This document shows positions 1 through 64,000 of a stretch of 64,000 bases of DNA, in pieces. The notes beneath the pieces were generated by a model. The model was not told the origin of the DNA. It did no database searches and saw only the letters and a program-made list of their open reading frames with translations. The stretch comes from Candidatus Azambacteria bacterium. Its GTDB lineage: Bacteria > Patescibacteriota > Minisyncoccia > GWC2-36-17 > WO2-46-25. The position numbers and the translations under genes are program-made. The stretch lies in contig JACQDT010000001.1 in the NCBI GenBank assembly GCA_016200965.1, forward strand, positions 3,544 through 67,543, given 5' to 3'. The number at the start of each line of letters is the position of its first letter. The first letter of the stretch is position 1.

Positions 1-107
1 GCGTTTCTGCGCTGATGCGCATCGTAGAGACCTTCCCCTTTTCATCAAGAGAAAACGCGGGAAACTCTTTATGGATAGCCTGTATTGTTGCTTGGAGTGT
101 CGGCATG

Positions 108-1049
108 TTATTTTCTCTTAGCTTTTGTTTTGGTCGTTTTTCGTTTTTTGCTTTGCATTTTTAGTTTCTGGTTGACCCATTCATGGTCGTGCCCGCTCAC
201 ATCCGCCACGCTCAAACCCTGCCGTGCCAGCAGTTTTTCGTTGAATGCGTAATCCTCGCGAAGTAACCGTGCGCCATCGGCAAGTCCCGCACTTTCCAAA
301 TGGTTTTTAAGCGCCAGCAGGTCTTTGGGCAAGCAGAACCCGCCAAAACCCCGGTAGCCGCCGTGCGCGACGTCCAGATGCGAGTCGCCGATGCGGGAGT
401 CCGCCGACATCCCCGCGCGGACGTTTTCATAATCGGCCCCCATGGTATCGGCAAGGCCGGCCAATATGTTCGCAAAATTGATCTTGCGCGCAAAATGCGC
501 GTTGCCGCCGTATTTGATGATCTCCGCTTCCGTCGCCGTGATCATGACTTGTCCGTAGGTGTTCACACCCCACGGCGACATGAACGGCGCCTTGGGCAGG
601 AGCGAAAGCACGGGATGCGCCGCATCGATGCTTTGCGCCGTAAACCCGACTATCTGGCGGTCCGGCTTCATGAAATCTTCCCACGCCTTGCATTCGGTCA
701 AAAACTCGGGATTGAACAAGACCTTATGTCGGGGATATTTTTTCTGGAAATGCTCCGTAGTCCCCGGCGGTACGGTCGATTTCAAAACGACGATCTTTTC
801 GCCTTGTATGCCCGCGAACGCGTGTTCCACCGCAGAAAGATCCGCGGAGCCGTCTGTGCCTCCGGGCGTGGGCACCGAAATGAAAATGATATCCGCTTTA
901 TTGATGTCGTCGCCGTATCCTTTTTTCTGATCGATGTCGAACAGGTGTAGTTGCTTTCCCCTGACGTATCCTTTTTCTTCGAAATAACGCTTCAGCGGCG
1001 TGCCGACCATACCGATGCCGATGATCCCGATGGTGTGTTTGTCATTCAT
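108..1049 (-). CDS. nucleotide-sugar dehydrogenase (UDP-glucose/GDP-mannose 6-dehydrogenase family), short form with Lys-rich C-terminal tail
   Basis: N-terminal Rossmann GIIGIGMVG. NPEFLTE and GGFCLPKD catalytic-Cys motifs typical of the family. Confidence 0.6.
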   Translation of the reverse strand: MNDKHTIGIIGIGMVGTPLKRYFEEKGYVRGKQLHLFDIDQKKGYGDDINKADIIFISVPTPGGTDGSADLSAVEHAFAGIQGEKIVVLKSTVPPGTTEHFQKKYPRHKVLFNPEFLTECKAWEDFMKPDRQIVGFTAQSIDAAHPVLSLLPKAPFMSPWGVNTYGQVMITATEAEIIKYGGNAHFARKINFANILAGLADTMGADYENVRAGMSADSRIGDSHLDVAHGGYRGFGGFCLPKDLLALKNHLESAGLADGARLLREDYAFNEKLLARQGLSVADVSGHDHEWVNQKLKMQSKKRKTTKTKAKRK

Positions 1050-1059
1050 GAACGATGCA

Positions 1060-2523
1060 TTATTGTAATATATTCCTGATCTGTTCGAGTAATGTGGAAA
1101 ACTCGCCGGGCAAAAATATGCCTAGTCCGACAATCACGGCGAGATTGAAAAAAATTGGCGCCACCATGAAACGATTCACTTCCCCGGGCTTTGTGCCTTC
1201 AGGCGGATCGCCAAACAACATGCGGTTCACATGATAGAAAAAACCGGCAAATACCACGACAAAAAGAAGTAATACAGATGCTGCGATCCATGCGTATGCG
1301 CCCGCAAATCCGCCGGCAAGAATTAAAAGCTCGCTGAAAAATATTGAAAACGGCGGCAAACCTACAATCGCCACAAGTCCGAAAATAAAGAGAAGTGAGG
1401 TAACTGGAATAATCCTGATCATCCCGCTCACTCGTGCAATGGCGCCGGTATGATATTTTAAAAGGATATTGCCGGCCGTGAAAAAAAGCATGGATTTAGT
1501 CATAGCGTGATTGAACACATGCCAGAGCGCGCCCAGCACCGAGAGAGGATGTCCGAATCCGATGCCGAGCGTGATAATCCCCATATGCTCAATGCTTGAA
1601 TATGCGAACAGACGCTTGTACTTGCGTGCTACAAGAATAATGAAACTCGCAATAAAAATCGATATGAATCCGAAAATAACAAACAGCGTATTCGTGAAAT
1701 GCTGGTTGCCGAGCGCATCATCCGTGATCACCTTAAATCGTAAAATGCTATACAATGCAACGTTCAGTAAAACACCGGACATCAGCGCCGAAATAGGCGT
1801 CGGTGCGCGGCCATGAGCGTCAGGAAGCCACGTATGAAAGGGAGCTAAACCGACCTTTGTTCCATAACCGACAAAAATAAAAATAAAGGCAATTTTAATC
1901 AATTCGGGATCTAAATGAGATGAGATCCCCAAAACCAACGAAGACCATAGTAATACATCGGAGACATTCGCTCCGGTCCTCAATGAAGCATAATACACCA
2001 AGATAGTCCCAAAGAGCGCAAGCGTAATGCCGACTGTGCAAATAATGAGATACTTCCACGCCGCCTCGATCGTTTTTTCGTTATTATAAAAACTAATGAG
2101 AAAAGCGGTCGCGAGCGTCGTGCCTTCTATGGCAACCCACATCACCGCAAGATTGTTAGAAAGCAGAGCGAGCAACATCGTGCAGATGAAAAGCTGGGTG
2201 AGCGCGTAATATTGCCGGACGCGACGCATACCGATAATACCGCTTTTGAACTCCTCGCCGATATAACCGACGGAATACAAAATCGCAATAAAGGCGACCA
2301 AACTTACTATACCGACAAGATATGCCGACAGGGCGTCCGCCATGAGCATTTTCCCCGGAGAAAATATCGCCCCCCCATGTTCAACCTGTGTCAACAACAC
2401 GAATGAAAGCAGAGTGACGATGCCTTGCGCAATCACATTGGACACCTCTATATTCCTTTTATTTTTCAAAAGGAACGAGGCAATCGCGGTAAGAAAAGGG
2501 ATAATAAGGATGGTAGATAACAT
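1060..2523 (-). CDS. complex I / hydrogenase-4 antiporter-like membrane subunit (NuoN/HyfF-like)
   Basis: Polytopic membrane protein. Hallmark GLAPFHTWLPDAHGRAPTPISALMSG motif of the NuoL/M/N-MrpD family. Confidence 0.7.
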   Translation of the reverse strand: MLSTILIIPFLTAIASFLLKNKRNIEVSNVIAQGIVTLLSFVLLTQVEHGGAIFSPGKMLMADALSAYLVGIVSLVAFIAILYSVGYIGEEFKSGIIGMRRVRQYYALTQLFICTMLLALLSNNLAVMWVAIEGTTLATAFLISFYNNEKTIEAAWKYLIICTVGITLALFGTILVYYASLRTGANVSDVLLWSSLVLGISSHLDPELIKIAFIFIFVGYGTKVGLAPFHTWLPDAHGRAPTPISALMSGVLLNVALYSILRFKVITDDALGNQHFTNTLFVIFGFISIFIASFIILVARKYKRLFAYSSIEHMGIITLGIGFGHPLSVLGALWHVFNHAMTKSMLFFTAGNILLKYHTGAIARVSGMIRIIPVTSLLFIFGLVAIVGLPPFSIFFSELLILAGGFAGAYAWIAASVLLLFVVVFAGFFYHVNRMLFGDPPEGTKPGEVNRFMVAPIFFNLAVIVGLGIFLPGEFSTLLEQIRNILQ

Positions 2524-2524
2524 A

Positions 2525-3196
2525 TTATTCTTTATTTTCCTGAAGCTGGCTTACGTTAATATGATGGAACGTTTGATTAATCTTGAAAAGAAAAATACCC
2601 ATAATCAGAAGCGCAACCAGTACGTCGAACGAGATACTCACTTCAATGAAAAACGGGATGCCAAATGTCGTGATGCTTGCCAGAAAAAAAAGACTGTTTT
2701 CCATGAACAAAAATCCGAGCATTTGTGTAAGCGCTTTCGTGCGGGAAATCATGATAAAAAATCCGATGAGCATCATCGCAAGCGCCATGGTAAGCGCTGC
2801 CTGAGAAAACGGCGCACCGGTCGGGAATACGCGATGCGTTATATAAAACGAGAATACGGTAAGCGCTCCCGCGATCAAAAGAGAACTGGAGGTATTGATA
2901 TAAAATTGCACCTCCCGGTTGACCTTGATCTCTTTGATAAGCCAAAAAAGCATCCCCGGTATCAAACCGACCTTTAACATCAGCGTAAGCAAAAAACCGA
3001 TGTACAGATGCGGCTCATGCATCCCAAAAGCGACAACCGCCATTACCAAACTCAGAAAAAACGAATGGATAATAAATAAATTAATGCAGGCATGCATCCC
3101 TTTTTGGGTCAACACAAGCAATGAGCTCACCAGCATAATGCCGGCGAGAATATTGACAATATGCGCGATGGAGGGGAAAAGAATGTTTGTTTCCAT
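2525..3196 (-). CDS. hydrogenase-4 component E-like small membrane subunit (HyfE/NuoK-like)
   Basis: About 220-aa hydrophobic protein lying between the NuoH-like and NuoN-like genes. Size and position match HyfE. Confidence 0.45.
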   Translation of the reverse strand: METNILFPSIAHIVNILAGIMLVSSLLVLTQKGMHACINLFIIHSFFLSLVMAVVAFGMHEPHLYIGFLLTLMLKVGLIPGMLFWLIKEIKVNREVQFYINTSSSLLIAGALTVFSFYITHRVFPTGAPFSQAALTMALAMMLIGFFIMISRTKALTQMLGFLFMENSLFFLASITTFGIPFFIEVSISFDVLVALLIMGIFLFKINQTFHHINVSQLQENKE

Positions 3197-3201
3197 AGAT
3201 A

Positions 3202-4158
3202 TTACACGAAAAAGCTTGAAATAAGCGCGATAAGCGCAAGCACGAAAGCGATGCCAAGAAAATCAGGCAAACGGAAAAGACGCAGCTTCGCGATGCTGTT
3301 TTCAATGAAAGCGATTACGCATACTGCGATAGAAACCTTGACCACAAGAAGAAATATCGCAAGCATGGCGGACGAAAACGTAAATTCCGCCATCAACCCG
3401 AACGGGAAAAAAATATTCACCAAAAGAACGAGAAAGATGGTCAGTTTGAGCGCCGCCGCCCATTCAATAAGCGCGAGCTGACGCCCGGAATATTCTAAAA
3501 TCATCGCTTCATGTACCATGGTCAGTTCAAGATGCGTTGCCGGATTGTCCACCGGTATGCGTTTATTTTCGGCAAGCAACACGATAAAAAACGCAGCAAA
3601 GGCAAATATATTACTAAGAAGGAAAAGGGAGCCCGGTTCGGCGAGCCCGTGTGAAATGATATTGCTTAAATTCGTCGATCCGCCTGCGCGCGCAACGGCA
3701 AAAATGGCAAGCATCATTGCCGGCTCGGAAAGCGAGTATATCATCACTTCCCTGCTTGACCCCATGCCTCCGAACGCCGATCCCGCATCAAGCCCCGCAA
3801 GCACCATAAAAAATGTTGCAAGCGCAAAAAGATAAATGATTAAAATAATATCGGCGGCGCTTCCAAGGGGCGAGAAGCTGAAAAGTACCGGAACAAAAAG
3901 CGCAACGCCCGCCGCCGCGCCGAAAATGATCCATGGCGCGATGCGAAATATAAATGACGTGTGTTCCGATATCACGGATTCCTTCCGGAAAAGCTTGAAT
4001 GCGTCGTAATACCCCTGCAAGAGCGGCGGACCGACCCTGTTTTGAAGGCGCGCCTTGATTTTCTTGATGGTCATACGCACCAGCGGAGCCGCGGCGATGA
4101 GCATGCCCGCCTGGAAAAAAACGATGCCCGCATATGAAAAAAGTATCGTGGTATCCAT
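3202..4158 (-). CDS. NuoH / HycD / HyfC-like membrane subunit
   Basis: 318-aa polytopic protein with complex I subunit 1 / formate hydrogenlyase subunit 4 architecture; translationally adjacent to its neighbours. Confidence 0.65.
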   Translation of the reverse strand: MDTTILFSYAGIVFFQAGMLIAAAPLVRMTIKKIKARLQNRVGPPLLQGYYDAFKLFRKESVISEHTSFIFRIAPWIIFGAAAGVALFVPVLFSFSPLGSAADIILIIYLFALATFFMVLAGLDAGSAFGGMGSSREVMIYSLSEPAMMLAIFAVARAGGSTNLSNIISHGLAEPGSLFLLSNIFAFAAFFIVLLAENKRIPVDNPATHLELTMVHEAMILEYSGRQLALIEWAAALKLTIFLVLLVNIFFPFGLMAEFTFSSAMLAIFLLVVKVSIAVCVIAFIENSIAKLRLFRLPDFLGIAFVLALIALISSFFV

Positions 4159-4164
4159 AACGAT

Positions 4165-6180
4165 CTATACAAAAACAAAAAGCAACACTAACAGAGCGAT
4201 AAAGATATAGCTCAAATACACATTAATGTTGCCGCCCTGTATTTTTCTCATACTATTGCCCAAGGCAATCATCGCGTTGATAAACGGTTCATAGAGATAC
4301 CGCTCAAAAAGCGGCTCTATTTTTTCTTCGTAGCGCACCGCGGTTACTAAATACTGCGAGCCCTTCAATGTTTCGCGTTCAATGTTGTGCGTGGGGCGAT
4401 ACAAGCCGGAAAAGATGAGTTTAAATGGCATTGCAAAACTGCTTGCGGTATATTCCATCTTTGATTCTACAACCCGACCGCACGCCCAAGTGGGCGCCGA
4501 GCGCTTTCTATGCCTACCCCATATCATAAACATCAACAGCATGCCTGTGGCGATTATGCCGCCGACAAGCGCGATGACCGTAAAAGGAGAAATACGAGTT
4601 GGAAAGGACTGTGCCGGCATAATTGAAAACCAACTTGATACAATGGGATGCCCGAGATGAAGCCCTTCAACGATCGGCATAAACAGCGAAAAACCGATTC
4701 CCGGAATCACTCCCAACGCCACGCACGCGCACGCAAGAAATGCCATGCTTACCACCATGGGCTTACCGGCCTCATGCGCCTCCGAGGCTTCTTTGCTTCG
4801 CGGGAGCGCACAAAACACAATACCATATACCTTCGCAAAACACGCAAGCGCAAGCGCTCCGGTCAGCGCGAGAAGCGCCACAGAGATGCTCACCCCTATT
4901 TTAACCGCAATACTGTCGATCATGAGATTATAAAAAAGCCCTTGGAACACAAGCCATTCGGACACAAAACCATTCAACGGCGGGAGACCGGAAATCGCCA
5001 TCGCGCCGATAAGGAAAAAAACGGCAGTAAAAGGCATATATCTCGCCAGTCCGCCCATTCGTTCCATGTCATTACTGCGCATTATTTTTTGAACCGATCC
5101 GGCGCCTAAAAAGAGCAGGGTCTTGAATATGCTGTGGTTAAGCACATGGTAGAGCGCGGCGATAAGCCCAAGTCCAACAAACGTATATAGACCAAAGGCC
5201 TGAAAAAGGAGCGCCGAACCGATACCGATTAAAATAATCCCTATGTTCTCCACGCTATGATACGCTAAAAGACGCTTAAGATTATGTTCCATGAGCGCGT
5301 ACAACACGCCCATGATGGCGGACACGACTCCCACCGCAAGCACGAGCACCCCCCACCACCATACGGTGTGCGCGCCCAACAGATCGAACGCAAACCGCAC
5401 GATGCCGTATATCGCGATTTTAATCATCGTGCCCGACATAAGCGCGGAGATATGCGTTGGAGCCGCGGGGTGCGCCTCCGGGAGCCAAATGTGGTGCGGT
5501 ACCACTCCTGCCTTCGTGCTGAAACCGATGAACGCAAGTATGAAAATAAGGTTCTGTAGCCAAGGGAACATCCCGCCGCTTTGCAGGCGGAAATCGGAAA
5601 ACTGGAACGATCCTGTTTCTCTGAATAAAAGAAGAAACGCTATCACTAAAAGCGCCGTGCCAAAATGCGTCATTACCGCATACAAAAATCCTGCCCGCAA
5701 TGAACTTTCCTTTTTATACTCGTATGTAACTAAAAAGTAGGATACCACCGACATCAATTCCCATGCCGCAAGGAATACGATCATGTTATCGGCCGCCACC
5801 ACCAGCACCATGGAACAAATGAATGTATTATAAAGAAATCCTAATAAACCCATTGGATATGTCTTCTCATATTGAGATACATATTCAACCGCATATAAGG
5901 AAACTACAAAACCCGTGCCGCATACCAATAAAATAAAAAATGCACTGAGCGCATCCACAGAAAATACTACCGATGCAATTGAAAAAAGATGCCAGGATGA
6001 AAACTGGAACGTCTGATGAGATGCAAAAACAGAAAGCGCGAAAAGAATACCCGTCAGCGAGGCGCACATCGCTATAGTATGAGCGGCTATTTTGGCAATA
6101 TGGGGCGTGCGCCAAAATACGAAGCCCGAAAGCGCTCCCAGTAAAAACAAAAAAAGTGTGGCAAAAAAAAGAATGCCCAT
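4165..6180 (-). CDS. NuoL / HyfB-like large antiporter-type membrane subunit
   Basis: 671 aa, the same size as HyfB. Contains the HHIWLPEAHPAAPTHISALMSG motif. Confidence 0.7.
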   Translation of the reverse strand: MGILFFATLFLFLLGALSGFVFWRTPHIAKIAAHTIAMCASLTGILFALSVFASHQTFQFSSWHLFSIASVVFSVDALSAFFILLVCGTGFVVSLYAVEYVSQYEKTYPMGLLGFLYNTFICSMVLVVAADNMIVFLAAWELMSVVSYFLVTYEYKKESSLRAGFLYAVMTHFGTALLVIAFLLLFRETGSFQFSDFRLQSGGMFPWLQNLIFILAFIGFSTKAGVVPHHIWLPEAHPAAPTHISALMSGTMIKIAIYGIVRFAFDLLGAHTVWWWGVLVLAVGVVSAIMGVLYALMEHNLKRLLAYHSVENIGIILIGIGSALLFQAFGLYTFVGLGLIAALYHVLNHSIFKTLLFLGAGSVQKIMRSNDMERMGGLARYMPFTAVFFLIGAMAISGLPPLNGFVSEWLVFQGLFYNLMIDSIAVKIGVSISVALLALTGALALACFAKVYGIVFCALPRSKEASEAHEAGKPMVVSMAFLACACVALGVIPGIGFSLFMPIVEGLHLGHPIVSSWFSIMPAQSFPTRISPFTVIALVGGIIATGMLLMFMIWGRHRKRSAPTWACGRVVESKMEYTASSFAMPFKLIFSGLYRPTHNIERETLKGSQYLVTAVRYEEKIEPLFERYLYEPFINAMIALGNSMRKIQGGNINVYLSYIFIALLVLLFVFV

Positions 6181-6195
6181 GATATATCCCGCGTG

Positions 6196-6738
6196 TTACG
6201 CTGTTCCTTGATTATTTTTTGATTCAAGCGCGTGCAAAATGCCGGCAAGGATTGCCCGCGGTGTCGGTGGACAACCGCGGATATACACATCTACTGGAAT
6301 CACTTTATCCACTCCGTCCAGCGTCGCATAACTTCCCTTGTAGATGCCCCCATCGCACGCGCAAGAGCCGCATGCAATAACTATTTTCGGATCGGGCGTC
6401 GCTTCGTATGTCCTGAGCACCGCGTCTTTAAGCGCGCGCGTGACCGGCCCGGTGACCAACAACGCATCCGCATGACGCGGAGAAGCAACAATGGAAATTC
6501 CGAATCGCTCCATATCATAATAGGCATTGGCTAGCGCATTGATCTCTATCTCGCACGCATTGCACGATCCCGCACTCACTTGCCGTATTGCAAGCGATCT
6601 TCCAAAAAGTTTTTTGATATGCGCATTCAATTTCTTTCCTATTATCTGAACATCCTCCGGCTGAAATAGCTTCGTGATCTTTTCAGTTTTCAGAGTTATG
6701 GCCCCTGTTTTAATAATTTTTCGGTACAAATCAAGCAT
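6196..6738 (-). CDS. group-4 [NiFe]-hydrogenase small subunit / NuoB-like 20-kDa Fe-S subunit
   Basis: GSCNACEIE (HycG/EchC-type CxxCE), GSCACDGG and IRGCPPTP motifs that ligate the proximal 4Fe-4S cluster. First gene of the minus-strand operon. Confidence 0.8.
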   Translation of the reverse strand: MLDLYRKIIKTGAITLKTEKITKLFQPEDVQIIGKKLNAHIKKLFGRSLAIRQVSAGSCNACEIEINALANAYYDMERFGISIVASPRHADALLVTGPVTRALKDAVLRTYEATPDPKIVIACGSCACDGGIYKGSYATLDGVDKVIPVDVYIRGCPPTPRAILAGILHALESKNNQGTA

Positions 6739-6820
6739 ATTTTAGAAAACGAATATCCGCATAAAAATGCGGAACGTATTGAATATATCACGAAGTATGT
6801 ATCCTACTCCTGCTGGAATT

Positions 6821-6856
6821 TGAAAGTCAAGCCAAAATAGTGGACAATTCTGAATG
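6821..6856 (+). promoter_or_regulatory. candidate sigma70 promoter for rpmE (TGGACA, 17-bp spacer, TATAAT)
   Basis: The sequence gtggacaattctgaatgtatgcgctataatgg lies about 12 nt upstream of the rpmE start codon. Confidence 0.4.
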
Positions 6857-6867
6857 TATGCGCTATA

Positions 6868-7110
6868 ATGGAAAACATGAAAAAAGACATTCATCCCCAG
6901 TATTTTCAGGCCGCGGTAACGTGTGCCTGCGGCAACACGTTCAAAACCGGCTCCACGATGAGCGAAATCAACGTGGAAATTTGCAGCAACTGCCATCCGT
7001 TTTACACCGGCAAACAGAAGCTCGTCGACACCACCGGTCGCGTGGAGAAATTCAATAAAAGAGTCGCCGCACGCGCCGCGAAAAACGCACCAAAGACCAA
7101 AAAGAAGTGA
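6868..7110 (+). CDS. rpmE: 50S ribosomal protein L31
   Basis: MKKDIHPQY ... CxxC ... [18 protein letters not shown] ... GRVEKFNKR, the canonical L31 sequence. Ends in TGA. Confidence 0.9.
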
Positions 7111-8156
7111 ATGAGCGACTTGAAGCCCTGAAAATCGAGCATCGCGATATCGGCCAACAGCTCACCGTGCGTGAAGCTGTTTTTGATTTGAAAGCCCAGC
7201 GCACGCTTGCCAAGCGCCACGCTGAACTGGGAGAGATCATAGAAAAATACGAACGGCTTGAAAACATAAAAAAAGAAATTGCCGATAATGAAGACATTTT
7301 AAAAACCGAAAAAGACGCGGCAATGATCGCGCTTGCGCAGGAAGAACTGGCAAGAAACCATAAAAAGGAAGCAACCATTGAAGAAGAGATCGCTGACTTT
7401 CTCTCTCCGAGCACCCACGGCACATACAAGCATGCCATCGTGGAAATCAGAGCGGGTACGGGCGGAGAGGAAGCGGCGTTATTCGCGGCGCAATTGTACC
7501 GTATGTACACCAGATACGCGCATAATCGCGGATGGAAAGCGGCGCTCATCGACTCCAGCCAGACCCCTCTGGGAGGATTCAAGGAAGTGGTCTTTGAACT
7601 TTCCGGAGCGCGGGTATACGCCGACATGCGCTTTGAAAGTGGCGTGCACCGCGTCCAGCGGATACCGGAAACGGAAAAACAGGGGCGTATCCATACGTCC
7701 ACCGTTTCGGTCGCCGTCCTGCCGGAAGTCGAGGAAAGCGAAATAACCATAAACCCGTCTGATTTACGAGTGGAAACCTACCGCGCCGGCGGCCCGGGCG
7801 GCCAAAATGTCAATAAAGTAGAAACGGCGGTCAGGGTCATTCACATTCCTACCGGCACCGTAGTCGCCTCCCAAGAAGAGCGCTCCCAGGCGCGCAACCG
7901 AGAAAAGGCCCTCCAGATCCTTCAATCAAAGCTCATACAGGCACAGGAAGAAAAAGCGCAAAAAGAACAAGGGCAGATGCGCAAAGAGCAGATCGGCACG
8001 GGAGACCGCTCAGAAAAAATCAGAACATATAATTACCCTCAGGACCGGGTGACGGATCACCGCATCAAGAAAAGCTGGTACAATATTCCGAGCATCATCG
8101 AAGGAAATATGGGAGAAATAATCGAGGAGCTGAAAAAACAAATAGCGGATAGCTAA
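7107..8156 (+). CDS. prfA: peptide chain release factor 1
   Basis: [20 protein letters not shown] (GGQ motif) and a [15 protein letters not shown] PxT-type tripeptide region. GTG start overlaps the rpmE stop. Confidence 0.9.
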
Positions 8157-8171
8157 TGGTAAATGGCAGTA

Positions 8172-9527
8172 TTATAAGCTATTCGCTCCGCCTGAACGCG
8201 CTCCTATTCCTTCAAGCACGTCGATCTGCCCTTGATAATATTCCGCCCAGTCCATCACATTGTTAGCATAGATCTGGGAAACCCTTTTTTTATAATTGCC
8301 TCCGCCGAGATATTTTGCGGCGGCGGTGTGTTCGTCTTTATATGCATGGCTTCCCGCGCCGTTGCCAACAAGCTTCAGGCCGGAAGCGATAAACGCATCC
8401 TCGATGCTCCATGGCGAAGGAGGATTATGCCCGGTCAGCGCCGCGACCTGATGTTCATACGCCGACCATGTGGACGGGATGAATTGCGCCGCCCCCATCG
8501 CGCCGCCCCATCCGTAATACGGGTGCTTGGATACTGGCATAGTATCGGGATCAAGACCGAGTTTCTGTGTGAGTTGTAAAAATATCGGGCGCTCCGCCGG
8601 CTTCATGTCTTTGCGCCATGATCCCCCGCCGACATAGGTGCCAAGCCGCGATTCCACCTGGAATATGGCGAGCAGAAAAGCAGGCCGCACGCCTGTTTTC
8701 TGGCCCGTAAATAATGCTTTCTCTATCGCCTCCCCAAGCGACATGGACACCCCGACGCTTTCCAAAGTGAAAAGCTGTTGGCGTATCATCACTGCATCTT
8801 TCTTTGATTTCTTCAATCCCTCCTGAAAGAGTTTTTCCTGACCTTTTGTTTGTTCAAGGAGGGTTGATTTTTCGCTTTGCTTCTTTTCAAGCGTTTGCTT
8901 CTGCAGAGTGGAGAGATTTTTCAGCCGCACCATGTCATCCTTTTTATCTTCAAGATCGGACCGATCACTTTCAAGATCTTTTCTTATGTCATCTATGTGC
9001 ATGATGAATTCATTCACGTCGCGCTGAATATTTTGAAGGCCGCGCACATGATTGAAGAGATCGGAGAGATTCCCTCCGAAAAACAATGCGCCAACCCAAT
9101 TCACGCCGTCATACTTGTTGAGCTCCTGTAATGAAGCCGCGAGGAGCATTTTCTTTTCTTTCAGCTTATTTTCCAGTCCGCCTATCTCTCCGTTCTTTTC
9201 CTTGATTTCCTGCGCGATTTCGCGCAAATTCAGATCAATCTCTCTGATCTGAAGCTTCTGCTTTTCCATTTCTTTATTCAAAATGCTGATTTCCCGCGTA
9301 AGCGATTTCTGATCCGCTTTCGCCCCTTCAATGCCGTTTTCAAGCTCGGTTATCTGATTCTGCACGTCTTGCAGTTGATTTCTCAGCTCTTCTTTCGTAA
9401 TCGCGGCATCACCGATCTGCGCGCGCGCAGAAACAGCGGGCAACGCCGCCGCATACGCAAAAAAAATAAAAACAAAAACAAAAAGCCCTTCGCACAGCAC
9501 GACAAGGACTTTTTGAGACAGGTTCAT
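8172..9527 (-). CDS. secreted coiled-coil protein with C-terminal lytic-transglycosylase (MltB/SLT-like) domain
   Basis: Signal-peptide-like N-terminus, then about 200 aa of heptad-rich coiled coil. C-terminal VESRLG ... GAAQFIPSTW motif as in MltB-type transglycosylases. Confidence 0.5.
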   Translation of the reverse strand: MNLSQKVLVVLCEGLFVFVFIFFAYAAALPAVSARAQIGDAAITKEELRNQLQDVQNQITELENGIEGAKADQKSLTREISILNKEMEKQKLQIREIDLNLREIAQEIKEKNGEIGGLENKLKEKKMLLAASLQELNKYDGVNWVGALFFGGNLSDLFNHVRGLQNIQRDVNEFIMHIDDIRKDLESDRSDLEDKKDDMVRLKNLSTLQKQTLEKKQSEKSTLLEQTKGQEKLFQEGLKKSKKDAVMIRQQLFTLESVGVSMSLGEAIEKALFTGQKTGVRPAFLLAIFQVESRLGTYVGGGSWRKDMKPAERPIFLQLTQKLGLDPDTMPVSKHPYYGWGGAMGAAQFIPSTWSAYEHQVAALTGHNPPSPWSIEDAFIASGLKLVGNGAGSHAYKDEHTAAAKYLGGGNYKKRVSQIYANNVMDWAEYYQGQIDVLEGIGARSGGANSL

Positions 9528-10228
9528 TATTTCTCCGGCTTCTTTTCTGACTTCTTTTCCGGCTCTTTTTCCGCCGCTTTGGCCACATCGCGTTCTTTCT
9601 TCTTTTCCTCGGTTTCCACCTTCACTTCATCCACCTTCATCACTACTTCCTGTTTGCGCGATTCCAGCTCTGCTTCCATGCGCGGCGGCATCGCTTTGGC
9701 GATGATTTCTTTCGGGTCGCCGAACACCTTCACGCCGTGCGGGATCTTCAGATCCCCGAGCACAATCGTATCGCTGAATGTTTTAAGCGACGAAATATCA
9801 ACTACAACCTCGCGCGGCAGATCTTTGGGTAGCGCTTCAACCTCAATTTTATGCACGTTCCTGACCAGCACTCCGCCAGACGATTTCACCGCTTCGGATT
9901 CTCCGTGAAACACCAACGGAATATGCGTCTTGATTTTCTGATCTTTTTTCACTTCGTAAAAATCAACGTGAGTGATATCACCCTTCAACGGGTCAAGCGA
10001 GACGTCATGGATCAGCACGCTCCTCTGGCCGTCTTCCCCGTTAATATGCAAATCAAGCAGGGTGGTTTCCCCGGCCGATTTATACGCCTTGGCGAACGTT
10101 TTCCCGTCAAGTTTCAAACTGACGTTTTTTATGTTATGGCCGTATAGTACCGCCGGAATGTTTCCCGCTTTTCGGACATGATTCGCTTTTTCAGCGGATG
10201 TTCTGGTATGCGCGATGAGTTTTGTCAT
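9527..10228 (-). CDS. rplY: 50S ribosomal protein L25 / general stress protein Ctc with Lys/Glu-rich tail
   Basis: KANHVRKAGNIPAVLYG ... LKLDG pattern of L25/Ctc. Long charged C-terminal extension. Confidence 0.8.
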   Translation of the reverse strand: MTKLIAHTRTSAEKANHVRKAGNIPAVLYGHNIKNVSLKLDGKTFAKAYKSAGETTLLDLHINGEDGQRSVLIHDVSLDPLKGDITHVDFYEVKKDQKIKTHIPLVFHGESEAVKSSGGVLVRNVHKIEVEALPKDLPREVVVDISSLKTFSDTIVLGDLKIPHGVKVFGDPKEIIAKAMPPRMEAELESRKQEVVMKVDEVKVETEEKKKERDVAKAAEKEPEKKSEKKPEK

Positions 10229-10241
10229 ATGCGGTTATTCG

Positions 10242-10541
10242 TTATTTGTTTTCCAAAAAGGCGTGGATGTCAAGCACATCATCATGCGTAAGCGCCGCTT
10301 TGCGCTTGACCATTTCAAGATCCTTTTCCTGGATATCCGTCAAGACGCCTACCGTGGTCACCATCCCGCCTTCAAGCGAAGATACGGTGAACATAAGCGA
10401 ACTGAGGCATGAAACGCATGTCACACAGCATAATGCGTATGCATCGTTTTTGTCAATGATTGCAAGCCCTTCGTCCCGCAGTTTTTTGCGGCATACGGGA
10501 CATACTCCCAAAAACACGGTGTGTGCGCTTTTACGCTTCAT
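10242..10541 (-). CDS. hypothetical Cys-rich small protein
   Basis: ORF with CPVC and CCVTCVSC clusters. Start trimmed to an internal Met to avoid overlap with the upstream dehydrogenase gene. No recognisable family. Confidence 0.3.
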   Translation of the reverse strand: MKRKSAHTVFLGVCPVCRKKLRDEGLAIIDKNDAYALCCVTCVSCLSSLMFTVSSLEGGMVTTVGVLTDIQEKDLEMVKRKAALTHDDVLDIHAFLENK

Positions 10542-10551
10542 ATGGGCCTGT

Positions 10552-11520
10552 TTAAAGCTTATTGGGGGGCACTCTGCCCTCCAGCGCCTCAATGATGTTC
10601 AATGCGGCAAGTTCAGCCATCTTTCCCCGCGTTTCTTCGGTCGCAGAAGCAATATGGGGCGTGAGTACCGCGTTTGGCAGATCCGCAAGTCCCGGCGCAA
10701 GCGACGGCTCGTTCTCATACACGTCCAGCGCGGCTCCTTTTATCATTCCCTCTTTCAATGCGCGCACGAGCGCTTGCTCGTCCACGATGGGTCCGCGGGA
10801 CGTGTTGACCAGATACGCGGTTTTTTTCATCATGGCAAACTCATTTGTGCCTATCAAATACTTCGTGGCGGGAAGAAGCGGCACGTGAATGGATATGAAG
10901 TCCGATTCTTTCAAAAGCGTCGGCAGATCAACGTATCGCGCCCCGTATTCTTTTTCAAATTCGGCGTTGGGCTTCGGATCGTAATACAACACCTTCATGC
11001 CGAATCCCTTCGCCGCATGATGCGCCACGCGCGACCCTATTCTGCCCAATCCCACCACGCCAAGCGTTTTGCCCGACACATCTGAACCCAAAAGAAGCAT
11101 GGGGGCCCATCCTTTGTAGTTCCCCGCGCGCGTATACGCGTCCGCTTCCGCGATCCGATGCGCGGCGGCAAGGATAAGCGCGAACGTATGCTCGGCAACG
11201 GTGTTGGTCAGCACGCCGGGCGTGTTGGTAACGGTCATGCCACGCTGTTTCGCCGCGTCCAAGTTGATATTGTCGAATCCGACCGCATAATTCGCGAATA
11301 TTTTACACTGCGCTCCCGCCGCTTCAAATACCGCGTCGTCTATCTTATCGGTTAAAAGGCACAGTACCGCGTCATAGCTTTTCCCTTTAAGCGCAACTAT
11401 AAGCTCCTCTTTTGTGAGTACGCCGTCTTTCCCGCTCACCGTCACGTTGTATCCTTTCCCTTCAAGCGCGCGTATCCCCGGTTCCGGAATGCGTCTTGTT
11501 ATAAAAATATGTTGTTGCAT
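10552..11520 (-). CDS. D-isomer-specific 2-hydroxyacid dehydrogenase (glyoxylate/hydroxypyruvate reductase-like)
   Basis: NAD-binding GVVGLGRIGSRVA and catalytic-domain architecture of the D-2-hydroxyacid dehydrogenase family. Confidence 0.8.
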   Translation of the reverse strand: MQQHIFITRRIPEPGIRALEGKGYNVTVSGKDGVLTKEELIVALKGKSYDAVLCLLTDKIDDAVFEAAGAQCKIFANYAVGFDNINLDAAKQRGMTVTNTPGVLTNTVAEHTFALILAAAHRIAEADAYTRAGNYKGWAPMLLLGSDVSGKTLGVVGLGRIGSRVAHHAAKGFGMKVLYYDPKPNAEFEKEYGARYVDLPTLLKESDFISIHVPLLPATKYLIGTNEFAMMKKTAYLVNTSRGPIVDEQALVRALKEGMIKGAALDVYENEPSLAPGLADLPNAVLTPHIASATEETRGKMAELAALNIIEALEGRVPPNKL

Positions 11521-11600
11521 ATATGCAGTGTATCATGACGCATATCATCAGGCAACATTACCCTGTTCATCTGCATTATTTATGATATGATTGCTGTACT

Positions 11601-12977
11601 ATGACGCTCGGACGAAGAAGAATGTATTTTTTTCTGCTGGTAGCCGTGTTTTTTATCGCGGCGCCGGCGGTTATTTTGTATTCCCAAGGATACACGCTTG
11701 ACCTAAACAATTTTTCGCTCAAAAAAACAGGGGCTATTTTTTTGAGCACGAGCCCGAAAGGAGTGCGGATATTCGTAGACAACCTGCTCGCCGCCTCCAC
11801 GAGCGACATCATTTTCTCGCAAGGAAAACTACTCTCTCACATGGCGCCCAAAGAATACGATGTGAGAATTGAAAAAGAAGCGTATTCCCCGTGGGATAAA
11901 AAGCTTGAAGTGAAACCGCAGCTCGTCACCGAAGCGCGTAATATATTTCTCGTGCCGCAGCGCCCCCTGCCTTTGACAATCGAAAAAAAAGTAAGCGACG
12001 TCATCATCTCCGATTCCAACGCCATGATCGCGTACGTGAAGACGGACGGCGCCGCGATTTTTGACGTATCCTCGCCAAAAATAATCCCGCTGGCCGCACA
12101 GCCGGGAGAAAAAGTGGGAAACGTGCGTTTCGGCGCGGATGAAAATTACCTCGTCGTTGAAAGTTTTTTGAACAACCGCGTGAGAAAATATCTCCTGAAC
12201 GTCGCATCGGGAGAAACCACCCAGATCAGCGAGGATAACAATGAACAATTCATAAAAATCCGCCAATATCCCGCGGGAGAACCGAAAATCATTGCCCTTT
12301 CCTCAAATCGAGAACTCTATTTCATGGATACACGCTCCCAACAAGAAAAAACAACCATTGCGACCAATATAAGCAACTTTGAGCTCTTTGGCGATAAAAT
12401 ACTGTACGCGACGGTTGCACCGACCGTATTTTATGAAAAAGATCTCGTGAGTGGAAAAACAGAACAGCTTAATCAAACCCCTGTTGTACAGTTTGATTTT
12501 TCTTCAAAAATACTGAGATCGCGCGGCGGCTTTGTAGCGTTCATTGATAACGAACAATCGCTCTTTATATACAATCAGGAAGAAAAAATATTCCATCTCA
12601 TCGCAAAGAATGTCCTGAGCGCAATTTTTTCCGACGATGATAAAAAACTAATGTGGCAGAATAAAAATGAGATCTATATATACTACCTGAAAGATATCGT
12701 AATACATCCGCAAAAAGCGGCAGGAGAGATAGAACTCATCACGCGCTTTTCAAAGCCCGTAGGCGCGATTGCGTGGTTTTCATACGACAACGAGCATATT
12801 CTCTTTGCGGCGGACGAAAAACTGAAACTCATAGAACTTGACGGAAGAGATAAAAGAAATGTATACGACATCGCTGAGGTAAAAAAGCCGGTAAAGATCA
12901 TATATAACGATTTTGACGATTTCATTTACTTCCTTGACGGACAGACATTCAAAAAAATCACGCTGATAAAAAACTGA
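11601..12977 (+). CDS. membrane-anchored hypothetical protein with PEGA-like domain and beta-propeller-like repeats
   Basis: N-terminal TM helix. A GVRIFVDN ... YDVRIEKEAY segment resembles a PEGA domain. The repetitive C-terminal region is TolB-like. Confidence 0.4.
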   Translation: MTLGRRRMYFFLLVAVFFIAAPAVILYSQGYTLDLNNFSLKKTGAIFLSTSPKGVRIFVDNLLAASTSDIIFSQGKLLSHMAPKEYDVRIEKEAYSPWDKKLEVKPQLVTEARNIFLVPQRPLPLTIEKKVSDVIISDSNAMIAYVKTDGAAIFDVSSPKIIPLAAQPGEKVGNVRFGADENYLVVESFLNNRVRKYLLNVASGETTQISEDNNEQFIKIRQYPAGEPKIIALSSNRELYFMDTRSQQEKTTIATNISNFELFGDKILYATVAPTVFYEKDLVSGKTEQLNQTPVVQFDFSSKILRSRGGFVAFIDNEQSLFIYNQEEKIFHLIAKNVLSAIFSDDDKKLMWQNKNEIYIYYLKDIVIHPQKAAGEIELITRFSKPVGAIAWFSYDNEHILFAADEKLKLIELDGRDKRNVYDIAEVKKPVKIIYNDFDDFIYFLDGQTFKKITLIKN

Positions 12978-12978
12978 A

Positions 12979-13002
12979 GAAAAGCCCCCGAGCGGGGGCT
13001 TT
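12979..13002. terminator. bidirectional rho-independent terminator (aaaaGCCCCCgagcGGGGGCtttt)
   Basis: Perfect 6-bp GC stem with A and T runs, between convergent genes. Confidence 0.55.
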
Positions 13003-13018
13003 TGACTAGATCTTAAAA

Positions 13019-13552
13019 TTACCGTTTTGACCACCGTGGGGCTTTGCGCGCTTTCTTCAAACCGTATTTCTTCGTTTCTTTCATCCTTGCATCGCGCTTC
13101 AAATAAAGCGCCCGCTTGAGCCGTTTGCGGAAATCGGGGTTGAATGCCACGAGCGCCCGTGCGATGCCGTGGCGTATCGCCTCCGCTTGCGCGTGTATTC
13201 CTCCCCCTTGAACGAACGCGGACACGCGCATCCGCTCAACGCTTTTCATTTTCACTAAAGGCGCGTTCACAATCCTCTGCAAACTTTCTCCGGGGAAATA
13301 ACTTGCGCATTCTTTGCCATTTATCGTGATGCCGGTTCCTTTTGTGTAAATCCGCACGCGTGCATGCGCGGTTTTCCTTCTTCCTATGCCTTCAAAATAA
13401 CGATCTGATTTTGTTTCTTTTACGCCCCCCGCTTCAACAACGGGCGCCGGAATCATTTCTTCCGCCACCTCATGTGCCACGCTCTCGGCAACGAGAGGCG
13501 CTTTTTGTTTTTTTATCTTTTCTCCTTTTGGTTTTGTCGTTTTTGCTGTCAT
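13019..13552 (-). CDS. rpsI: 30S ribosomal protein S9 with N-terminal extension
   Basis: GRRKTAHARVRI ... LKRDARMKETKKYGLKKARKAPRWSKR C-terminus typical of S9. Confidence 0.9.
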   Translation of the reverse strand: MTAKTTKPKGEKIKKQKAPLVAESVAHEVAEEMIPAPVVEAGGVKETKSDRYFEGIGRRKTAHARVRIYTKGTGITINGKECASYFPGESLQRIVNAPLVKMKSVERMRVSAFVQGGGIHAQAEAIRHGIARALVAFNPDFRKRLKRALYLKRDARMKETKKYGLKKARKAPRWSKR

Positions 13553-13557
13553 AAAAA

Positions 13558-13929
13558 CTATTTAATCTCTTTTCTGTGCGTAAACAATCTCTTCATGGCA
13601 AGCGGACGTAATTTATTTTTAGGCAACATGCCGTATACCGCTCTGTAGAGTGCGTCTCCTGGGTCTTTTTCCATAACATCTTCCAGCTTTGTTTCCTTCA
13701 AACCCCCGGGATAGCCGGAATAATGATAATACTTTTTCTGCGCGAGTTTGTCTCCCGTCAACTTCATTTCCCCGACGTTAAAAACATGCACGATGTCTTT
13801 ACTGTCTATATGGCGTTGAAAATCGGCGCTCGCTTTTCCGCGCAAAAGCATGGCAACCTCAGATGCCAATCTGCCCAGTGCCTTGCCGTTCGCGTCGATT
13901 TTATATACCGTTCGTTCTCTTTTGATCAT
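13558..13929 (-). CDS. rplM: 50S ribosomal protein L13
   Basis: Canonical L13 sequence (LGRLASEVA ... KLTGDKLAQKKYYHYSGYPGG). Adjacent to rpsI. Confidence 0.9.
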   Translation of the reverse strand: MIKRERTVYKIDANGKALGRLASEVAMLLRGKASADFQRHIDSKDIVHVFNVGEMKLTGDKLAQKKYYHYSGYPGGLKETKLEDVMEKDPGDALYRAVYGMLPKNKLRPLAMKRLFTHRKEIK

Positions 13930-13931
13930 AC

Positions 13932-14279
13932 CTATATGAATTCAATTTGCGCCATGTGCGAGCCGTCCGATCTGCGCTGTCCCAATTTGATAATCCGCGT
14001 ATAGCCGCCTTTTCTTTCTTTGTATTTGGGAGCGATTTCATCAAACAGCTTTTGCGCGACATGTGCCGCGAGCGTTTTTCTGATGAATCTAACCGTGGTC
14101 AGAGATTTCACTCTTGCCTTTGAAACCATTTTTTCGATGGACGGGCGAAGTTCTTTCGCCTTTGCTTCGGTCGTGCGAATGCGATCATGTAAAATAAGTG
14201 CGGTTGCGAGCGACTTCATCAGCGCCTTTCGCTGGCCGGTTTCTCTGTGAAATTTTCTTGCTTTCTTTAAATGCCTCAT
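13932..14279 (-). CDS. rplQ: 50S ribosomal protein L17
   Basis: MRHLKKARKFHRETGQRKAL ... RTTEAKAKELR, the canonical L17 N-terminus. Downstream of rpoA. Confidence 0.9.
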   Translation of the reverse strand: MRHLKKARKFHRETGQRKALMKSLATALILHDRIRTTEAKAKELRPSIEKMVSKARVKSLTTVRFIRKTLAAHVAQKLFDEIAPKYKERKGGYTRIIKLGQRRSDGSHMAQIEFI

Positions 14280-14283
14280 ACCA

Positions 14284-15231
14284 TTACTTTTCTTTCAGCG
14301 ACAATCCCGCTTTTTTCAGCGCCTTTTTTATTTCCGTGACCCCTTTTACTCCTATGCCTTCAAAGGCAAGGATTTCATCTTCTGTTTTACTCGTCAAATC
14401 CTCTGCGCCAGTTATTCCCGCCGCCGCAAGCGCATTGGCAACTCTTGCCGACAAGCCAAGATAAGAAAGCGCCGAGCCGATCTTTTCTGTCTCGCCTTCC
14501 GCTTGGCTTTTTTTAGACGCGGACAGAAATTCTTTTTCCGCATCGGAAGAAGTAAGCTCCTGGAACTGCTCCACCACTATCCGCGCGGCTTTCAAGAATG
14601 CTTCCTCCGGATCGATCGTACCATCGGTCTCAATTGAAAAACGCACGCGGTCAAAATCCGTCCTCTCGCCTACGCGCATATTTTCCACATCATAGTTTAT
14701 TTTTCTGATGGGAGTAAAAATGGCGTCCAGGGCCATCGTGCCGACTTCAAGTTTTTCTTTTTTTCTCGTTTCAACGGGCACATAGCCAAACCCCTTTTCT
14801 ACGGTCATCTCAACCTCAAATACTGATTTTTTATCGCTTAACGTCGCGATGTGCAAAGAAGGATTCACTATTTCCACCTGGCTGGGTCCTTCAACATCTT
14901 TTCCGGAAACCTTCCGCTCGCCATGCGTCTTTATATATATTTTTTGCGGCTCATCGGAGTGCACGCGAAGCCGCAACTGTTTCAAATTCAAAAGAATTTG
15001 CACCACATCTTCCATGACGCCCGGCACGGTTGAAAATTCATGCGAGACCCCCTTTATCTTCACCAAAGTGACCGCGGCGCCTTCAAGGGACGACAGTAAA
15101 ACGCGGCGAAGCGTATTCCCCACGGTCATTCCGTATCCGGGATACAGATTCTCGACTTCGATGACCGCCCTGAAACCGTTTTTTTCAACACACAGGGGCT
15201 TTTTTGGCAAAGGTATTGGCATGGTACGCAA
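14284..15231 (-). CDS. rpoA: DNA-directed RNA polymerase subunit alpha
   Basis: GYGMTVGNTLRRVLLSSLEGAA N-terminal domain and C-terminal alpha-CTD. The TTG start at 15231 may really be the ATG at 15222. Confidence 0.9.
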   Translation of the reverse strand: MRTMPIPLPKKPLCVEKNGFRAVIEVENLYPGYGMTVGNTLRRVLLSSLEGAAVTLVKIKGVSHEFSTVPGVMEDVVQILLNLKQLRLRVHSDEPQKIYIKTHGERKVSGKDVEGPSQVEIVNPSLHIATLSDKKSVFEVEMTVEKGFGYVPVETRKKEKLEVGTMALDAIFTPIRKINYDVENMRVGERTDFDRVRFSIETDGTIDPEEAFLKAARIVVEQFQELTSSDAEKEFLSASKKSQAEGETEKIGSALSYLGLSARVANALAAAGITGAEDLTSKTEDEILAFEGIGVKGVTEIKKALKKAGLSLKEK

Positions 15232-15254
15232 AAAAATTAATGGTTATGTTATTA

Positions 15255-15756
15255 TTATCGCGAATAAAATTCCACAATACGCTGCATATTGAACGGGAGA
15301 TCAAGCTCTTCGCCTTCCGGCATCCGTTTTACCGTTGCCTTCAAGGTTTCCTTATTCAATTCCAGCCATGTATGAAGGCACATTTACGCGCCGGCCGTTG
15401 ACGGTCAGATGGCCGTGGCCGACCATCTGGTGCGCCTGACTGCGCGAACTTGAAAATCCAAGCCGATACGCCGCGTTGTCAAGCCGCGTCTCCAAAAGAC
15501 GGCCAAGCACCGTCGCGGTCATGCTCTTGCTTTTTGCCGCCATGTCAAAATACTTTCTGAACTGCCGCTCGCGCAGACCGTAGGTCCGTTTCACCTTCTG
15601 CTTTTCCGCAAGCTGAAGCGCGAATTCAGATACCCCCCTGCGATACGATTTTCCGTGCTGTCCCGGCGGATACGCGCGTTTTTTCAGCGCGCACGTTACC
15701 TTGCCGCACACCGATACTCCGAGCCGCCTGCACATTTTACATGTTGATTTGACCAT
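15255..15756 (-). CDS. rpsD: 30S ribosomal protein S4, apparently frameshifted near 15352-15365
   Basis: The N-terminal 134 aa (CRRLGVS ... GHGHLTVNGRRVNVPSY) end at a TAA. The S4 C-terminus (LELNKETLKATVKRMPEGEELDLPFNMQRIVEFYSR) continues in the +1 frame to 15255. Confidence 0.7.
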
Positions 15757-15765
15757 AAGTAGCGT

Positions 15766-16215
15766 TTAGACCCTTCTTACTTTAGGCGGACGACAGCCGT
15801 TATGCGGAATAGGAGTCACATCGGAAACAGAAAGCACGTTCAGCGCGTTGGCGATCGTGCGTACCGCGGATTCGCGCCCCGACCCGATTCCTTTCACATA
15901 CACCACCACGTCCTGCAATCCTGATTTTTTCACCTTTTCCATCACCGTTTCCACTACGCGCGTCGCGGCATACGGAGTCGCTTTTTTCGCTCCCTTGAAT
16001 CCGAGCGCACCCGCCGACGCCCAGGCAAGCACATTGCCATGATCATCGGCGACAGAAACAATGGTATTGTTATAGGTCGCCTGCACATGCGCCTGCCCCG
16101 CCTTTGTGGAACGCTTCGCCGAAGAAACGGAAATCTTTTTTTCCGCGGTTTCTTGTTCGGTGGTTTCCCGAATCATTTCCTCATCCTTTTGTGTAAGCAC
16201 CTTTTTCTTTCCCAT
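15766..16215 (-). CDS. rpsK: 30S ribosomal protein S11
   Basis: ATYNNTIVSVADDHGNVLAWASAG ... NGCRPPKVRRV, the canonical S11 sequence. Confidence 0.9.
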   Translation of the reverse strand: MGKKKVLTQKDEEMIRETTEQETAEKKISVSSAKRSTKAGQAHVQATYNNTIVSVADDHGNVLAWASAGALGFKGAKKATPYAATRVVETVMEKVKKSGLQDVVVYVKGIGSGRESAVRTIANALNVLSVSDVTPIPHNGCRPPKVRRV

Positions 16216-16217
16216 GC

Positions 16218-16555
16218 CAATGTGATTTAAGATTTATGAGCTCAATGCGAAGTAAATCTTAAATCACATTGAGCACCCCGCTCCATTTTTGCCTTTGCAT
16301 ATCGCGCGAAGTGCGCATGCCGGACCCCGAAGCAGAACCTGCGGTTCGCTACAGGGCAGGTAGGTATGAACTGCGCAATGGGGTGCCTGCCCCGTAGTGA
16401 GCTGTGCTCTACTACCGGGGAAGCGCTTCGCCCAAAACGGAGTGTGGCTATTCGCCACTCGCGCTTCGCTTGTTATTCTGTTGCAAAAATGGGGCGGGGT
16501 AAGGTTTTCTAGTCCCAATCAGAACGCTCAAAGCAATAAGCATTCTGATTGGGAC
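16218..16555. other. GC-rich structured non-coding insert between rpsM and rpsK, bracketed by perfect hairpins (possible ncRNA, regulatory leader or MITE)
   Basis: A 19-bp perfect inverted repeat at 16218-16236 / 16253-16271 lies 2 nt from the rpsK start codon. A 13-bp perfect inverted repeat sits at 16512-16524 / 16543-16555. Several internal stems such as gggcagg/cctgccc and gaagcgc/gcgcttc. Confidence 0.45.
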
Positions 16556-16563
16556 GAAAGCCC

Positions 16564-16950
16564 TTATTTCTTATCCAGCGCCCTTCTTCCCGATCCGGCG
16601 GTTTTGCGCACATTACCTCTGCGCGTGCGTGAATTGGTCTTTGTCCGCTGGCCGCGCACGGGCAGGCCTTTCATGTGCCGAATGCCCCGATATGATTTGA
16701 TGTCTTTCAACCGCTTGATATGAAACATCACGTCCCGTTTCAAATCGCCTTCTATCTTATAATTTTTTTCTATCACTTCCTTGATACGGTTGATCTCGTC
16801 GGAGGTAAGCTGCGCAGCTCGTTTGTTGACATCCACCCGCGCCTGCCCGAGCACAAATTTCGCGCGCGAAGGACCGATGCCGTATATATACGTCAGTGCA
16901 ATCTCGGCTCTTTTTTTATCAGGAATATTTACTCCCACGATGCGTGCCAT
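16564..16950 (-). CDS. rpsM: 30S ribosomal protein S13
   Basis: MARIVGVNIP ... IYGIG ... RGIRH ... LPVRGQRTKTN, the canonical S13 sequence. Confidence 0.9.
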   Translation of the reverse strand: MARIVGVNIPDKKRAEIALTYIYGIGPSRAKFVLGQARVDVNKRAAQLTSDEINRIKEVIEKNYKIEGDLKRDVMFHIKRLKDIKSYRGIRHMKGLPVRGQRTKTNSRTRRGNVRKTAGSGRRALDKK

Positions 16951-16951
16951 A

Positions 16952-17065
16952 TTATTTCTGCCGCTGTTTATGTTTTGGATTCTCGCACGTCACAAGAATA
17001 CGTCCGCGCCTGCGGACGGTCTTGCATTTCATACATATCTTTTTTACCGACGACCTGATTTTCAT
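16952..17065 (-). CDS. rpmJ: 50S ribosomal protein L36 (38 aa; not in supplied ORF track)
   Basis: Translates as [37 protein letters not shown]. Sits between infA and rpsM as expected. Confidence 0.85.
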
Positions 17066-17141
17066 TACAGACAAAATCCAGAAGCAAAAAAGCAAAGGCG
17101 AAATCCGCTCCGGATTCTGCTTTCTCGCTTCTGGATTCTAT

Positions 17142-17363
17142 TTATTGTTTAGTCCTTAACACGATCCTTCCTTTCGTGTGATCGTACGGAGTCATCTCCA
17201 CCACCACCTTGTCTCCCGGCAGTACCTTGATAAAATGAAGCCGCATTTTTCCCGCCAAGTGAGCGAAAATCAGGGTCCCGTCGTCGTCAAGTTTCACGCG
17301 AAACGTAGCATTGGGCAAATTTTCCTGAACTATCCCTTCCCTCCGAAGATTCTCATTTGGCAT
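17142..17363 (-). CDS. infA: translation initiation factor IF-1
   Basis: [33 protein letters not shown] ... [16 protein letters not shown], the canonical S1-like IF-1 sequence. Confidence 0.9.
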
Positions 17364-17406
17364 AACTATCCTCTATTTGTAACAAAATAATAAAAAGAAG
17401 TCAATA

Positions 17407-19026
17407 CTACATCCCCTGGACTGTCACGGTGATTCTCTTGGGGTTATCGGGCGCAAGCGAGATCCAAAAAGGCCAAAAAGTGACTTCCGCGCTTTCTACC
17501 GCCTCATTTTCACGCAATATTCGCTTTATTTCGTCTTCCCCTTTGCCCGCAAGCTGCGCCTGTATTTGTTCTTGCTTGACCGCGCCCGCCGCAAGTTCAT
17601 TGACCTTCACCGTGAAACTCAACGCGGTTTTTCCCGAATTCATCGTTTCATCCGCATACGAAACGACTCTGGTGCCCGGCACCGTTTTTTGCGTATCAAG
17701 CAATCTGCGGACTAAGTGATCCTCCGCCAGCGCGGCGACGTCGCTCTCCGAAAACGCGAACACTTCATATGCCGCCTTCAGGCGCGCTTTGAATTTTCCG
17801 CCCGCGTCGGGAGTGTCGGCGGAAAAATCAGGCGTTCCCTGCGTGCGCGCCCCTGCAAGCACCACGAGTCCTTTGCCGATGTTCGCATTGATATATTCCT
17901 GCGTCTGGGCGGCAAGCTTTTCCGAAAGCGCCGCTTTTGCTTTTTCCAAATCATCCGCCGTCGCCGCGAAACTTCCTCCCGTTCCCCCGCCCGTCATCGG
18001 CTTTGACGATTTCGCGCGAAATCCGGTGAACTTCGGCGTACCTGCAAATCCCGGAATGGTAAAATCGGACGGGCCGATGTTGTGCGCCGCGCCCGCCTGA
18101 TCCGCGATTATTGCCGCCGTGACCATGCCCGGGGAAACAACTTTACCGTCTTTGATCGTCGCGCCCGGTACGACGACGCCGTTTTTCAGACGAAATACGT
18201 TACCGTCTTTCGCCGTAAAGCGCGTGCTTTTCACCAGCGTCTGGGAGTTGCTTGAAAACTCGTTGTATACGGTCAGCTCACCCTCCGCTTTTGTCTCTTG
18301 ATTGTTTTTGCTCGATGCGGTGAATTCGCCCTCCGCCGTTTTTTCCGTTTGTATGCTTTGTCCGGGGATGCGCGCCTTGCCGACATCAATAGCCGAAAGC
18401 TTGCTGTCGGCAACGGCTTGAAAATCAAACCGCACGGTCTCTTTTTTGGGCACGATGACAACCGACAAACGCGGAGAAAGCGCATAAAAACCGGCGCCTG
18501 CCGCCACCCCGGCGGCGATGAAGGAAAGGGTGATGAATTTCCAACTGAATGCAATGCCGCTGTGCGGCTCAATCTCCTCGCCGCGCAGCATGTTCCGTTC
18601 CGTGAGCGTGACACGCGACGCTTCAGGAGCAATGGTTTTCCGGAATACCGTAGGCGCATGAGCGTCGCGTCGCATCACCCGCACATTGATCTCCTCCGGC
18701 TCGTCCTCCGCCGGCGCATCTTCTATAACCGACACCGGCGCGGCGGCGTGCTCTTCTTCGGCTTCCAGTTCCTCAACGCTTATCTCAAGTGAATCCATGC
18801 TTGCGTTTTTTGCGGCATCAAGCACGTTCCGGTCAAGAGATGCAATGACGATATTCTTCCCAAGCGCGACCGCTTCGCGGCGCAAAAGCTTGATATTGAC
18901 CGCGTCGATAAAAAGCGCGGGATTGCGGTCGGCGGCAATGTAAATTGTATTCTCCTCCGTATTTTCCATCCTGTCGATCAAATACGCGATACTCTCGTCG
19001 GGATGGATGTATAAAATTTTTCTCAT
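17407..19026 (-). CDS. hypothetical membrane-anchored protein (lineage-specific)
   Basis: Long ORF with an internal TM segment and an Ala/Gly-rich extracytoplasmic region. Start placed at the MRKILYIHPDE Met to minimise overlap. Confidence 0.4.
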   Translation of the reverse strand: MRKILYIHPDESIAYLIDRMENTEENTIYIAADRNPALFIDAVNIKLLRREAVALGKNIVIASLDRNVLDAAKNASMDSLEISVEELEAEEEHAAAPVSVIEDAPAEDEPEEINVRVMRRDAHAPTVFRKTIAPEASRVTLTERNMLRGEEIEPHSGIAFSWKFITLSFIAAGVAAGAGFYALSPRLSVVIVPKKETVRFDFQAVADSKLSAIDVGKARIPGQSIQTEKTAEGEFTASSKNNQETKAEGELTVYNEFSSNSQTLVKSTRFTAKDGNVFRLKNGVVVPGATIKDGKVVSPGMVTAAIIADQAGAAHNIGPSDFTIPGFAGTPKFTGFRAKSSKPMTGGGTGGSFAATADDLEKAKAALSEKLAAQTQEYINANIGKGLVVLAGARTQGTPDFSADTPDAGGKFKARLKAAYEVFAFSESDVAALAEDHLVRRLLDTQKTVPGTRVVSYADETMNSGKTALSFTVKVNELAAGAVKQEQIQAQLAGKGEDEIKRILRENEAVESAEVTFWPFWISLAPDNPKRITVTVQGM

Positions 19027-20171
19027 GAAGAAAGGTATTCCAATATGCAATCGTCAAAAACCGTTTCGCGGCGTTCTCTTTTATCATCTGCTACAATGCG
19101 TACGCGTACATTGCCGTCATACGACGACTGCTCCGCTCTCTGCGTTCGCGGGTTGCGTTCAAGGGGCAGTCCGGCAAGCCATGTTTCGTCGCGAAGCGCG
19201 TCGTATGCCTCCGGAGCATATTCCGACGCCACTACCCACACGTTGCCCGGCAATAAATTCGTTTTGTCTATCTGTGAAATCGCCGTAACCACTCCTTGCG
19301 CTATGTTGCGCGCCGCCGCAACGATCGTTTCTTTTATTTTTTCCGCTATCCAGGCATTAAGCGCGCCGCCTCGAAACGCATCAAGCATGCTCCGCGCTTC
19401 TTCTTTACCCACTGCGTGCGCCCGTGCCAGTTCTTCAATAAGTATACCATAACCGGCGCGAACAACGCCAATCCCCGCAATTTTTTTTGCGCGCACAACA
19501 ATAATATCGGTTTCATTTTCAAAAATTGCGGCCAATATCGCGCTGTCATTTCCCGTGAAAACCGTTTTCCATTCCGCTAAAGCACAGCGCACGTCCGTCA
19601 TTCCCGCGCATCGCATGCCTAAAGCGGAAGCGAATTCATCAAAAGCGCGTACCAGCGACTTTCCACACGCGATGCTCACTATATCCGCGGTTACTTCTTT
19701 TCCATTTAAACCAACCGCGTCGGGAACCGCAAAACCGTCTACCCAAAAACGCTGGGGGATATTGCGGAATTCGGACGCGGACGCTTCGTTTTCCTTTCCG
19801 TACCATTTTGAAGTGACCGCCTCCACTTCTTCTTTGGTTATTTTCTTTTCCTTATCCTGGCGTATTCCCTTCGCCTGCGCGAATGAAAACATCCCCGTGC
19901 CCCCCGAAAGCGCGACGATAAAATCTTTCGCCCCACTTTTTGATTCCTTGGAAAGCGCCTGCAGGGCCTTTTCGCAATTGAGTATTATTTTTTCTGCGGC
20001 AAAATCCCCTTCGGACACCTCGCTCTCCTGTTTTTCGCTCCCGCGCTCCACTACCACCACCCGGTCGCCTTCCTTTTTCACCACCATGGCGACAATGTTG
20101 TCCGTATACACGACAAACACCACCGCCCGTGAGTAGTCCTTAAAAAAATCTCCTTTCACAAGAAATGACAT
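19023..20171 (-). CDS. hypothetical protein, possibly actin-like ATPase fold (FtsA/PilM-like); carries one 42-bp repeat insertion
   Basis: N-terminal VVFVVYTDNIVAMVV and IVALSGGTG segments resemble ASKHA-fold proteins. A 14-aa NPRTQRAEQSSYDG insert sits near the C-terminus. Confidence 0.35.
   Translation of the reverse strand: MSFLVKGDFFKDYSRAVVFVVYTDNIVAMVVKKEGDRVVVVERGSEKQESEVSEGDFAAEKIILNCEKALQALSKESKSGAKDFIVALSGGTGMFSFAQAKGIRQDKEKKITKEEVEAVTSKWYGKENEASASEFRNIPQRFWVDGFAVPDAVGLNGKEVTADIVSIACGKSLVRAFDEFASALGMRCAGMTDVRCALAEWKTVFTGNDSAILAAIFENETDIIVVRAKKIAGIGVVRAGYGILIEELARAHAVGKEEARSMLDAFRGGALNAWIAEKIKETIVAAARNIAQGVVTAISQIDKTNLLPGNVWVVASEYAPEAYDALRDETWLAGLPLERNPRTQRAEQSSYDGNVRVRIVADDKRERRETVFDDCILEYLSS
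19116..19157 (+). repeat. 42-bp intragenic repeat unit, copy 1
   Basis: gtcatacgacgactgctccgctctctgcgttcgcgggttgc, in frame within the 19023..20171 ORF. Confidence 0.9.
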
Positions 20172-20239
20172 GATATCAGTATATCACGAGGAATAAAAAA
20201 GACGCCATAGAAAACCATAATGGTGCATAAAAACAATAA

Positions 20240-20275
20240 TTTGTCATTTTACCCCGATCGGGGTAAAATGACAAA
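20240..20275. repeat. 36-bp perfect palindrome tttgtcattttaccccgatcggggtaaaatgacaaa
   Basis: Exact self-complementary sequence in an intergenic region. Could be a terminator or an operator. Confidence 0.6.
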
Positions 20276-20332
20276 ATTGTAATACACGAAAAAAAACGAA
20301 AAATAACCAAAAAGAAATAACCGGAAAAATGA

Positions 20333-20363
20333 AAAGCCGGTTACTCGTTCGAGCAACCGGCTT
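20333..20363 (-). terminator. rho-independent terminator downstream of the 20396..21793 gene
   Basis: On the minus strand, the stem aagccggttgctcgaacgagtaaccggctt is followed by a T-rich run. Confidence 0.5.
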
Positions 20364-20395
20364 TCACCATTCAATTCAGCGGTTTGACCGCCACA

Positions 20396-21793
20396 TCACT
20401 TTTTAGGAGGAGCGGGAACCGCCTCCGGCGGTTTGTTGATGTGCAACGTAAAGTGCGGAAAAACAGAACGCGCTTCGGCGTCAAGAAAAAAACGGAGAGC
20501 GTCTTCAAGCGCAACGCGCTGTTTTGCCACCAGATCCGCATCAAAAAGCAGATCGGCGGTGCTGTGCTTGACGTTCAGCTTGCCGTTAAGCTGGCCAAAA
20601 CGCTCGTTCAGCTTCGGGCCCAGCGCGGCATCAAGGGCTTTATCAATCCCCCGATCAAGCTGTTCTTTATCTTTCCACGCCTGCCACACGGAGATGAAAT
20701 CCTCCTTTTTTTTCATCATCCGATAATCCACCGTGACGGGCAGTGCAATTCTCCGCGCTCCGTCAATGAACGTGAACGTTTTTGGAAAAGAACCGTCAAC
20801 AGGCACGCCCGGCACGACCCGATACCGGAAGTGATTGATAGTGTTTTTCTCCCAGGTGAGAAAGTGGTCGCCTATTTTAAGCGGCAAGCGGGCCACAAAC
20901 TCCCCCGACTTCCGGTCAACAAGCACCGCATGGTCTTCTACGGGATTCTTTTCGTAGACACTTAAAGGAATCCAGAACGAAAGCGAAGCATACAGCACCA
21001 TCACTGCAATCACGCAAGCGCTTGTCCGCCAATAAAGGTTCCTCCTGCTATTTGCCCGCAAGCCAAACATGAGGAAGCACGCGACCACCACAGAAGCAAG
21101 AGTGGAAAGAAACAAACCGATCGCGCCCGAGATTCGCCAGTTGAAAATCCAATACCAGACGATCTCGGCAAGGCATCCGATGAGCAGAGTGAAATCGCGC
21201 GCCGTTTCAATCCTGTTTTGGTTTCTTTGTATCCACGGAGCAAGAAACCGAAGCATCCTTGATCCTTGACGCCAGAACGCGCCGACTGCCCGGCCTATTG
21301 CTCCCCCTATCTGGCTCACCGCTCTCCGCATTGATTTTTGCGCTTCCTTTGCCCAGCTTGTCGCTTCGTTGAACTCTCGTTCAACCTGCACAATACTGCA
21401 TGCGTTTCCCGAAAGCAGAAGCGACATCACCGGCCACAGCTTTGTTTGAAGCGGTTTCTGGGCATAGCCGTCAATGCGAAAGCTCTCTTTACAATACTCG
21501 GACTCGCCGGAAGCCAAATGATAGAGCGTCACGCCGAGCCGCCGGAACGATTCCCGCAAATCGGGGACCCCGTTTTTTGCCTCAAAGCGGATCTTCCTTC
21601 CGCGATGAATCTCAATGCGGTTCGGCGGAAACGATACGTATTCCCCCTTCTGGGCACCTTTGGCGCATTCATTCAGAAGAACCTTTGCTACGGCAATCAG
21701 CTCTTTCTCGTCCATCACGAGTTGTTTCCTCTGTTCGGCCATTGTGTAACCCCCTTTCCTTTGAGTGTAGTGCATGAAATTCTCAACGTGCAT
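20396..21793 (-). CDS. membrane protein with C-terminal SPFH/band-7-like region (hypothetical)
   Basis: Central TM segments. C-terminal VTVDYRMMKKKEDFISVW region with a charged coiled-coil tail, reminiscent of SPFH proteins. Confidence 0.35.
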   Translation of the reverse strand: MHVENFMHYTQRKGGYTMAEQRKQLVMDEKELIAVAKVLLNECAKGAQKGEYVSFPPNRIEIHRGRKIRFEAKNGVPDLRESFRRLGVTLYHLASGESEYCKESFRIDGYAQKPLQTKLWPVMSLLLSGNACSIVQVEREFNEATSWAKEAQKSMRRAVSQIGGAIGRAVGAFWRQGSRMLRFLAPWIQRNQNRIETARDFTLLIGCLAEIVWYWIFNWRISGAIGLFLSTLASVVVACFLMFGLRANSRRNLYWRTSACVIAVMVLYASLSFWIPLSVYEKNPVEDHAVLVDRKSGEFVARLPLKIGDHFLTWEKNTINHFRYRVVPGVPVDGSFPKTFTFIDGARRIALPVTVDYRMMKKKEDFISVWQAWKDKEQLDRGIDKALDAALGPKLNERFGQLNGKLNVKHSTADLLFDADLVAKQRVALEDALRFFLDAEARSVFPHFTLHINKPPEAVPAPPKK

Positions 21794-21805
21794 TCCTTCT
21801 CGCTC

Positions 21806-21915
21806 CGTCTGTCCCTTCCGAGATCGGATCTCGGAAAACGACAGGCGGACTGAAAAGGAGACAGCGGAGCGAGGGGCGTTTAGCCGGACGCTCCGCTGTC
21901 CCAGATGTTAGGCGT
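21806..21915 (-). terminator. nested hairpins downstream of the AAA+ operon (probable terminator)
   Basis: Inverted repeats ctcgctccgtctgtc / gacagcggagcgag and the palindrome ccgagatcggatctcgg, followed on the minus strand by a T-rich tract. Confidence 0.4.
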
Positions 21916-21922
21916 GTGTTAC

Positions 21923-24346
21923 TTACGCCTCGTGCTTTGGTGTTTTATGCGCAAACTGCAAGTCGGGAAAGACCGCCGGCTGATTGGGAACGCTCCCCCT
22001 CAACCGCGTCTCTGCGGCAGAAAGAATATCCCGCCAGTGCGGGGGCCGCAATCGCTTTGAGCTCCCCTTGATGGCAAGAATGATCTGCCGGTCAATCTCC
22101 GCATGGCTGTTTCCTTCCCAATCGTCAAGCGCCTGCAAAAGGTGGGCTTTTTTGACTTGTTCGGCGCCTTCCCGGCCGGCGTATTTATCGGCCTCAAGCA
22201 CCATCCACTCAATGTCCGCGCCCGTACAGTATACTTTCTCCGCCGCACTTTTGGCATACGGCGAGAAGTCGGCAATGTCGGTCGGTATCTCGTACCGCTT
22301 AAACATCACCTCAAAGATGCTCCGCAACTCTTCTTCCGAAGGGAGCACGAACGGAATGTTGTCGTCCGTACGGCCTTTGCGTTTGTAGGCGGCGTCAATG
22401 AGGTCGTCGCGGTTTGATATCCGCACCCAGACGACTTTCCCTCTGCGCTTGGGGTCCGAGCAGAATTGAAATTTCATCTGCCGCAGACGGTTGGAAACCC
22501 CGGAATCGCCGTTGGGTACGTCGCGCGGACTTTCGGACTGATCCGCTTCATCCTCCACGACAATCACCGGCGCAAGATCGTCCAGCGCGGCAAGCATTGC
22601 CGCCATGGTCCGTTCCGACTCCCCCACCCACATGGTGCGCGGGTTTGCAATCTCCACGAAATTGAACCCGCACTCATAGGCCCAACACTCAAAGAGAAAG
22701 GTCTTGCCTGTCCCCGGAGGCCCCGCGGCAAGCATTCCCATCGGCACGCGGCGCGTCATTCCTTTGAGCAGGTAATCGCGTACTTCGTGTAAATACGCTT
22801 TCACATTCTCTTTGCCGCCGAAATACCGAAAGCCGAACTGGGGCGTCTTTACCTTGATCCGCTCGCCGAATTCCGCTTCAAGCGCTTCCTGTTTGCGTCT
22901 TTTGACAAGCGAGAGGTCAAGCGTGGTGTTGCGCGCTTTTGCAAGCGCGTACACCCCGTCAATCTGGCGCAACGATAAGCCGCCGGTGATTCTCCCAAGC
23001 GACTCTGCGTCAAGCCCCTGATCAAGCGATACCCCGTTGCCCTCAATCAGCGTGTGCCAGCGCAGGGTGCGCTCCGTATCTTTTGGTTTGGAAATCCGAA
23101 TGGCAACGGCGCCCGACTGTGCCGAGCGTATGCTTTCGGCCACATCGGCAAGGTGAGGAGTCACTAAGATCACAGTGTTCCCGGCCTCCTTGATTCTCTT
23201 ATCCCGCGCCCATCGCTCAAGCGTTTCAATCTGCGCGCGCTCTCCCGCGGCAAGTCCGCTTGAGAACGCAGGCGCGATGTTGTGCGCAAAATCAATCACC
23301 AGCGCTTTTTTCAAACTGCCGTCCTTTCCGGTATCATCGGTCAATACCTGTTCCAGTAAAGGGAGCATCTTGTCCGGCGTTTTGCCGCCGGTAAGCTGGT
23401 CAAGCGGCGCAGTCATCATTGACTGTTGAAATCCTTGCGCCGCCTTCTGGACCGCGCTTGTTTGTGCTGTTTGAGAAGCGGCGGCAGGAACTCCGGCGCC
23501 GCAATACTGTTGGCGGAACTGTTTTTCCTTTTCCGCGTCGGCAAACTGCACGCCCGCGGAGATGGAATAAAACAACACCATTCTCTGCTCAAACACCTCG
23601 GCGAGGTATTGATACAAAGAAAGATGCGTTCCTTTCTGGCTCCTCTGGAGGTCGTACACGTTCCCCCACAGAATGAACAGATGGGCAACGCCTGCCTGAT
23701 ATCGCAGGACAAGCTCTTTGAGCCACTCCGGCATCTCGTCGTTCACGGCTATCACCTCCTCCTTTGTTGAAGCGATTGGTTTTTCCGGCTCTTGCGAGAT
23801 CGCGGACGCCTCTGGGTTAACCCCTGCGGTCTGAACCCCTCCTATGAGCTCAAGATCATCCATAGCGCACCACCATCGGGCATTGGACTCGGTCTTACAG
23901 CTTTGCGGATACCATGGTTTTGCCCACGTATTTGCACCACTGGTACCGTCACCGTCGTGACCATCTCTGAAATCCTCAAACTCCGCAAGAAAAATCTGCG
24001 AAGTTAGAGTGTCTGATGGATTTAACACCACAACCGTTCCTGTCTTGCCTTTTGGTTCGCTCGCGACAGCTCTCACTCGGTCGCCCACTTTGAACTTCAA
24101 GCCGGGCCGCTCAAGAAGAATGAGGTTGTCGGAGTTGGTAGCGTGCAGAGAATTTGATTTTCCAATCACCGTTCCCCACAGTTTGTTGTTTTCAAACCCC
24201 TCCACGCGCACCCGTTCTGCATGCCATCGACTAGAAGAGGGATTCTGTTGATCATCAGTAATCACATCACCCGATCTGAACCCCCACAGCTCGCCTTCTG
24301 TTTCAACTACATATTCACCGTCAGTGGCAACAATTTTTTTCTTCAT
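21923..24346 (-). CDS. large AAA+ ATPase: unknown N-terminal domains plus a classic-clade AAA module
   Basis: Walker A GPPGTGKT, Walker B IVVEDEAD, and sensor SNRDDLIDAAYKRKGRTD. A degenerate AAA-like segment lies upstream. AGGAGG SD; start overlaps the preceding ORF (ATGA). Confidence 0.7.
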   Translation of the reverse strand: MKKKIVATDGEYVVETEGELWGFRSGDVITDDQQNPSSSRWHAERVRVEGFENNKLWGTVIGKSNSLHATNSDNLILLERPGLKFKVGDRVRAVASEPKGKTGTVVVLNPSDTLTSQIFLAEFEDFRDGHDGDGTSGANTWAKPWYPQSCKTESNARWWCAMDDLELIGGVQTAGVNPEASAISQEPEKPIASTKEEVIAVNDEMPEWLKELVLRYQAGVAHLFILWGNVYDLQRSQKGTHLSLYQYLAEVFEQRMVLFYSISAGVQFADAEKEKQFRQQYCGAGVPAAASQTAQTSAVQKAAQGFQQSMMTAPLDQLTGGKTPDKMLPLLEQVLTDDTGKDGSLKKALVIDFAHNIAPAFSSGLAAGERAQIETLERWARDKRIKEAGNTVILVTPHLADVAESIRSAQSGAVAIRISKPKDTERTLRWHTLIEGNGVSLDQGLDAESLGRITGGLSLRQIDGVYALAKARNTTLDLSLVKRRKQEALEAEFGERIKVKTPQFGFRYFGGKENVKAYLHEVRDYLLKGMTRRVPMGMLAAGPPGTGKTFLFECWAYECGFNFVEIANPRTMWVGESERTMAAMLAALDDLAPVIVVEDEADQSESPRDVPNGDSGVSNRLRQMKFQFCSDPKRRGKVVWVRISNRDDLIDAAYKRKGRTDDNIPFVLPSEEELRSIFEVMFKRYEIPTDIADFSPYAKSAAEKVYCTGADIEWMVLEADKYAGREGAEQVKKAHLLQALDDWEGNSHAEIDRQIILAIKGSSKRLRPPHWRDILSAAETRLRGSVPNQPAVFPDLQFAHKTPKHEA

Positions 24347-24645
24347 TTATCTTCCTCCTTTGCTGTGTGCTGGCGGTGGGCAATGGGAGAGCAATGGTAG
24401 CACTCATGTTCCTGCTTCATCTCTTTATCCCATCCGCCTTCTCCCTTTTTCACCGCGCCTGCGCCAAGCGCTCCTAAAAGAAGCGCCATGATCATGTGGT
24501 CGTCGCTTTTTTCATCCGGCGAGTCGTTGACTACGGTCACCTCACCGCCAAACACCACAAGACCCACATATTTAGGCGCGGTGCTTTTCTCTTTCCGCAT
24601 GGCTTTGAACTTCCGCTTCGCTTTTGCTATCGCTCTGCTGGACAT
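24343..24645 (-). CDS. hypothetical small protein (operon member, translationally coupled to the AAA+ gene)
   Basis: Its stop overlaps the AAA+ start. A GGGGGTGAG SD-like sequence precedes the start. Overlaps the preceding 68-aa ORF by 74 nt, so the true start is uncertain. Confidence 0.3.
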   Translation of the reverse strand: MSSRAIAKAKRKFKAMRKEKSTAPKYVGLVVFGGEVTVVNDSPDEKSDDHMIMALLLGALGAGAVKKGEGGWDKEMKQEHECYHCSPIAHRQHTAKEEDK

Positions 24646-24778
24646 CGGTTCTCACCCCCATTTTCGCCAAAAGCAACCGGATGACTTCTTCTTCATCCGA
24701 ACAGGTATCCCCCGGAAAGCCCTCAAAAAAGTCAACCGAGAGCTTTCCCTTCTCAACGCTCACCACTATTTTTCTCAT
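24572..24778 (-). CDS. small protein with DUF2997-like pattern (M-KIVV-V-G-V-FEGF-G-C)
   Basis: The pattern MRKIVVSVEKGKLSVDFFEGFPGDTCSDEEEVIRLLLAKMG resembles that family from memory. Start overlaps the stop of the upstream ORF. Confidence 0.3.
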   Translation of the reverse strand: MRKIVVSVEKGKLSVDFFEGFPGDTCSDEEEVIRLLLAKMGVRTDVQQSDSKSEAEVQSHAEREKHRA

Positions 24779-25302
24779 TGGGCCACCCCCACTATGTTCA
24801 CCACCTGCTTTTTTTCGCCGGTTTCCGGATCGTCAACCACGCTCGTATGCGTGTCTACTTTGTAGCCGATGATGGAAAGAATCGTTTTTGCGGTCTCCTG
24901 CAGGAATACATCCTGAAACAGCCCTTGCAGACGCTTGATCTCCGCTTGCCACCCCGAACGATACTCGTCGGCGATGAATTTCACCGTGCCCTTTGCATCA
25001 ACCGCAATACCCATGCCGTTTGGAAGCGCATCGGTTTTTATCGCGCCGATGATGTCCAAGCCCTCATGGCTTTTGTACTGGGTCTTGCCGTAATAGTCGG
25101 TGATGGTCTTGTCCATCCGTATCCCGCCATCGGCTTTGAGCTTCTCAATCGCGTTTTGGACGCACTCCTTGATGATGGGAACAGTGTCCATGTCTTTGAT
25201 CCACTTGGCAAGCGCGGGATTGCGTCCGGCCAGTTTTTCGAGCATATCACTCAAGATATGCGGCACCACCAGTTGAGTCGTCAATACCACTACTTTGCAC
25301 AT
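24775..25302 (-). CDS. hypothetical protein, first gene of the AAA+ operon (DUF1257-like N-terminus?)
   Basis: Perfect AGGAGG SD 5 nt upstream of the MCKVVVLTTQ start. Confidence 0.4.
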   Translation of the reverse strand: MCKVVVLTTQLVVPHILSDMLEKLAGRNPALAKWIKDMDTVPIIKECVQNAIEKLKADGGIRMDKTITDYYGKTQYKSHEGLDIIGAIKTDALPNGMGIAVDAKGTVKFIADEYRSGWQAEIKRLQGLFQDVFLQETAKTILSIIGYKVDTHTSVVDDPETGEKKQVVNIVGVAQ

Positions 25303-25477
25303 GAGTGCCTCCTTCTGTGTGTGTTGCGTTGGTTTTTGGCTTAGATGAGCCCTTTTTTTCTGGTCATAAAACACCAATTTTCAAGGAACTATCCCCAATT
25401 TTTCTCCTTTTTCTATTCGTTCACAGCGTCTCAATCCTTGTGAGAATATATATCACATTGGCCATTATCTGTCAACC

Positions 25478-25586
25478 CCGTTAGAAGCTTTAAAATTGTT
25501 CATTGAATAACTTGAGAGTAAGCCGTTAAGGCGGCTTCGCCTTACATTGAATCTTAAAAATTGCTTTTCTATGAGCTTCTAACTGG
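25478..25586. repeat. imperfect long inverted repeat with central hairpin aaggcggcttcgcctt, spanning the alaS 3' end
   Basis: ttagaagct at 25481-25489 pairs with agcttctaa at 25575-25583. Internal ttaaaattg / caatttttaa pairing and a central GC hairpin. Confidence 0.4.
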
Positions 25587-27458
25587 GTCAACCGTCGCGC
25601 GGATGCGGCGGACGCCTGCGGAAGACGCTTCTTCTTTAAGAATCTTAAATGTACCGACTTCTTTTGTGTTGGAAACATGCGGGCCGCCGCAGAGTTCTTT
25701 TGAAAAATCTCCCGCGGAGTACACTTTTACCGTTTTCCCGTATTTTTCCTTTTGGAACATAAGCGCGCCGACTTTTTCGGCTTCATCTATCGGCATTTCT
25801 CTGCACACCATCGGCAGTTCTTTTTGTATCTGTTCATTTACGATATCTTCCGTTTTTTTCTTCTCTTCGTCCGTCATTTTCTGCGGATGAGAGAAGTCAA
25901 ACCGCAAACGCTCCGCCGTGATGTCGGACCCTTTCTGATGCACGTGGTCACCCAGCACCTTGCGCAGCGCCGCCTGCAGAAGATGCGTCGCCGTATGCAG
26001 GCGCGTGACCTTCTTTAATTCTTCCTCATCGGCCGCCTTCAACTCTCCCGTCTGCAACATCAACCCATGCCTGCCGAACTTTTTTTCTGAACCTACGCGA
26101 GAAATCTCTTGATGTTTTTTGTATTCTTCCTGAAATTCCTGTTCATTTATGATATTTCCTTTTTCTTTTGCGAGATCCTGAAGAATCTCAAAAGGAAAAC
26201 CTTGACTTTGGTATAAATAAAATGCTTCTTTCCCGGAGATCTCCCATCGTCCCTCAAACTCCTTAAGACCTTTTTCTAAAACAACATTAAAACTATCAAA
26301 TTCTGATTTAAGTTCTGCTATAATAATTGATTGGTGTCTATTAAGCTCTGAATAATAGTTGCCGTAATAATGAATAAGATTGGAAACAAAATTATTAAGT
26401 TGTTTTTGAGAGATGGACAATTTTTTCATGTGTACCCCCAACCTTCTTATTAAACGCCGCAATATATAACCTGCGTCTTTATTAGAGGGCTTTATTCCTG
26501 CGGCAAGTAAAAACACGGATGCCCTGAGATGGTCGGCAATAATACGTCCGCTCCGCGTAGTTAACACTACTGAATCGGACTCAAATACAGGTTCTGGAGT
26601 TAATTGAGAAAAGGATCTCAATACAGAGGATTCAAGAGGCACTCCCGGAAAAGATGTTTTAAACACATCCGTATCAAACACCGTTGCAACGCCTTGCAAG
26701 ACCATCGCGATGCGCTCAAGCCCCATGCCGGTATCTACGTTTTTCTGCGCAAGCGGCGTATACGCATAGCCACCCTTACCATCTGGTTTCTTCTCGTATT
26801 CCATGAACACGTTGTTCCAAATCTCCACAAATCGCCCGCACTCGCAGTTCACATGGCATTGCTTGCCAAATGCCGTATCGTGTTCTTTCCCCGTGTCATA
26901 AAAAATCTCCGTGTCTGGCCCGCACGGTCCCGCTCCGGCAAGCTCCCACCAGTTCTTTTTTTTCGGATAGGTTGCAATGCGTCCGTTCGCCACGCTTGCC
27001 TCCATGCCCGCGCTTTTAAACGCACGCACCCAATGCCCGATGGATTCATCGTCGCGTGGAATATCCATTCCCTTATCCTCAAACACCGTCACATAGAGTT
27101 TTTTAGGATCAATGCCAAACCATTTTTTTGAAGTCAAAAGTTCAAAACTCCACTCAATCGCCTCTTTTTTGAAATAATCCCCGAGCGACCAATTACCGAG
27201 CATTTCAAAAAAAGTGAGGTGACGGTTGTCGCCTACTTCCAAAATATCGTCCGTGCGGAGGCATTTTTGGGAATCGGCAAGCCGCGTGCCTTGCGAGTGC
27301 TTTTTTTCCCCCATCAGATACGGCACGAGCGGCTGCATGCCGGCAGTCACGAACAGCACCGTTTTATCGTCGGGAATAAGCGACGCCGAAGGAATGATCG
27401 CGTGCCCCTTTTCCCTGAAAAAATCCAGAAATTTCTGCCTGACTTCGTTCAATGTCAT
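25569..27458 (-). CDS. alaS: alanine--tRNA ligase, short form lacking the C-terminal C-Ala/DHHA1 domain
   Basis: N-terminal catalytic-domain motifs (FLDFFREKGH, FVTAGMQPL, FEMLGNWSLGDY) and the editing-domain HTATHLL ... GGPHVSNT motif. Start placed at MTLNEVRQKF. Confidence 0.85.
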   Translation of the reverse strand: MTLNEVRQKFLDFFREKGHAIIPSASLIPDDKTVLFVTAGMQPLVPYLMGEKKHSQGTRLADSQKCLRTDDILEVGDNRHLTFFEMLGNWSLGDYFKKEAIEWSFELLTSKKWFGIDPKKLYVTVFEDKGMDIPRDDESIGHWVRAFKSAGMEASVANGRIATYPKKKNWWELAGAGPCGPDTEIFYDTGKEHDTAFGKQCHVNCECGRFVEIWNNVFMEYEKKPDGKGGYAYTPLAQKNVDTGMGLERIAMVLQGVATVFDTDVFKTSFPGVPLESSVLRSFSQLTPEPVFESDSVVLTTRSGRIIADHLRASVFLLAAGIKPSNKDAGYILRRLIRRLGVHMKKLSISQKQLNNFVSNLIHYYGNYYSELNRHQSIIIAELKSEFDSFNVVLEKGLKEFEGRWEISGKEAFYLYQSQGFPFEILQDLAKEKGNIINEQEFQEEYKKHQEISRVGSEKKFGRHGLMLQTGELKAADEEELKKVTRLHTATHLLQAALRKVLGDHVHQKGSDITAERLRFDFSHPQKMTDEEKKKTEDIVNEQIQKELPMVCREMPIDEAEKVGALMFQKEKYGKTVKVYSAGDFSKELCGGPHVSNTKEVGTFKILKEEASSAGVRRIRATVDPVRSS

Positions 27459-27550
27459 TTCTCTATAGTAGTAAACTCTGTGCGTTATTGCAATGAAAAA
27501 ACCGCCGCAACACATGTTCTGTTGCGGCGATTTTTCATTGTGACCGCCTC

Positions 27551-27799
27551 TTAAAAGTGCAGCCTCCAATTCGAGAGGTGAATCACCTTACATGATTTGC
27601 ATGAAGCGATTGCCTCGCGAATGCGCTGGAGCTCCTTTTCATCCTCCGCCAGTATGCCGACCTGCGGCACCCCGTAATCCCTTTCAAGCTTTGCAAGTGT
27701 CGCACAATCCTGTTCGGTGATACATACATGCCGCTGCTCCTGCTGGGCCTGGCTTGCCATGATTACCACCCCCCTTCCTGATTGTTTCAGTTGTACCAC
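27551..27799 (-). CDS. hypothetical small protein
   Basis: 82-aa ORF between mnmA and alaS on the same strand. No recognisable motif. Confidence 0.25.
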   Translation of the reverse strand: MVQLKQSGRGVVIMASQAQQEQRHVCITEQDCATLAKLERDYGVPQVGILAEDEKELQRIREAIASCKSCKVIHLSNWRLHF

Positions 27800-27814
27800 C
27801 TACAGCCATAATTA

Positions 27815-28969
27815 TCAATGGCTTTCATCATGAACGATTACGCCTCCGCCAAGCACTGCATCGTCGTCATACGACGACTGCTCCGCTCTCTGCGTTCGCG
27901 GGTTGCCGTCATACGACGACTGCTCCGCTCTCTGCGTTCGCGGGTTGCCGTCATAAAACACAATGGACTGGCCGGGGGTCACCGCGCGCTGGGGTTCGTC
28001 AAATATCACGTGAAGCGCGGCGTCAACGAAGCATTTCTGCAACGGCTGGCGATATCGGATGCGCGCTTCACAACGTAATGGAAACTGCGGCGCGGTTCCC
28101 GATATCCAACTTACACCCCGCGCAATCAATTCGGTCTTATACAAATCGCCTTCTTTTATGTTTTCCGCAACATACAGCGTGTTATGCGCGAGATCTTTTT
28201 GGGCGACGTAATACGCCGTGCCTCCGCCGGGAGAGCCGATGCCATGACGCTGGCCAATGGTGTAAAACACCGCTCCCTGATGCTTGCCCACCTGCTTTCC
28301 CGCCGCAGTCAGCACCGGCCCCGGCTGGGCGGCGATTTGGCTTTTTAGAAAATCAAACACCTCCAGTTCACCCACGAAGCATACCCCCTGGCTTTCCTTT
28401 CTGTTGGCGTTTGACAAGCCGAATTCCCGCGCGAGCTCGCGCACATGCGACTTAATAAAACCGCCTATGGGAAAAAGCACATGCGCTAATTTTTTTTGTG
28501 TCAGTGTCCACAAAAAATATGACTGGTCTTTGTTCTTGTCCATGCCGGCAAATAACGAGTAGCCGCCAGCAAGTAGTTGAGTGCGCGCATAGTGCCCCGT
28601 TGCAATAAAATCCGCTCCCATTGAAAGCGCGCGGTCAAGAAAAATACCGAACTTGATTTCTTTATTGCACATCACATCGGGATTGGGCGTGATTCCTTCA
28701 CGGTACGAAGAGACCATGTAGTCCACGACTTTCTTTTTGTATTCCTCCTGGACATCCCATGTATAAAAAGGAATGCCAAGCACGGCGGCCGCCTTGCGCG
28801 CCTCTTCCTGGTCCGCGACCCACGGGCACATCGTCTTGTCCTTGAAGAACCGGCTGTCAGACCAGCCCTTCATGAATACGCCCGTAACGTCATATCCTTC
28901 TTTTTTCAGCAATGCCGCCGCGACGGAACTGTCCACGCCGCCGGACATCGCAACGAATATTTTTTGCAT
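27815..28969 (-). CDS. mnmA: tRNA-specific 2-thiouridylase MnmA, carrying two tandem 14-aa repeat insertions near the C-terminus
   Basis: PP-loop AMSGGVDSSVAA, plus the MnmA core and C-terminal beta-barrel. The sequence IVFYDG-[NPRTQRAEQSSYDG x2]-D-AVLGGGVI shows the insert. Confidence 0.85.
   Translation of the reverse strand: MQKIFVAMSGGVDSSVAAALLKKEGYDVTGVFMKGWSDSRFFKDKTMCPWVADQEEARKAAAVLGIPFYTWDVQEEYKKKVVDYMVSSYREGITPNPDVMCNKEIKFGIFLDRALSMGADFIATGHYARTQLLAGGYSLFAGMDKNKDQSYFLWTLTQKKLAHVLFPIGGFIKSHVRELAREFGLSNANRKESQGVCFVGELEVFDFLKSQIAAQPGPVLTAAGKQVGKHQGAVFYTIGQRHGIGSPGGGTAYYVAQKDLAHNTLYVAENIKEGDLYKTELIARGVSWISGTAPQFPLRCEARIRYRQPLQKCFVDAALHVIFDEPQRAVTPGQSIVFYDGNPRTQRAEQSSYDGNPRTQRAEQSSYDDDAVLGGGVIVHDESH
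27866..27949 (+). repeat. two tandem 42-bp intragenic repeat units, copies 2 and 3
   Basis: Two exact consecutive units, followed by a partial gtcata. In frame in mnmA. Confidence 0.9.
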
Positions 28970-29742
28970 ACCAAGTATATCAACTTCCAGAGCTCAACGC
29001 TTTCCGGCTGGATTTTGCGAAGCGTATGCTAATGATTTTGTGACTGTGTAGTGTTTTCATAAGGTATATAAGGCGTTGGGCGGCATGCGGTGTTCTTCTC
29101 TGTATTGCCATGACGAGCAACACGCGAACATACTGCTTTTTTGTTTTCAGTATGCGCTGCGCGGCATGGAGAGAAGAACACGCTGGAAGTTGTATTACTG
29201 GGCATAATCTTTTTATAAACCGAATGGCGTGAAAAGTCAAAAGCCATAAGGCAAAAAGAAGACCGGGAACTTTTTAGTCCCCGGCCTCTTTAAAATAATG
29301 TACTGCTATAAGTACGGGTTCCTCTGAGTGCTATCCGAGATCATCGGGGCTACGTCAGAGAGCCGCCATTGATATCCCAGCAATGATGTCCTATCGCCGG
29401 AAGATCCGCAAAGCTGATCGTCGCAAGCGCTATTTCCCTTCCGCCACGCCACACTGGCTATTGGCAGTTAGGACTATTACTCGGCTTATCCCATCGCCCC
29501 GGCCCCTTCATCAGGAACCGTTACGAAAGCAAAGTATCTCGCAAGGATCGAACTACCGGCTATGGCTGTACGCTCAATGTGCCTTTTGCAAAACAACCAG
29601 CGTTTCAGCCCACAGCTATATGAAGTAAAACCATTTTACCCAATGGCAAAAAAGTGTCAACGGCATAGTTTTCCACAGATGTGGATAACTACATTCTCCA
29701 CCCGCTAACATATTGCAAAAAAGCTGATAATCATGTAACATT

Positions 29743-30285
29743 TTGATGATTTTGGCGTCTTTACTAGCGCATGGAACCATGGCACATGACCCGAAGGAAT
29801 TCATCGACCTGTACGACCGTCACAGCGACGCGGTGTATCGCTTCATATTGTTTAAAGTGAGCGACCGCGAAGCCGCCTGGGATTTGACGCAGGATTGTTT
29901 TACAAAAACGTGGGAATACTGGCGCAGCGAAAAAGGAAGCGTATCCAATCAAAAGGCGTTCCTGTTCACTGTCGCCCGTAATCTTGTCATCGATCACTGG
30001 CGCGCCAGAGCGCGGACGCAGACCGTCAGTTTGGACGTGGACACGATAGATATTGCCGAGAAAGGTAACGGCACGCACGACCGGCTCGTCTTGAAAGATG
30101 AAACGCAATCGGTCATGAAACTCATCGGGAATCTGCCCGAAAGCGACCGCGAGATGCTGACGCTCCGCTACACCGAAGAACTTTCCTTTAAAGAGATCGC
30201 AAAGGTCACGGGAAAAAGCATTATCGCGGCGCGGGTGCACGCCCATCGCGCGCTTGGAAAGCTCAAACGAATGATCACGCCGTAA
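29743..30285 (+). CDS. RNA polymerase sigma factor, ECF (sigma-70 group 4) family
   Basis: Region 2 (DLTQDCFTKTWEYW) and region 4 (LTLRYTEELSFKEIAKVTGKSIIAARVHAHRALGKL). The real start may be the internal MAHDPKEF. Confidence 0.8.
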   Translation: MMILASLLAHGTMAHDPKEFIDLYDRHSDAVYRFILFKVSDREAAWDLTQDCFTKTWEYWRSEKGSVSNQKAFLFTVARNLVIDHWRARARTQTVSLDVDTIDIAEKGNGTHDRLVLKDETQSVMKLIGNLPESDREMLTLRYTEELSFKEIAKVTGKSIIAARVHAHRALGKLKRMITP

Positions 30286-30291
30286 ATAAAA

Positions 30292-31317
30292 ATGAAACAC
30301 CATCTTATCCGCATCCTGCATATCCTCCGCCACATCACGCCCGACGCAAAACAAAAGGCGGAATTTCGCCATGCGCTTGTGTTGCGCGTGCACGCAGATA
30401 CCGCGCACGAAAGAATGTCGCGGCGCGCAAAACCCTCATCCGTATTCTCGTTTTTCCGTCTTGCGCCCACTACGGCGGGCGTGATCGCCGCGGCTGTTAT
30501 CCTCGGAACCGGCGGCGTATCGTTTGCGGCCCAGAACGCGCTCCCGGGAGAACGCCTCTATCCCGTAAAGCTCGCGACGGAAAGAGCGCGCCTTGCCATG
30601 GTTGGCGACAAAGCAGAAAAAACAAAATTACGCCTCACTTTTGCTTCCCGCCGCCTTGATGAGGTGGATAAACTCATAGAAAAAAACGGAAACCAAAACG
30701 TAAACGCCGATGCCGCGCTCGCGCAATACGAGAAGGCGCTCAGCGAGAGCGAAAGCGCGCTTGAAGAAAATCAAGAAAAAGCATCCGAGATAGCGATAGC
30801 GATCAATGATGCCGCGGAGATACACCAGCGCGTCATCCAAAAACTCTCCGATAAGATAGAAAAACTGCCCTCCGCGGCGTCGCTTAAAGAACCCCTTGAA
30901 AATGCGCGGGAAAAAACGGAGGAAAGGGAAAACAGCGCGCTTATCGCCATTGTGTCTGCGACCTCCACGCAACCGGATCTTATTCCGGAAAGATTCGTGA
31001 AAAAATCCCGTGAGAAAGTACAAAAACGGGAACGGAACCTGCGCGAGGCGGCTCTTTCCGTTGAAAAAGCGATGTTAGAAGGCCGGGATGTGAAAGGTGC
31101 TGATGAAAAAATCAAAAACGCTCAATCCATCATCGACCGCGCGAGAGAAGATCTTGATAGAGGGGAAATCCGCGCCTCGCTGGAACAATCAATGGAAGCG
31201 GAGAAAATTACAAAAGAAATAAGAAGGTTTGAACGCAAGCGAGAGAGAGAAAAGGAGCGGGAAGAAAAAGAGACGGAATCTCGACGCAACGAAGATGCTC
31301 TTGATGAGAAGCATTAG
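30292..31317 (+). CDS. putative anti-sigma factor: membrane-spanning, with long charged coiled-coil extracytoplasmic domain (DUF5667-like)
   Basis: Immediately downstream of the ECF sigma gene. One TM helix (VIAAAVILGTGGVSFAA), then about 250 aa rich in E, K and R. Confidence 0.45.
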   Translation: MKHHLIRILHILRHITPDAKQKAEFRHALVLRVHADTAHERMSRRAKPSSVFSFFRLAPTTAGVIAAAVILGTGGVSFAAQNALPGERLYPVKLATERARLAMVGDKAEKTKLRLTFASRRLDEVDKLIEKNGNQNVNADAALAQYEKALSESESALEENQEKASEIAIAINDAAEIHQRVIQKLSDKIEKLPSAASLKEPLENAREKTEERENSALIAIVSATSTQPDLIPERFVKKSREKVQKRERNLREAALSVEKAMLEGRDVKGADEKIKNAQSIIDRAREDLDRGEIRASLEQSMEAEKITKEIRRFERKREREKEREEKETESRRNEDALDEKH

Positions 31318-32414
31318 CCGAATGTGAATGTAAACGCTTCAAGGCCGGGACTTTCCACAATCATTTCGAGTGTGTGCTCACCGTATTCCATATCCGCAAC
31401 GAGCTGATACAGTTCCTCGCCTTGCACAAATTTTGTGCCTTGAGATGTGCCGTCTTTAAAAATCTCAACCGTCACCCCGCCCTTCGCGTTCGCCACGAAA
31501 TAGACATTCTTTGCCTGATAGCGAAAGATAATTTTTGCGCCTGCGCTCCGGTTCTTCGCAAATTCATCCAAAAACTCCCACTCCCCCGTCAGGTACAGAG
31601 TATTCGTTTTGACGCGCTGCGGCTGCTCGAGCGTCTGCACGCCCTGCGTACCCGAATCCCCATTCCCAAGATAGGTGTTGCGCGCGGCGCCGAAATAGAT
31701 TTCGGGACTGCGCTCAAGCGAAAAGTCAACGTCCGCAACGCCCGTCGGTTTTGAAACATCTTTTGCAATTTCTCCCTCTACGCCGAGTACCGTCATGCGC
31801 TCTTCTAAAAGTTTTTGAATTTTCTGCTCCGTCTCTTCGTACGCTCCCTCGCCGGCGTGATCATACACAATATAGCCATCTATATCGATCAAATACTTTC
31901 TCGGCCAGAATCGGTTTTGATACGCATTCCATGTGGAAAAATCGTTATCAAGTACCACCGGATATTTGATTCCCAATCTCTTTGTCGCATCGAGAACATT
32001 TTGATAATTCTTTTCAAACTCAAACTCCGGCGTATGCATGCCGATAATAACGAAACCCTTGTCCTTATATTTTTCGTACCACGCGTTGAGATACGGCGTG
32101 GTCCTTTGGCAATTGATACAACTGTATGTCCAGAAGTCAACGAGAACCACTTTCTTTCCGATGAACTCCCCGATCGTAATCGGCTTTCCATCTGTGTTAA
32201 TAAAGCCATCGGGTGTCGTGATCTCTTTTGCAACCGGATAGCGATTTTGCTTTTCCTGCCTGCCGGCAGATAGGTCTTCTTTATGCACGGCTGTTTTTAC
32301 CTCTACCGTTCCCCCGATTATGGCGCGGGGAGGTTTTTGCGCGTTCAAATACACAATCGCGGCAATAACGACGCCGACAAGAGCGAATAACATTAACGTC
32401 TTTTTCGAAGTCAT
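31314..32414 (-). CDS. TlpA/ResA-like thiol-disulfide oxidoreductase with C-terminal extension
   Basis: N-terminal signal anchor. Thioredoxin fold with WTYSCINCQ (CxxC). Confidence 0.6.
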   Translation of the reverse strand: MTSKKTLMLFALVGVVIAAIVYLNAQKPPRAIIGGTVEVKTAVHKEDLSAGRQEKQNRYPVAKEITTPDGFINTDGKPITIGEFIGKKVVLVDFWTYSCINCQRTTPYLNAWYEKYKDKGFVIIGMHTPEFEFEKNYQNVLDATKRLGIKYPVVLDNDFSTWNAYQNRFWPRKYLIDIDGYIVYDHAGEGAYEETEQKIQKLLEERMTVLGVEGEIAKDVSKPTGVADVDFSLERSPEIYFGAARNTYLGNGDSGTQGVQTLEQPQRVKTNTLYLTGEWEFLDEFAKNRSAGAKIIFRYQAKNVYFVANAKGGVTVEIFKDGTSQGTKFVQGEELYQLVADMEYGEHTLEMIVESPGLEAFTFTFG

Positions 32415-32427
32415 CGGATTAAATGGT

Positions 32428-32500
32428 TTCTTTCTTTACCCCGTTAGTGATCCGCCCTGCCAAAGGCACGGCGTCAGCCGCCTCGGGGCGGCTTATCACT
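32428..32500. repeat. long hairpin overlapping the ccdA 3' end and the ccdA-tlpA intergenic gap
   Basis: ccccgttagtgatccgcc pairs with ggcggcttatcactaacgggg: a 13-bp perfect stem plus a 5-bp extension. Confidence 0.5.
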
Positions 32501-33271
32501 AACGGGGTTTACCGCGGTGGAAGCAAGATAGGAAAGAAACCCGGGGATAAGCGGCAACATACAGGGACTTAAGAATGATCCAACCCCGGCAAGAAACGAA
32601 ACTATGAAGTTAAAAATCGTCAGCGAGCTGATACCCTCGCCGATTGAGGTTACTAAATTCAGAGAAAGAAGAATATCGGTAAGAAACTGAAGATTTGCGA
32701 TACGGGAGAGAGTTCCTGTAAAAACAAACACGCCCATTGCGATGAGCACTGCCCCGAAAAAATACTGAAAGTAGAGAAGCTTCTTGCCCAAACGATTGAT
32801 GAGCGCCTGGGCCTGGTTCGTGAAAAGCCCGACCAAAAGGAATGGAATGCCGATTCCGAGCGTATAGGCGAAAAGCAGGAAAAACGCGCTCGATGCCGCT
32901 GTACTCGCAAGCGCCAAAATTGCGCCGAGCGCCACAGAAACGCACGGCGTCCAGCCAACGGCAAAGGCCGCGCCGAACACAAACGACGTCAGGTAGTGCG
33001 AATGGAACCGGCGCTTGACCGTGACGGTATGGCCGCGCTTCAGAAACGCCGGCGTAAAAAATCCAAGCAGAAAAAATCCGAACAGAATAATGATCACGCC
33101 GCCGATTCGGCCCAGCCATTCCTGAACCGTGTAGGAAGCGCTTGAAAGGACCGTCTGTAGCAGAACGCCGACCAGCGAGAATACGAGTGAAAAGCCCAGC
33201 ACAAAGAAAACGCTTGAGAGGAAAATGCTCCAATCGCGGCCGGGTTTTTCAGAAGACACTATTTGATCCAT
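32474..33271 (-). CDS. ccdA: cytochrome c-type biogenesis protein CcdA (DsbD transmembrane domain)
   Basis: FLAGVGSFLSPCMLPLIPGFLS and a second Cys-containing TM motif. Six or more TM helices. Confidence 0.8.
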   Translation of the reverse strand: MDQIVSSEKPGRDWSIFLSSVFFVLGFSLVFSLVGVLLQTVLSSASYTVQEWLGRIGGVIIILFGFFLLGFFTPAFLKRGHTVTVKRRFHSHYLTSFVFGAAFAVGWTPCVSVALGAILALASTAASSAFFLLFAYTLGIGIPFLLVGLFTNQAQALINRLGKKLLYFQYFFGAVLIAMGVFVFTGTLSRIANLQFLTDILLSLNLVTSIGEGISSLTIFNFIVSFLAGVGSFLSPCMLPLIPGFLSYLASTAVNPVSDKPPRGG

Positions 33272-33280
33272 GGGCTTGGT

Positions 33281-33880
33281 TTATCGAGCAATTGCTTTGT
33301 TAATTTCAGAAAGATACCGATCCTTTGACCATGAATCAGGCGCTTTTAGAATCTGCGTTCCTTTTTTCAGAAACACTTTCGTGTGCTGATAAGGAATGCC
33401 AAACGCCCGCGCAAGATTTTTTTCGTCGGCATCGGTGTCCGAATCGTTGTAGTTGACACGAAAGCCAATCACCTTGTCTGTGGTCAGCTCATTGAACGCA
33501 GACTGCATGACGGGAAACTCAAGCCGGCAAATCGGGCACCAGTTGGCATAGAAATACAGGACGATGAGCTTATCCGACGCTTTTGCCACGTCATAGTCCG
33601 GCTTGTTAAAATCAAGCACAAGCGCAGAAACTCCAGCCAAGATTTCTCCGGAGTATTTCACCATTGTCTCGTTCTTGCTCTCCAACGCTAAAGCTGTGGG
33701 GGACTTCTTTTCCATAGCTTCTCTGGCCATCCGGGCTTTCTCTTGCAAGGTGAAGGCTTTTTGGGATTGGAGAGCATAGAAGGCGGCACCCGCTATCACG
33801 AAGATCAAAACGATAATCGCAAGGTGTGCCAACAGCGCTATCCCCTGTGACGCATTATTCTTTTGCAATTTATTGACCAA
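33281..33880 (-). CDS. membrane-anchored thioredoxin-like protein (WCPIC active site)
   Basis: YFYANWCPICRLEFP thioredoxin motif. Paralogue of the upstream gene. Confidence 0.65.
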   Translation of the reverse strand: MVNKLQKNNASQGIALLAHLAIIVLIFVIAGAAFYALQSQKAFTLQEKARMAREAMEKKSPTALALESKNETMVKYSGEILAGVSALVLDFNKPDYDVAKASDKLIVLYFYANWCPICRLEFPVMQSAFNELTTDKVIGFRVNYNDSDTDADEKNLARAFGIPYQHTKVFLKKGTQILKAPDSWSKDRYLSEINKAIAR

Positions 33881-34619
33881 TCGCTTTGTTTATCTCCGTA
33901 AGGTAGCGTGCCTTATCCCATCCGTCGGGCGCTTTCAGAATTTGCTTTCCACTCTTCAGAAACACTTTCGTGTGCTGATAAGGAACGCCGAACTCGCGCG
34001 CGAGGTCTTTCTCATTGCTGTCGGTTTCGTTGTCGTTGTAACTGACCCGGAAAGCCACCACTTTATCCGTCGTCAGTTCGTTAAACGCCGCCTGCATCTG
34101 TGGGAATTCCGCTTTACAAATCGGGCACCAGTTGGCGTAGAAGTAAAGCACCACCAACTTGTCAGACGCTTTTGCGGCGTCGTAGTCCGGCTTGTTGAAA
34201 TCAAGAAGCGGCGCGGACTTTCCCGCAAGCACCGTGCCGGAGAACTTCAGCATCGCGGCTTCTGGCTTGACCATAGTTCCGTCGGGCTTAATCATTGTTC
34301 CATCGGGTTTGATCATCGTCCCATCAGGTTTCACCATGGTTCCATCTGGCTTAACAATGGTTCCGTCTGGTTTGACCATCGTGCCGTCTGTCTTAACCAT
34401 AGTGCCGTCGGGCTTAACCATTGTGCCGTCGGCTTTGACCACGGTGCCATCCGATAATGTCTTCTCACCTGTGGGCGCTTGCGGCGCTTGCGTGGTTGGG
34501 GCCGGTGACGGCTGTGTACGCGTGGCGAAATATCCGACTCCGGCAATGACCGCTAGAAGAGCAACTATTGCGATAATGATAGGCATCGCAAACCCTTTTT
34601 CTGCATTATTATTTTTCAT
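33870..34619 (-). CDS. membrane-anchored thioredoxin-like protein with nine PDGTMVK heptad repeats
   Basis: YFYANWCPICKAEFP motif. N-terminal signal anchor, then nine consecutive DGT(M/V/I)(V/I)K(P/A/T) heptads. Confidence 0.65.
   Translation of the reverse strand: MKNNNAEKGFAMPIIIAIVALLAVIAGVGYFATRTQPSPAPTTQAPQAPTGEKTLSDGTVVKADGTMVKPDGTMVKTDGTMVKPDGTIVKPDGTMVKPDGTMIKPDGTMIKPDGTMVKPEAAMLKFSGTVLAGKSAPLLDFNKPDYDAAKASDKLVVLYFYANWCPICKAEFPQMQAAFNELTTDKVVAFRVSYNDNETDSNEKDLAREFGVPYQHTKVFLKSGKQILKAPDGWDKARYLTEINKAIGQ
34263..34451 (-). repeat. nine 21-bp tandem repeats encoding the DGTMVKP heptads
   Basis: Direct repeats of ggcttaaccat(a/t)gtgccgtc-like units, visible in the DNA. Confidence 0.8.
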
Positions 34620-34681
34620 AAATGATATGAGTTAATCTTTAATCTGTGACCTTTACTCCAATATACACCGCGCAACAATAA

Positions 34682-34701
34682 ATGTAAAACTTACTTTACA
34701 T
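34682..34701. promoter_or_regulatory. palindromic operator ATGTAAAACTTACTTTACAT overlapping a TTTACA -35 element (minus-strand promoter of the thioredoxin-ccdA operon)
   Basis: Inverted repeat ATGTAAA/TTTACAT. On the minus strand, TTTACA, a 17-nt spacer and TATATT follow. The same architecture recurs at 35382-35401. Confidence 0.5.
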
Positions 34702-34786
34702 ATGCCTGTGGACAAAGCGGTTTCAAGGAAGGAGAAAGAGGCGGCGCGCGCCGCCTCTTCAATCTCCCCGCAATACTTTGTCAGAG

Positions 34787-35311
34787 TTAAAAAGCTCCGG
34801 CAACTGCAATTGCGGCAGGAAGCCCGCCGACCGGAGACGGCGTCAGGCCATTGATAGTGTCTTCAACCAACACCACGACAAGGTTTACACCCGCAGGCCC
34901 GAGGGTTATCGGGGATCCAGCGTTTGGACCCGTGGTAAATCCCGTGGCGCGAAACCGCATCTCGCCGTTGCCGCCATCGGAAAAGATAATACTGCCCTCG
35001 TTCGCCAGCGCCCCCAAAAAGGCCTTATCGCCGGTATCTGTGCGCACGAACCAAACACCGTAGAAGTGTCCCGAACCAAACAGTTGCGGAGGCAACTTTT
35101 CCGCTTTCACTTTCCCGGTCAATACCGTTCCTTCAAGCGCAATTTTTGCTTCTCCTGTTGCAGCCGGAGCAGCACCTCCCGGGACTGAAGCAAGATCCAC
35201 ATGAATCCCTGCCGCATAGGTGATCCCGAAAAGCAATCCAAACAGCGCGATCGAGGTTCCAAGAAATATCACTCCATAGGACGAATTCTTTATTTGTTGC
35301 GTCAAGTACAT
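34787..35311 (-). CDS. secreted hypothetical protein (Gly/Ala-rich, beta-rich)
   Basis: Signal-anchor N-terminus. No recognisable catalytic motif. Preceded by the duplicated operator/promoter. Confidence 0.4.
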   Translation of the reverse strand: MYLTQQIKNSSYGVIFLGTSIALFGLLFGITYAAGIHVDLASVPGGAAPAATGEAKIALEGTVLTGKVKAEKLPPQLFGSGHFYGVWFVRTDTGDKAFLGALANEGSIIFSDGGNGEMRFRATGFTTGPNAGSPITLGPAGVNLVVVLVEDTINGLTPSPVGGLPAAIAVAGAF

Positions 35312-35381
35312 AGCCTATAGTGTTTTAGTAAGTTACCAATACTCGACCTTTACTAAAACAGTGTATACACAACCACAACAA

Positions 35382-35401
35382 ATGTAAAGTTGACTTTACA
35401 T
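35382..35401. promoter_or_regulatory. second copy of the palindromic operator ATGTAAAGTTGACTTTACAT, with downstream conserved CCTTGTGGATAA box
   Basis: Shares a roughly 70-nt conserved architecture with 34650-34720: cctttact ... tatacac ... ATGTAAAG..CTTTACAT ... CCTGTGGA.AA. Confidence 0.5.
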
Positions 35402-35423
35402 TCCTTGTGGATAACTTTACACT

Positions 35424-35669
35424 TTATTCTGCCAGGGCACTGTCCAATTTCTGTTTATCAAATCCCAGGATAGTAACTCTTGATCCATCGTCTTTGGTCA
35501 TGACCGTAAACGGCACTCCCATTTGTCCTGACTCGGCTATCATTTCTTCAATGGCTTTCGGATCCTTGTCAACATAGATTTCCTCAAACGGTATTCCCTT
35601 GGACCCTAGGTATTCCGCTTCCATTTTGCAGTACGGACGGGTTGTTGTTTTGTATATTTTTATTGTCAT
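35424..35669 (-). CDS. glutaredoxin-fold small protein with single active-site Cys (RPYC)
   Basis: 81 aa. KIYKTTTRPYCKMEAEYL ... GVPFTV glutaredoxin/NrdH-like fold, with the first Cys of CPYC replaced by Arg. Confidence 0.55.
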   Translation of the reverse strand: MTIKIYKTTTRPYCKMEAEYLGSKGIPFEEIYVDKDPKAIEEMIAESGQMGVPFTVMTKDDGSRVTILGFDKQKLDSALAE

Positions 35670-35691
35670 ATAAAAAGGTTGGTTCTTTTTG

Positions 35692-36057
35692 TTAATATTT
35701 CACTCGACCGTAAAGTAACCCGACAATTTTTGCCAAAATCATTACCCCTAATGTAACCGCGAGCCAAGCATCAAGTTCGTGTCTAAAGCTTTGAATGATA
35801 ATAGCGGTTACCAGCGTAGCCGTGCCGGCCAGAAAAGCAATGCGACCCGCCATCATTTTATGAAGACCTTCTCTCTCGTCTTTTGCGTTCTCTCTCCAAA
35901 TGAAGCTTGCAAACAGACTGAAGAGCACCACCAATCCCAGCACCATCATCATCAATAAAATGGGGGGCATCCAAAGCTCAAAGGGATTGAGGAATAAAAC
36001 GAGCAATGCGATCAGTACCCCAGACACAATGATTTCTTGCAAAAAGTTATTTTTCAT
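35692..36057 (-). CDS. small 3-4 TM membrane protein, co-transcribed with the XRE regulator
   Basis: Hydrophobic 121-aa ORF overlapping the stop of the upstream HTH gene. Classic pairing of an XRE regulator with a small membrane protein. Confidence 0.4.
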
Positions 36058-36295
36058 ATTTGATAGAGAAAATTTCTTCTACAGATATTGGTTTTTTTCC
36101 ACCGGAGGCGGATCCGCCTTCGGCGGAGAAAAACTTTGCCATTTTAAGCGCCAAAAGCACCAAGGGAGTGTAATTCCCCTTCTCAATCGCGATAATTGTC
36201 TGGCGCGTTACGCCAACCGCATGGGCCAACTCTTCTTGGGTGATGCCGGTTTTTGTTCGTAATTCGTACACCTGATTCTTGATAATTTCTTTCAT
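36047..36295 (-). CDS. XRE-family helix-turn-helix transcriptional regulator
   Basis: [45 protein letters not shown] is a YozG/Cro-C1-type HTH. The C-terminus contains the in-frame palindromic element that encodes [10 protein letters not shown]. Confidence 0.75.
36099..36126. repeat. 28-bp GC-rich near-perfect palindrome ccaccggaggcggatccgccttcggcgg, in frame inside the XRE regulator gene
   Basis: Self-complementary around a central GGATCC. Second copy at 38018-38045. Confidence 0.8.
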
Positions 36296-36358
36296 ACATA
36301 TACTGATATGGTGCAGTATACATACTGAATGGTCAGAATGTCAAACATGCTTTACATC

Positions 36359-36387
36359 TTGACAGCAGATATTGGCAAAACTATACT
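36359..36387 (+). promoter_or_regulatory. sigma70-type promoter for arsR (TTGACA, 17-bp spacer, TATACT) embedded in the inverted repeat TGTCAA-N14-TTGACA
   Basis: Consensus -35 and near-consensus -10 about 35 nt upstream of the ArsR start. The -35 forms an inverted repeat with TGTCAA at 36339. Confidence 0.5.
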
Positions 36388-36420
36388 ATTAAGTAGTTTC
36401 ATAATTACTTAAGTATCACT

Positions 36421-36744
36421 ATGTTAACCAAAAAGCAAATAACCGAAGTCAAAGCGGGGCTGGGGACCAACACCGCCGGCTTTCCCTTGGTATTTGCGGC
36501 GCTCGGCGATTCCCGCCGATTCCATATCTTCAGATTACTTATGAAACATCATGATATCTGTGTGACCGATGTCGCCCGCGTGTTTGGCATGAGCGTCTCC
36601 GCCGCCTCGCAACAGCTGCGCGTGCTTGAACGGGTCGGCCTCGTGCTAAAAACGCGGATGGGCCAGATGGTGTGCTATGAGATCAATCAAGAAAATATCA
36701 TCGCGAAACAATTGGTCGCATTATTAAAAAAGTCAGATAAATGA
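36421..36744 (+). CDS. ArsR/SmtB-family metalloregulatory transcriptional repressor
   Basis: HIFRLLMKHHDICVTDVARVFGMSVSAASQQLRVLERVGLV winged-helix HTH typical of ArsR. Confidence 0.8.
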   Translation: MLTKKQITEVKAGLGTNTAGFPLVFAALGDSRRFHIFRLLMKHHDICVTDVARVFGMSVSAASQQLRVLERVGLVLKTRMGQMVCYEINQENIIAKQLVALLKKSDK

Positions 36745-37121
36745 ATAATTTTTTCAAAAAGACGGCAATAAGGTTCGCGCCGATTTTAGGCGCAGGAGCC
36801 ATAGGGGTCTGCCCGCTTTGTTGGATTGGCTCGGCATCGCTTCTCACCTATCTGGGGCTCGGTGCGCTTATCCCGTATTGGCGCTGGATCGGTTTTAGCC
36901 TCATCGCCCTGGGAGCGGCCGGGTTCCTCCTTGATTATCGCTCCCACAGAAATCCTTACCCGCTTATATCTCTTGCCCTCGGGGCGATGCTTCTCTATGT
37001 CGGCCGGTATGTATTTTTGAGCACGTGGGGCGCATGGCAAATTTGGGGGCCAGGTGCAGCGCTGATCATTGCAGCCGTTGTGTATAACAAATGGCTCTTT
37101 AGAAAACCGAGGACGATATGA
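36741..37121 (+). CDS. small membrane protein with CPLC motif in first TM helix (MerT/MerF-like metal-binding?)
   Basis: 4-TM 126-aa ORF overlapping the arsR stop. GVCPLCW motif at the TM1 entrance. Confidence 0.35.
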   Translation: MNNFFKKTAIRFAPILGAGAIGVCPLCWIGSASLLTYLGLGALIPYWRWIGFSLIALGAAGFLLDYRSHRNPYPLISLALGAMLLYVGRYVFLSTWGAWQIWGPGAALIIAAVVYNKWLFRKPRTI

Positions 37122-38143
37122 ATCTCCCAAAGCCAGCATCCATAATCATAGGGGGATTGTTCATTGCAGTCTTGGGATATTCCGTTTTGTCGCGCACTCT
37201 GTTCCAGAACGACTTTCCCATGCCGCAAGGCGGAGAAACCAAAAAAGAAACAAAGGGAATTATGATAACGGACGGCGTGAAACATAGCGTGCCGCTTGAT
37301 GAAATCATCGGAGGCGGCCCTTCAAAAGACGGCATACCGTCCATTGATAAGCCAAAGTTTGTTGTTCTTGCGGAAGCCAACTCGTTCTTGAAGGACTCCG
37401 AGCCGGGCATTGCGTTAGAGATGGGCGGCGTGAGCCGATTTTATCCGTTCCAAATTCTCGTGTGGCATGAAATTGTGAATGACACGATTGGCGGCACGCG
37501 CGTGCTGGTAACCTATTGCCCTTTGTGTCTTTCGGGAATTGTCTTTGATCCGGCAGTAAATGGCGAGCGCGTCGAATTCGGCACTTCGGGTAAATTATGG
37601 AATTCCAATTTAGTCATGTATGACCGCAAGACCGATTCGTTATGGTCGCAAATTTTGGGTGAAGCGATTGTCGGAGAGATGACGGGCATGAAGCTCGCGG
37701 TTCTCCCGTCCGACATGATCCGCTTCGGAGATTTCAAAAAATTGCATCCTGAGGGCAGCGTTCTTTCCCGCGACACGGGTACAACGCGCTTCTACGGCCA
37801 AGACCCGTACGGCGATTACTACACGACCCCGGGAACTTATTTCCCGGTCGGCAAAAAGGATGCCCGTCTTAATGAAAAAGATTTTGTCCTTGGCGTTGTC
37901 GTCAATGGAAAAGCAAAAGCATATTGGCCGGAAGCGGTGAAAAAAGCCGGCGAGGTAACGGATCGGTTTGAAGGAAAAGATATCGTTGCGCGATACGAAA
38001 AAGAGGTTGACGCGGTGCGTCTTTTTTCCGCCGAAGGCGGATCCGCCTCTGGCGGAGAGAAGAAATTAGTACGCATCAATTCATTCGGCGCGTTCTGGTT
38101 TTCCTGGGTTGCCGCGCATCCGGAGACGGAGTTGTACAAATGA
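37118..38143 (+). CDS. DUF3179-family secreted protein
   Basis: N-terminal signal anchor. YCPLC ... WNSNLVMYDRKTDSLWSQ pattern characteristic of DUF3179. The C-terminus contains the in-frame palindromic element encoding [10 protein letters not shown]. Confidence 0.55.
   Translation: MNLPKPASIIIGGLFIAVLGYSVLSRTLFQNDFPMPQGGETKKETKGIMITDGVKHSVPLDEIIGGGPSKDGIPSIDKPKFVVLAEANSFLKDSEPGIALEMGGVSRFYPFQILVWHEIVNDTIGGTRVLVTYCPLCLSGIVFDPAVNGERVEFGTSGKLWNSNLVMYDRKTDSLWSQILGEAIVGEMTGMKLAVLPSDMIRFGDFKKLHPEGSVLSRDTGTTRFYGQDPYGDYYTTPGTYFPVGKKDARLNEKDFVLGVVVNGKAKAYWPEAVKKAGEVTDRFEGKDIVARYEKEVDAVRLFSAEGGSASGGEKKLVRINSFGAFWFSWVAAHPETELYK
38018..38045. repeat. 28-bp GC-rich palindrome ccgccgaaggcggatccgcctctggcgg, in frame inside the DUF3179 gene
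   Basis: Near-identical to the element at 36099-36126 in reverse-complement-equivalent form. Encodes the same [10 protein letters not shown] peptide. Confidence 0.8.
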
Positions 38144-38147
38144 GAAT

Positions 38148-38393
38148 ATGAGAATCATCATTTACACAAAAACGGGGTGTCCGTGGGCGCGAGAGGTGAT
38201 GGATTTTCTGACGAAGCGTGGCATCGTGTTCGAAGAGCGGAACATGCTTGAACATCCGGAGTATCAAAAAGAAGCGCTGGATAAGTCGGGTCAATGGAAA
38301 TCCCCCACGTTGGACATTGACGGGCACATCCTTCCCGATTCGGATGCGGCGCAGGTTGAGGAATATCTTGATAAAAAGGTCGAAAAAAATTAA
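38148..38393 (+). CDS. glutaredoxin-fold small protein with single active-site Cys (CPWA)
   Basis: MRIIIYTKTGCPWAREVMDFL ... GQWKSPTLDIDG glutaredoxin fold, with the second Cys of CPYC replaced by Ala. Start trimmed to the internal Met. Confidence 0.55.
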   Translation: MRIIIYTKTGCPWAREVMDFLTKRGIVFEERNMLEHPEYQKEALDKSGQWKSPTLDIDGHILPDSDAAQVEEYLDKKVEKN

Positions 38394-38420
38394 TAAAATA
38401 ACTTAATCAAACAATACAAT

Positions 38421-38582
38421 ATGGATCAAAAAGACAGCAAAACAACCTGCATGGCATGTGCCTGCCCATGCGAAATGCATAAAGAGCACAATCATCCGGT
38501 TGAAAAGAAAGAGGCAAAGGTGTGCACAATGTGCGGTCACGAGCACAAAGCCGATGGCTCGTGCGATTGCGGCTGCAAGTAA
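38421..38582 (+). CDS. 53-aa Cys/His-rich metallothionein-like peptide (not in ORF track)
   Basis: MDQKDSKTTCMACACPCEMHKEHNHPVEKKEAKVCTMCGHEHKADGSCDCGCK has 9 Cys and 5 His in CxC/CxxC clusters. Sits in the metal/redox island. Confidence 0.5.
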   Translation: MDQKDSKTTCMACACPCEMHKEHNHPVEKKEAKVCTMCGHEHKADGSCDCGCK

Positions 38583-38591
38583 TCACCGATC

Positions 38592-39116
38592 ATGAATAGG
38601 GTTTTACCCATCATTATCGGAGTTTTGATTGTCGGGGGCGTGGGTTGGCTGGTAGTTTCCAGCCGCAACGCCCCCGAACGATCAAACCAGCAAGCGGAGT
38701 CAGAGAAAGCGCCGGATTTTAATCTCAAAGATTATAGTGGCAATACAGTGAGGATTGCGGATTTTCAGGGCAAACCGCTGGTGATAAACTCCTGGGCGGC
38801 ATGGTGCTCATTCTGCCGCAAAGAGCTCGTTGATTTTGTAACGGTTCAGAAAGAATTCGGCGACCGAGTCATTATTATTGCGGTTGACCGCGCCGAATCG
38901 CTCACCGTGGCAAAAAAATACACCGATGAACTCGGCGTAACCAATGGAATGTTGTTCTTGCTTGACCCTACCGATCCTTTTTTTCAATCTATCGGCGGGT
39001 TTTCAATGCCGGAAACAATTTTTGCTGATGCGAAAGGCACTATCGTATTCCATAAAAGAGGACCGATGAATGTTCAGGAAATGCGCGAGAAAATTCAACA
39101 GCTTTTATCGCGATAG
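38592..39116 (+). CDS. TlpA/ResA-like thiol-disulfide oxidoreductase
   Basis: Signal anchor plus thioredoxin fold with WAAWCSFCRKE (CxxC). Confidence 0.7.
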   Translation: MNRVLPIIIGVLIVGGVGWLVVSSRNAPERSNQQAESEKAPDFNLKDYSGNTVRIADFQGKPLVINSWAAWCSFCRKELVDFVTVQKEFGDRVIIIAVDRAESLTVAKKYTDELGVTNGMLFLLDPTDPFFQSIGGFSMPETIFADAKGTIVFHKRGPMNVQEMREKIQQLLSR

Positions 39117-39120
39117 ATAA

Positions 39121-39876
39121 ATGGACATTTCTCTCATCATCCCCGCGTTCATTGCCGGCGTTCTCACATTCCTTGCGCCATGCACACTTCCCTTGGTGCC
39201 GGGTTATCTGGGATTTATCAGCGGCGTTTCCATCAATGACCTCGAAGATCCGCAAAAATCCGCATCAGCTCGCAGAAAAATTTTTTTGAATGGACTTTTG
39301 TTTGTTGTCGGTTTCAGTTTTATTTTTATACTGCTTGGCAGCCTTTTTGGTCTGGGCGGCTCCGCTCTTGTTCACTATCGGATTTGGCTCTCGCGAATCG
39401 GCGGTATTTTCGTAATACTTTTTGGGCTTTTTATGATCGGAGTTTTGCGGCTGCCATTTTTGAATGTTGAAAAAAATATCAGAGCAATTATGGCGTTGAA
39501 GCCGGGCAATCCGGCAAGTTCTCTCATTTTCGGAGCAACATTTGCTTTTGGCTGGACCCCCTGCGTGGGACCTATTCTTGGTTCAATCCTGACGCTTGCC
39601 GCGGCGTCTGCAACAGTCGGCCAAGGAGCCTTTCTTCTTTCTATTTTCTCATTTGGCCTTGCGGCGCCCTTTCTCCTTATCGCCGCGGGTATCGGTTCCG
39701 CGTCTTCCTACATCACGAAGTTGAGCGGGTACCTTACTGTTGTTTCGGTGATCGGAGGGATATTCCTCATTTTCCTCGGCACTTTGCTTCTGACCAATAA
39801 GTTTGGCGTATGGATTGCATACTTCTACCAATGGTTCAGTTTTATAAACTATGATAGTTTGTTATATTACTTGTAA
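39121..39876 (+). CDS. ccdA: cytochrome c-type biogenesis protein CcdA, second copy
   Basis: FLAPCTLPLVPGYLGFISG and GWTPCVGPILGSIL motifs. Paired with the upstream TlpA-like gene. Confidence 0.8.
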   Translation: MDISLIIPAFIAGVLTFLAPCTLPLVPGYLGFISGVSINDLEDPQKSASARRKIFLNGLLFVVGFSFIFILLGSLFGLGGSALVHYRIWLSRIGGIFVILFGLFMIGVLRLPFLNVEKNIRAIMALKPGNPASSLIFGATFAFGWTPCVGPILGSILTLAAASATVGQGAFLLSIFSFGLAAPFLLIAAGIGSASSYITKLSGYLTVVSVIGGIFLIFLGTLLLTNKFGVWIAYFYQWFSFINYDSLLYYL

Positions 39877-39878
39877 TT

Positions 39879-40052
39879 ATGGTTAGGGTCATACAACAAA
39901 ACGAAAAAATACTATACCAGTGTGGGGAGTGTGGTTTCCACTATAAAGATCAAACACAAGCGGAAAAATGTGAGGCGTGGTGCAAAGAGCATCACAGTTG
40001 CAACATTGAGATCATCGCTCACGCAGTAGAAAATACGAAAAACAAGCAGTAG
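39879..40052 (+). CDS. 57-aa putative zinc-ribbon protein
   Basis: MVRVIQQNEKILYQCGECGFHYKDQTQAEKCEAWCKEHHSC has a CxxC...CxxxC arrangement. Starts 2 nt after the ccdA stop. Confidence 0.35.
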   Translation: MVRVIQQNEKILYQCGECGFHYKDQTQAEKCEAWCKEHHSCNIEIIAHAVENTKNKQ

Positions 40053-40064
40053 GTTCTCCTAAAA

Positions 40065-40574
40065 CTATTCAACGACGAGCTTCCCCACCATCCCCTGCTG
40101 GCGATGCTGGCCGACACTGCAATAATATTCGAAGGTGCCCGCCTTATCGGCGGTGAATTCCACGCTTGAGGACTTCCCTGCCTCAACCTGCGGTGCCTGC
40201 GCGTTGAACCCGTCCACCACCCAATCATGCGGCCATCCGCCCGCGTTGGTGAAATTAATCCTCACTTTATCGCCTTTTTTTACCCTGATCTCCGACGGGG
40301 TGAACGAGAAATTCTGCCCGCTGACACTGAACGTCTTCACTGCTCCCATCATACCCGCGCCCATCATCATTGAACCATCCGGCATCATGTGCGTGCCGAC
40401 GCCGCTTTCTTTCATCATATTCCCCATATCATGCGCAACGCTTCCTGGCTCAACGGCACCGCCTGATGTTATCGGCTTTTGAACGGGCTGCGGCAATGCC
40501 GCGGAACTAAAGTAATATATCCCTCCGGCAACTATCACCCCCGACATAACAAGCGCAAAAATCCCTTTTGACAT
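40065..40574 (-). CDS. cupredoxin (plastocyanin/azurin-like blue copper protein) with Met/His-rich N-terminal region
   Basis: Type-1 Cu ligands: H in GWPHDW, and C/H/M in YYCSVGQHRQQGM. Met-rich HDMGNMMKESGVGTHMMPDGSMMMGAGMMG segment. Signal anchor. Confidence 0.7.
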   Translation of the reverse strand: MSKGIFALVMSGVIVAGGIYYFSSAALPQPVQKPITSGGAVEPGSVAHDMGNMMKESGVGTHMMPDGSMMMGAGMMGAVKTFSVSGQNFSFTPSEIRVKKGDKVRINFTNAGGWPHDWVVDGFNAQAPQVEAGKSSSVEFTADKAGTFEYYCSVGQHRQQGMVGKLVVE

Positions 40575-40593
40575 AATAATGTTGTTTTAATAA

Positions 40594-41625
40594 TTACTTG
40601 AAATACGCGGTGAAATCCAATACCAGTAGCACAAACCAGCCGATGAGCAATATCAGCCAGCCAAAAATCAGCACGATCTCCATCCGCTTATTGAACGACA
40701 GCGCAAAATTTTCCGACGCCATATTATAGATATCCTCAAGCGTTTCGAACTTCTCCTTGATATTGCGCCGCCATTCGTCAAGATGGAACTTTTTTTCAAC
40801 CAGATCAAACACTTTCGCCGAATACCAGTCGCCGATGAGCTTCACGTTCCGATCAACCGCTTCAAACTCGATGATGGAACGGGAGCGCGCGTAGATCATC
40901 TTCCGCACGACTTCTTTCATTTCGCCGCCTTTAAATACGCTGAATCGCTGTTTGTGATGCGTGTGCAATAATCTGGATAATTTGTTCAGCCGACGGTCAA
41001 GCTCAAAATCCAATATGCGATAGCGCAGGAGCTGATAATTCCCGATTTCCAGAAGCTCGATCGTTTCTTCAAACGCCCCGCTTGAGTCAAAGATGAACGC
41101 GCCGTCCCAGTCCACCATCAGCAAGTCATTCTTGCCATATTTAATGCTCGCCTCCAGGGTGCGCGCGATCTCCTTTTCGTCCAGCGGCTCTTTTTCGCTC
41201 TTCACCAGCGCGGCGATGAGCGGCGCGTGCGTAAAGAATTTCTCCGGCTCGCCCGCATACTGCGACACGCAAAACATCCCGTATTCTTCCTCAAAATCCT
41301 TATAGGTATCGTAGCGCTTCAGTATCTCGCGCGAAGCGACTATCATCTTTTCTTTTAGATCAAGCATGTCCCATTGGAACATGTCCCCCGTGTCTGCCGT
41401 GCCTTCCACGAAAATGATGTTCTGCGGATAGCCCTTGGTCACGAATGTTATTTCTCTCCCGTCAATGATCTGCTTTGTCTGCCCTATCATCTTCTGTTCG
41501 GGAATAGCGCCCACGTACGCGGGCGCGCTGCGCACTTCCTTCACCTCTCCCGGCGCAACAACGCCGCCAAAGCTTTCTTTGGTTTCGGTCATCAGCATCG
41601 TCACGATTTTCCCGGGGATTGGCAT
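40594..41625 (-). CDS. hypothetical protein with C-terminal TM anchor
   Basis: 343-aa ORF upstream of, and co-oriented with, the cupredoxin gene. No recognisable motif. Confidence 0.35.
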   Translation of the reverse strand: MPIPGKIVTMLMTETKESFGGVVAPGEVKEVRSAPAYVGAIPEQKMIGQTKQIIDGREITFVTKGYPQNIIFVEGTADTGDMFQWDMLDLKEKMIVASREILKRYDTYKDFEEEYGMFCVSQYAGEPEKFFTHAPLIAALVKSEKEPLDEKEIARTLEASIKYGKNDLLMVDWDGAFIFDSSGAFEETIELLEIGNYQLLRYRILDFELDRRLNKLSRLLHTHHKQRFSVFKGGEMKEVVRKMIYARSRSIIEFEAVDRNVKLIGDWYSAKVFDLVEKKFHLDEWRRNIKEKFETLEDIYNMASENFALSFNKRMEIVLIFGWLILLIGWFVLLVLDFTAYFK

Positions 41626-41652
41626 ATTTTTATCTGCGCCTATCTATGTATA

Positions 41653-43227
41653 TTAAACTGTTCTTTTGATGTAACGCAACCCCACGAAAAAAATACCGAT
41701 GATTCCTAAAATAAAAAGGTACGTGTTCCACGGAAACGCGTGTGCCGCAAGCGCCACGGGCGCCTGTTTTTCGTCTCGCGCTTCTTTGGCGGTGGATGCG
41801 ACCGTTGTCTCGCTTCCTTCGCTTTTTGCCTCCGCCGGCGCCACAACATCTTGAAACTGCGGCGCGGGCGCCACGGTCGGTTTTTTGATTTCTATCGCGG
41901 AAACCGGAGAAGAAGAAATTCCGCCGGCTGGCTCTTGCGCGGAAAGAAACATATTTGTTCCGCCCGGCGTGGGGCTTTGTGTCCATACGAATCGTTCGTC
42001 ATACGACGACTGCTCCGCTCTCTGCGTTCGCGGGTTGCCGTCATCGGCGCGCGCGACCGACCAGCACATCTTTGCATTTTCATATGTAACCTCATGCGCC
42101 GTCTGGCCTGTCGGATATGATAATACAACATGCCCCGACAAAGGAAATGTTATCTTGAGCGTGTCTCCGGAAAACACGAGAAATCCGCCGCCCGCGATGA
42201 ATGTATGTTCCGGAACACGAAACATCGCGGCGGACCCGCCTATTCCTATGCTCCATCCGGATAAATCCGCAAACGAATCGCTTGTATTATACAATTCAAG
42301 CCACTGCCCGCCGCTTTCAGATGAAGGAAGAAATTCGGAAATAACGACGCTCTGCGCGTATATGGTCGCCTCTATTTGATCCTGACTTGAGTGCGAGCCG
42401 TCCGATACCGTCAGCACCGCGACATACTTCCCCGGAAACTGATACCGATGCATGGTCGTTTTTCCTTCGGCAACATTCCCGTCGCCGAAATTCCATGAAA
42501 ACGCGAGTAAACCGGCGCCCGTTGATCGTGAGGCGTCAAATGAAACCGCATCTCCCGCAACAGCGACGATATTGGCGCCCGCATCAGCAACAATGGTATT
42601 TTGGGAAGCGGCGGAAGCACCCGACGGTTGCGCCGTCGTCTGGGACGAAGAAGACGGAGAAACACCTGCCCCGCTGTTTGGCGCGCGAGGCGTGCCATGT
42701 ATCGGATTGCCTTTCACATCCATCCCGTTTTGTGCCGTTCCGTCATTCGTATGCCATCCTTGCGCGTCTTTTTCCATTGACGCGTAATCGGGCGAAGCGG
42801 ACCCCGCGGGCCAACCGGAGGAAAAATCTATATTGTCCACAACGTTTCCCGCGTTATCTTTCAGCACTACATGCTCTCCGGAATTATTCAATCCGCTCCC
42901 CCCAAATGAGCCCGTCTCATCGGCGGGAACATCTGCGATGACGGTGTCATCGGTCCGTTCAATAAGATAATATCCGTTCGCGGATATTTTTTTCGTCAAC
43001 GCAATGACAAGCGTGCTCCCGCCCGCCTCGTACAGTCCCCAACCCGCAAGATCAATTTCGGCGTTCGTCGCATTTTTCAGTTCCACCCATTCATCGGCGC
43101 TGTTGGCTTTTGTCCCCATCCACCCAACTTCGTTTATCACCACATCGCCCGCGCCCGCGGCAAACACATATAAAGGGATGCTCCACACAACAAGCAACGC
43201 CTGAAAAAGAATTCTTGCGATTCGCAT
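41653..43227 (-). CDS. secreted protein with two lamin-tail domains and a PKD domain; carries one 42-bp repeat insertion
   Basis: Lamin-tail-domain signatures VVINEVGWMG ... DEWVELKN ... DLAGWGL and VVISEFLPS ... QWLELYN ... DLSGWSI. PKD-like FSWNFGDGNVAEG. DDG-NPRTQRAEQSSYD-ERF insert. Confidence 0.6.
   Translation of the reverse strand: MRIARILFQALLVVWSIPLYVFAAGAGDVVINEVGWMGTKANSADEWVELKNATNAEIDLAGWGLYEAGGSTLVIALTKKISANGYYLIERTDDTVIADVPADETGSFGGSGLNNSGEHVVLKDNAGNVVDNIDFSSGWPAGSASPDYASMEKDAQGWHTNDGTAQNGMDVKGNPIHGTPRAPNSGAGVSPSSSSQTTAQPSGASAASQNTIVADAGANIVAVAGDAVSFDASRSTGAGLLAFSWNFGDGNVAEGKTTMHRYQFPGKYVAVLTVSDGSHSSQDQIEATIYAQSVVISEFLPSSESGGQWLELYNTSDSFADLSGWSIGIGGSAAMFRVPEHTFIAGGGFLVFSGDTLKITFPLSGHVVLSYPTGQTAHEVTYENAKMCWSVARADDGNPRTQRAEQSSYDERFVWTQSPTPGGTNMFLSAQEPAGGISSSPVSAIEIKKPTVAPAPQFQDVVAPAEAKSEGSETTVASTAKEARDEKQAPVALAAHAFPWNTYLFILGIIGIFFVGLRYIKRTV
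41998..42039 (+). repeat. 42-bp intragenic repeat unit, copy 4
   Basis: Exact unit followed by a partial gtcatc. In frame in the lamin-tail-domain gene. Confidence 0.9.
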
Positions 43228-43308
43228 ATCGCCAATGTTACCACAAAAGGAAAACGAAAGACCAGAGCGCCGCGGCGCTCTGGTCTTTCACCGGAATATC
43301 AGCTCCGT

Positions 43309-44040
43309 TCAGGAATCTTTGGATGCTAATTTCTTTACTGCAACGTAGAGTCCTCCACCCACAAGAAGCATGATAGCAAACCCAACAACTATCGCAACAA
43401 GGGTGCTGTCGGTGCCGAGAGTCAGAACGCTTGCAGCCAGAAACAGCGCGGGGCGCTGTGGCAGTTCCGGAGCCGGCTCGCCTGCCGTTACTGCCACGAC
43501 GGGTAGTGGCTTTTCGGTCACGACGACGCCTGGTTGCGACTCCCCACTTCCCACAACAGGCAATTCCGCGCTTGCCCCTGCCTCTCCGCTCGTGGCAAGA
43601 GGGGAAAACAGTGCGGGTGATGTTTCGGCGGGCTGAGAAGAAGCGGGGGCTTGTACCGCAGGCGGCGCCGGAGTAACTTCCGTCACGGGAGCAGGTTGCG
43701 TAACGAAACTATACTCTGAAGCGTCGAGAATCTCGTTTGAGATAAGCCGGAAGTAATAGAGCATCGCCGGCGTAAGCCCATTGACAGTCACGCTGTGATG
43801 CGTCACCCCGCTCGGGTCAAATGTTGAAGTGGAAAACGCATAGCCGTAATTCGGGCCAACCGAGCTTGTGCTATGCGCCGCGGTGTCGTACACCACGCGG
43901 CTGGTGGAATTGTAGTTCGTGCTCCATGTTACGGTCGCAGTATTATCTGTGGTCGTCGCGGAATCCTCAATGGTTGAAAACGCATAGCCATAATTGGGCG
44001 CGTCGCCTAAAACCGGATGTGAAACAATATCATAAATCAC
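43309..44040 (-). CDS. cell-surface protein fragment (C-terminal part of adhesin-like gene; FN3-like repeats, TM anchor)
   Basis: Repeated SRV(I/V)YD ... GPNYGYAFST modules and a C-terminal TM helix. Same reading frame as 44068..45018, separated from it only by one TGA. Confidence 0.5.
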   Translation of the reverse strand: MIYDIVSHPVLGDAPNYGYAFSTIEDSATTTDNTATVTWSTNYNSTSRVVYDTAAHSTSSVGPNYGYAFSTSTFDPSGVTHHSVTVNGLTPAMLYYFRLISNEILDASEYSFVTQPAPVTEVTPAPPAVQAPASSQPAETSPALFSPLATSGEAGASAELPVVGSGESQPGVVVTEKPLPVVAVTAGEPAPELPQRPALFLAASVLTLGTDSTLVAIVVGFAIMLLVGGGLYVAVKKLASKDS

Positions 44041-44067
44041 ACGGCTTGTATCGGAAAAGTCCGTTGT

Positions 44068-45018
44068 TCACGTAATAACGGTTGAGGTTTGCTCCGCTCC
44101 CGCCGCCGCCTCTTGGCTGATGACGAGCAGTTTATGATTGCCGAAGTCAACGCCGTTGATTACATCTCCCAGATGGACAGTAATGGGGTCCGAGCTAGAC
44201 GCCGTTTGTGTCCAGCCACTTTGCGGGACCTCACGAACATTATACGTTCCCACCGATAAACCGGAAAATGTATAATTACCGCTTTCGTCCGTCGTGGTTG
44301 CTGTTTCGCCTTCGGTGAATATTCCATCGTCATTAGCATCAAAATAAATAGTCCACCCCGCAATCCCCGGATCACTTTCATCCTTAACGCCATCACCATC
44401 TTGGTCGTTGAACTTCGTACCAGAAATTGTTCCCGGCTGATCATCATTGGTAATAGTGCAAAGAGCCGTCTGGCCAAGCGCGAGAGCAACCGTACTGGTT
44501 GCAGTTTGTGTACCCGTACCGGTACAAACCCAATCGCTTGCCGCGTAGCCGGCGGGGCCTGATTCGGAAAGCGTGTACGTGCCAGCGGAAAACGTCGCAT
44601 CGCTGGAAGTCGCGCCCGCTCCTGAAATTGAAGTCGGACCGGTTGCCGTCAGCGTCCAGTCGGTGGTCGTTGCCGCGCCGCCGTTGTCGTTCACCACGAC
44701 TTTATTAAGCGTAAGCGAAGGCGTGATGTCGTCGTTGGTGATAGTGCAGGTTTTATTTTGACCAGCCGTCAGTGTGATAGTGCCATTGGCGGCGCAATCA
44801 CCGCTGATGGTTCCCGTGTAGCCAGCTTGTGAGGTCTCGGAGACGGTGTGAAGGTCTGCCGATGTCGTGCTCGCCACGCCGCTTGTGACGGAGAAGCCGT
44901 CAATGAAAAGAGGAAAGTCGGCAACGACTTTCGTGCCGCCGTTGTCGTTGACAACAATTTTGGTGACGGTAAGCGTGGCGGTGGTTGGAGCCGCTTTAAG
45001 AGCAACCTGCTGCGCCAC
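44068..45018 (-). CDS. cell-surface adhesin-like protein fragment (central part; DUF11 and SdrD-B/Cna-B-like repeats)
   Basis: Repeated TLT(V)TK(I/V)VVNDNGG ... CTITNDD modules. KFNDQDGDGVKDESDPGIAGWTIY SdrD-B-like segment. The ORF stays open upstream to 45345 with no start codon. Confidence 0.5.
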   Translation of the reverse strand: MAQQVALKAAPTTATLTVTKIVVNDNGGTKVVADFPLFIDGFSVTSGVASTTSADLHTVSETSQAGYTGTISGDCAANGTITLTAGQNKTCTITNDDITPSLTLNKVVVNDNGGAATTTDWTLTATGPTSISGAGATSSDATFSAGTYTLSESGPAGYAASDWVCTGTGTQTATSTVALALGQTALCTITNDDQPGTISGTKFNDQDGDGVKDESDPGIAGWTIYFDANDDGIFTEGETATTTDESGNYTFSGLSVGTYNVREVPQSGWTQTASSSDPITVHLGDVINGVDFGNHKLLVISQEAAAGAEQTSTVIT

Positions 45019-45295
45019 CCACTTATCAACGCCACCGCTGGTTAGAGAACTTTTTGTACCAGTCGCGCCAACGACTGCTTGTGTGTAGTCATCTGCAGTT
45101 GTGGCTGGCTTACCACCAGCATTCGCAAGATCATAACGTTCAGAGGCTCCAGCGACTATAGCGAATGTATCAGAACTTTCCTCCGCAAAAAATACAACTA
45201 CAAGATCATTAGCTTGAGTCGTTGTTATTGAAGGAGCTAAGGGAGTATCAGTATTACCAGTATTTCCATCATCAGCATCAATGGGACTAGAAGTA

Positions 45296-45670
45296 TCAAC
45301 TCCAGCGTAACGGATAATGCCTCCTGCCGGCTGGCGGAGTAATGGTCACATCGCTACCTTTATCGACAGCAATGCCAGCAATTAGAAAGTCACCAGAAAC
45401 GGTTAAAGAAGGTTTACTAATGACAAGAGTGGTCGCTCCGCCAGACGCGTTTGCGGCTGATTCAACTGAACCGAAACTTATCGCCGCAAAAACAGGCGAA
45501 ACAGAAGCCGGCAAAAAAGCCATGGTGGACAACACCATCGCCGCGATAACCCATGCCGAAAGGAGCGGGGTCAGCAACGCGCTTTGTTGCTTCGCGTATC
45601 CACGCAGACCTCCGGAAAAAATCCGCAAGAATTTTCCCTGCCTATGCTTTTTGTATACTCTTTTTGGCAT
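45296..45670 (-). CDS. cell-surface adhesin-like protein fragment (N-terminal signal-anchor part)
   Basis: Signal anchor LLTPLLSAWVIAAMVLSTMAF. The C-terminal 17 codons overlap the -1 frame that continues into 44068..45018. Confidence 0.45.
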   Translation of the reverse strand: MPKRVYKKHRQGKFLRIFSGGLRGYAKQQSALLTPLLSAWVIAAMVLSTMAFLPASVSPVFAAISFGSVESAANASGGATTLVISKPSLTVSGDFLIAGIAVDKGSDVTITPPAGRRHYPLRWS

Positions 45671-45723
45671 ATAATCTATTTAATTAAACATTAAAAACGT
45701 GAAAAAGTCAACATTACAGGGTA

Positions 45724-46527
45724 TTGACAAGATTATTGCTATGGTGTATAATTTGTTTTGTTACAATGTTTTTTGACAAACCAATAACCACACTCACAAA
45801 GGAGGGAACTGTGAAAAACGCCAAGAAAACAGCGAGAAAAAGCGTTATCGGAATACTGCTTTTCCTGATCGTCTTTTCGTCCGGATCGGTCACGGCCCTG
45901 CTCATGTCGGAACGGCTGGCTAAAACCTCCATCCCGACAATCGCTCCGAGCGTCATTCCCAACGCCTCCCCCATTCCCGGGGCGCTAGTGGCGGAGAGGG
46001 TAACTCCTCTTCCAACACCGCCGGCCGCCGAAGAAAAGTCCGAGGTGAAGACCGTGAAAGTAAAAACGTACTACATGGTTCAACCGTACGATTCCATCAA
46101 TGGGATCGCCGCGAAGTACGGCGTACTCCCCTGGCAACTGCGGGAGGTAAACGGGATGAAGCCGGGAGTGATCATTCACCCCCTGCAGAAGCTTGTTATC
46201 CCCGATGTGAAATGGAAATCGCGCAAGTACATCGGAAAAGCATCCTGGTACGGAGGCCGAGACAACGGAAAGCCGATGGCAAATGCTGAAATATTCAACC
46301 AGCATGAGATCTTGATTGCCCATCGCACGCTACCGTTCGGAACAAAAGTACGCGTGACGAATTTGATAAACAGCACATCAATCGTCACGATCGTGAAAGA
46401 CCGCGGCCCCTACCCGCAAAAAAACGAAAAGTACACGCGGGAAATCGACCTCTCCTACGGCGCCGCCAAAGCGCTCGGCGCAGTGAAAGCGGGAGTGATT
46501 CCCGTTGAGATCACAATCCTTTCGTGA
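45724..46527 (+). CDS. LysM-domain / RlpA-like (double-psi beta-barrel) peptidoglycan-binding lytic transglycosylase-like protein
   Basis: LysM: YMVQPYDSINGIAAKYGV ... LREVNG. RlpA/3D DPBB: GKASWYGG ... IAHRTLPFGTKVRVTN ... VKDRGPY. Confidence 0.7.
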   Translation: MTRLLLWCIICFVTMFFDKPITTLTKEGTVKNAKKTARKSVIGILLFLIVFSSGSVTALLMSERLAKTSIPTIAPSVIPNASPIPGALVAERVTPLPTPPAAEEKSEVKTVKVKTYYMVQPYDSINGIAAKYGVLPWQLREVNGMKPGVIIHPLQKLVIPDVKWKSRKYIGKASWYGGRDNGKPMANAEIFNQHEILIAHRTLPFGTKVRVTNLINSTSIVTIVKDRGPYPQKNEKYTREIDLSYGAAKALGAVKAGVIPVEITILS

Positions 46528-46549
46528 GTGTGGAGAATGAATAAAAAGA

Positions 46550-46587
46550 AAACTGCGACCCCACAACATCGGGCCGCAGTTTTTTTA
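46550..46587. terminator. bidirectional rho-independent terminator (aaaaCTGCGACCCC..GGGCCGCAGttttttt)
   Basis: 9-bp stem with one mismatch, flanked by A and T runs, between convergent genes. Confidence 0.55.
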
Positions 46588-46607
46588 TTATCGTTTTATT
46601 ATTACTA

Positions 46608-47024
46608 TTATCTCCTTACTTTTGATTCAACAAGGACAAGCCGCCGTTCAAGTGCGGCAAATTCATCGTAGTCGACTTTTTTCTTGAGACCGCCCTTGAT
46701 AAATTCAACATCGGTTTTAATGATTTCAACATCGGTTTTGGTAGTCGCGATATCCACCTTCATCACTTCAATGTCTTCTTTCATTGATCCGATCATTTCA
46801 GTATGTGCATTGAGGGTCTCCGTGTGCGAATCAAGGGTCTCCGTGTGCGAATCAAGGGTCTCTTTGATCCTTCCAATGTCTTTTTTTATGTCCACGTATT
46901 GTTCAGCGACAATTTTGACTTGATTTTTAAAGTCCTCGCTTAAAGTGCTTATGTGTCTTTTCACATCTTTGTTGTATTCCTTCAGTATGGTTTTTATTTT
47001 CGGATCGCTTGTCTGTTTCTTCAT
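46608..47024 (-). CDS. hypothetical coiled-coil protein with ETLDSHT repeats
   Basis: 138-aa charged, heptad-rich ORF. Direct repeat ETLDSHTETLDSHTETLNAHTE. Confidence 0.35.
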   Translation of the reverse strand: MKKQTSDPKIKTILKEYNKDVKRHISTLSEDFKNQVKIVAEQYVDIKKDIGRIKETLDSHTETLDSHTETLNAHTEMIGSMKEDIEVMKVDIATTKTDVEIIKTDVEFIKGGLKKKVDYDEFAALERRLVLVESKVRR

Positions 47025-47083
47025 GTGCCTATTTTATCACGCTGAAAAATCGGAAGTCAAATTCAAATGTGTATATCAGATTT

Positions 47084-48337
47084 TTACCTCCCGAACGGAC
47101 GGTGGGCGCGGGGTTGGAAGCGCCAGCCGCCGCCGCGAGTTGACCCGCGGTGGGCGCGGGGCGCGGGGCGCGAAAATTCCGAAAGCGACACATGCGGCAG
47201 ATCCGGGTGCTTGGCCACCGGCAATGATTTGCGGATGAGGCGTTCTATGGCGTGCACTTCACTGCCTTCGTCTGGCATGGCGAACGTGATGGCGTGGCCT
47301 TCCGCGCCGGCGCGCGCCGTGCGGCCGATGCGGTGCACGTAATCATCCGAGGATGAGGGAAGATCGTAGTTCAGCACGAGCTCAATGCCCTTCACATCAA
47401 TGCCGCGCGAGGCGATGTCTGTCGCAACCAGCACGCGGTACTTTCCGAATTTGAATCCGTCCAGCGCTTCTCTGCGCTGAGAAAGCGAGCGGTTGGAATG
47501 GATCTCCGCGACGCGGATGTTCAGCCCTCTGATGTACTGCGTCACTTTCCGCGCGCCGTGTTTTGTGCGCGTGAATACGAGCGTCGGACCCTGATACGTT
47601 TCAAGGAGTTTTGCGAGCAGGGTTGCCTTCTGGTCGCGCGAGACGATGAAAAGCTCCTGCGTAACGCGCTCGGCGGTCGTGCCCGTCGGCGCGATTTCCA
47701 CCCGCGTGGGCAGTTTCATGTGCGTTGCCGCCATCTTCATGATCTCCGAAGGCATCGTGGCGGAAAAAAGCATGGTCTGGCGTTCTCTGGGAAGCGCGTT
47801 TAAAATTCTTTGGATCTGGGGCATAAAACCCATATCAAGCATGCGGTCCGCCTCGTCAAGAACAAGGATGGACACGCCGTCCAAACGCACATTCCTTTGT
47901 TCCATATGATCAATAAGCCGTCCGGGAGTCGCGACGATAACGTGCGGCCTCCGCGCAAGCGCCTGTTTCTGCGGCCACAAAGAAGTGCCGCCGATGAGCA
48001 CCGCCGTGCGAAGCCCGAGGGTCCCGCCGACTTTCCGCAAGGCCTCTTCCACCTGCAAAGCAAGCTCGCGCGTGGGGAGCACCACAAGCCCCTGCCCTTT
48101 CCCGCGCGACAAATGCTGGATCATGGGAATGCCGAACGCGAGCGTTTTTCCCGTACCCGTTTGCGCGATGCCCACCACGTCTTTCCCCTGAATCGCCGAA
48201 GGGATCGCCTGCGCCTGAATGGGAGTGGGCGTTTTAAAGCGAAGCTTCTCCAAAATTTCCAAAATCGCCGGGGCGATGCCCAGACCGTAAAAACCATTAG
48301 CGATATTTTGTTCGGGATGTTGCTGTCCGGTTATCAT
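47084..48337 (-). CDS. DEAD-box ATP-dependent RNA helicase with Arg/Gly-rich C-terminal tail
   Basis: Q-motif. AQTGTGKT (motif I), DEAD (VLDEADRMLDMGF), SAT, and HRIGRTARAG (motif VI). Confidence 0.85.
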   Translation of the reverse strand: MITGQQHPEQNIANGFYGLGIAPAILEILEKLRFKTPTPIQAQAIPSAIQGKDVVGIAQTGTGKTLAFGIPMIQHLSRGKGQGLVVLPTRELALQVEEALRKVGGTLGLRTAVLIGGTSLWPQKQALARRPHVIVATPGRLIDHMEQRNVRLDGVSILVLDEADRMLDMGFMPQIQRILNALPRERQTMLFSATMPSEIMKMAATHMKLPTRVEIAPTGTTAERVTQELFIVSRDQKATLLAKLLETYQGPTLVFTRTKHGARKVTQYIRGLNIRVAEIHSNRSLSQRREALDGFKFGKYRVLVATDIASRGIDVKGIELVLNYDLPSSSDDYVHRIGRTARAGAEGHAITFAMPDEGSEVHAIERLIRKSLPVAKHPDLPHVSLSEFSRPAPRAHRGSTRGGGWRFQPRAHRPFGR

Positions 48338-48387
48338 AATGAAGCACTATGACAGCAATGCCTGAAAAAGTAAAGCGAAAACAAGTA

Positions 48388-50517
48388 TTATTTGCTTAAT
48401 AATGGCTCAACGCGCTTCAACAGCGTCGCGTTCGTTGCCACAATAATAGAAGAAGCCGACATAAGGAGCGCGGAGATCTCCGGCCGAAGCGACCAGCCCA
48501 GCGAGGTGTAAAATACGCCCGCCGCGACGGGGATCGCGAGCACGTTGTAGATCGTCGCCCAAAAGAGGTTCTGTTTCATTTTGGCGACCGTGGCTTTGCT
48601 TAGGCGGATTGCCGCCACGATGTCGTACGGGTCCGACTTCATCAGCACGATATTTGCCGTTTCTATGGCGACGTCGGTGCCCGCGCCGATGGCGATGCCG
48701 ATGTCGGCCTGGGCAAGCGCGGGCGCGTCATTAATGCCGTCGCCCACCATCGCGGTGAATTTTCCTTCTTGCTGCAATTTCTTCACGTAATCCGCCTTGT
48801 CGTGCGGAAGCACCTGCGCGAAAAATCTAGTGATACCCAGCTCGTCGGCGACCGCGCGCGCCACCTGTTCGTGGTCGCCGGTGATCATCGCGACTTCAGG
48901 TCCAAGCGCTTGTAACGCCGCAATGGTCTTTTTCGCGCTTGGACGCAAGGCATCGCGTATCGCGATTACTCCCACCGCTTTTCCGTCAATCGCGACGATG
49001 CTGAGCGGGTTGCCGTCATACGACGACTGCTCCGCTCTCTGGGTTCGCGGGTTGCCGTCATACGACGACTGCTCCGCTCTCTGGGTTCGCGGGTTGCCCT
49101 CAAGAAGCGCACGATCAATCTCCGCCTGGACGGGCGCGGTGTCAATCCTGTTTTGCGCCATCAGCTTTGTTGTGCCGACGATCACCGTCCTGCCGTCAAC
49201 TTTGGCGCGGATGCCGAGCCCGCCGAGCGCCTCAAATTTTTCCACGCGCCCGAGGGTCTTTATGTTTCTTTTTTTGGCTTCCTTTAAAATCGCGGCGCTG
49301 ACGGGATGATTCGAGCCCAGCGAAGCGGAGGCGGCGTGCGCGAGCACGGCCTCGTCCGAAAACCTTCGCGTGCCGCTCACCCGAGTAATCGCCGGCTTTC
49401 CCTCGGTAAGCGTGCCGGTTTTATCCAGCACGATCGCGGTAAGCCGCGACGTATTTTCAAGCGTTGCGGCATCTTTAATGAGAATATTATGCCTCGCGCC
49501 GATGCCGGTCCCGACCGCGACGGCGGTGGGAGTAGCAAGCCCCAGCGCGTCGGGACACGCGATGACAACGGTAGAAATGGCAAGGGTGAGCGACGCGATC
49601 AGCGTTGCGCCGGCAATGACATACCAGCCCAAAAAGGTCGCGATGCCGGCGCCCACGGCAAGCACGACAAGCCATGCCGCCGCCCGATCGGCGATGCGCT
49701 GGCCGGGCGCTTTTGAGTTCTGCGCCGTTTCCACGAGCTTAATGATCTGCGCGAGCACCGTTTCCGAGCCGACAGCCATCGCCCGGAATTTCACCATACC
49801 TGTCAGATTAACCGACCCGCCGACGACTTTCGCGGCTATGGTTTTCACAACCGGCATGGACTCTCCCGTCACGAGGGATTCATCGATTGAAGATTCTCCT
49901 TCAGTAATCTCGCCGTCCACCGGTACTTTATCGCCCGGTCGGAGCACCACAATATCACCGCGGATGATTTCCGCGCTTGCGATGCCCGTCTCTTTCCCGC
50001 CGCGGATAACATTGGCCTTCGATGGCACGAGGTCAAAAAGCGCGCGCAGGGCGTCGGACGTACCGCGCCGCGACTTCATCTCCATCCAGTGGCCGAATAG
50101 CACGAATGTCACCAGCATCGCCGCCGCTTCATAAAATGCTTCCCCGTTGCCTTTAAAAGCAAGCGCGATACTGCCCGCATATGCGGCCAAAACGCCGGTG
50201 GCGATAAGCACCGCCATATTGAGCGTGCGCGCCTTGAGCGAATAATATGTCCCCGTGATGAAAATGGAACCGGTCCAGAACACGATCGGCGTCGTCAAAA
50301 GAAAAAGAAGCCAGTTTTTCGGAATCGGCGATGGGAGCGAAACGCCAAAAAGCATTTCCCCCATCTGCGAATACAACACGATGGGAACGGTGAGCGCGAA
50401 CGAAATGAAAAATCGCCGGCGCATATCCGTTTCCATTTCCTTTGCCATCTGCGGGTTCGTCATCGCCGCTTCATGATCGCGATGGCTCACTGTATGCATA
50501 TGATGCTCGTGTTCCAT
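48388..50517 (-). CDS. heavy-metal-translocating P1B-type ATPase with His-rich N-terminus; carries two tandem 14-aa repeat insertions
   Basis: DKTGTLT, TGDHE and GDGINDAP motifs. TM metal site reads IACPDALGLATP (CPD rather than CPC). N-terminus MEHEHHMHTVSHRDHE. ALLEG-[NPRTQRAEQSSYDG x2]-NPLSIVAIDG shows the insert. Confidence 0.85.
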   Translation of the reverse strand: MEHEHHMHTVSHRDHEAAMTNPQMAKEMETDMRRRFFISFALTVPIVLYSQMGEMLFGVSLPSPIPKNWLLFLLTTPIVFWTGSIFITGTYYSLKARTLNMAVLIATGVLAAYAGSIALAFKGNGEAFYEAAAMLVTFVLFGHWMEMKSRRGTSDALRALFDLVPSKANVIRGGKETGIASAEIIRGDIVVLRPGDKVPVDGEITEGESSIDESLVTGESMPVVKTIAAKVVGGSVNLTGMVKFRAMAVGSETVLAQIIKLVETAQNSKAPGQRIADRAAAWLVVLAVGAGIATFLGWYVIAGATLIASLTLAISTVVIACPDALGLATPTAVAVGTGIGARHNILIKDAATLENTSRLTAIVLDKTGTLTEGKPAITRVSGTRRFSDEAVLAHAASASLGSNHPVSAAILKEAKKRNIKTLGRVEKFEALGGLGIRAKVDGRTVIVGTTKLMAQNRIDTAPVQAEIDRALLEGNPRTQRAEQSSYDGNPRTQRAEQSSYDGNPLSIVAIDGKAVGVIAIRDALRPSAKKTIAALQALGPEVAMITGDHEQVARAVADELGITRFFAQVLPHDKADYVKKLQQEGKFTAMVGDGINDAPALAQADIGIAIGAGTDVAIETANIVLMKSDPYDIVAAIRLSKATVAKMKQNLFWATIYNVLAIPVAAGVFYTSLGWSLRPEISALLMSASSIIVATNATLLKRVEPLLSK
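49015..49098 (+). repeat. two tandem 42-bp intragenic repeat units, copies 5 and 6 (ctctgGgttcgc variant)
   Basis: Two consecutive units in frame in the P-type ATPase gene. Preceded by gagcgggttgcc, which resembles a partial unit end. Confidence 0.9.
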
Positions 50518-50595
50518 GCCTCAATTTTAGCAAAGATATAAAAAATATGACACAGAATAGACAATAAAAACCCTTTATGGGAATATGCTATCAGA

Positions 50596-53500
50596 ATGCC
50601 CACCTTTGAAGAACGGTTCAATAAACTGAATGAGGGGCAACGAAAGGCCGTCCAAGCCATCGAGGGGCCTGTCCTTGTCATCGCCGGCCCGGGAAGCGGC
50701 AAGACGGAAATACTCGGCCTTCGCGTGGCCAATATCCTGAAAAAAACGGACACCCATCCGGGCAGCATCTTGTGCCTCACCTTCACGGATTCCGCCGCGG
50801 CAAACATGCGCGAGCGGCTTTCCGGCCTCATCGGGAGCGACGCCTACCGCGTCGTCATTGCCACGTTCCACAGTTTCAGTACCGACATCATCAACCGCTT
50901 CCCTGAATATTTTTACAACGGCGCGGCGTTCTCTCCCGCCGACGAGCTTACGCAAATGGAAATCCTTGAAGGCATATTCAAGGAATTGCCGTACGACAAT
51001 CCCTTGCGCACACAACACCCCGTGCAAGGATTCACCTATCTGGGAAGCGCGCGCAAATCGATCAGCCAGCTTAAAAAAGCCGGCATCGGCCTGGATGCGT
51101 TCGCGCGCGTTTTGAAATCAAACGCGCACGCCATCGGCGGAATAAACAAAAAGATGGAAATATTTGACGCGCGCATGAGCATGAAACAGATTGCCGCCAT
51201 CCGCGAATGCGCGGCGCAGCTTGACGTGTCTGCGCAAGAATCCGCGCTGAAAGAATACGCGCCGCTTGCGCACGCGGTCGCGCGCTCTCTTGAAGAAGCC
51301 GTTTCTTTAGCAGGAGAACAAGATACAATCGCGCCGCTATCCAGGTGGAAATCCGACTGGGTAAAAAAGAATGATGATATGCGTGTCTTTAAAGATACGA
51401 TGTACATGGAGAAGCTTTCCGCGCTTGCTGACGTTTATAACACATACCTGACCCGTATGCATGAGCGCGGGTATTACGATTTCGACGACATGCTTTTGAA
51501 CGTCCTTGAAGCGCTTGAACGCAACAGCGCGCTTCGCTATGAACTGCAGGAGCGGTATCAATACATTCTTGTGGATGAATTTCAGGACACCAACGATGCC
51601 CAGATGAAGCTGATCTCTTTTTTGACCGACGCCCGGGTGCACGAAGGGCGGCCCAACATCATGGTGGTGGGAGACGACGACCAGGCGGTGTATAAATTCC
51701 AGGGGGCTGAAATTTCAAACATCCTTGAGTTTCAAAGGCGATATCGCGACCCCGAGATCATCACGCTCACGCATAATTACCGCTCGCGCCAGGATATTTT
51801 AGACCTTGCCCGCCATATCATCCTGAAAGGAACGGAGCGGCTTGAACGGCGCATCGCCGGCCTTCGCAAAGATCTCGTCGCGGCGGGAAACAATATAAAA
51901 GAGGGTGCGATTGCAAGCCGCGTGTTCCCCTCAAGCGCGCACGAACGCCACTTTATAGGAAAAGAAATAAAAAAACTCATTGAAGGCGGCGCCAAGCCCG
52001 ACCACATAGTCGTTATCGCGCGACACCACCGCGACCTTGAAGCGCTTCTGCCGTACTTCGCCGCATCGGGCATTCCCGTCGCCTATGAACGCCAGCGCAA
52101 CGTGCTTCACGAGCCGCATGTGTACCAGATAATCCAAATCGCCAGATTCATATCTTCGCTCGCGCGGAAAAATCGCGCCGAAGCGGACGAATATCTTCCC
52201 GAAATTTTGAGCTTTCCTTTCTGGGGACTTGAGCGCAACACCATATGGGAGCTTTCCGCTTCGGCGGGGGCGCGAGGGGCGTTGTGGCTTGAAACGATGA
52301 TGCATCACACGGACGCGCGTTTGCGAAGCATAGCCGATCTTTTCCTTAACCTTGCTTTGCGCGCACAACACGAACCGGCCGAATACGTGCTTGACGCGAT
52401 CATCGGCTCGCCGTCATACGACGACCGCTCCGCTCTCTGGGTTCGCGGGTCGCATGAGAACGCCATGGAGGGCGGGGCCGTAAGCCCGTTTCGCGAATAT
52501 TACTTCGGCAAAGAGAAATTCGCGCGCGACAAAGCGACGTATCTTTCGTTCCTTTCCGGCCTGCACGCGTTCGTGCGGGCGCTTCGCGAATACAAGCAGG
52601 GACGATTTTTGAAGATAGACGATCTCGTTGCGTTCGTGGATATGCACGAAAAAAATAACATGCCCATCACCGACCAGAGCCCGTTCGTCGCCGCCGACAA
52701 GGCAGTGCATCTGCTTTCCGCCCATAAGGCAAAGGGGCTTGAATTTGAAACGGTGTTTGTCCTTTCCTGCCAAGACAACATATGGGCGGGGTCGCCGCGT
52801 GGATCCATGCTTCCCTTCCCCATGAACCTGCCCATCGCCCCCGCCGGCGACACCATGGACGACCAGCTCCGGCTTTTTTACGTCGCGCTCACGCGGGCGA
52901 AACACAACCTATACCTCACTTCATTTGAAAAAATGGAAAACGGAAAAAGCTCGGCGCGACTGCGCTTCCTTATAGAGGAGGAAGGCGGCCACATGAAAAC
53001 AAACGTCAAAGCGGCATTGGCGCCTGCGCCCGAAGAAAAAGAAGATACGCCCGAGCCGACCGACATCTTTTCGGCAGGGTGGGAACAGTACAACCGCGGC
53101 CCTCGTATCGCCGACGAAGAAGCGCTTTTGCGCGCGCTCGTGAAGGACTATCAAATGAGCGTGACACATCTGAATAATTTCCTGAACGTGAAAAAAGGCG
53201 GTCCGCAGGCATTTTTGGAACAAAATCTTCTGCGGTTCCCTCAGGCAAAAACGCCGTCTTTATCCTACGGCTCGGCGATGCACAAAGCGATCGAGCTTTT
53301 GTATCTCCGCTTCAAAAAAGAAGGAGTGCTTCCACCGCCGGAGCATCTGACGCAAGCATTTGAACGCGCGCTTGAAATGCAGCGCCTCGCCAAAGATGAC
53401 TTTATGAAATATCTCGCTCAGGGAAAAAACGCTCTTACGAAATTTTACGAAATGAAAAAAGAACGATTTTCCCAAAGCGACCTGGTGGAAGTCAATTTCA

Positions 53501-53940
53501 AAAATCAGGGCGTGCTGGTGGGCGAGGCGCACTTGACGGGCAAACTTGATAAGATGGTATTTAAAAGCGCGAATGAAATAGTGGTACACGATTTCAAAAC
53601 AGGAAACCCCGCCGACGAATGGGAGGGCGAGGGCGTGTACGAAAAAATAAAACTGCACAATTACAAGCGGCAGCTGGTATTTTACAAACTGCTTGTGGAA
53701 TACTCGCGCGATTTTTCGGAGAGATACGCCGTCCATAGAGGCGTGCTGGAATTTTTGGAACCCTATCATGGGAAAATCATCGACCTGCCGCTTGAGATAA
53801 GCGGCGAGGACGTGAAACGAACGACCGCGCTTATCGGGGTCGTCTACAAAAAGATCCTGTCGCTTGATTTCCACGATATCTCAAAATACTCCAAGGACCT
53901 CGCCGGCACGCTTGAGTTCGAAGAAGATTTGTTGAAATAA
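50596..53940 (+). CDS. UvrD/PcrA-family ATP-dependent DNA helicase fused to C-terminal PD-(D/E)xK RecB-like nuclease domain; carries one repeat insertion
   Basis: Helicase motif I VIAGPGSGKTE and UvrD motifs through VDEFQDTN. C-terminal GKLDKM ... VVHDFKTG nuclease motif. SPSYDDRSALWVRGS insert, which is the repeat unit read in the opposite orientation. Confidence 0.8.
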   Translation: MPTFEERFNKLNEGQRKAVQAIEGPVLVIAGPGSGKTEILGLRVANILKKTDTHPGSILCLTFTDSAAANMRERLSGLIGSDAYRVVIATFHSFSTDIINRFPEYFYNGAAFSPADELTQMEILEGIFKELPYDNPLRTQHPVQGFTYLGSARKSISQLKKAGIGLDAFARVLKSNAHAIGGINKKMEIFDARMSMKQIAAIRECAAQLDVSAQESALKEYAPLAHAVARSLEEAVSLAGEQDTIAPLSRWKSDWVKKNDDMRVFKDTMYMEKLSALADVYNTYLTRMHERGYYDFDDMLLNVLEALERNSALRYELQERYQYILVDEFQDTNDAQMKLISFLTDARVHEGRPNIMVVGDDDQAVYKFQGAEISNILEFQRRYRDPEIITLTHNYRSRQDILDLARHIILKGTERLERRIAGLRKDLVAAGNNIKEGAIASRVFPSSAHERHFIGKEIKKLIEGGAKPDHIVVIARHHRDLEALLPYFAASGIPVAYERQRNVLHEPHVYQIIQIARFISSLARKNRAEADEYLPEILSFPFWGLERNTIWELSASAGARGALWLETMMHHTDARLRSIADLFLNLALRAQHEPAEYVLDAIIGSPSYDDRSALWVRGSHENAMEGGAVSPFREYYFGKEKFARDKATYLSFLSGLHAFVRALREYKQGRFLKIDDLVAFVDMHEKNNMPITDQSPFVAADKAVHLLSAHKAKGLEFETVFVLSCQDNIWAGSPRGSMLPFPMNLPIAPAGDTMDDQLRLFYVALTRAKHNLYLTSFEKMENGKSSARLRFLIEEEGGHMKTNVKAALAPAPEEKEDTPEPTDIFSAGWEQYNRGPRIADEEALLRALVKDYQMSVTHLNNFLNVKKGGPQAFLEQNLLRFPQAKTPSLSYGSAMHKAIELLYLRFKKEGVLPPPEHLTQAFERALEMQRLAKDDFMKYLAQGKNALTKFYEMKKERFSQSDLVEVNFKNQGVLVGEAHLTGKLDKMVFKSANEIVVHDFKTGNPADEWEGEGVYEKIKLHNYKRQLVFYKLLVEYSRDFSERYAVHRGVLEFLEPYHGKIIDLPLEISGEDVKRTTALIGVVYKKILSLDFHDISKYSKDLAGTLEFEEDLLK
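52413..52453 (+). repeat. 42-bp intragenic repeat unit, copy 7 (diverged: gaccgctcc, gggtcgc)
   Basis: In frame in the UvrD-like gene. This is the only copy whose unit orientation matches the host gene strand. Confidence 0.85.
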
Positions 53941-53944
53941 AACG

Positions 53945-53969
53945 CGAGCCCCTTTTGTTAAGGGGCTCG
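53945..53969. terminator. rho-independent terminator hairpin GAGCCCCTTttgttAAGGGGCTC
   Basis: Perfect 9-bp stem immediately after the helicase stop. Also serves the convergent 53974 gene. Confidence 0.55.
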
Positions 53970-53973
53970 TTAT

Positions 53974-54255
53974 TCAGAAAAGGGATCTTTTTCTGAACGG
54001 GGGGAGAACCGTGCGGACTATATTGTGCAAAGTGTCGTATAGAATCCGGACGGTGACGTTATCCAAACTCACTTCCCATTCGGTAATCCGCCTGCTGCGC
54101 CGGCGGATAAAATTTCCATCGCCGCGCTGGATCTTCCGCGAAAAATTCTTTATTTGTTCTTTTGTGAATGTGAGACCATACCGAAGGATCCCTCTTTTTG
54201 CGATATGCCGCATGACTCTTCTTGCCCCGAAAGTTCTATTTCTCCGCATGCTCAC
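53974..54255 (-). CDS. hypothetical basic protein (weak RelE/YoeB-like C-terminal motif)
   Basis: 93-aa ORF, very Arg/Lys-rich. RRITEWEVSLDNVTVRILYDT resembles the RRITEEHRLVY core of YoeB/RelE toxins. No antitoxin partner evident. Confidence 0.25.
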   Translation of the reverse strand: MSMRRNRTFGARRVMRHIAKRGILRYGLTFTKEQIKNFSRKIQRGDGNFIRRRSRRITEWEVSLDNVTVRILYDTLHNIVRTVLPPFRKRSLF

Positions 54256-54332
54256 ACCTCCTCTCCAATTCTCTAATGTAATGACTGATCCATATTACCA
54301 TGTGCGCATTCATAAATCAATGGACATAATAT

Positions 54333-55295
54333 TTATTTTTCACTCTGTATCTTGTTCAGGATTTTCTTGACCTCTTCCAAGCTGTCCGAATCGTGAATAG
54401 AAATGGCAATGGCTTTTTTGTTCAATTTTTTCAAAATGGCGATCTTTCTTTTCAATTCTTTCGGTGCCACCATATCGCTTTTGGTAAAAAATACGTATTC
54501 GGACTTCTCTCCCAATTCCTTGCTATACGTTTCCAGCTCTTTTCTGATGATGCGCCAGTCGCGCGCGCAATCTTCCGATTCCGCAGACACAAGATGAAAG
54601 ATGATTTTCGTCCGCTCAATGTGCTTGAGGAATTTTATCCCAAGGCCCTTGCCGCCCGACGCTCCTTCAATGAGTCCAGGAATATCGGCTAAAATCAATT
54701 CAAAATACGCGCCCAGAGACGGCTCAAGCGTCGTAAAAGGATAATTGGCGACTTTACTCTGCGCGCCGGTCAGCTCATTGAGCAAACTGGATTTCCCCGC
54801 GTTGGGCAAGCCGACAAGACCGACATCGGCGATGAGTTTTAACTCAAGCCGCAGAACGTATTCTTCCCCAGGTGTGCCCCTCTGAAACTGCATCGGAGTG
54901 GTGTTTCTCGGCGATCTGAATTTAAAATTCCCTTTGCCGCCAAACCCCCCGCTCGCCGCCAAGATACGCTCTTTCGTTTTTACTATTTCTTTTTGCTCGC
55001 CTGTATCTGTGTTGCGTATGACAGTCCCCACCGGAATTTTCAAAATAAGGTCCGGCACATCCGCGCCGTCCATGAACTGACCCCTCCCATCCGCGCCGTT
55101 TTTTGTGAGAAACTCTTTTTTATGTTTGAACTGCGAAAGAGCGCTGAGATCGGAAACCCCTTCAAAATAAATATCGCCGCCTTTGCCGCCATCACCGCCG
55201 CACGGACCTAAGCTCATTTTATTCTTGTTGAACGCGGCTTTTCCCGCCCCTCCGTCCCCCGCCTTTATCCTGATGGTGATATCGTCGATAAGCAT
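54333..55295 (-). CDS. obg: GTPase Obg (N-terminal Obg fold plus G domain; no C-terminal TGS/OCT domain)
   Basis: Obg glycine-rich N-domain (GDGGAGKAAF, GGDGGKGGDIY). G1 GLPNAGKSSL, G3 DIPG, and NKxD-like motifs. Confidence 0.85.
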   Translation of the reverse strand: MLIDDITIRIKAGDGGAGKAAFNKNKMSLGPCGGDGGKGGDIYFEGVSDLSALSQFKHKKEFLTKNGADGRGQFMDGADVPDLILKIPVGTVIRNTDTGEQKEIVKTKERILAASGGFGGKGNFKFRSPRNTTPMQFQRGTPGEEYVLRLELKLIADVGLVGLPNAGKSSLLNELTGAQSKVANYPFTTLEPSLGAYFELILADIPGLIEGASGGKGLGIKFLKHIERTKIIFHLVSAESEDCARDWRIIRKELETYSKELGEKSEYVFFTKSDMVAPKELKRKIAILKKLNKKAIAISIHDSDSLEEVKKILNKIQSEK

Positions 55296-55389
55296 AGTTG
55301 TTGTTTAACGGCAGGCACATATGCACCAAATCGCTTGTATGGCGCGTAACATACAGTATAATGATATCGTCTACATAAGCAAGCAACCT

Positions 55390-55938
55390 ATGAGAAAATT
55401 TTTCCTGTCATCTTCTGTCATCGCGCTTTTTGCCTTGTACGTGTTATTTCCGCGTCCGCGGGCCGAAGATACGCACGCCATCATACCTTCTCTTGCAAAT
55501 GAAAATAAAAAACAAAGCCGCCCTGTCGCCGGCATACCGGCGACAATAACGCCCCCGAACATTCTTGCGCCGACCCAGGTTCCCGTGCAGGCGCCAAAAC
55601 CAAAACCGGCACCGACTCCTGCGCGTGTGATAGCAAAAAATAAACCGCTTTTTAAAGACGGGGAATATGTCGGCAATGTCGCCGACGCCTATTACGGATA
55701 CATACAAGTGAAAGCCGTCATTGAAAACGGGAAAATCACCGATGTGCAGTTTCTGGAATATCCCAACGACAGAAGGACCTCCATCGCGATCAATACCGAG
55801 GCGATGCCGCTTCTGAAAATGGAAGCGATCCGCGCGCAAAACGCGCAGGTAAATATTATTTCTGGAGCGACCGACAGCAGTATTGCCTTCAGAGAATCAT
55901 TGGCATATGCGCTGACACAAGCAAAAAACCAAACATGA
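55390..55938 (+). CDS. FMN-binding domain lipoprotein/secreted protein (PplA/NqrC/RnfG-type flavinylation substrate)
   Basis: Signal anchor. FMN_bind-type domain (YVGNVADAYYGYIQVKAVIENGKITDVQFLEYP ... ISGATDSS, with the flavinylated S/T motif). Confidence 0.6.
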   Translation: MRKFFLSSSVIALFALYVLFPRPRAEDTHAIIPSLANENKKQSRPVAGIPATITPPNILAPTQVPVQAPKPKPAPTPARVIAKNKPLFKDGEYVGNVADAYYGYIQVKAVIENGKITDVQFLEYPNDRRTSIAINTEAMPLLKMEAIRAQNAQVNIISGATDSSIAFRESLAYALTQAKNQT

Positions 55939-56687
55939 CTGAAACAAGAACGCTTATGGGAATGACGATAACCGTAGAGATTGCGGACACCTCCGCAAGT
56001 AAAGACATCTTGGACGAGGTGTTTGCTTTTTTTGAATATGTGGACGCAACATTCAGCACCTATAAAGACACAAGCGAGATAACGCGCATAAATAAAAAAG
56101 AGTTGCGGCCGGCCGATTACGGCGAAGACATGAAAACGGTCCTTGCATTGTCCGAACAGACAAAAAAAGAAACAAACGGATATTTTGACATCATCGCCCC
56201 AGACGGCACCTACGACCCTTCCGGCCTGGTGAAAGGATGGGCGATATATCGCGCGGCGCAGTTGCTCGAACAACGCGGCATGAAACATTTTTATGTGAAT
56301 GCGGGAGGAGACATCCAGACCCGCGGGAAAAACAATGCGGGAGAAAAATGGAGCGTGGGCATTAAAAATCCGTTCAATACAAAAGAAATAGTAAAAACGG
56401 TCTTTCTGCAAAACGAGGGGGTAGCGACATCGGGAACTTACCTGCGCGGACAGCATATTTGGAATCCGAAAAAAAGGAGCGAGGCGCTTACGGAAATCGT
56501 GAGCATCACCGTCATCGGGCCGAATGTATATGAAGCCGACCGGTTTGCAACCGCTGCGTTCGCGATGGGCAAAGACGGCATCGGCTTCATCGAAAAATTA
56601 AGCGGCTTTGAAGGATATCAAATTGATAAAAACGGCATGGCCACGATGACAAGCGGCTTTGAAGAATACACCAACGCACATGCTTAA
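55935..56687 (+). CDS. apbE: FAD:protein FMN transferase (ApbE family)
   Basis: ApbE fold motifs: LMGMTITVEI, DPSGLVKGWAIYRAA, GGDIQTRG, SGTY. Overlaps the upstream stop (ATGA). Confidence 0.8.
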   Translation: MTETRTLMGMTITVEIADTSASKDILDEVFAFFEYVDATFSTYKDTSEITRINKKELRPADYGEDMKTVLALSEQTKKETNGYFDIIAPDGTYDPSGLVKGWAIYRAAQLLEQRGMKHFYVNAGGDIQTRGKNNAGEKWSVGIKNPFNTKEIVKTVFLQNEGVATSGTYLRGQHIWNPKKRSEALTEIVSITVIGPNVYEADRFATAAFAMGKDGIGFIEKLSGFEGYQIDKNGMATMTSGFEEYTNAHA

Positions 56688-58209
56688 TATGGCAGACAAT
56701 TTCCTGAATCAGATAACGATGTATCGGCTGGTCCTGTATTATTTGGCGTTTCTTTTAATCGTCGCCATAGCGCTTGGCACGGTGGGATGGTTGCCGTATC
56801 ATCCTATTTCTCTTGCCGGTTCAGCGCTCATCCTGCTTGCCGCATGCTGGATCACCAATATGATCTTTGCACATGTATTTGAAGCGCAAACGAACGTGGA
56901 ATCGGCATACATCACCGCGCTCATTTTGGCGCTCATCATCACGCCGCCGCTGTTCACCAATTTTTCGGGAAGCATTCCGTTTCTCATATGGGTATCGGTA
57001 TGGGCGATGGCGTCAAAATACATGTTCGCGATAGGCAAAAAACACATCTTCAACCCCGCCGCATTCGCAGTGGCGCTGACCGCCGCTTCCATCGACCAGT
57101 CCGCAAGCTGGTGGATCGGCACTCTTTCCATGATGCCTTTTGTCATCATAGGCGGACTGCTTGTGGTGAAAAAAATATTGCGAAGCGGTCTTGTGTTCGG
57201 ATTTTTAACCGGCGCGATGGTTTCCATTTTGGGATTTGCAATGCTACGAGGATCGAATCTGTTAGCAATCGCCGGAAAATCGCTTTTTGAATCTCCCCTG
57301 CTATTTTTTGCTTTCATCATGATCACCGAACCGCTCACCACGCCGCCGACAAAAAAGCTCCAAGTCCTTTACGGCACCCTGGTGGGACTGCTCTTTGCTC
57401 CCGCAGTACATGTCGGATCGCTTTATTTTACCCCTGAACTTGCATTGCTTGCGGGAAATATTTTTTCATATGCGGTAAGTCCGAAAAGAAAGCATGTATT
57501 GCGACTCAAAGAAAAAATAAATACCGCGACAGATACATGGGATTTTATATTTCACCCCGATAAAAAAGTGGCATTCCGTCCCGGACAGTATATGGAATGG
57601 ACGCTCGGGCACGCCCGCCCCGACAACAGGGGTAACCGGCGGTACTTCACCGTCGCGTCTTCTCCCACGGAAAAAGAAGTGCGGCTTGGAATCAAGTTTT
57701 ACCCTCACTCAAGCAGTTTCAAAAAATCGCTGATGGCTCTGGACCCCGGCGACACCATATCCGCCTCTCAGCTTGCGGGTGACTTCGTCCTGCCCACAGA
57801 CAAAACGAAAAAACTGGTTTTTATCGCAGGGGGGATCGGCGTCACACCCTTTCGGAGCATAGTGAAATATCTTCTGGACGCCAATGAAAAAAGACAGATA
57901 ACCGTACTGTATTCAAATAAAACACCCGCAGACATCGCGTATAAAGACGTGTTTGACGAGGCAGAAAAACAGCTTGCGATAAAAACGGTCTATGCAATCA
58001 CCGATGGCGGAACGGTTCCACCTTCATGGCGGGCGCGATTGGGTTTTATCACGCCACGCATGATAGCCGAAGAAGTCCCCGACTACAAAGAAAGATTCTT
58101 CTATATATCCGGTCCCCACGCAATGGTGGTTGCGTTCAAAAAAACGTTACGAAACATGGGAATTCCCCGAAAACGGATCAAAACGGATTTCTTCCCCGGA
58201 TTCGTTTAA
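56659..58209 (+). CDS. polytopic membrane protein fused to C-terminal FNR-like FAD/NAD(P)H oxidoreductase domain
   Basis: About 280 aa with 7-8 TM helices, then RPGQYMEW ... RRYFTVASSP (FAD RxYS motif) and VFIAGGIGVTPFRSIV (NAD-binding). Confidence 0.6.
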   Translation: MKNTPTHMLNMADNFLNQITMYRLVLYYLAFLLIVAIALGTVGWLPYHPISLAGSALILLAACWITNMIFAHVFEAQTNVESAYITALILALIITPPLFTNFSGSIPFLIWVSVWAMASKYMFAIGKKHIFNPAAFAVALTAASIDQSASWWIGTLSMMPFVIIGGLLVVKKILRSGLVFGFLTGAMVSILGFAMLRGSNLLAIAGKSLFESPLLFFAFIMITEPLTTPPTKKLQVLYGTLVGLLFAPAVHVGSLYFTPELALLAGNIFSYAVSPKRKHVLRLKEKINTATDTWDFIFHPDKKVAFRPGQYMEWTLGHARPDNRGNRRYFTVASSPTEKEVRLGIKFYPHSSSFKKSLMALDPGDTISASQLAGDFVLPTDKTKKLVFIAGGIGVTPFRSIVKYLLDANEKRQITVLYSNKTPADIAYKDVFDEAEKQLAIKTVYAITDGGTVPPSWRARLGFITPRMIAEEVPDYKERFFYISGPHAMVVAFKKTLRNMGIPRKRIKTDFFPGFV

Positions 58210-58573
58210 ACCCCATTCTCATTTTTATATTCCGAATTTTTGAACACGGGCGCCAAAGAGATTCTTTTACGTATGTTACCTTCCTATCAAGGGGCGTATC
58301 GGCGGAGGTGTTGATGACATTGTGCGTACTGCCCGCCGGCACAATGACGGCATCGCCATCTCCGATCACATGATCCGTGCCGTCGACAATCACCTTACCC
58401 TCTCCTGACTCAAAACGGAAGAATTGATCCACCGTATGCGCTTCTGTGCCGATCTCTTCCCCGGGCTTTAAGCGCATGGCAACCAGCTGGCTATGCCGTG
58501 CCGTATACAATACCCGCCGATAATCCGTATTTTTTCTCGTCTCATCTTCGATGTGTCCGAAATATCCTTTCAT
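58178..58573 (-). CDS. cupin-domain protein
   Basis: Cupin_2-type motifs GEEIGTEAHTVDQFFRFESGEG ... GDGDAVIVPAGSTHNVIN. Confidence 0.6.
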   Translation of the reverse strand: MKGYFGHIEDETRKNTDYRRVLYTARHSQLVAMRLKPGEEIGTEAHTVDQFFRFESGEGKVIVDGTDHVIGDGDAVIVPAGSTHNVINTSADTPLDRKVTYVKESLWRPCSKIRNIKMRMGFKRIRGRNPF

Positions 58574-58640
58574 ATGATTAAAGCGGATTTAATGATATTA
58601 TTTTTGTGGTCTTTCTTTTTGTTATATTAGCATTTATTGC

Positions 58641-59491
58641 ATGAAACAGGAAACTAAAAACACGCCTCCGCAGAACATATGGGACCTGGCGGTCATCGGC
58701 GGAGGGCCGGCTGGCATGATGGCGGCCTCGCGCGCGGCCGAGTGTGGCGCGAAAGTCGTTTTGCTCGAAAAAAACGATACGCTCGGCAAAAAGCTTCTCA
58801 TCACCGGCGGAGGCAGGTGCAACGTCACCAACGCGGAATTCGACACGCGAAAATTTCTCTCAAAATTCAAGGGAAACGATAAATTCCTCTTCTCGGCGTT
58901 TTCGCAACGGGGCGTCAAAGAAACGCTGGATTTTTTCCACGCGCACGATATGCCCACCAAAGTGGAAGCGGAAAACCGCGTATTCCCCAAAAGCAACAGC
59001 GCCAAATCGGTGTGGGACGTGCTCGCGCGCTCCATGAAAGACAACGGCGTAACACTCCTTTCGCGTTCCCCTGTCGCTGGATTTGTTAAAAAAGGAAACG
59101 AGATACTGGCCGTGCGTTGTGCGGATGGAAAAGAAATAAAAGCCAAAGCGTTCGTGCTGGCAACCGGCGGCATGTCGCGCCCCGAAACCGGCTCCACGGG
59201 CGACGGATTCGTGTGGCTGAAAAAATCGGGCATACCGTCATTGCGTCGGACCCGGCTTTGGTGCCTGTTGCGGTCAAAGACGCCTGGGTCAAAAAACTCC
59301 AGGGCGTCAGCGTGCCCCGCGTCAAAATAACCCTGTTTCAAAACGGTCAAAAGCAAGACGTAAGTGAAGGCAACCCGCGAGCCCGGAGAGCGGAGCAGTC
59401 GTCGTATGACGACAAAATATTGTCCTTGTCCCAATTTCCTGTCCCGATTTCCGCGCCAAACCTTGGCCGGGCGGACTCTCAATTCGTATGA
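58641..59491 (+). pseudogene. HI0933-like FAD-dependent oxidoreductase (aminoacetone oxidase family), frameshifted near 59230 and truncated after a degenerate repeat copy
   Basis: GGGPAGMMAA Rossmann fold, GGGRCNVTN, and GSTGDGF-VW-AEKIGHTVIASDPALVPV. The family consensus is recovered only by joining two frames (one G missing in gtgtggctg). Ends about 115 aa short of family length. Confidence 0.55.
59369..59410 (-). repeat. 42-bp repeat unit, copy 8, reverse orientation and degenerate (encodes GNPRARRAEQSSYD)
   Basis: ggcaacccgcgagcccggagagcggagcagtcgtcgtatgac. Lies just before the premature stop of the HI0933-like gene. Confidence 0.8.
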
Positions 59492-59595
59492 GCCGAAAGG
59501 GTCTTGAAAAGCCGTAGTCGTTCAATGCAACCGATCTGAAATCAGTATACCAAAACCTCCTTTATTAAAAAATGAATTTTTGCTAAAGTAAGGTC

Positions 59596-61524
59596 ATGGA
59601 AAAGTATCCGTTACACCTCAAAAATCCCGAATTGCAAACATCACCTGAAGTGCAACGGGCCGTTGAGCGTGAGGAGCAGAAAACGGGGGAAAAGGTGCCC
59701 AATGACCCGGCCGAGCGCATTGAGGCCTATCTTAAACGACTCGAAAAGTTGGTTCTTGATCCAAAAAAAGAACAAGAGAGCAAAGCCATGCGAGATGTTG
59801 AACATACAGAGCGTCCGCGAGCACTGTCGCTTTTACGCGAGATGATTTTAAACGAATATGTGCGCCCAAATAAAGAACAGATGGCACAAGGCGCAGCTCG
59901 GGTTGAACAACGTGCCGCTCGACAAATGGGTATTCAGGCCGAATACAACGACGAAACGCTTGAACATCGAGGCGAGATAGCCGTCGGCGATCTTGAAAGC
60001 TCGCTCGATGAATGGATAAAGTATCTTTCTGACCCAAACGAGCCATACCCGACATGGTTCCGTTATTACGCCTTTAGGAACATTCTTAACCTTGGAGAAT
60101 ACGACAAAGACAAACAGGAATTTCCGAAGCGTTCAAAAGGCACCTTCAAACTCTTTCCGGATATTGACCGCGGGGCGTTAGCTTATGTGGAGGAGATAAT
60201 GACTGCCACACAGGACGATACAGTCTTGGCGCGAGTGCGTGAATCTCAAAAAGAATTTGGTACACCTGAAGCTGACATGTGGACACCTCAAAAAGCACAG
60301 AATTTTGTAAAAATGTCTTTTGCAAAGCAATATGCGAAAGGTATCGAAGCACAGGGAACGATTACGCCGGAACTTCGCGCAGAAACACAAGGTGAGTGGG
60401 TGCATTTTCACCAAAACGACAACCCAAAAATCCTCTGGAAATCACTTCAAAATAAAGGAACAGCATGGTGCACAAGGGGATATCCAACCGCAGAAACACA
60501 GCTCAAGGGCGGAGACTTTTATGTATATTACACACTAGATGCTACGGGAAAGCCAACAATTCCTCGTATTGCTATCCGTATGGAGGGTCAAAATAAAATC
60601 GCCGAGGATCCTCGGGGTGTATTTGACTCTCAACAGAATCTTGAACCAAACATGGTAGATATTTTAGACGAGAAACTCAAAGAATTCGGAGGAGAGGCGG
60701 ACGCATACCGCAAGAAAAGCGAGGACATGCGAATGCTCACCGCTCTTGAGAAAAAGCGTGAGAACGAGGAAGCGTTCACCAAGGATGATCTTATTTTGCT
60801 GTATGAAATCAATGGAACTATCGAAGGATTCGGATATCAGAAAGACCCTCGCATCGCGGAACTCCGACAAGGCAGAAATGCCGAGGAGGATATGCTCGTC
60901 ATATTTGAATGCGCGAGAGACGAGATCGCTCACGTGCCGAGCCAAATACAGTCAAACACCAAAGCGTATGTCGGCCAACTCGAGCCGGGCATATTCCGGA
61001 GACTGCCGGAAAATCTTGAGCACGTTTATACCTCGTTTCCCGATAAGAAAATTCGCAGAGAAAATGTTGAGATAGGAGGCAAGTCGGCCGAGCAGTTGAT
61101 ATCTGAAATGCAAGCGGCTGGCATCAACATTTCCGACTACGCAAAATCAATGCTCAAAAATAGGGAGTTCGTGCCGGGAAAAAATCCGGAGGAAGCGACA
61201 CTCATCAGACTTACCGTAGCCGATCTCGGATTCAAGAGCAGCGCCACGACTGACCAAATTTATGAACGCGCTCAAATTCTCGGACTGGAACTGTGTCCTG
61301 CCGATACTGGTCCAAACTATCGTTTGAGGTATCGAAACCAACCCTTAAATGAATGGATTTATATGAGCATGAAGCAAATCGCCGGCTCTGACGGCGGCCC
61401 GAGCGTCTTCGAGCTGGTTCGCAACGACGGCGGTTTGTGGCTGGACGGCCATTGGGCGGGACCCGACGGCGAGTGGGGTCCGGGCCGCGAGTTCGTGTTC
61501 CGTCTCCGCAAGTCTGAATCTTAA
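59596..61524 (+). CDS. hypothetical 642-aa protein (orphan; no recognisable domain)
   Basis: Long uninterrupted ORF with coding-like composition. GC-rich Gly/Pro/Trp-rich C-terminus (GPDGEWGPGREF). Confidence 0.45.
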   Translation: MEKYPLHLKNPELQTSPEVQRAVEREEQKTGEKVPNDPAERIEAYLKRLEKLVLDPKKEQESKAMRDVEHTERPRALSLLREMILNEYVRPNKEQMAQGAARVEQRAARQMGIQAEYNDETLEHRGEIAVGDLESSLDEWIKYLSDPNEPYPTWFRYYAFRNILNLGEYDKDKQEFPKRSKGTFKLFPDIDRGALAYVEEIMTATQDDTVLARVRESQKEFGTPEADMWTPQKAQNFVKMSFAKQYAKGIEAQGTITPELRAETQGEWVHFHQNDNPKILWKSLQNKGTAWCTRGYPTAETQLKGGDFYVYYTLDATGKPTIPRIAIRMEGQNKIAEDPRGVFDSQQNLEPNMVDILDEKLKEFGGEADAYRKKSEDMRMLTALEKKRENEEAFTKDDLILLYEINGTIEGFGYQKDPRIAELRQGRNAEEDMLVIFECARDEIAHVPSQIQSNTKAYVGQLEPGIFRRLPENLEHVYTSFPDKKIRRENVEIGGKSAEQLISEMQAAGINISDYAKSMLKNREFVPGKNPEEATLIRLTVADLGFKSSATTDQIYERAQILGLELCPADTGPNYRLRYRNQPLNEWIYMSMKQIAGSDGGPSVFELVRNDGGLWLDGHWAGPDGEWGPGREFVFRLRKSES

Positions 61525-61701
61525 ATCTTTTGTCTCTTTATAATTATAGAGAATCGTTGTATCGATGGCTTTTCTATCTTTCGGAGAGAGAATAACGATA
61601 GGACACACTTCGATGACGTCGCCCTTTTTGAACGGTTGCGCCGCAAAAACTCCGCGCCCTTTTTGAGAAACTTTTTGAATGAGGAGCTTGGATTGCGGCA
61701 T
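61525..61701 (-). CDS. SET-domain-like N-terminal fragment (possible gene remnant)
   Basis: KVSQKGRGVFAAQPFKKGDVIEVCPIVIL matches the G-x-G-VFA ... KGD-I SET N-terminal signature. The rest of ORF 61345..61701 overlaps the plus-strand gene and lacks NHS/ELxFDY motifs. Confidence 0.25.
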
Positions 61702-61879
61702 TTGTATTTGAAGCTTTACTGTAAAGAATTTACTTGACTAGGACTCCTTGGTCTGGTAGTATGTCACTATCACCAACGGAAAAGATCACCCCTTAAGGTT
61801 TTGTCCTTACGGGGCCTTTTCTTTTTTATGAAAATCTTTTTGCATGGCTCTATCTTAACACTATTCACTTTTTTATACA

Positions 61880-63331
61880 TTATTTCTCCAGATCAAGCAC
61901 TTCGTCAATGCGGATTTTTTTCACAAATTCGGGAACGTGGCTGACCAGAATCATCGCGCCCTGATACGCGTTCAGCGCGTCGGCGATGAGCGGAATATGG
62001 CGAAAATTGATATGGTTGGTCGGCTCGTCCAAGATAAGAAGCCCCGGCTTTTGCAAAACGAGCCGCGTGAAGGCGACCAATCCCTTTTGCCCTTCCGAGA
62101 GCGCCCCGATTTTCGTGCCCATACTCTCCGCGCCGATAAGAAACCCCGCGGCCGTGGACCGCAGGTTGTGTTCATTTTGCTTATCCATCGCAGAAAAAAG
62201 AGAATCATACACCGTATCGTCAAAATTAAGCGTTGAGAAATCCTGGCGGTAATATCCAATGCGCACGCCTTCGGCTATCGTAGCCCCACTTGCGTGTCCC
62301 GAAGCCAGTGCTTCCAAAAGCGTGCTTTTGCCTATGCCGTTGGGACCGGAAAGCAGAAGATGCGTATTTTTCTTCAGCGAAATCTTCGCCGCGTGCGTTA
62401 CCGATTTATAGTTTTTCAGCGTGGTATAGGAAGTAATGCGCACGATTTCTCCCGTCAAATCCTCCTGAACGGGTATCGTGAAAGGGCGGATGGTTTTGTC
62501 TTCTTTTCGCACGTCGACTTTCGCCGCTTCAAGCTCCTCGGCTTTGTCGCGCATGCGCTTTGCCACCATCCGCATCTTTCCGCCTTTGTGCGCGAAAAAA
62601 TTCGCCTTGTCTTTGTTTTCCTGTATCTCTTTTGCGAGCTGTGCGTTCTTGCTGTTTTCTTTTTCTATGCGCAACGTTATGTCTTTCACCACATCAAAAT
62701 AATTCCCCGCGTATTGCTCTATCTTTTTAGTGAACACGTCAAGATACAGCACGCCGTCGGTGAATGCATTCAGAAAACCCGCGTCATGGGAAATGACAAT
62801 GACCGTCTTTTCGTATTTCTTGAGAAAATCAGTCAGATGCGCGATCCCCGCCTTGTCCAGATTATTCGTCGGCTCGTCAAGAAGTAAAATATCCGGATTT
62901 TGGATAAGCGCGGACGCGAGTAAAAGCCGCGCCTGCTGGCCGCCCGAAAACGACTTGATGACTTTATCGTACGGCGCCGAGAGATGCACCACTTCCAACA
63001 CCGCCTCTATCCTCGGGTCTATGTCATACACTTTCGCCGCAAAGCATTTCTCAAAAAATGCTCTCACTGTCAGATGCATTTGATCGCGCGGGATCGCCTG
63101 GCGCGCCGTCGCAACGGAAAAATCGTCATCAATACTCGCCTTGCCCGAGTCGGGATGAATCGCTTTCGTGATTAAGGAAAATAGCGTGCTTTTCCCAGCG
63201 CCGTTTTGCCCCATGAGCGCGATCTTCATCCCGCCGCGCACCGAAAAACTCACCTCATGCAAAATGGGCTTGGTGTGTCCGTATTCAAAAGACACTTCAT
63301 CAAATCGTATGACGATTTCGTCGCGCGACAT
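61880..63331 (-). CDS. ABC-F family ATPase (tandem ABC domains, no TM domain; EttA/Uup/YheS-like)
   Basis: Two Walker A motifs (GQNGAGKST, GPNGIGKST). Two signature motifs (LSGGQQARLLLA, LSEGQKGLVAF). Two Walker B motifs (ILLLDEPTN, LLILDEPTN). Start set at MSRDEIVIRFDEV. Confidence 0.8.
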   Translation of the reverse strand: MSRDEIVIRFDEVSFEYGHTKPILHEVSFSVRGGMKIALMGQNGAGKSTLFSLITKAIHPDSGKASIDDDFSVATARQAIPRDQMHLTVRAFFEKCFAAKVYDIDPRIEAVLEVVHLSAPYDKVIKSFSGGQQARLLLASALIQNPDILLLDEPTNNLDKAGIAHLTDFLKKYEKTVIVISHDAGFLNAFTDGVLYLDVFTKKIEQYAGNYFDVVKDITLRIEKENSKNAQLAKEIQENKDKANFFAHKGGKMRMVAKRMRDKAEELEAAKVDVRKEDKTIRPFTIPVQEDLTGEIVRITSYTTLKNYKSVTHAAKISLKKNTHLLLSGPNGIGKSTLLEALASGHASGATIAEGVRIGYYRQDFSTLNFDDTVYDSLFSAMDKQNEHNLRSTAAGFLIGAESMGTKIGALSEGQKGLVAFTRLVLQKPGLLILDEPTNHINFRHIPLIADALNAYQGAMILVSHVPEFVKKIRIDEVLDLEK

Positions 63332-63380
63332 CTCCACACAGTACCTTATCTCATCAAAAATGGGAAGTGGTCCGCTTGCC

Positions 63381-63422
63381 GTCATACGACGACTGCTCCG
63401 CTCTCTGCGTTCGCGGGTTGCG
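63381..63422 (+). repeat. 42-bp repeat unit, copy 9, in the 5' leader of the ABC-F gene and abutting the palindromic element
   Basis: An exact unit, preceded by tccgcttgcc. Confidence 0.9.
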
Positions 63423-63425
63423 CAC

Positions 63426-63727
63426 ACGCAAACGGCGGTTTCACTTTCTCAAAGAAAAGCGTCGCGAGGCCGAAGCGGGCAGGGTGCTCCCGCGCTCCCT
63501 TCGGTCCGTCAACCCGCTCGGGCGTTCCAGCGACACCCTCGCTTTTCTCCGCTGACGGCGAGGTTTTGGCAGGCGGATTATACCAAAACCACCCAGCTCG
63601 CCTGCTTAAGAAGATTTCCTGACCGAAGGGAGCGCGGGAGCGAGCGGAGGCCGACGCCGAGCATTGATTTTCTCGCTGGGAAAATCAATGCGTCTTTTCG
63701 TGGGAAAGTGAAACCGCCGTTTGCGTT
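63426..63727. repeat. ~300-bp MITE-like palindromic element with 23-bp perfect terminal inverted repeats
   Basis: acgcaaacggcggtttcactttc at 63426-63448 pairs with gaaagtgaaaccgccgtttgcgt at 63705-63727. Nested internal inverted repeat ctcccgcgctcccttcggtc / gaccgaagggagcgcgggag. Confidence 0.6.
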
Positions 63728-63730
63728 TAT

Positions 63731-63991
63731 CTAAAACATCTTCTTACCTGCTCGCGCCAAACTGAGTTTTTTCTCCCTGCGCCAGCTCTTGATTTCGGCT
63801 TCCCGCCGCCGCGCCGCCGAGAATGTTTTCGCCGTTTCCGAATAGACAAGCTTCACCGGACGTCTGATTTTCGTGTAATGCGCCCCCGCCTTCGCGCTAT
63901 TGTGCTGTGCAATTCTCTTTGCCAGATCGTTCGTGGAGCCGACATACAAAGTCCCGTCGGCGCATTTGAGCATATAGACGAAGTGGGTCAT
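63731..63991 (-). CDS. GIY-YIG nuclease superfamily protein (UPF0213/YhbQ-like)
   Basis: [28 protein letters not shown] carries the GIY ... YIG motifs, with a conserved Arg and Glu (REAEIK). Confidence 0.75.
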
Positions 63992-64000
63992 TGCTAATTG

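Follow-up and report, generated by a model that had tools for sequence, protein, structure and literature searches.

In a Candidatus Azambacteria genome, two neighbouring genes for an XRE-family regulator and a DUF3179 protein each contain one 30-nt hairpin-forming insert. Both inserts probably belong to a widespread family of palindromic DNA elements that are ultra-small, non-autonomous and mobile or selfish. The same insert is found in many unrelated genes as well as in spacers of uncultivated bacteria belonging to several phyla, which points to mobile DNA and not to a feature of the proteins, and also separates the insert from ancestral low-complexity sequence, the alternative against which a preliminary description of this DNA had set it. 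The element enters DNA as an exact block at the junction of a T-run and an A- or purine-run (TTT^AAA-like). Its movement we infer from the comparison of alleles that contain the insert (filled) with alleles that do not (empty).

Two copies of a 30-nt double hairpin

The window, i.e. the whole 64-kb stretch of DNA that was analysed, contains the following features:

36047..36295, minus strand: host gene 1, 82-aa XRE-family HTH regulator
36092..36097, T on the plus strand: T-run adjoining copy 1; in sense AAA AAA, the Lys-Lys A-run that follows the element
36098..36127, minus strand: element copy 1 (30 nt), XRE protein residues 57-66
36128..36134, GAAAAAC on the plus strand: other target half at copy 1; in sense GTTTTTC, Phe-Phe codons before the element
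37118..38143, plus strand: host gene 2, 341-aa DUF3179 protein
38022..38026, plus strand: left target half, T-run CTT TTT (Leu-Phe) directly before copy 2
38027..38056, plus strand: element copy 2 (30 nt), DUF3179 protein residues 304-313
38057..38068, plus strand: purine-rich right target half, GAG AAG AAA TTA after copy 2

Copy 1 reads TCCGCC GAA GGCGGA TCCGCC TCC GGTGGA on its sense (minus) strand and copy 2 reads TCCGCC GAA GGCGGA TCCGCC TCT GGCGGA on the plus strand, i.e. the sense-strand consensus in the hosts is TCCGCC GAA GGCGGA TCCGCC TC(C/T) GG(T/C)GGA, and each copy encodes a 10-residue peptide. Both are in frame in the two genes named in the preliminary description, XRE on the minus and DUF3179 on the plus strand, and translation confirmed that the peptide is the same in both hosts and is followed by (K/E)K. 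Of the two strings given there, CCACCGGAGGCGGATCCGCCTTCGGCGG is present at 36099-36126 inside the XRE gene as reported, and CCGCCGAAGGCGGATCCGCCTCTGGCGG, placed at 38018-38045, actually lies ten bases further right, at 38028-38055. The window protein of the DUF3179 family (P0001) is 100% identical to a Candidatus Azambacteria entry.

The match of the two copies far exceeds chance. Their core, GGCGGATCCGCC, occurs exactly twice in the window; allowing up to one mismatch raises this to three matches (0.32 expected), the third being an unrelated 1-mismatch match at 42229. The 28-nt pattern has two matches with up to three mismatches in the 64-kb window (0.00 expected), and, with the T-run and A-run flanks included, the similarity of the two copies extends over 40 nt at 88% identity. 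Three candidates were judged unrelated to the element, namely a 63% 'third copy' at 21572, the GGCGGACCCGCC match at 42229 and a hairpin at 20418.

The GGATCC centre of what had been described as a 28-bp palindrome holds, but the natural unit is 30 nt long and consists of two tandem 15-nt hairpins of the form TCCGCC-NNN-GGCGGA, which jointly form the palindrome. These units, TCCGCC-RAA-GGCGGA and TCCGCC-TCY-GGCGGA, each have a 6-bp stem and a 3-nt loop, and judged by its sequence the element can form two short hairpins or, alternatively, a single long one with GGATCC at its centre. A perfect long hairpin was considered and discarded, as loop covariation does not support it and the middle loop pair is preferentially mismatched: an internal G.T / A.C mismatch is conserved in 67/121 copies among the matches listed. 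Loops vary widely (125 copies among the matches listed), and part of the stem conservation seen between genomes is imposed by the search pattern, in which stems are fixed. One-unit copies (P0004, P0141, P0143) and decayed copies (P0008, P0124, P0138, P0144) exist, and in two unrelated genes CCTGCC..GGCAGG palindromes are nested directly after GGATCC. A search for long composite elements with single 15-nt units at their ends revealed only that most 'single' units are decayed two-unit copies.

Filled and empty alleles and the insertion site

Alignment of both host proteins with their orthologues, as proposed in the preliminary description, identified the peptide as an insertion. Most orthologues do without it: it is absent from ~90% of the DUF3179 and ~80% of the XRE matches, typical XRE orthologues being 70 aa long and devoid of the insert, and only 1/71 alleles in an independent sample is filled. 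At the DNA level empty orthologous sites are shorter by exactly 30 nt, which bears out the earlier idea of an inserted, hairpin-forming repeat within ORFs, and filled sites show no target-site duplication. In DUF3179 the filled sequence is CTT TTT|30 nt|GAG AAG AAA, as compared to CTT TTT|GAG AAA AAG in empty orthologue DNA. Empty XRE sites (the nearest empty allele used for the DNA comparison being ~83% identical) read TTTTTT|AAGAAA, and filled ones retain both runs, i.e. the T-run at 36092..36097 is part of the pre-existing T-run/A-run target and lies outside the insert. The same preference is visible throughout: among the matches listed, T is found at position -2 in 105 and A at position +31 in 97 of 123 copies, and the flank profile of these 123 copies revealed neither a direct repeat nor an extended shared flank around the element. 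Two copies in one Doudnabacteria genome both have right flanks encoding KNLN, which differ at the DNA level.

Over the N-terminal 50 aa, filled XRE alleles agree with empty ones at 96-100%, and at least three separate XRE groups carry the insert at the same site; the filled alleles of group 1 additionally have two extra codons after KK. In the DUF3179 tree filled alleles are scattered, e.g. P0003 shares 90% identity with the empty P0080, and P0017 shares 89% with the empty P0106. Among filled DUF3179 alleles codons for the same residue are 96% identical within the element as compared to 50% in the rest of the gene. Moreover, all filled alleles (12/12) share the same additional loss of 12 nt, corresponding to four loop residues, and LV follows the loop in 7/12 filled versus 11/108 empty alleles. 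The shared loss fits recombinational spread of a cassette better than repeated insertion, and this spread could be driven equally by selection or by biased DNA uptake. The GAG AAG AAA TTA codons hardly vary among all the filled DUF3179 alleles and may therefore move together with the element. Both genes are filled in two genomes, that of this window and GCA_016188455.1.

The same peptide at the same position in distant orthologues had been named beforehand as a sign of ancestral sequence, and such orthologues do exist in Taylorbacteria and Liptonbacteria. Taken literally the sign is there, but it does not refute insertion because the great majority of matches in both families lack the insert, because filled alleles are scattered among empty ones, and because the codons of the element are near-invariant while the host gene has diverged at synonymous sites.

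Distribution and reading frame

A scan of one genome per species with a pattern of 24 fixed bases identified at least 119 loci, as compared to about 0.002 expected with equal base frequencies. All carriers among the listed loci are uncultivated metagenome-assembled genomes (MAGs), and the carrier lineages, many of which have small genomes, comprise many CPR lineages, Omnitrophota, PVC phyla, Ignavibacteria and others. The window contains two copies in 64 kb, and other carriers have about one further copy per 56 kb. Host proteins are unrelated and include AspRS, PheT (two copies), PurA, PurC, the ribosomal proteins S9 and L15, a RecJ-like protein, GT1, an S41 peptidase, GH57 and T9SS tails. Literature searches found no published description of the DNA core, the decapeptide or such an in-frame palindrome in CPR bacteria.

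Among the matches listed, the frame encoding SAxGG is used in 50/55 copies that lie deep inside ORFs of at least 150 aa (p = 7e-19), translation being deduced from the intact ORFs. Nevertheless, the other two frames are translated as well, as in an Aminotran_5 protein, in the linker of a riboflavin kinase/cytidylyltransferase and at the C-terminus of a GH1 enzyme, i.e. in other recognisable proteins the element is read as another 10-residue peptide or as PPEADPPxAE. The residue in loop 2, which depends on the orientation, is Ser in 40 and Phe in 15 copies among the matches listed. Intergenic copies also occur, and in non-CPR genomes most copies are located outside long ORFs.

Candidate vehicles were sought at the loci and in public collections. 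Clustering of the ORFs at the 119 listed loci revealed no linked transposase or nuclease, the largest protein cluster being present at only 5/119 loci. BLAST searches of PLSDB plasmids and GenBank phages with the 38-nt element gave no relevant match, and only two viral contigs in IMG/VR contain the element.

Proposed spread of the element, alternatives and similar known systems

The element itself encodes nothing, and it is presumably copied by something acting in trans, e.g. a structure-specific nuclease or recombinase that works on hairpin or cruciform DNA; alternatively, template switching at the replication fork may use the T-run and the A-run as microhomology. Once within a gene, the element and a few flanking codons would spread between orthologous alleles via homologous replacement. 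In the gene-dense CPR genomes copies would persist only where their translation is harmless, which would favour the TCC-GCC frame, encoding Ser-Ala-x-Gly-Gly twice, as a flexible loop at surface positions, and likewise the orientation that gives Ser over Phe. In the window, each of the two proteins would gain a loop of 10 residues and each mRNA a hairpin, and there is no need to assume a benefit for the host. Several observations sit uneasily with a mobile element: no transposase or nuclease is linked to the listed copies; at about one per 30-60 kb, the copy number is lower than that of classic REPs or MITEs; near-identity across phyla is hard to explain without a vector, and the plasmid, phage and viral collections yielded only the two viral contigs; and the 12-nt loss shared by all filled DUF3179 alleles speaks for cassette spread over repeated insertion.

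If the palindrome is mobile, it is among the smallest mobile elements known, and its nearly unchanged sharing across phyla (CPR/Patescibacteria, Omnitrophota, PVC phyla, Ignavibacteria) would be unusual. The element is also part of the sequences of essential proteins, among them aminoacyl-tRNA synthetases and ribosomal proteins. The motif, TCCGCC-NNN-GGCGGA twice in tandem, would then be a searchable marker for tracking the movement of DNA between uncultivated lineages. It could also explain short Gly/Ser/Ala-rich 'insertions' in CPR proteins, which are now annotated or modelled as protein features, and would allow one to ask whether hairpin DNA spreads without a transposase.

An improbable extension of this idea is a protein-free 'hairpin cassette' that crosses phylum boundaries by spreading in environmental DNA, is installed by the host only and drives itself through alleles. 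Here, a nuclease-resistant 30-nt double hairpin with short T-/A-run flanks would be carried in environmental DNA, be installed at TTT|AAA by host replication or recombination alone (by microhomology or oligonucleotide-type recombination) and then drive itself, via biased uptake or gene conversion, through orthologous alleles. If true, this would constitute a new mode of selfish-DNA propagation in ultra-small uncultivated bacteria that requires no dedicated enzyme.

A DNA-level signal under molecular drive, of the uptake type or biasing recombination, is an unlikely alternative to a mobile palindrome. Filled alleles would replace empty ones without transposition as competent, DNA-scavenging bacteria preferentially take up or recombine palindrome-bearing fragments. 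This agrees with the polyphyletic backbones of filled alleles that nevertheless share linked flanking markers (DUF3179, XRE group 1), with the finding of neither a linked enzyme at the 119 listed loci nor a target duplication, and with lineages that are uncultivated and in many cases small-genomed. Recombination carries the uptake motifs USS and DUS through orthologous genes, and intergenic pairs of them form hairpins (PMC2346458). However, USS/DUS are 10-30 nt long, occur about once per kb, originate by point mutation and are confined to one bacterial family, whereas the density found here, one per 30-60 kb, is orders of magnitude lower and the motif arises as insertion of a 30-nt block. Inside genes USS/DUS sit in the least costly frames, which the choice of frame and orientation observed here resembles. 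Moreover, new sites in unrelated genes still need an insertion process, and we know of no single uptake receptor common to CPR, Omnitrophota, Ignavibacteria and PVC phyla, which also counts against molecular drive.

Distinctly unlikely is a functional cis-element under selection, which would act either as mRNA hairpin in processing, stability or translational pausing, or as DNA site for protein binding or recombination, its two arms around the GGATCC spacer being recognised by a conserved factor. Folding, as suggested in the preliminary description, predicts stable sense-strand RNA hairpins (-30.9 and -26.1 kcal/mol, z about -5.5), the conservation of the element's codons greatly exceeds that of synonymous sites in the host gene, and the same sequence is present in many phyla. 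The conserved internal mismatch points in the same direction, a hairpin feature often used for strand-specific recognition, but the preferred orientation in ORFs is the one that yields the weaker A.C mismatch in the sense RNA. Most orthologues manage without the element, its hosts and positions have nothing in common, and decayed copies lack compensating changes (P0008, GGA>GAA; P0138, STKSGSTSSG), which argues against a required structure. A terminator scan called neither element, and as the T-run precedes and the A-run follows the hairpin on both strands, the opposite of the terminator layout, the element does not qualify as intrinsic terminator. A search of window positions 35950-38200 against Rfam 15 at a permissive threshold identified no family and returned only miRNA-hairpin noise (25 bits versus a gathering score of 88).

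The chance that selection acts on the protein, with a Gly/Ser/Ala-rich linker or motif to which the DNA palindrome is incidental, is very remote. The peptide is plausible as flexible loop, the SAxGG frame predominates, and a low-confidence AlphaFold model of DUF3179 (mean pLDDT 58) tentatively places the peptide at the tip of a β-hairpin; the near-invariance of all ten codons, however, is not demanded by a constraint on the peptide and already contradicts this reading. The use of the same DNA in other frames of real proteins and between genes also speaks against it, as do the unrelated functions of the hosts. An artefact of sequencing or assembly, i.e. a linker or adaptor palindrome with a BamHI site, has a negligible probability: every listed carrier is a MAG and GGCGGATCCGCC occurs in cloning primers in the literature, but the element was recovered by independent projects on different platforms, among them long-read MAGs whose contigs are >1 Mb, at the same codon position in diverged orthologues, as decayed and nested derivatives, and with a strong frame bias.

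Among known systems, a mobile palindrome of this kind is reminiscent of Rickettsia palindromic elements (RPEs), in-frame palindromic repeats that add surface peptides to unrelated genes of small genomes and encode no transposase. Like RPEs, the element is palindromic and in frame in many unrelated ORFs, translation again being judged from intact ORFs. However, RPEs are about 100-150 bp long and restricted to Rickettsia, whereas the element has 30 nt, occurs in several phyla and targets a T-run|A-run junction without duplication; no Rfam or literature match indicated sequence likeness to RPE families. The small dispersed repeats (SDR) of Nostoc and other cyanobacteria, reportedly described by Elhai et al. 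in 2008, are mobile 21-27 nt repeats, some of them palindromic, which lie inside genes and are nested in one another. SDR differ in sequence, are limited to cyanobacteria and have a high copy number, whereas the element is of low copy number and very wide taxonomic range.

The var1 GC cluster of yeast mitochondria is in frame and subject to one-way gene conversion. Mitochondrial GC clusters, the double-hairpins of Allomyces and sponge hairpin elements are short, G+C-rich and scattered in A+T-richer DNA, with stems conserved above synonymous sites, variable loops, merged or nested copies and presence/absence polymorphism (PMC4478555, PMC2800124). The element resembles them as a short G+C-rich two-hairpin unit with variable loops (its stems being fixed by our search pattern) that is present or absent among close relatives. 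In contrast, all of these (including yeast GC42 and var1) are organellar and of other sequence, the target of yeast GC42 is an AG dinucleotide, and the hosts of the element are free-living or episymbiotic bacteria of many phyla, with most CPR copies being translated.

REP/BIME sequences and REPINs, which are mobilised by RAYT, are palindromes of 20-40 bp, rich in G+C, that function as hairpins (PMC3733652, PMC3116915), and like REP doublets the element is a tandem pair of hairpins. The label 'REP-like' that the preliminary description had attached to it nevertheless does not apply. REPs are extragenic, species-specific and of high copy number (hundreds per genome), have a GTAG/CGTC head and co-occur with RAYT. 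The element ends in TCCGCC and GGCGGA, with T-/A-run flanks in place of the GTAG/CGTC tetranucleotide, both window copies are intragenic (2 in 64 kb), and copies in CPR genomes are generally not extragenic. Around the 119 listed loci, which is where a co-occurring RAYT (Y1 HUH) gene was looked for, no protein family recurs. MITEs, characterised by TIRs and target duplication, a length of about 50-500 bp and a parent IS, are likewise distinct from a 30-nt element without duplication, and no parent IS was seen around the 119 listed loci.

Apart from the element, the window and its relatives contain further tiny in-frame repeats, i.e. a 42-nt unit, CCTGCC..GGCAGG palindromes and a 21-nt insert. 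With several such families in the window and its relatives, the phenomenon is probably general in these genomes.

A 30-nt insertion in two unrelated genes

The two G+C-rich palindromes that the preliminary description had placed in the XRE regulator gene (82 aa, minus strand) and the DUF3179 gene (341 aa, plus strand) of this Candidatus Azambacteria (CPR/Patescibacteria) genome are indeed in frame in both genes, have the same orientation to the sense strand and give one decapeptide. The first was found where it had been located, at 36099-36126; the second is present, but at 38028-38055, i.e. 10 bases further to the right than reported. A copy is best taken as 30 nt long, made up of two TCCGCC-NNN-GGCGGA units in tandem. 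Each unit is a small hairpin and both together form a long palindrome centred on GGATCC.

Copies of the 30-nt element in the window
36098-36127, minus strand (sense strand of XRE): copy 1, two tandem 15-nt units
38027-38056, plus strand (sense strand of DUF3179): copy 2, two tandem 15-nt units

Including the flanks, a T-run and, on the opposite side, an A/purine-run, the copies are alike over 40 nt (88% identity). In the window, the core GGCGGATCCGCC has three matches at ≤1 mismatch (0.32 expected), two of them exact, whereas the match at 42229 (one mismatch) is judged unrelated to the element; the 28-nt pattern at ≤3 mismatches matches copies 1 and 2 only (0.00 expected).

Alignment with orthologues identifies the decapeptide as an insertion, as had been proposed, since sites with the element (filled) and without it (empty) differ by exactly 30 nt. 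Among the best 120 DUF3179 homologues, the majority reads VRLF-EKKADGT-LERINPF without insert, and the insert peptide or decayed forms of it precede (V/E)RINPF in 12; on the DNA level, filled CTT TTT / 30 nt / GAG AAG AAA stands against empty CTT TTT / GAG AAA AAG. The window DUF3179 protein is 100% identical to one of the homologues, P0001. For XRE, 96 of the best 120 homologues lack the insert (85 of these 96 have 70 aa), typical empty alleles having KFF/KK at the site, and 24 carry SA(K/E/Q/G/R)GGSA(S/F)GG precisely between FF and KK. Metagenome XRE sites read TTTTTT/AAGAAA when empty and are filled in 1 of 71 parsed cases. Thus, the insert is exactly 30 nt and is flanked by a T-run and an A/purine-run; no target-site duplication was found at filled versus empty DUF3179 and XRE sites.

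Both host genes lie in a thiol-redox neighbourhood (35400-39900: ArsR, glutaredoxin, DUF3179, DoxX, thioredoxin-like, DsbD) that is conserved in other Parcubacteria (loci L122-L131). The target T-run in DUF3179 belongs to a terminator-like motif, in which it follows the hairpin GACGCGGTGCGTC.

Signals near the two copies
36315-36387, between the divergent XRE and ArsR genes: two back-to-back sigma-70-like promoters, 11/12 consensus positions each
38009-38027, inside DUF3179, directly upstream of the insertion point: small terminator-like hairpin GACGCGGTGCGTC, then T-run

Dispersal and reading frames

Counting occurrences, as suggested in the preliminary description, reveals an element more general than could be seen from this DNA: a pattern scan for TCCGCCNNNGGCGGATCCGCCNNNGGCGGA in one genome per species (185,579 species) gave at least 119 loci, with ~0.002 sites expected at equal base frequencies. 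The carriers among the matches listed are all metagenome-assembled genomes and comprise many CPR lineages, Omnitrophota, Kiritimatiellae, Lentisphaerae, Planctomycetia, Verrucomicrobiota, Ignavibacteria, Chloroflexota, one Desulfotomaculaceae genome and others. Mis-binning cannot account for this range because some copies are located on long-read contigs >1 Mb. IMG/VR contains two copies, and none was found in plasmids of cultured organisms or GenBank phages. In 123 copies among the matches listed three bases are conserved on each side (tTt ... aAa), with T at -2 in 105 copies and A at +31 in 97. In the Kiritimatiellae MAG STD1_155 the element is the head of a ~190-nt dispersed intergenic repeat (L005:4587, L005:6408, L050:7325).

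Among the matches listed, the longest ORF through each copy has the SAxGGSAxGG frame in 85 of 125 copies, rising to 50 of 55 for copies deep in ORFs of ≥150 aa (p = 7e-19). The hosts are unrelated, i.e. AspRS, PheT (two copies), PurA, PurC, ribosomal proteins S9 and L15, a RecJ-like protein, a glycosyltransferase, an S41 peptidase, GH57 and, in Ignavibacteria, T9SS C-terminal sorting domains. Both remaining frames are present in recognisable proteins as well, giving RQRRIRLGRK within an Aminotran_5 enzyme, PPEADPPPAD in a riboflavin kinase/cytidylyltransferase linker and a further non-SAxGG decapeptide at the C-terminal end of a GH1 enzyme. Of the copies listed, 44/67 from CPR genomes lie in long ORFs and have the SAxGG frame; non-CPR genomes have 20/36 of theirs outside long ORFs, often directly past a gene end. 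Unrelated hosts, other frames and copies outside ORFs therefore show that the 30-nt unit is a DNA element and the peptide the product of whichever frame survives. Within ORFs the element has a preferred orientation, the second loop encoding Ser in 40 and Phe in 15 copies among the matches listed, a bias that fits selection on the peptide. In a low-confidence AlphaFold model of DUF3179 (mean pLDDT 58), a β-hairpin would carry the decapeptide at its tip.

Three Ignavibacteria proteins (L029, L042, L072) carry the element at one shared T9SS sorting-domain position, ..F/SAxGGSAxGG/..LASGVYFY, which suggests spread between paralogous domains.

Transfer, age and decay

Filled DUF3179 alleles are dispersed across a neighbour-joining tree that has no bootstrap support; independently of the tree, nearest-neighbour figures show that filled alleles resemble one another no more than they resemble empty ones (0.774 vs 0.768). 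Examples are the pairs P0003/P0080 (90% identical) and P0017/P0106 (89%), the second member of each being empty. In XRE, the N-terminal 50 residues of several filled proteins show 96-100% identity to those of empty ones, and three or more distinct groups share one insertion site. As the backbones of filled alleles are polyphyletic, we infer that the element passes between orthologous alleles together with a few flanking codons by homologous replacement rather than by fresh insertion each time. Several markers are linked to filled alleles. Four loop residues (ADGT or similar) kept by empty DUF3179 alleles, 101/108 of which have the standard seven-residue loop, are missing in 12/12 filled ones, LV follows the loop in 7/12 filled versus 11/108 empty alleles, and the Leu codon is TTA in 6/6 sequenced filled alleles; one filled XRE group has two extra codons after KK found in no empty allele. 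In other lineages, the same DUF3179 loop holds another, 21-nt insert, CCT TCG AAT CCC TCG GGG CAA (PSNPSGQ), as in L129 (P0005), P0056 and P0066.

In six filled DUF3179 genes, codons for a shared residue agree exactly in 50% of cases across the gene (1807/3644), in 70% over the ten codons after the element and in 96% within it (125/130). This makes the element far younger than its carrier genes, or else shielded from change. Youth followed by decay is favoured over protection, as decayed copies lack compensating changes (GGA>GAA in P0008; peptides such as STKSGSTSSG), one-unit copies exist, and a second palindrome of 21-24 nt, CCTGCC..GGCAGG, is nested directly after GGATCC in XRE orthologues (L130:2190, L131:2196, L132:2186) and in an unrelated gene of another genome (L018:958). 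This palindrome is a second tiny family, found alone elsewhere too. In the 843 kb around ascertained copies, a further 6 exact copies and 9 that differ by 1-5 mismatches are all that is present, i.e. no large graveyard of old copies. XRE and DUF3179 are both filled in two genomes, that of the window and GCA_016188455.1, each filled allele being rare, so some genomes may be, or may have been, permissive.

Hairpin structure, candidate movers and related repeats

Folding of the sense-strand RNAs, also proposed beforehand, predicts stable hairpins (-30.9 and -26.1 kcal/mol, z ~ -5.5) in which U-run and A-run are paired. The element is no intrinsic terminator because the T-run precedes the hairpin on both strands, and a terminator scan makes no call; an Rfam scan of the element region of the window gave no matching family. 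Among the matches listed, the consensus loops are RRA and TYY, the middle loop positions are G.T or A.C in 67/121 copies, and a Watson-Crick middle pair is rarer than chance (29 vs 48.6 expected). Owing to this mismatch the family is intrinsically asymmetric (RAA ... TCY), as are both window copies; speculatively, the mismatch could be a cue for strand-specific recognition of hairpin DNA.

At this size the element cannot code for anything, and no recurrent protein family occurs near the copies among the matches listed (largest cluster in 5/119 loci). Movement might be mediated by a structure-specific enzyme acting in trans, by template switching at replication forks with T-run and A-run as microhomology, or by biased uptake and recombination. 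On balance, we consider the element to be probably a non-autonomous mobile palindrome of very small size, with selection sparing copies that give a harmless Ser/Ala/Gly loop, and its trans-phylum range and mode of spread are of particular interest.

Like Rickettsia palindromic elements, the 30-nt element is translated in frame within many genes. Cyanobacterial small dispersed repeats are tiny and nested, and it shares both properties. A further likeness is to mitochondrial GC clusters, double-hairpin elements and repetitive hairpin-forming elements (PMC4478555, PMC2800124); these are short hairpins rich in G+C, in which the stems are conserved and the loops vary, and their machinery is not known. 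Of the earlier designation as a REP-like G+C-rich palindrome, the palindrome stands, but the defining features of REP/REPIN are absent, as the element has no GTAG or CGTC head, is not extragenic and has a low copy number (PMC3733652). It differs from MITEs in its lack of target duplication and in being too small, and from uptake sequences in its far too low density. No description of it was found in the searchable literature, the coverage of which is incomplete.

A separate 42-nt repeat, CGTCATACGACGACTGCTCCGCTCTCTGCGTTCGCGGGTTGC, is presumably the first intragenic repeat class of the preliminary description. It occurs singly or in tandem (x2-3) and contains a CGTC...GACG hairpin.

Copies of the 42-nt repeat
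19115, 27865, 27907, 41997, 49014, 49056, 52412 and 63380, plus strand: 42-nt repeat
59365-59415, minus strand: 42-nt repeat

Six of the eight forward copies are in frame as GNPRTQRAEQSSYD in ORFs of 386-710 aa, and those at 52412 and 63380 have another reading.

Follow-up and report, generated by a model that had tools for sequence, protein, structure and literature searches.

Organization of the locus

The reverse strand of a 64,000-nucleotide stretch of a Candidatus Azambacteria genome (hereafter the window) carries three consecutive reading frames that appear to derive from a single cell-surface-protein gene (Table 1). Frame A opens with an ATG at 45670 and ends at a TGA at 45296–45298. 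An open stretch in the +1 frame reaches from 45345 to a TGA at 44068–44070, and past that stop the same frame runs on to a TGA at 43309–43311. The two frames overlap at 45296..45345, and homology places the switch between them at 45324–45326 (…cca gcc ggc / a / gga ggc att…). The first start codon in the +1 frame below 45345 is a GTG at 45018, and that stretch holds no signal peptide. The original prediction had read ORFs 45296..45670, 44068..45018, and 43309..44040 as pieces of one surface-protein gene of roughly 780 aa, and this reading holds: relatives align across both breaks, the conceptual translation is 786 aa, and six-frame translation reproduces both the shared frame of the last two pieces, parted only by the TGA at 44068–44070, and the extension of 44068..45018 upstream to 45345, where it overlaps the first. 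The switch had been placed near ggcaggaggc (about 45325), the very string in which homology now locates it, and the TGA does fall inside a repeated module: T*TTDFSDTSRVIYD recurs 48 codons on as TWSTNYNSTSRVVYD. The pattern goes beyond chance: relatives can be aligned to either side of both breaks, and the window contains no other in-frame stop that splits two long open stretches within one homologous domain.

Table 1. Features of the disrupted gene, in window coordinates (asterisk, stop codon).
Feature	Position	Strand	Basis or remark
Whole gene, probable pseudogene; conceptual 786-aa surface protein	43309..45670	-	Three CDSs in GenBank (124, 316, 243 aa)
N-terminal hydrophobic signal anchor LLTPLLSAWVIAAMVLSTMAFLPASVSPVFA, basic N-terminus before anchor	45485..45577	-	Read from sequence alone
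N-terminal all-beta domain, first part (frame A), ends ITPPAG	45326..45484	-	Homologue alignment
Putative deletion junction: last base of PPAG Gly codon (45326), orphan a (45325), first base of GGI (45324), +1 frame	45324..45326	-	
Out-of-frame tail of fragment 1 (RRHYPLRWS*), no homology	45296..45325	-	
N-terminal domain remainder, +1 frame (GGIIRYAGVDTSSPIDA…APSITTT…GATGT…)	44989..45324	-	Homologue alignment
SpaA_2 prealbumin-like module 1	44728..44979	-	Pfam, two stretches; bounds set by eye from repeat
SpaA_2 prealbumin-like module 2	44440..44721	-	PF19403, whole-protein E 1.9e-31
SdrD B-like module	44137..44433	-	PF17210, 44.5 bits (cut-off 29.7)
FN3-like module 1, first half only (AEQTSTVIT*TTDFSDTSRVIYD…PNYGYAFSTIEDS)	43960..44097	-	Comparison with P0049
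In-frame TGA in place of invariant Trp (TGG), FN3-like module 1	44068..44070	-	Homologue alignment
FN3-like module 2, complete	43696..43959	-	PF16656 Pur_ac_phosph_N, 32.2 bits (cut-off 30)
Pro/Ala/Ser-rich low-complexity linker	43450..43695	-	Sequence
C-terminal FLAA motif and TM helix	43336..43449	-	Sequence
Basic tail KKLASKDS	43312-43335	-	Sequence
Intrinsic-terminator-like perfect 17+17 palindrome, then T-run	43253..43292	-	Directly past gene end

Domain architecture and relatives

Matches to SpaA_2 (PF19403) score 108.9 bits against a gathering threshold of 25 and fall in two stretches. The signal anchor, SdrD-B-like module, and C-terminal TM helix proposed in the original prediction are all present, but the DUF11 modules (PF01345) named alongside them find no Pfam match at E ≤ 0.1 in any piece; two SpaA_2 modules and a Pur_ac_phosph_N module were found instead. 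The N-terminal all-beta domain has no sequence match in Pfam, NCBIfam, or the PDB. A sortase-anchored LPXTG surface protein was considered and rejected, as the motif is absent from the sequence and the NCBIfam anchor models reach 12.8 bits against a cut-off of 27.

A search with the full-length protein was dominated by SpaA_2-rich proteins, and only P0021, P0049, P0080, and P0104 were informative. Three of these (P0021, a 'fibronectin type III domain-containing protein' of a Patescibacteria group bacterium, P0080, and P0049) are surface proteins of Patescibacteria/CPR with the same modules in the same order, namely SpaA_2 repeats, SdrD_B, a linker 'FGNHKLLV(I/L)SQEAA', and an FN3-like region, and they end much as this gene does, in a low-complexity linker, [LF]LAA, a TM helix, and a basic tail. 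They differ in being uninterrupted, in lacking synteny with the locus (L004 being the contig of P0049), and in their N-terminal domains, which are DNRLRE in P0080 and FN3-like in P0049. A leader similar to the signal anchor is nonetheless present in P0049. The overall layout also resembles Gram-positive stalk adhesins and pilins (MSCRAMM-like) in its signal sequence, distal putative binding domain, prealbumin-like/SdrD-B stalk, and C-terminal hydrophobic anchor with basic tail; the present gene differs in that no LPXTG/sortase model reaches its cut-off, the tip domain is unmatched, the host belongs to the CPR, and the gene is broken.

No intact syntenic orthologue emerged. The locus is flanked by a LysM-DPBB gene and an LTD-PKD gene. 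A scan of genome contigs anchored on the LysM-DPBB neighbour yielded nothing beyond L005, a distant CPR locus without synteny, and in a scan of metagenome contigs the sole match was L006, which has the N-terminal leader in common with this gene. The 90% clusters held no intact near-identical copy, and no paralogue that might have served as a recombination donor was found in the window.

Disruptions of the reading frame

Comparison with relatives indicates that far more than a single base has been lost at the frame switch. In all 12 junction-spanning relatives of the N-terminal domain, ITPPAG is separated from GGIxAYSGVD by 39–46 residues (WTLxR…SYTWT…) that this gene lacks, so that relative to every one of them about 40 codons (3n+2 nt) are absent here, a length sized against relatives 30–70% identical, no close syntenic orthologue having been found. 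The frame change therefore appears to follow from this loss; the frameshift of the original prediction is real, but it is an out-of-frame loss of about 40 codons rather than a 1-nt slip, and a simple 1-nt indel is ruled out by the missing codons. When P0127, an intact relative, is modelled with AlphaFold (pLDDT 89.5, pTM 0.83), the missing stretch corresponds to residues 53–92, which include strands E54-61, E65-73, and E80-85; on this model, the residues lost are three core beta-strands of the N-terminal domain. Such a deletion would both remove these strands and shift the frame, and translation from the only signal-bearing start would stop after 124 aa.

The TGA at 44068–44070 occupies a position at which Trp is invariant in P0021, P0080, P0049, and P0104 (…STVISWTTD…), and P0021 matches closely over about 60 residues across the stop (…FGNHKLLVLSQEAA…TSTVISWTTD…). 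The TGA is therefore best explained as a TGG>TGA nonsense mutation in FN3-like module 1. By alignment, then, the gene is broken by at least two independent lesions. There is probably a third: FN3-like module 1 ends after …NYGYAFSTIEDS and is joined directly to module 2, whereas P0049, whose module 2 is 70% identical to the one here, has two complete modules, and the second half of module 1 together with the linker is missing by comparison. This would represent an in-frame loss, although the ancestral two-FN3 layout is drawn from relatives 30–70% identical.

Recurrence in other assemblies

The same disruptions occur in other assemblies. A second MAG (GCA_016178885.1; L001) has an identical junction and encodes an identical 124-aa product, while the Logan assembly of SRR12113410 (L002) is 100% identical and contains both lesions, as does that of SRR12113409 (L003), which differs by one SNP at 44789 that it has in common with the second MAG. 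The contig of the second MAG ends at 44430 and the Logan contigs at 43260; among the other assemblies, the TGA is present in the Logan contigs. Counting the present genome, and judged on assembled sequences rather than raw reads, the junction is found in four assemblies and the TGA in three, across two MAGs, two runs, and two SNP haplotypes, and with more than one assembler. The single intragenic SNP is synonymous and, the lesions aside, the reading frame of roughly 2.3 kb has stayed open, which argues that the decay is recent.

Alternative explanations

Consensus error, which the original prediction had offered as one explanation, would leave the true gene intact, and the metagenomic origin of the genome and the breaking of other contigs in or just past the locus lend it some plausibility. 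It is nevertheless very unlikely, because both main lesions recur unchanged in independent assemblies; in addition, Illumina consensus errors do not typically remove about 120 nt, and neither site has a homopolymer. Phase variation, a second explanation put forward at the outset, would make this a contingency gene switching by slipped-strand mispairing, and a surface-protein gene whose frame is broken near its 5' end has the usual layout of such loci. However, both TRF and direct reading show 45325 and 44068 to be free of homopolymers and short tandem repeats, and the closest TRF match is a weak 9-mer (x2.2) at 45249-45268. The frame change is accompanied by the loss of about 40 codons, slippage cannot reverse a nonsense substitution, and the assemblies show no length variation at the lesions, unlike at a 21-nt repeat 1.5 kb away that does vary. 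Where contingency genes have a repeat tract, this locus has a large deletion and a substitution, and slippage is the least probable of the explanations weighed here.

The breaks might instead be overcome during translation, with a +1 shift at AGG AGG and the TGA read as Trp or selenocysteine yielding low amounts of full-length protein. The usual near-cognate reader of UGA is tRNA-Trp, which would suit a TGA at a Trp position, and the 0 frame does contain AGG AGG at 45320-45325, AGG being the rarest Arg codon here (4.3 per 1000), with the ORF continuing in +1. Tandem AGG_AGG can cause up to 50% frameshifting in over-expressed Escherichia coli mRNAs (PMC5009743), a case that likewise pairs a 0-frame motif with an ORF that goes on in +1. 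Here, in contrast, the motif is created by the deletion junction, and an ordinary gene (20396..21793) also carries the codon pair in frame. Frameshifts and stops at these positions are absent from the relatives, all of which are contiguous and longer by the residues described above, and the shifted product would still lack about 40 tip-domain residues, including the three core strands. As for the TGA, selenocysteine, which had been raised as a possible recoding, does not fit, given that the aligned residue is an invariant Trp and not Cys; there is no SECIS-like hairpin 3' of the TGA, the RNA folding no better than shuffled sequences (MFE z -0.83), nor any Rfam match at the site, and the 64-kb window has no tRNA genes at all, tRNA-Sec included. 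An alternative code with TGA as Trp or Gly was likewise rejected, since TGA is the ordinary stop of 13 of the 58 other called genes in the window and no other domain there is interrupted by an in-frame TGA. Rescue by recoding thus seems as improbable as consensus error. Somewhat less remote, though still unlikely, is that each of the three ORFs is a functional gene in its own right, for example a 243-aa membrane-anchored FN3 protein and a 124-aa small anchored protein. They are entered individually in GenBank (MBI3684838.1, MBI3684837.1, and MBI3684836.1) and each has a possible start codon, but their boundaries run through folded domains, the 316- and 243-aa pieces, each beginning at a GTG within a domain, have no signal peptide, and the split is absent from all homologues.

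A probable decayed surface-protein gene

Taken together, homology extends across each disruption, the disruptions recur in DNA assemblies, and no recoding signal that could restore the protein was found. We consider it highly likely that the locus is a recently inactivated, apparently fixed cell-surface-protein pseudogene of Candidatus Azambacteria (Parcubacteria/CPR), so that the pseudogenized adhesin, among the three explanations first proposed, is the one favoured by homology spanning the breaks and by lesions recurring between assemblies. The ancestor was probably about 830–900 aa long and may have comprised a signal anchor, an all-beta 'tip' of about 190 aa (an unannotated family), a stalk of two SpaA_2 modules and one SdrD-B module, one or more FN3-like modules, a Pro/Ala-rich linker, and a TM anchor. 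Its disruption would entail loss of function, and loss of the gene was presumably tolerated or favoured.

Decayed surface-protein and adhesin pseudogenes are a general phenomenon in host-associated or reduced-genome bacteria. The present locus is similar to these in that several independent lesions lie in a recognizable ORF and appear fixed, being present in every covering assembly; it differs in belonging to an uncultivated groundwater Azambacteria MAG, and a literature search on CPR pseudogenes found nothing specific. There is a slim chance, below that of three separate genes, that the lesions silence the gene incompletely, through a hungry-codon +1 shift at AGG AGG combined with near-cognate Trp read-through, or that the fragments are kept as separate anchored products. 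Were silencing incomplete, a trickle of shortened surface protein would result, and this CPR episymbiont would have a crude means of turning down an adhesin-like protein at the level of translation.

As a pseudogene the locus is real but ordinary, and it has no bearing on changes in the genetic code, the use of selenocysteine, or phase variation. For annotation, the three GenBank CDSs ought to be combined into a single entry marked as a pseudogene, which would prevent CPR MAGs from giving rise to inflated gene counts and spurious 'FN3 protein' families. The loss appears fixed in two closely related haplotypes, and it offers a small data point on how streamlined, probably episymbiotic Parcubacteria turn over their surface proteins, namely through decay by ordinary deletion and nonsense mutation.

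Results

The locus is very probably a genuine pseudogene of recent origin, with several lesions, of a CPR cell-surface protein, which GenBank (Candidatus Azambacteria bacterium MAG, 88.6-kb contig) wrongly lists as three genes. The originally predicted coordinates of its pieces agree with the ORF listing and six-frame translation, as tabulated here.

Positions of the pseudogene pieces and associated features (window coordinates unless stated)
Feature	Position	Details
124-aa piece	45296..45670	minus strand; 124 codons, ATG at 45670 to TGA 45296-45298; MBI3684838.1 (HY250_00290)
316-aa piece	44068..45018	minus strand; +1 frame, open from 45345 to TGA 44068-44070; MBI3684837.1
243-aa piece	43309..44040	minus strand; same frame onward to TGA 43309-43311; MBI3684836.1
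Leader	45485..45670	…K.QS.LLTP..SAWVIAAMVLS…
Deletion junction	45324-45326	PPAG Gly codon ends 45326; orphan 'a' 45325; GGI starts 45324
Three-part C-terminus	43312..43449	
Palindrome	43256..43289	perfect, 17+17 nt, no loop, then T-run
21-nt tandem repeat	46813..46862	perfect, 2.4 copies
Same repeat in L001	241..267 (contig)	one copy fewer
Gene holding the repeat	46608..47024	minus strand; small coiled-coil-like protein
Ordinary gene with AGG AGG	20396..21793	

The in-frame stop at 44068-44070 (…AEQTSTVIT*TTDFSDTSRVIYD…PNYGYAFST…) breaks a motif that repeats 48 codons on (…TATVTWSTNYNSTSRVVYD…PNYGYAFST…). P0021, from a Patescibacteria group bacterium, matches closely across it, and all four uninterrupted relatives with the same C-terminal architecture carry tryptophan in this invariant column (P0021, …STVISWTTD…; P0080, …SAIITWDTD…; P0049, …SAVITWLTD…; P0104, …AVVGWFTN…). 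TGG to TGA is one transition, and the TGA is a nonsense mutation of a conserved Trp codon.

The conceptual N-terminal domain, used as a query, retrieved a family of ~190-aa domains for which sequence comparison gave no match in Pfam, NCBIfam or PDB. At the junction the window reads …DKGSDVTITPPAG directly followed by GGIIRYAGVDTSSPIDA…, whereas every relative spanning this point reads …ITPPAGWTLxR…SEPxSYTWT…xGGIxAYSGVDTxSPIDA…, with 39–46 extra residues (median 41) precisely there. The single orphan base between the PPAG and GGI codons points to a loss of 3n+2 nt, roughly 120–125 nt. The predicted frame switch is present, but it is the scar of an out-of-frame deletion. In a confident all-beta AlphaFold model of the intact relative P0127 (pLDDT 89.5, pTM 0.83), the residues absent from the window (53–92) cover strands E54-61, E65-73 and E80-85, a loss that would hollow out the domain even if the frame were kept.

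A probable third lesion is an in-frame deletion of ~75 codons from a two-module ancestor, judged by comparison at the paralogue level. The first FN3-like module ends after …NYGYAFSTIEDS and a complete second module follows directly, whereas P0049 has two full modules with a linker between (module 2 being 70% identical to the window's). With P0021 and other one-module relatives as the reference, this stretch reads as a 47-residue half-module insertion; under either comparison the window holds one and a half modules.

In Pfam the middle and C-terminal pieces matched SpaA_2 (two stretches, E 1.9e-31), SdrD_B (44.5 bits) and the FN3-like Pur_ac_phosph_N (32.2 bits, cut-off 30); of the DUF11/SdrD-B-like modules predicted, SdrD_B was recovered and DUF11 gave no match in the pieces. 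The predicted signal anchor and TM helix can both be read from the sequence: the N-terminus has a hydrophobic anchor, and the C-terminus a hydrophobic helix with a basic tail after it. The C-termini of the window protein and of P0021, P0049, P0080 and P0104 share a layout of [LF]LAA motif, ~15–20 residues, TM helix and basic tail, which resembles sortase/exosortase sorting signals; no NCBIfam sorting-signal model reached cut-off for it. The leader recurs at the N-terminus of P0049 and on the metagenome contig L006 (6001..6273), and the basic N-terminus and anchor are 44% conserved over residues 1–89 in otherwise unlike Hainich groundwater surface proteins, which suggests a common leader on modular, shuffled surface proteins.

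The pseudogene has as its neighbours a LysM-DPBB (RlpA-like) gene, transcribed divergently, and, downstream, an LTD-PKD surface-protein gene; DEAD-box helicase, P-type ATPase, AddA-like helicase-nuclease, cupredoxin and thiol-redox genes lie farther off. The palindrome and T-run directly 3' look like an intrinsic terminator. Two Logan contigs (L002, L003) both end inside it, at 43260, probably an assembler break rather than biology. The window contains no paralogue, the collections searched yielded no syntenic orthologue, and a scan with exact peptide patterns of its own LysM-DPBB gene did not find the species in GTDB-representative genomes.

Discussion

The original prediction offered consensus errors and phase variation beside a pseudogenised adhesin. 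A contig of a second MAG (L001; GCA_016178885.1), covering 47100..44430, differs by 2 SNPs and a single indel, in the 21-nt repeat, with junction and 124-aa product identical. L002 (SRR12113410) is 100% identical to 47336..43260 and L003 (SRR12113409) has a single SNP, at 44789, with L001's allele; both hold junction and TGA. The junction is thus the same in four assemblies and the TGA in three, representing two runs and two haplotypes, and neither site has a homopolymer or simple repeat, so that consensus error and slipped-strand phase variation are both unlikely. By contrast with these invariant lesions, the 21-nt repeat is a genuine length polymorphism of near-identical strains, in frame, gaining or losing the 7-aa unit TLDSHTE.

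Selenocysteine insertion, also raised originally, is at odds with a TGA that aligns with Trp rather than Cys, with 3' RNA no more stably folded than shuffled controls (z = -0.83) and with a 64-kb window that gave no Rfam match at gathering thresholds and contains no tRNA genes. Because TGA ends 13 of the 58 other called genes in this densely coding window, and 44068 is its only in-frame stop splitting two long open stretches within one homologous domain, the organism uses the standard genetic code. Functional recoding through a +1 shift at the AGG AGG created in frame by the junction is very improbable. The ORF does continue in +1, AGG is the window's rarest Arg codon (4.3 per 1000), and tandem AGG_AGG promotes +1 shifting in over-expressed E. 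coli mRNAs (PMC5009743); however, an ordinary gene contains the pair too, none of the relatives is frameshifted here, and the shifted product would still want three core strands. We regard the motif as an accidental consequence of the deletion.

The pseudogene reading of the original prediction is the one best supported, by a TGA at a conserved Trp and an out-of-frame deletion shared across assemblies. It is an ordinary type of feature; its main use is annotation correction, from three CDSs to one pseudogene, and it provides a small example of surface-protein turnover among Parcubacteria.

Follow-up and report, generated by a model that had tools for sequence, protein, structure and literature searches.

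In the 64-kb window analysed here (the whole stretch of 64,000 nucleotides from the metagenome-assembled genome of an uncultured groundwater bacterium, a Candidatus Azambacteria member of the Parcubacteria/CPR), a nested palindrome of 301 bp (63426-63726) lies between the genes for a GIY-YIG protein and an ABC-F ATPase, and comparison with related genomes indicates that it is a derived, species-specific insertion that came to lie precisely behind the GIY-YIG stop codon and ahead of the promoter-like block of ABC-F. We tentatively read the element as a solitary MITE-like or foldback insertion, non-autonomous and now inert, an assignment to which we give a little less than an even chance.

The initial annotation had read the palindrome as inserted DNA and had proposed to look for empty sites in related strains, and both ideas were borne out: in five related genomes (L086, L090, L091, L092 and L002) the same site lacks the element and GIY-YIG runs straight into ABC-F, with 22-100 nt between the two genes. 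The closest other species that we recovered is represented by a 46-kb Logan contig (L086), with nucleotide identities of 81% for ABC-F and 88.6% for GIY-YIG; its intergenic spacer is 22 nt long and the sequence reads ...GCGCGCAAGTAA|ACCACTTCCCATTTCC... Spacers of 100, 27 and 83 nt were found in congeners with 82-84% ABC-F protein identity (L090, L091 and L092, respectively), and one of 40 nt in Azambacteria RBG_16_47_10 (L002). In contrast, the element occupies the corresponding position in the sister assembly GCA_016178885.1 (99.4-99.7% identity to the window), whose contig L084 covers 189 nt of it on the GIY-YIG side with 100% identity. The site is occupied in both strains of the species (the window and the sister assembly) and empty in five other species, and because of these empty sites we regard the presence of the element as the derived state. 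The alternative of a conserved leader or terminator is refuted by the same absence from five relatives.

In all five relatives, the GIY-YIG stop codon is immediately followed by a conserved block of the form CTTCCC..TTTTT..G..TA(C/T)T(A/G)T, which resembles a promoter with a -10-like box; in the window, this block comes after a 42-bp repeat unit (see below). Between the -10-like box and the ABC-F start, L090 and L092 carry a hairpin of the form ATCCCGC-loop-GCGGGAT (approximate positions 3960-3985 and 3965-3990, respectively), which may be a leader structure. A leader hairpin of this type is missing from the window and from L086.

Read on the minus strand, the locus runs from GIY-YIG through the element, four bases, one 42-bp unit, GCAAGCGG and the 40-nt block to ABC-F, the ATG of which is at 63331 (Table 1). 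Together with rnr, which like GIY-YIG lies upstream of ABC-F, these genes form a tightly packed string in the order rnr, GIY-YIG, ABC-F. The close adjacency of the element to its two neighbours had been recognised from the start, but the gaps, then given as 3 bp each, both measure 4 nt: GCAC separates the 42-bp unit from the element, and another 4 nt separate the element from the GIY-YIG stop codon (63731-63733). The identity of the GIY-YIG gene was confirmed by a match to Pfam PF01541 (E 1.4e-18).

Table 1. Features of the GIY-YIG/ABC-F locus and sites of the 42-bp unit, in window coordinates.
Feature	Coordinates	Strand	Remarks
ABC-F ATPase, 483 aa, MBI3684851.1	61880-63331	-	
HY250_00360, 141 aa	63309-63734	+	read through the 42-bp unit and the palindrome; overlaps the ABC-F start
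Conserved promoter-like block ACCACTTCCCATTTTTGATGAGATAAGGTACTGTGTGGAG, -10-like TACTGT	63332-63371	-	directly after the GIY-YIG stop in all relatives
42-bp unit, copy 9	63380-63421	-	inserted at GCAA microhomology
GTGC on the minus strand	63422-63425	-	joins 63372-63379 once the 42-bp unit is removed, giving GTGCGCAAGCGG
Left terminal inverted repeat	63426-63451		23 bp perfect, 26 bp with one mismatch
Inner perfect 21-bp inverted repeat	63486-63506 (left arm), 63621-63641 (right arm)		
TGGTATAAT, extended -10 consensus, in the central loop	63577-63585	-	points towards ABC-F
Perfect 12-bp hairpin (63661-63691) followed by GTCTTTTCGT	63661-63700	+	terminator-like, on the plus strand only
Right terminal inverted repeat	63701-63726		pairs with 63426-63451
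16 nt, AAGATGTTTTAGATAA on the minus strand	63727-63742	-	missing in relatives; new GIY-YIG tail ..KMF and stop
GCAGGTAAG	63743-63751	-	codons orthologous to GCGCGCAAG (A-R-K) of L086; 6/9 match
GIY-YIG protein, 86 aa, catalytic domain only, MBI3684853.1	63731-63991	-	
42-bp unit sites	19115-19156, 27865-27948, 41997-42038, 49014-49097, 52412-52453, 59359-59400, 63380-63421		

The palindrome had originally been given as 63426-63727, which is correct except for its right end, one base further in at 63726. The perfect 23-bp terminal inverted repeats that had been reported are present (63426-63448 and 63704-63726) and reach 26 bp if one mismatch is allowed; a donor insertion sequence would be expected to have ends that begin ACGCAAACGGCGG. 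When the element was aligned to its own reverse complement, about 80 nt proved to be homologous between the arms, and perfect blocks of 23, 21 and 12 bp alternate with stretches in which only about 50-60% of positions match, while the hairpin at 63661-63691 is an extra piece of the right arm that is missing from the left one. The nested internal inverted repeats and the potential to fold into one long hairpin, both described at the outset, were likewise recovered in the form of the 21-bp pair, the 12-bp hairpin and fold z-scores of -8 to -11. Specifically, the predicted RNA folds reach -164.8 kcal/mol (z -7.8) for the plus strand and -164.9 kcal/mol (z -9.0) for the minus strand, and single-stranded DNA folds at -97.5 kcal/mol (z -11.4). 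With seven G-U pairs on each strand, neither RNA strand is favoured. The GC content of the element (59.5%, compared with 50.2% for the window) suggests a foreign origin. We treat the TGGTATAAT motif of the central loop as a lead only, because the window contains two extended -10 sites of this kind (TGNTATAAT) when 1.2 are expected by chance.

A second, much shorter palindrome occurs elsewhere in the window. Two 88%-identical copies of this 40-nt sequence, TTTTTTCC(A/G)CCG(G/A)AGGCGGATCCGCCT(T/C)(C/T)GGCGGAGA(A/G)AA, at 36091-36134 and 38020-38063, bracket a cluster encoding an HTH protein, a 126-aa protein and DUF3179, and each looks like a bidirectional terminator.

The element had been described as having no ORF. 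This is accurate in so far as it contains no credible gene, but the element is not wholly free of ORFs: one plus-strand frame is open throughout, and GenBank annotates it as the hypothetical protein HY250_00360 (141 aa). Judging from protein searches, in which it has no relatives, this gene call is almost certainly spurious. A search of 5.8 billion clustered proteins returned only GenBank's own ORF, and exhaustive phmmer against 1.84 billion cluster representatives detected no relative save a low-complexity chance match (P0147, E 5.8e-4). A concatenated protein search with the other five reading frames of the element yielded nothing at E up to 10.

The proposal of a MITE-like mobile element is consistent with the size of the palindrome, its terminal repeats and the lack of a credible gene, but neither a second copy nor an abutting direct repeat was found. 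The suggested check for further copies with the terminal repeats and the internal sequence came back negative, with one copy in the 64 kb and none in the collections searched; since these DNA collections do not include the carrier genome, the copy count refers to the 64-kb window only. Within the window, neither the terminal repeat at 3 mismatches nor short-word BLAST uncovered another copy, the chance expectation for a terminal-repeat match being about 0.02 even at 3 mismatches. The element was also missing from about 1 Mb of related Parcubacteria loci, and neither it nor its terminal repeats were found in 185,579 species-representative genomes, a set that does not contain the carrier genome itself. 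JGI metagenomes held nothing related to the element, and IMG/VR viral contigs contained no exact terminal repeat; the inner repeat, the central hairpin and the 42-bp unit were all missing from viral contigs as well. Distant-mode blastn against phage and plasmid records gave nothing but one 23-nt chance match. An exact 23-nt match to the terminal repeat was detected at 970-992 of a 1.5-kb metagenome contig (L001, MWWF01013380.1), inside a 334-aa ORF, without a second arm and without flanking similarity. Although only 0.01-0.02 such matches are expected by chance, on an assumed mean size of metagenome contigs, we judged this lone 23-mer inside an ORF, with no second arm, to be a coincidence and rejected it as a second element. 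Four independent contigs of the same population (L082, L084, L085 and L087) end in or beside the element or the 42-bp unit. Simple k=31 repeat logic fails to explain where they stop, and we therefore draw no conclusion on repetition from these ends, which fit repeats, heterogeneity or hairpin-related loss of coverage alike.

Compared with L086, the species has gained, on the minus strand, the 16 nt AAGATGTTTTAGATAA, the 301-bp element and the 42-bp unit, and the insertion has left GIY-YIG with three new residues at its end and a new stop codon. Beyond the 16 nt, which separate the right-hand terminal repeat from it, lies a putative GIY-YIG-side copy of a 9-bp target duplication (63743-63751). 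On the ABC-F side, the flank without the 42-bp unit reads GTGCGCAAGCGG|ACCAC, compared with GCGCGCAAGTAA|ACCAC in L086; GTGCGCAAGCGG matches the ancestral GIY-YIG tail GCGCGCAAGTAA of L086, at 8/9 positions over the first 9 nt, and is the putative ABC-F-side copy of the duplication. A GCGCGCAAG-like 9-mer is present on both sides of the element, matching at 8/9 positions where it abuts one terminal repeat and at 6/9 where it stands 16 nt from the other, and this degenerate pair may be what is left of a target-site duplication. Immediately next to the two terminal repeats, the minus-strand flanks read ATAA and GTGC, respectively, and share no direct repeat. The empty allele would join GCGCAAG directly to ACCACTTCCC.

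The window contains nine copies of the 42-bp unit, in agreement with the initial annotation. Its further statement that the copy beside the element is the only intergenic one is nearly right, except that the copy at 59359-59400 sits in a pseudogenised HI0933-like gene. Copies in conserved genes are precise in-frame insertions of 14 codons. Five genes carry the unit in sense orientation (encoding MnmA, a P-type ATPase, an LTD/PKD protein, an unknown protein and the HI0933-like protein), and it is then always read as GNPRTQRAEQSSYD, or as GNPRARRAEQSSYD in the diverged HI0933-like copy; in MnmA and the P-type ATPase it is tandemly doubled. In a gene for a UvrD-like helicase the orientation is reversed and the unit is read as PSYDDRSALWVRGS. 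Orthologues show a gap of exactly 14 residues at the unit site (L090 and L091 for the helicase, L086 for the HI0933-like protein), and no 42-bp unit was found in the roughly 1 Mb of related loci. All junctions of the unit share 4-10 nt of microhomology with the permuted unit junction ...GGGTTGC|CGTCATA...

The HI0933-like flavoprotein gene (58641-59443) is a pseudogene with a frameshift near residue 191 and a truncation near residue 278, just after its 42-bp unit copy, while the L086 orthologue is intact (421 aa). It is followed by a 642-aa ORF (HY250_00350, 59596-61524) that has no Pfam domain and is known only from the species of the window. Another repeat was observed in a minus-strand gene (33870-34619), where a coding 21-nt tandem repeat at 34251-34453 specifies seven DGTMVKP-like residues per unit; the window and the sister strain (L089) differ here by 126 nt, that is six units.

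The 42-bp unit and the palindrome had been suspected to be related or co-mobilised, an idea that is not supported. The other eight copies of the unit have no palindrome nearby, the unit itself is not palindromic (folding z about 0), and the two share no sequence, their local alignment score falling inside the shuffle range. Two events in a permissive gap are the simplest reading, with the unit beside the element arriving separately, because its insertion follows the same microhomology rule as the other copies, here with GCAA, and because removing the unit alone restores tail-like sequence.

The suggested link between the GIY-YIG nuclease and the element fared no better, since this protein, which consists of the catalytic domain only, also adjoins ABC-F in many Parcubacteria without the element. 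In at least 13 of 80 representative Parcubacteria loci, ABC-F has a GIY-YIG homologue as its immediate neighbour, either upstream or downstream, and GIY-YIG adjoins ABC-F in all four congeners (4/4); all of these loci are without the element. Judged by synteny, the adjacency of GIY-YIG and ABC-F is older than the insertion, with no sign of a functional link, and the GIY-YIG gene is an ordinary syntenic neighbour and bystander. A homing-endonuclease cassette was rejected on the grounds that the protein has 86 aa and no DNA-binding domain, and that its orthologues flank ABC-F in element-free relatives.

MITEs are defined as elements that stay below 500 bp, end in inverted repeats of about 4-30 bp and encode no transposase; they are typically AT-rich and sit in AT-rich intergenic DNA, their copy numbers range from 1 to 22 per genome and single-copy MITEs are documented (PMC10969869). 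The element has a length of 301 bp, terminal repeats of 23/26 bp, no transposase gene and both occupied and empty sites, but it departs from the AT-richness that is typical, though not obligatory, of MITEs (59.5% GC). Like the hairpin MITEs Correia/NEMIS of Neisseria, ERIC and the QMITEs of Coxiella, it is shorter than 500 bp, has terminal repeats and no transposase, lies in an intergenic region near a promoter-like block, is predicted to form a very stable stem-loop and varies in presence among relatives. Unlike them, it is GC-rich, has a single known copy, a second perfect inner repeat and no clean flanking direct repeat, has no known related insertion sequence and resides in a CPR host. A full-text literature search, with co-mentions judged by title, found no report of a MITE in the Candidate Phyla Radiation, and a full-text search likewise found no Patescibacteria work on an in-frame repetitive element. 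For the 42-bp unit, the nearest parallel is provided by the Rickettsia palindromic elements, dispersed repeats that lie in-frame in unrelated conserved genes (PMC10969869). The unit resembles them in being dispersed and in-frame in conserved genes that stay open, but differs in its length of only 42 bp, its lack of a palindrome, its frequent tandem doubling and its junction microhomology in place of terminal inverted repeats.

Several known classes of structured or repetitive DNA were considered and set aside. The window gave no match to Rfam 15 at the gathering score, and the locus gave only two chance-level matches at E up to 10 (to a miRNA and an S6-S18 leader model); no tRNA or tmRNA was found. 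An ABC-F attenuator or leader of the vmlR/msrA type was rejected, as the element lies upstream of the inferred promoter block that abuts the ATG and its terminator-like site is on the opposite strand. REP/REPIN sequences are imperfect palindromes of about 20-40 bp that occur in many copies, usually as inverted doublets, together with a RAYT gene. The element, on the other hand, forms one structure of 301 bp, the dispersed 42-bp unit has no palindromic symmetry, and no RAYT gene was seen among the 14 window ORFs scanned against Pfam. Retron RNA was dismissed for want of an adjacent reverse transcriptase, a TnpB/IscB guide RNA for want of a nuclease gene, 6S or SRP RNA for want of an Rfam match, and a CRISPR or TIGR array for want of spacers.

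The MITE or foldback reading has to contend with the single copy in 64 kb, the lack of a known cognate transposase, the high GC content, the atypical inner perfect repeat and a putative duplication that is degenerate and stands 16 nt off one terminal repeat. We therefore weighed it against other origins. A local origin, in which the GIY-YIG/ABC-F spacer itself underwent inverted duplication or template switching during replication, so that a quasi-palindrome arose and was then perfected without any transposase, would account for the single copy and for the missing clean target duplication, and perfect blocks between segments of about 50-60% identity are the pattern that template-switch correction leaves; the insertions of the 42-bp unit in the same genome, all with 4-10 nt of junction microhomology, point in the same direction. 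The element indeed resembles template-switch quasi-palindromes in having nested perfect blocks within an imperfect palindrome at one locus. However, template switching as a rule alters sequence that is already in place, over tens of bases, whereas this locus has about 320 bp of new DNA with a different composition. Across about 1 Mb of Parcubacteria loci, the terminal-repeat core has its closest counterpart (19/20 and 20/22) in a conserved gene for a DedA-like membrane protein of L086 (2845-2866, ACGGCGGTTTCACTTTC..), 2.3 kb upstream of the L086 empty site. This match is a weak lead for a local source: beyond these 20-22 nt no neighbouring or orthologous sequence matches the element, 1 of 100 shuffles scored as high, and the DedA-like gene is missing both from the 64-kb window and from 6.4 kb upstream of the sister (L084) GIY-YIG. 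Given in addition that the GC content differs from that of the surroundings, we regard a local origin as unlikely. Decidedly unlikely, in our view, is a lineage-specific functional RNA or regulatory module, such as an insulator or RNase III hairpin, a small RNA driven by TGGTATAAT or an ABC-F leader. The extreme predicted stability, the perfect extended -10 in the central loop facing ABC-F, the terminator-like hairpin on the plus strand and the small hairpin in the ABC-F leader of L090 and L092 would all suit such a function, and perfect stem blocks beside diverged spacers could mean selection on pairing. Against it, no Rfam family was matched even at E up to 10, the element is missing in all five relatives, the two strands are equally prone to fold, with 7 G-U pairs each, and give no hint of an RNA-level strand, there is no sense-strand terminator, the position is upstream of the conserved promoter-like block and not in a 5' UTR, and TGNTATAAT occurs twice in the window, with 1.2 expected.

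That the palindrome and the 42-bp unit form one composite element or are co-mobilised, with the GIY-YIG protein as nicking or mobilising nuclease, appears very improbable. The two do stand 4 nt apart, are both missing from the empty sites and are both GC-richer than the genome, but eight other copies of the unit occur without the palindrome nearby, unit and element have no common sequence and the unit forms no hairpin (z about 0); moreover, the restoration of tail-like sequence by removal of the unit alone implies two events, and at least 13 other Parcubacteria loci show the synteny of catalytic-domain-only GIY-YIG with ABC-F but have neither repeat. An assembly artefact, namely a fold-back chimera at an inverted repeat, deserves mention given that only the HY250 contig spans the whole element, being the sole recovered contig to cover 63426-63545, with sister contig L084 stopping in its middle, and that the Logan contigs break off after 41 nt of the element (L085) or within the 42-bp unit (L082 and L087). 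We consider it extremely improbable: the sequences on the two sides of the inner repeat are not reverse complements of each other, beyond the element the contig continues into the correct syntenic gene, and the 189 nt on the GIY-YIG side are independently confirmed at 100% identity.

On the MITE or foldback reading, the ancestor of one Azambacteria species would have acquired a GC-rich palindrome of 301 bp in its chromosome. The 23-26-bp terminal repeats would have been recognised by a transposase acting in trans, and a staggered cut at the target would have led integration to duplicate about 9 bp of it, GCGCGCAAG-like. At present the element would be inert, and its sole likely effect would be a very stable hairpin in read-through transcripts, either blocking them or being cleaved, which would uncouple ABC-F from the upstream rnr and GIY-YIG genes and leave it to its own promoter-like block. 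The 42-bp unit would have come separately, by the same kind of event as at the eight other sites.

There is also a slim chance that one uncharacterised, microhomology-guided process, active in this CPR lineage, gave rise to both the palindrome and the 42-bp unit by copying short GC-rich cassettes into the chromosome. If this were true, essential genes would keep only the in-frame products, a permissive spacer could gain a large nested palindrome, and the process would represent a new route to the diversification of proteins and genomes in bacteria with very small genomes. If, on the other hand, the element is a true MITE, it would document a small non-autonomous transposon in a Parcubacteria/CPR genome. 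The insertion also illustrates that a tightly packed string such as rnr, GIY-YIG, ABC-F can be split and the downstream promoter yet be spared. Taken alone, the element carries modest weight and is chiefly of value as a pointer to unusually active small-repeat dynamics in this species, which the in-frame 42-bp unit displays more strikingly than the palindrome.
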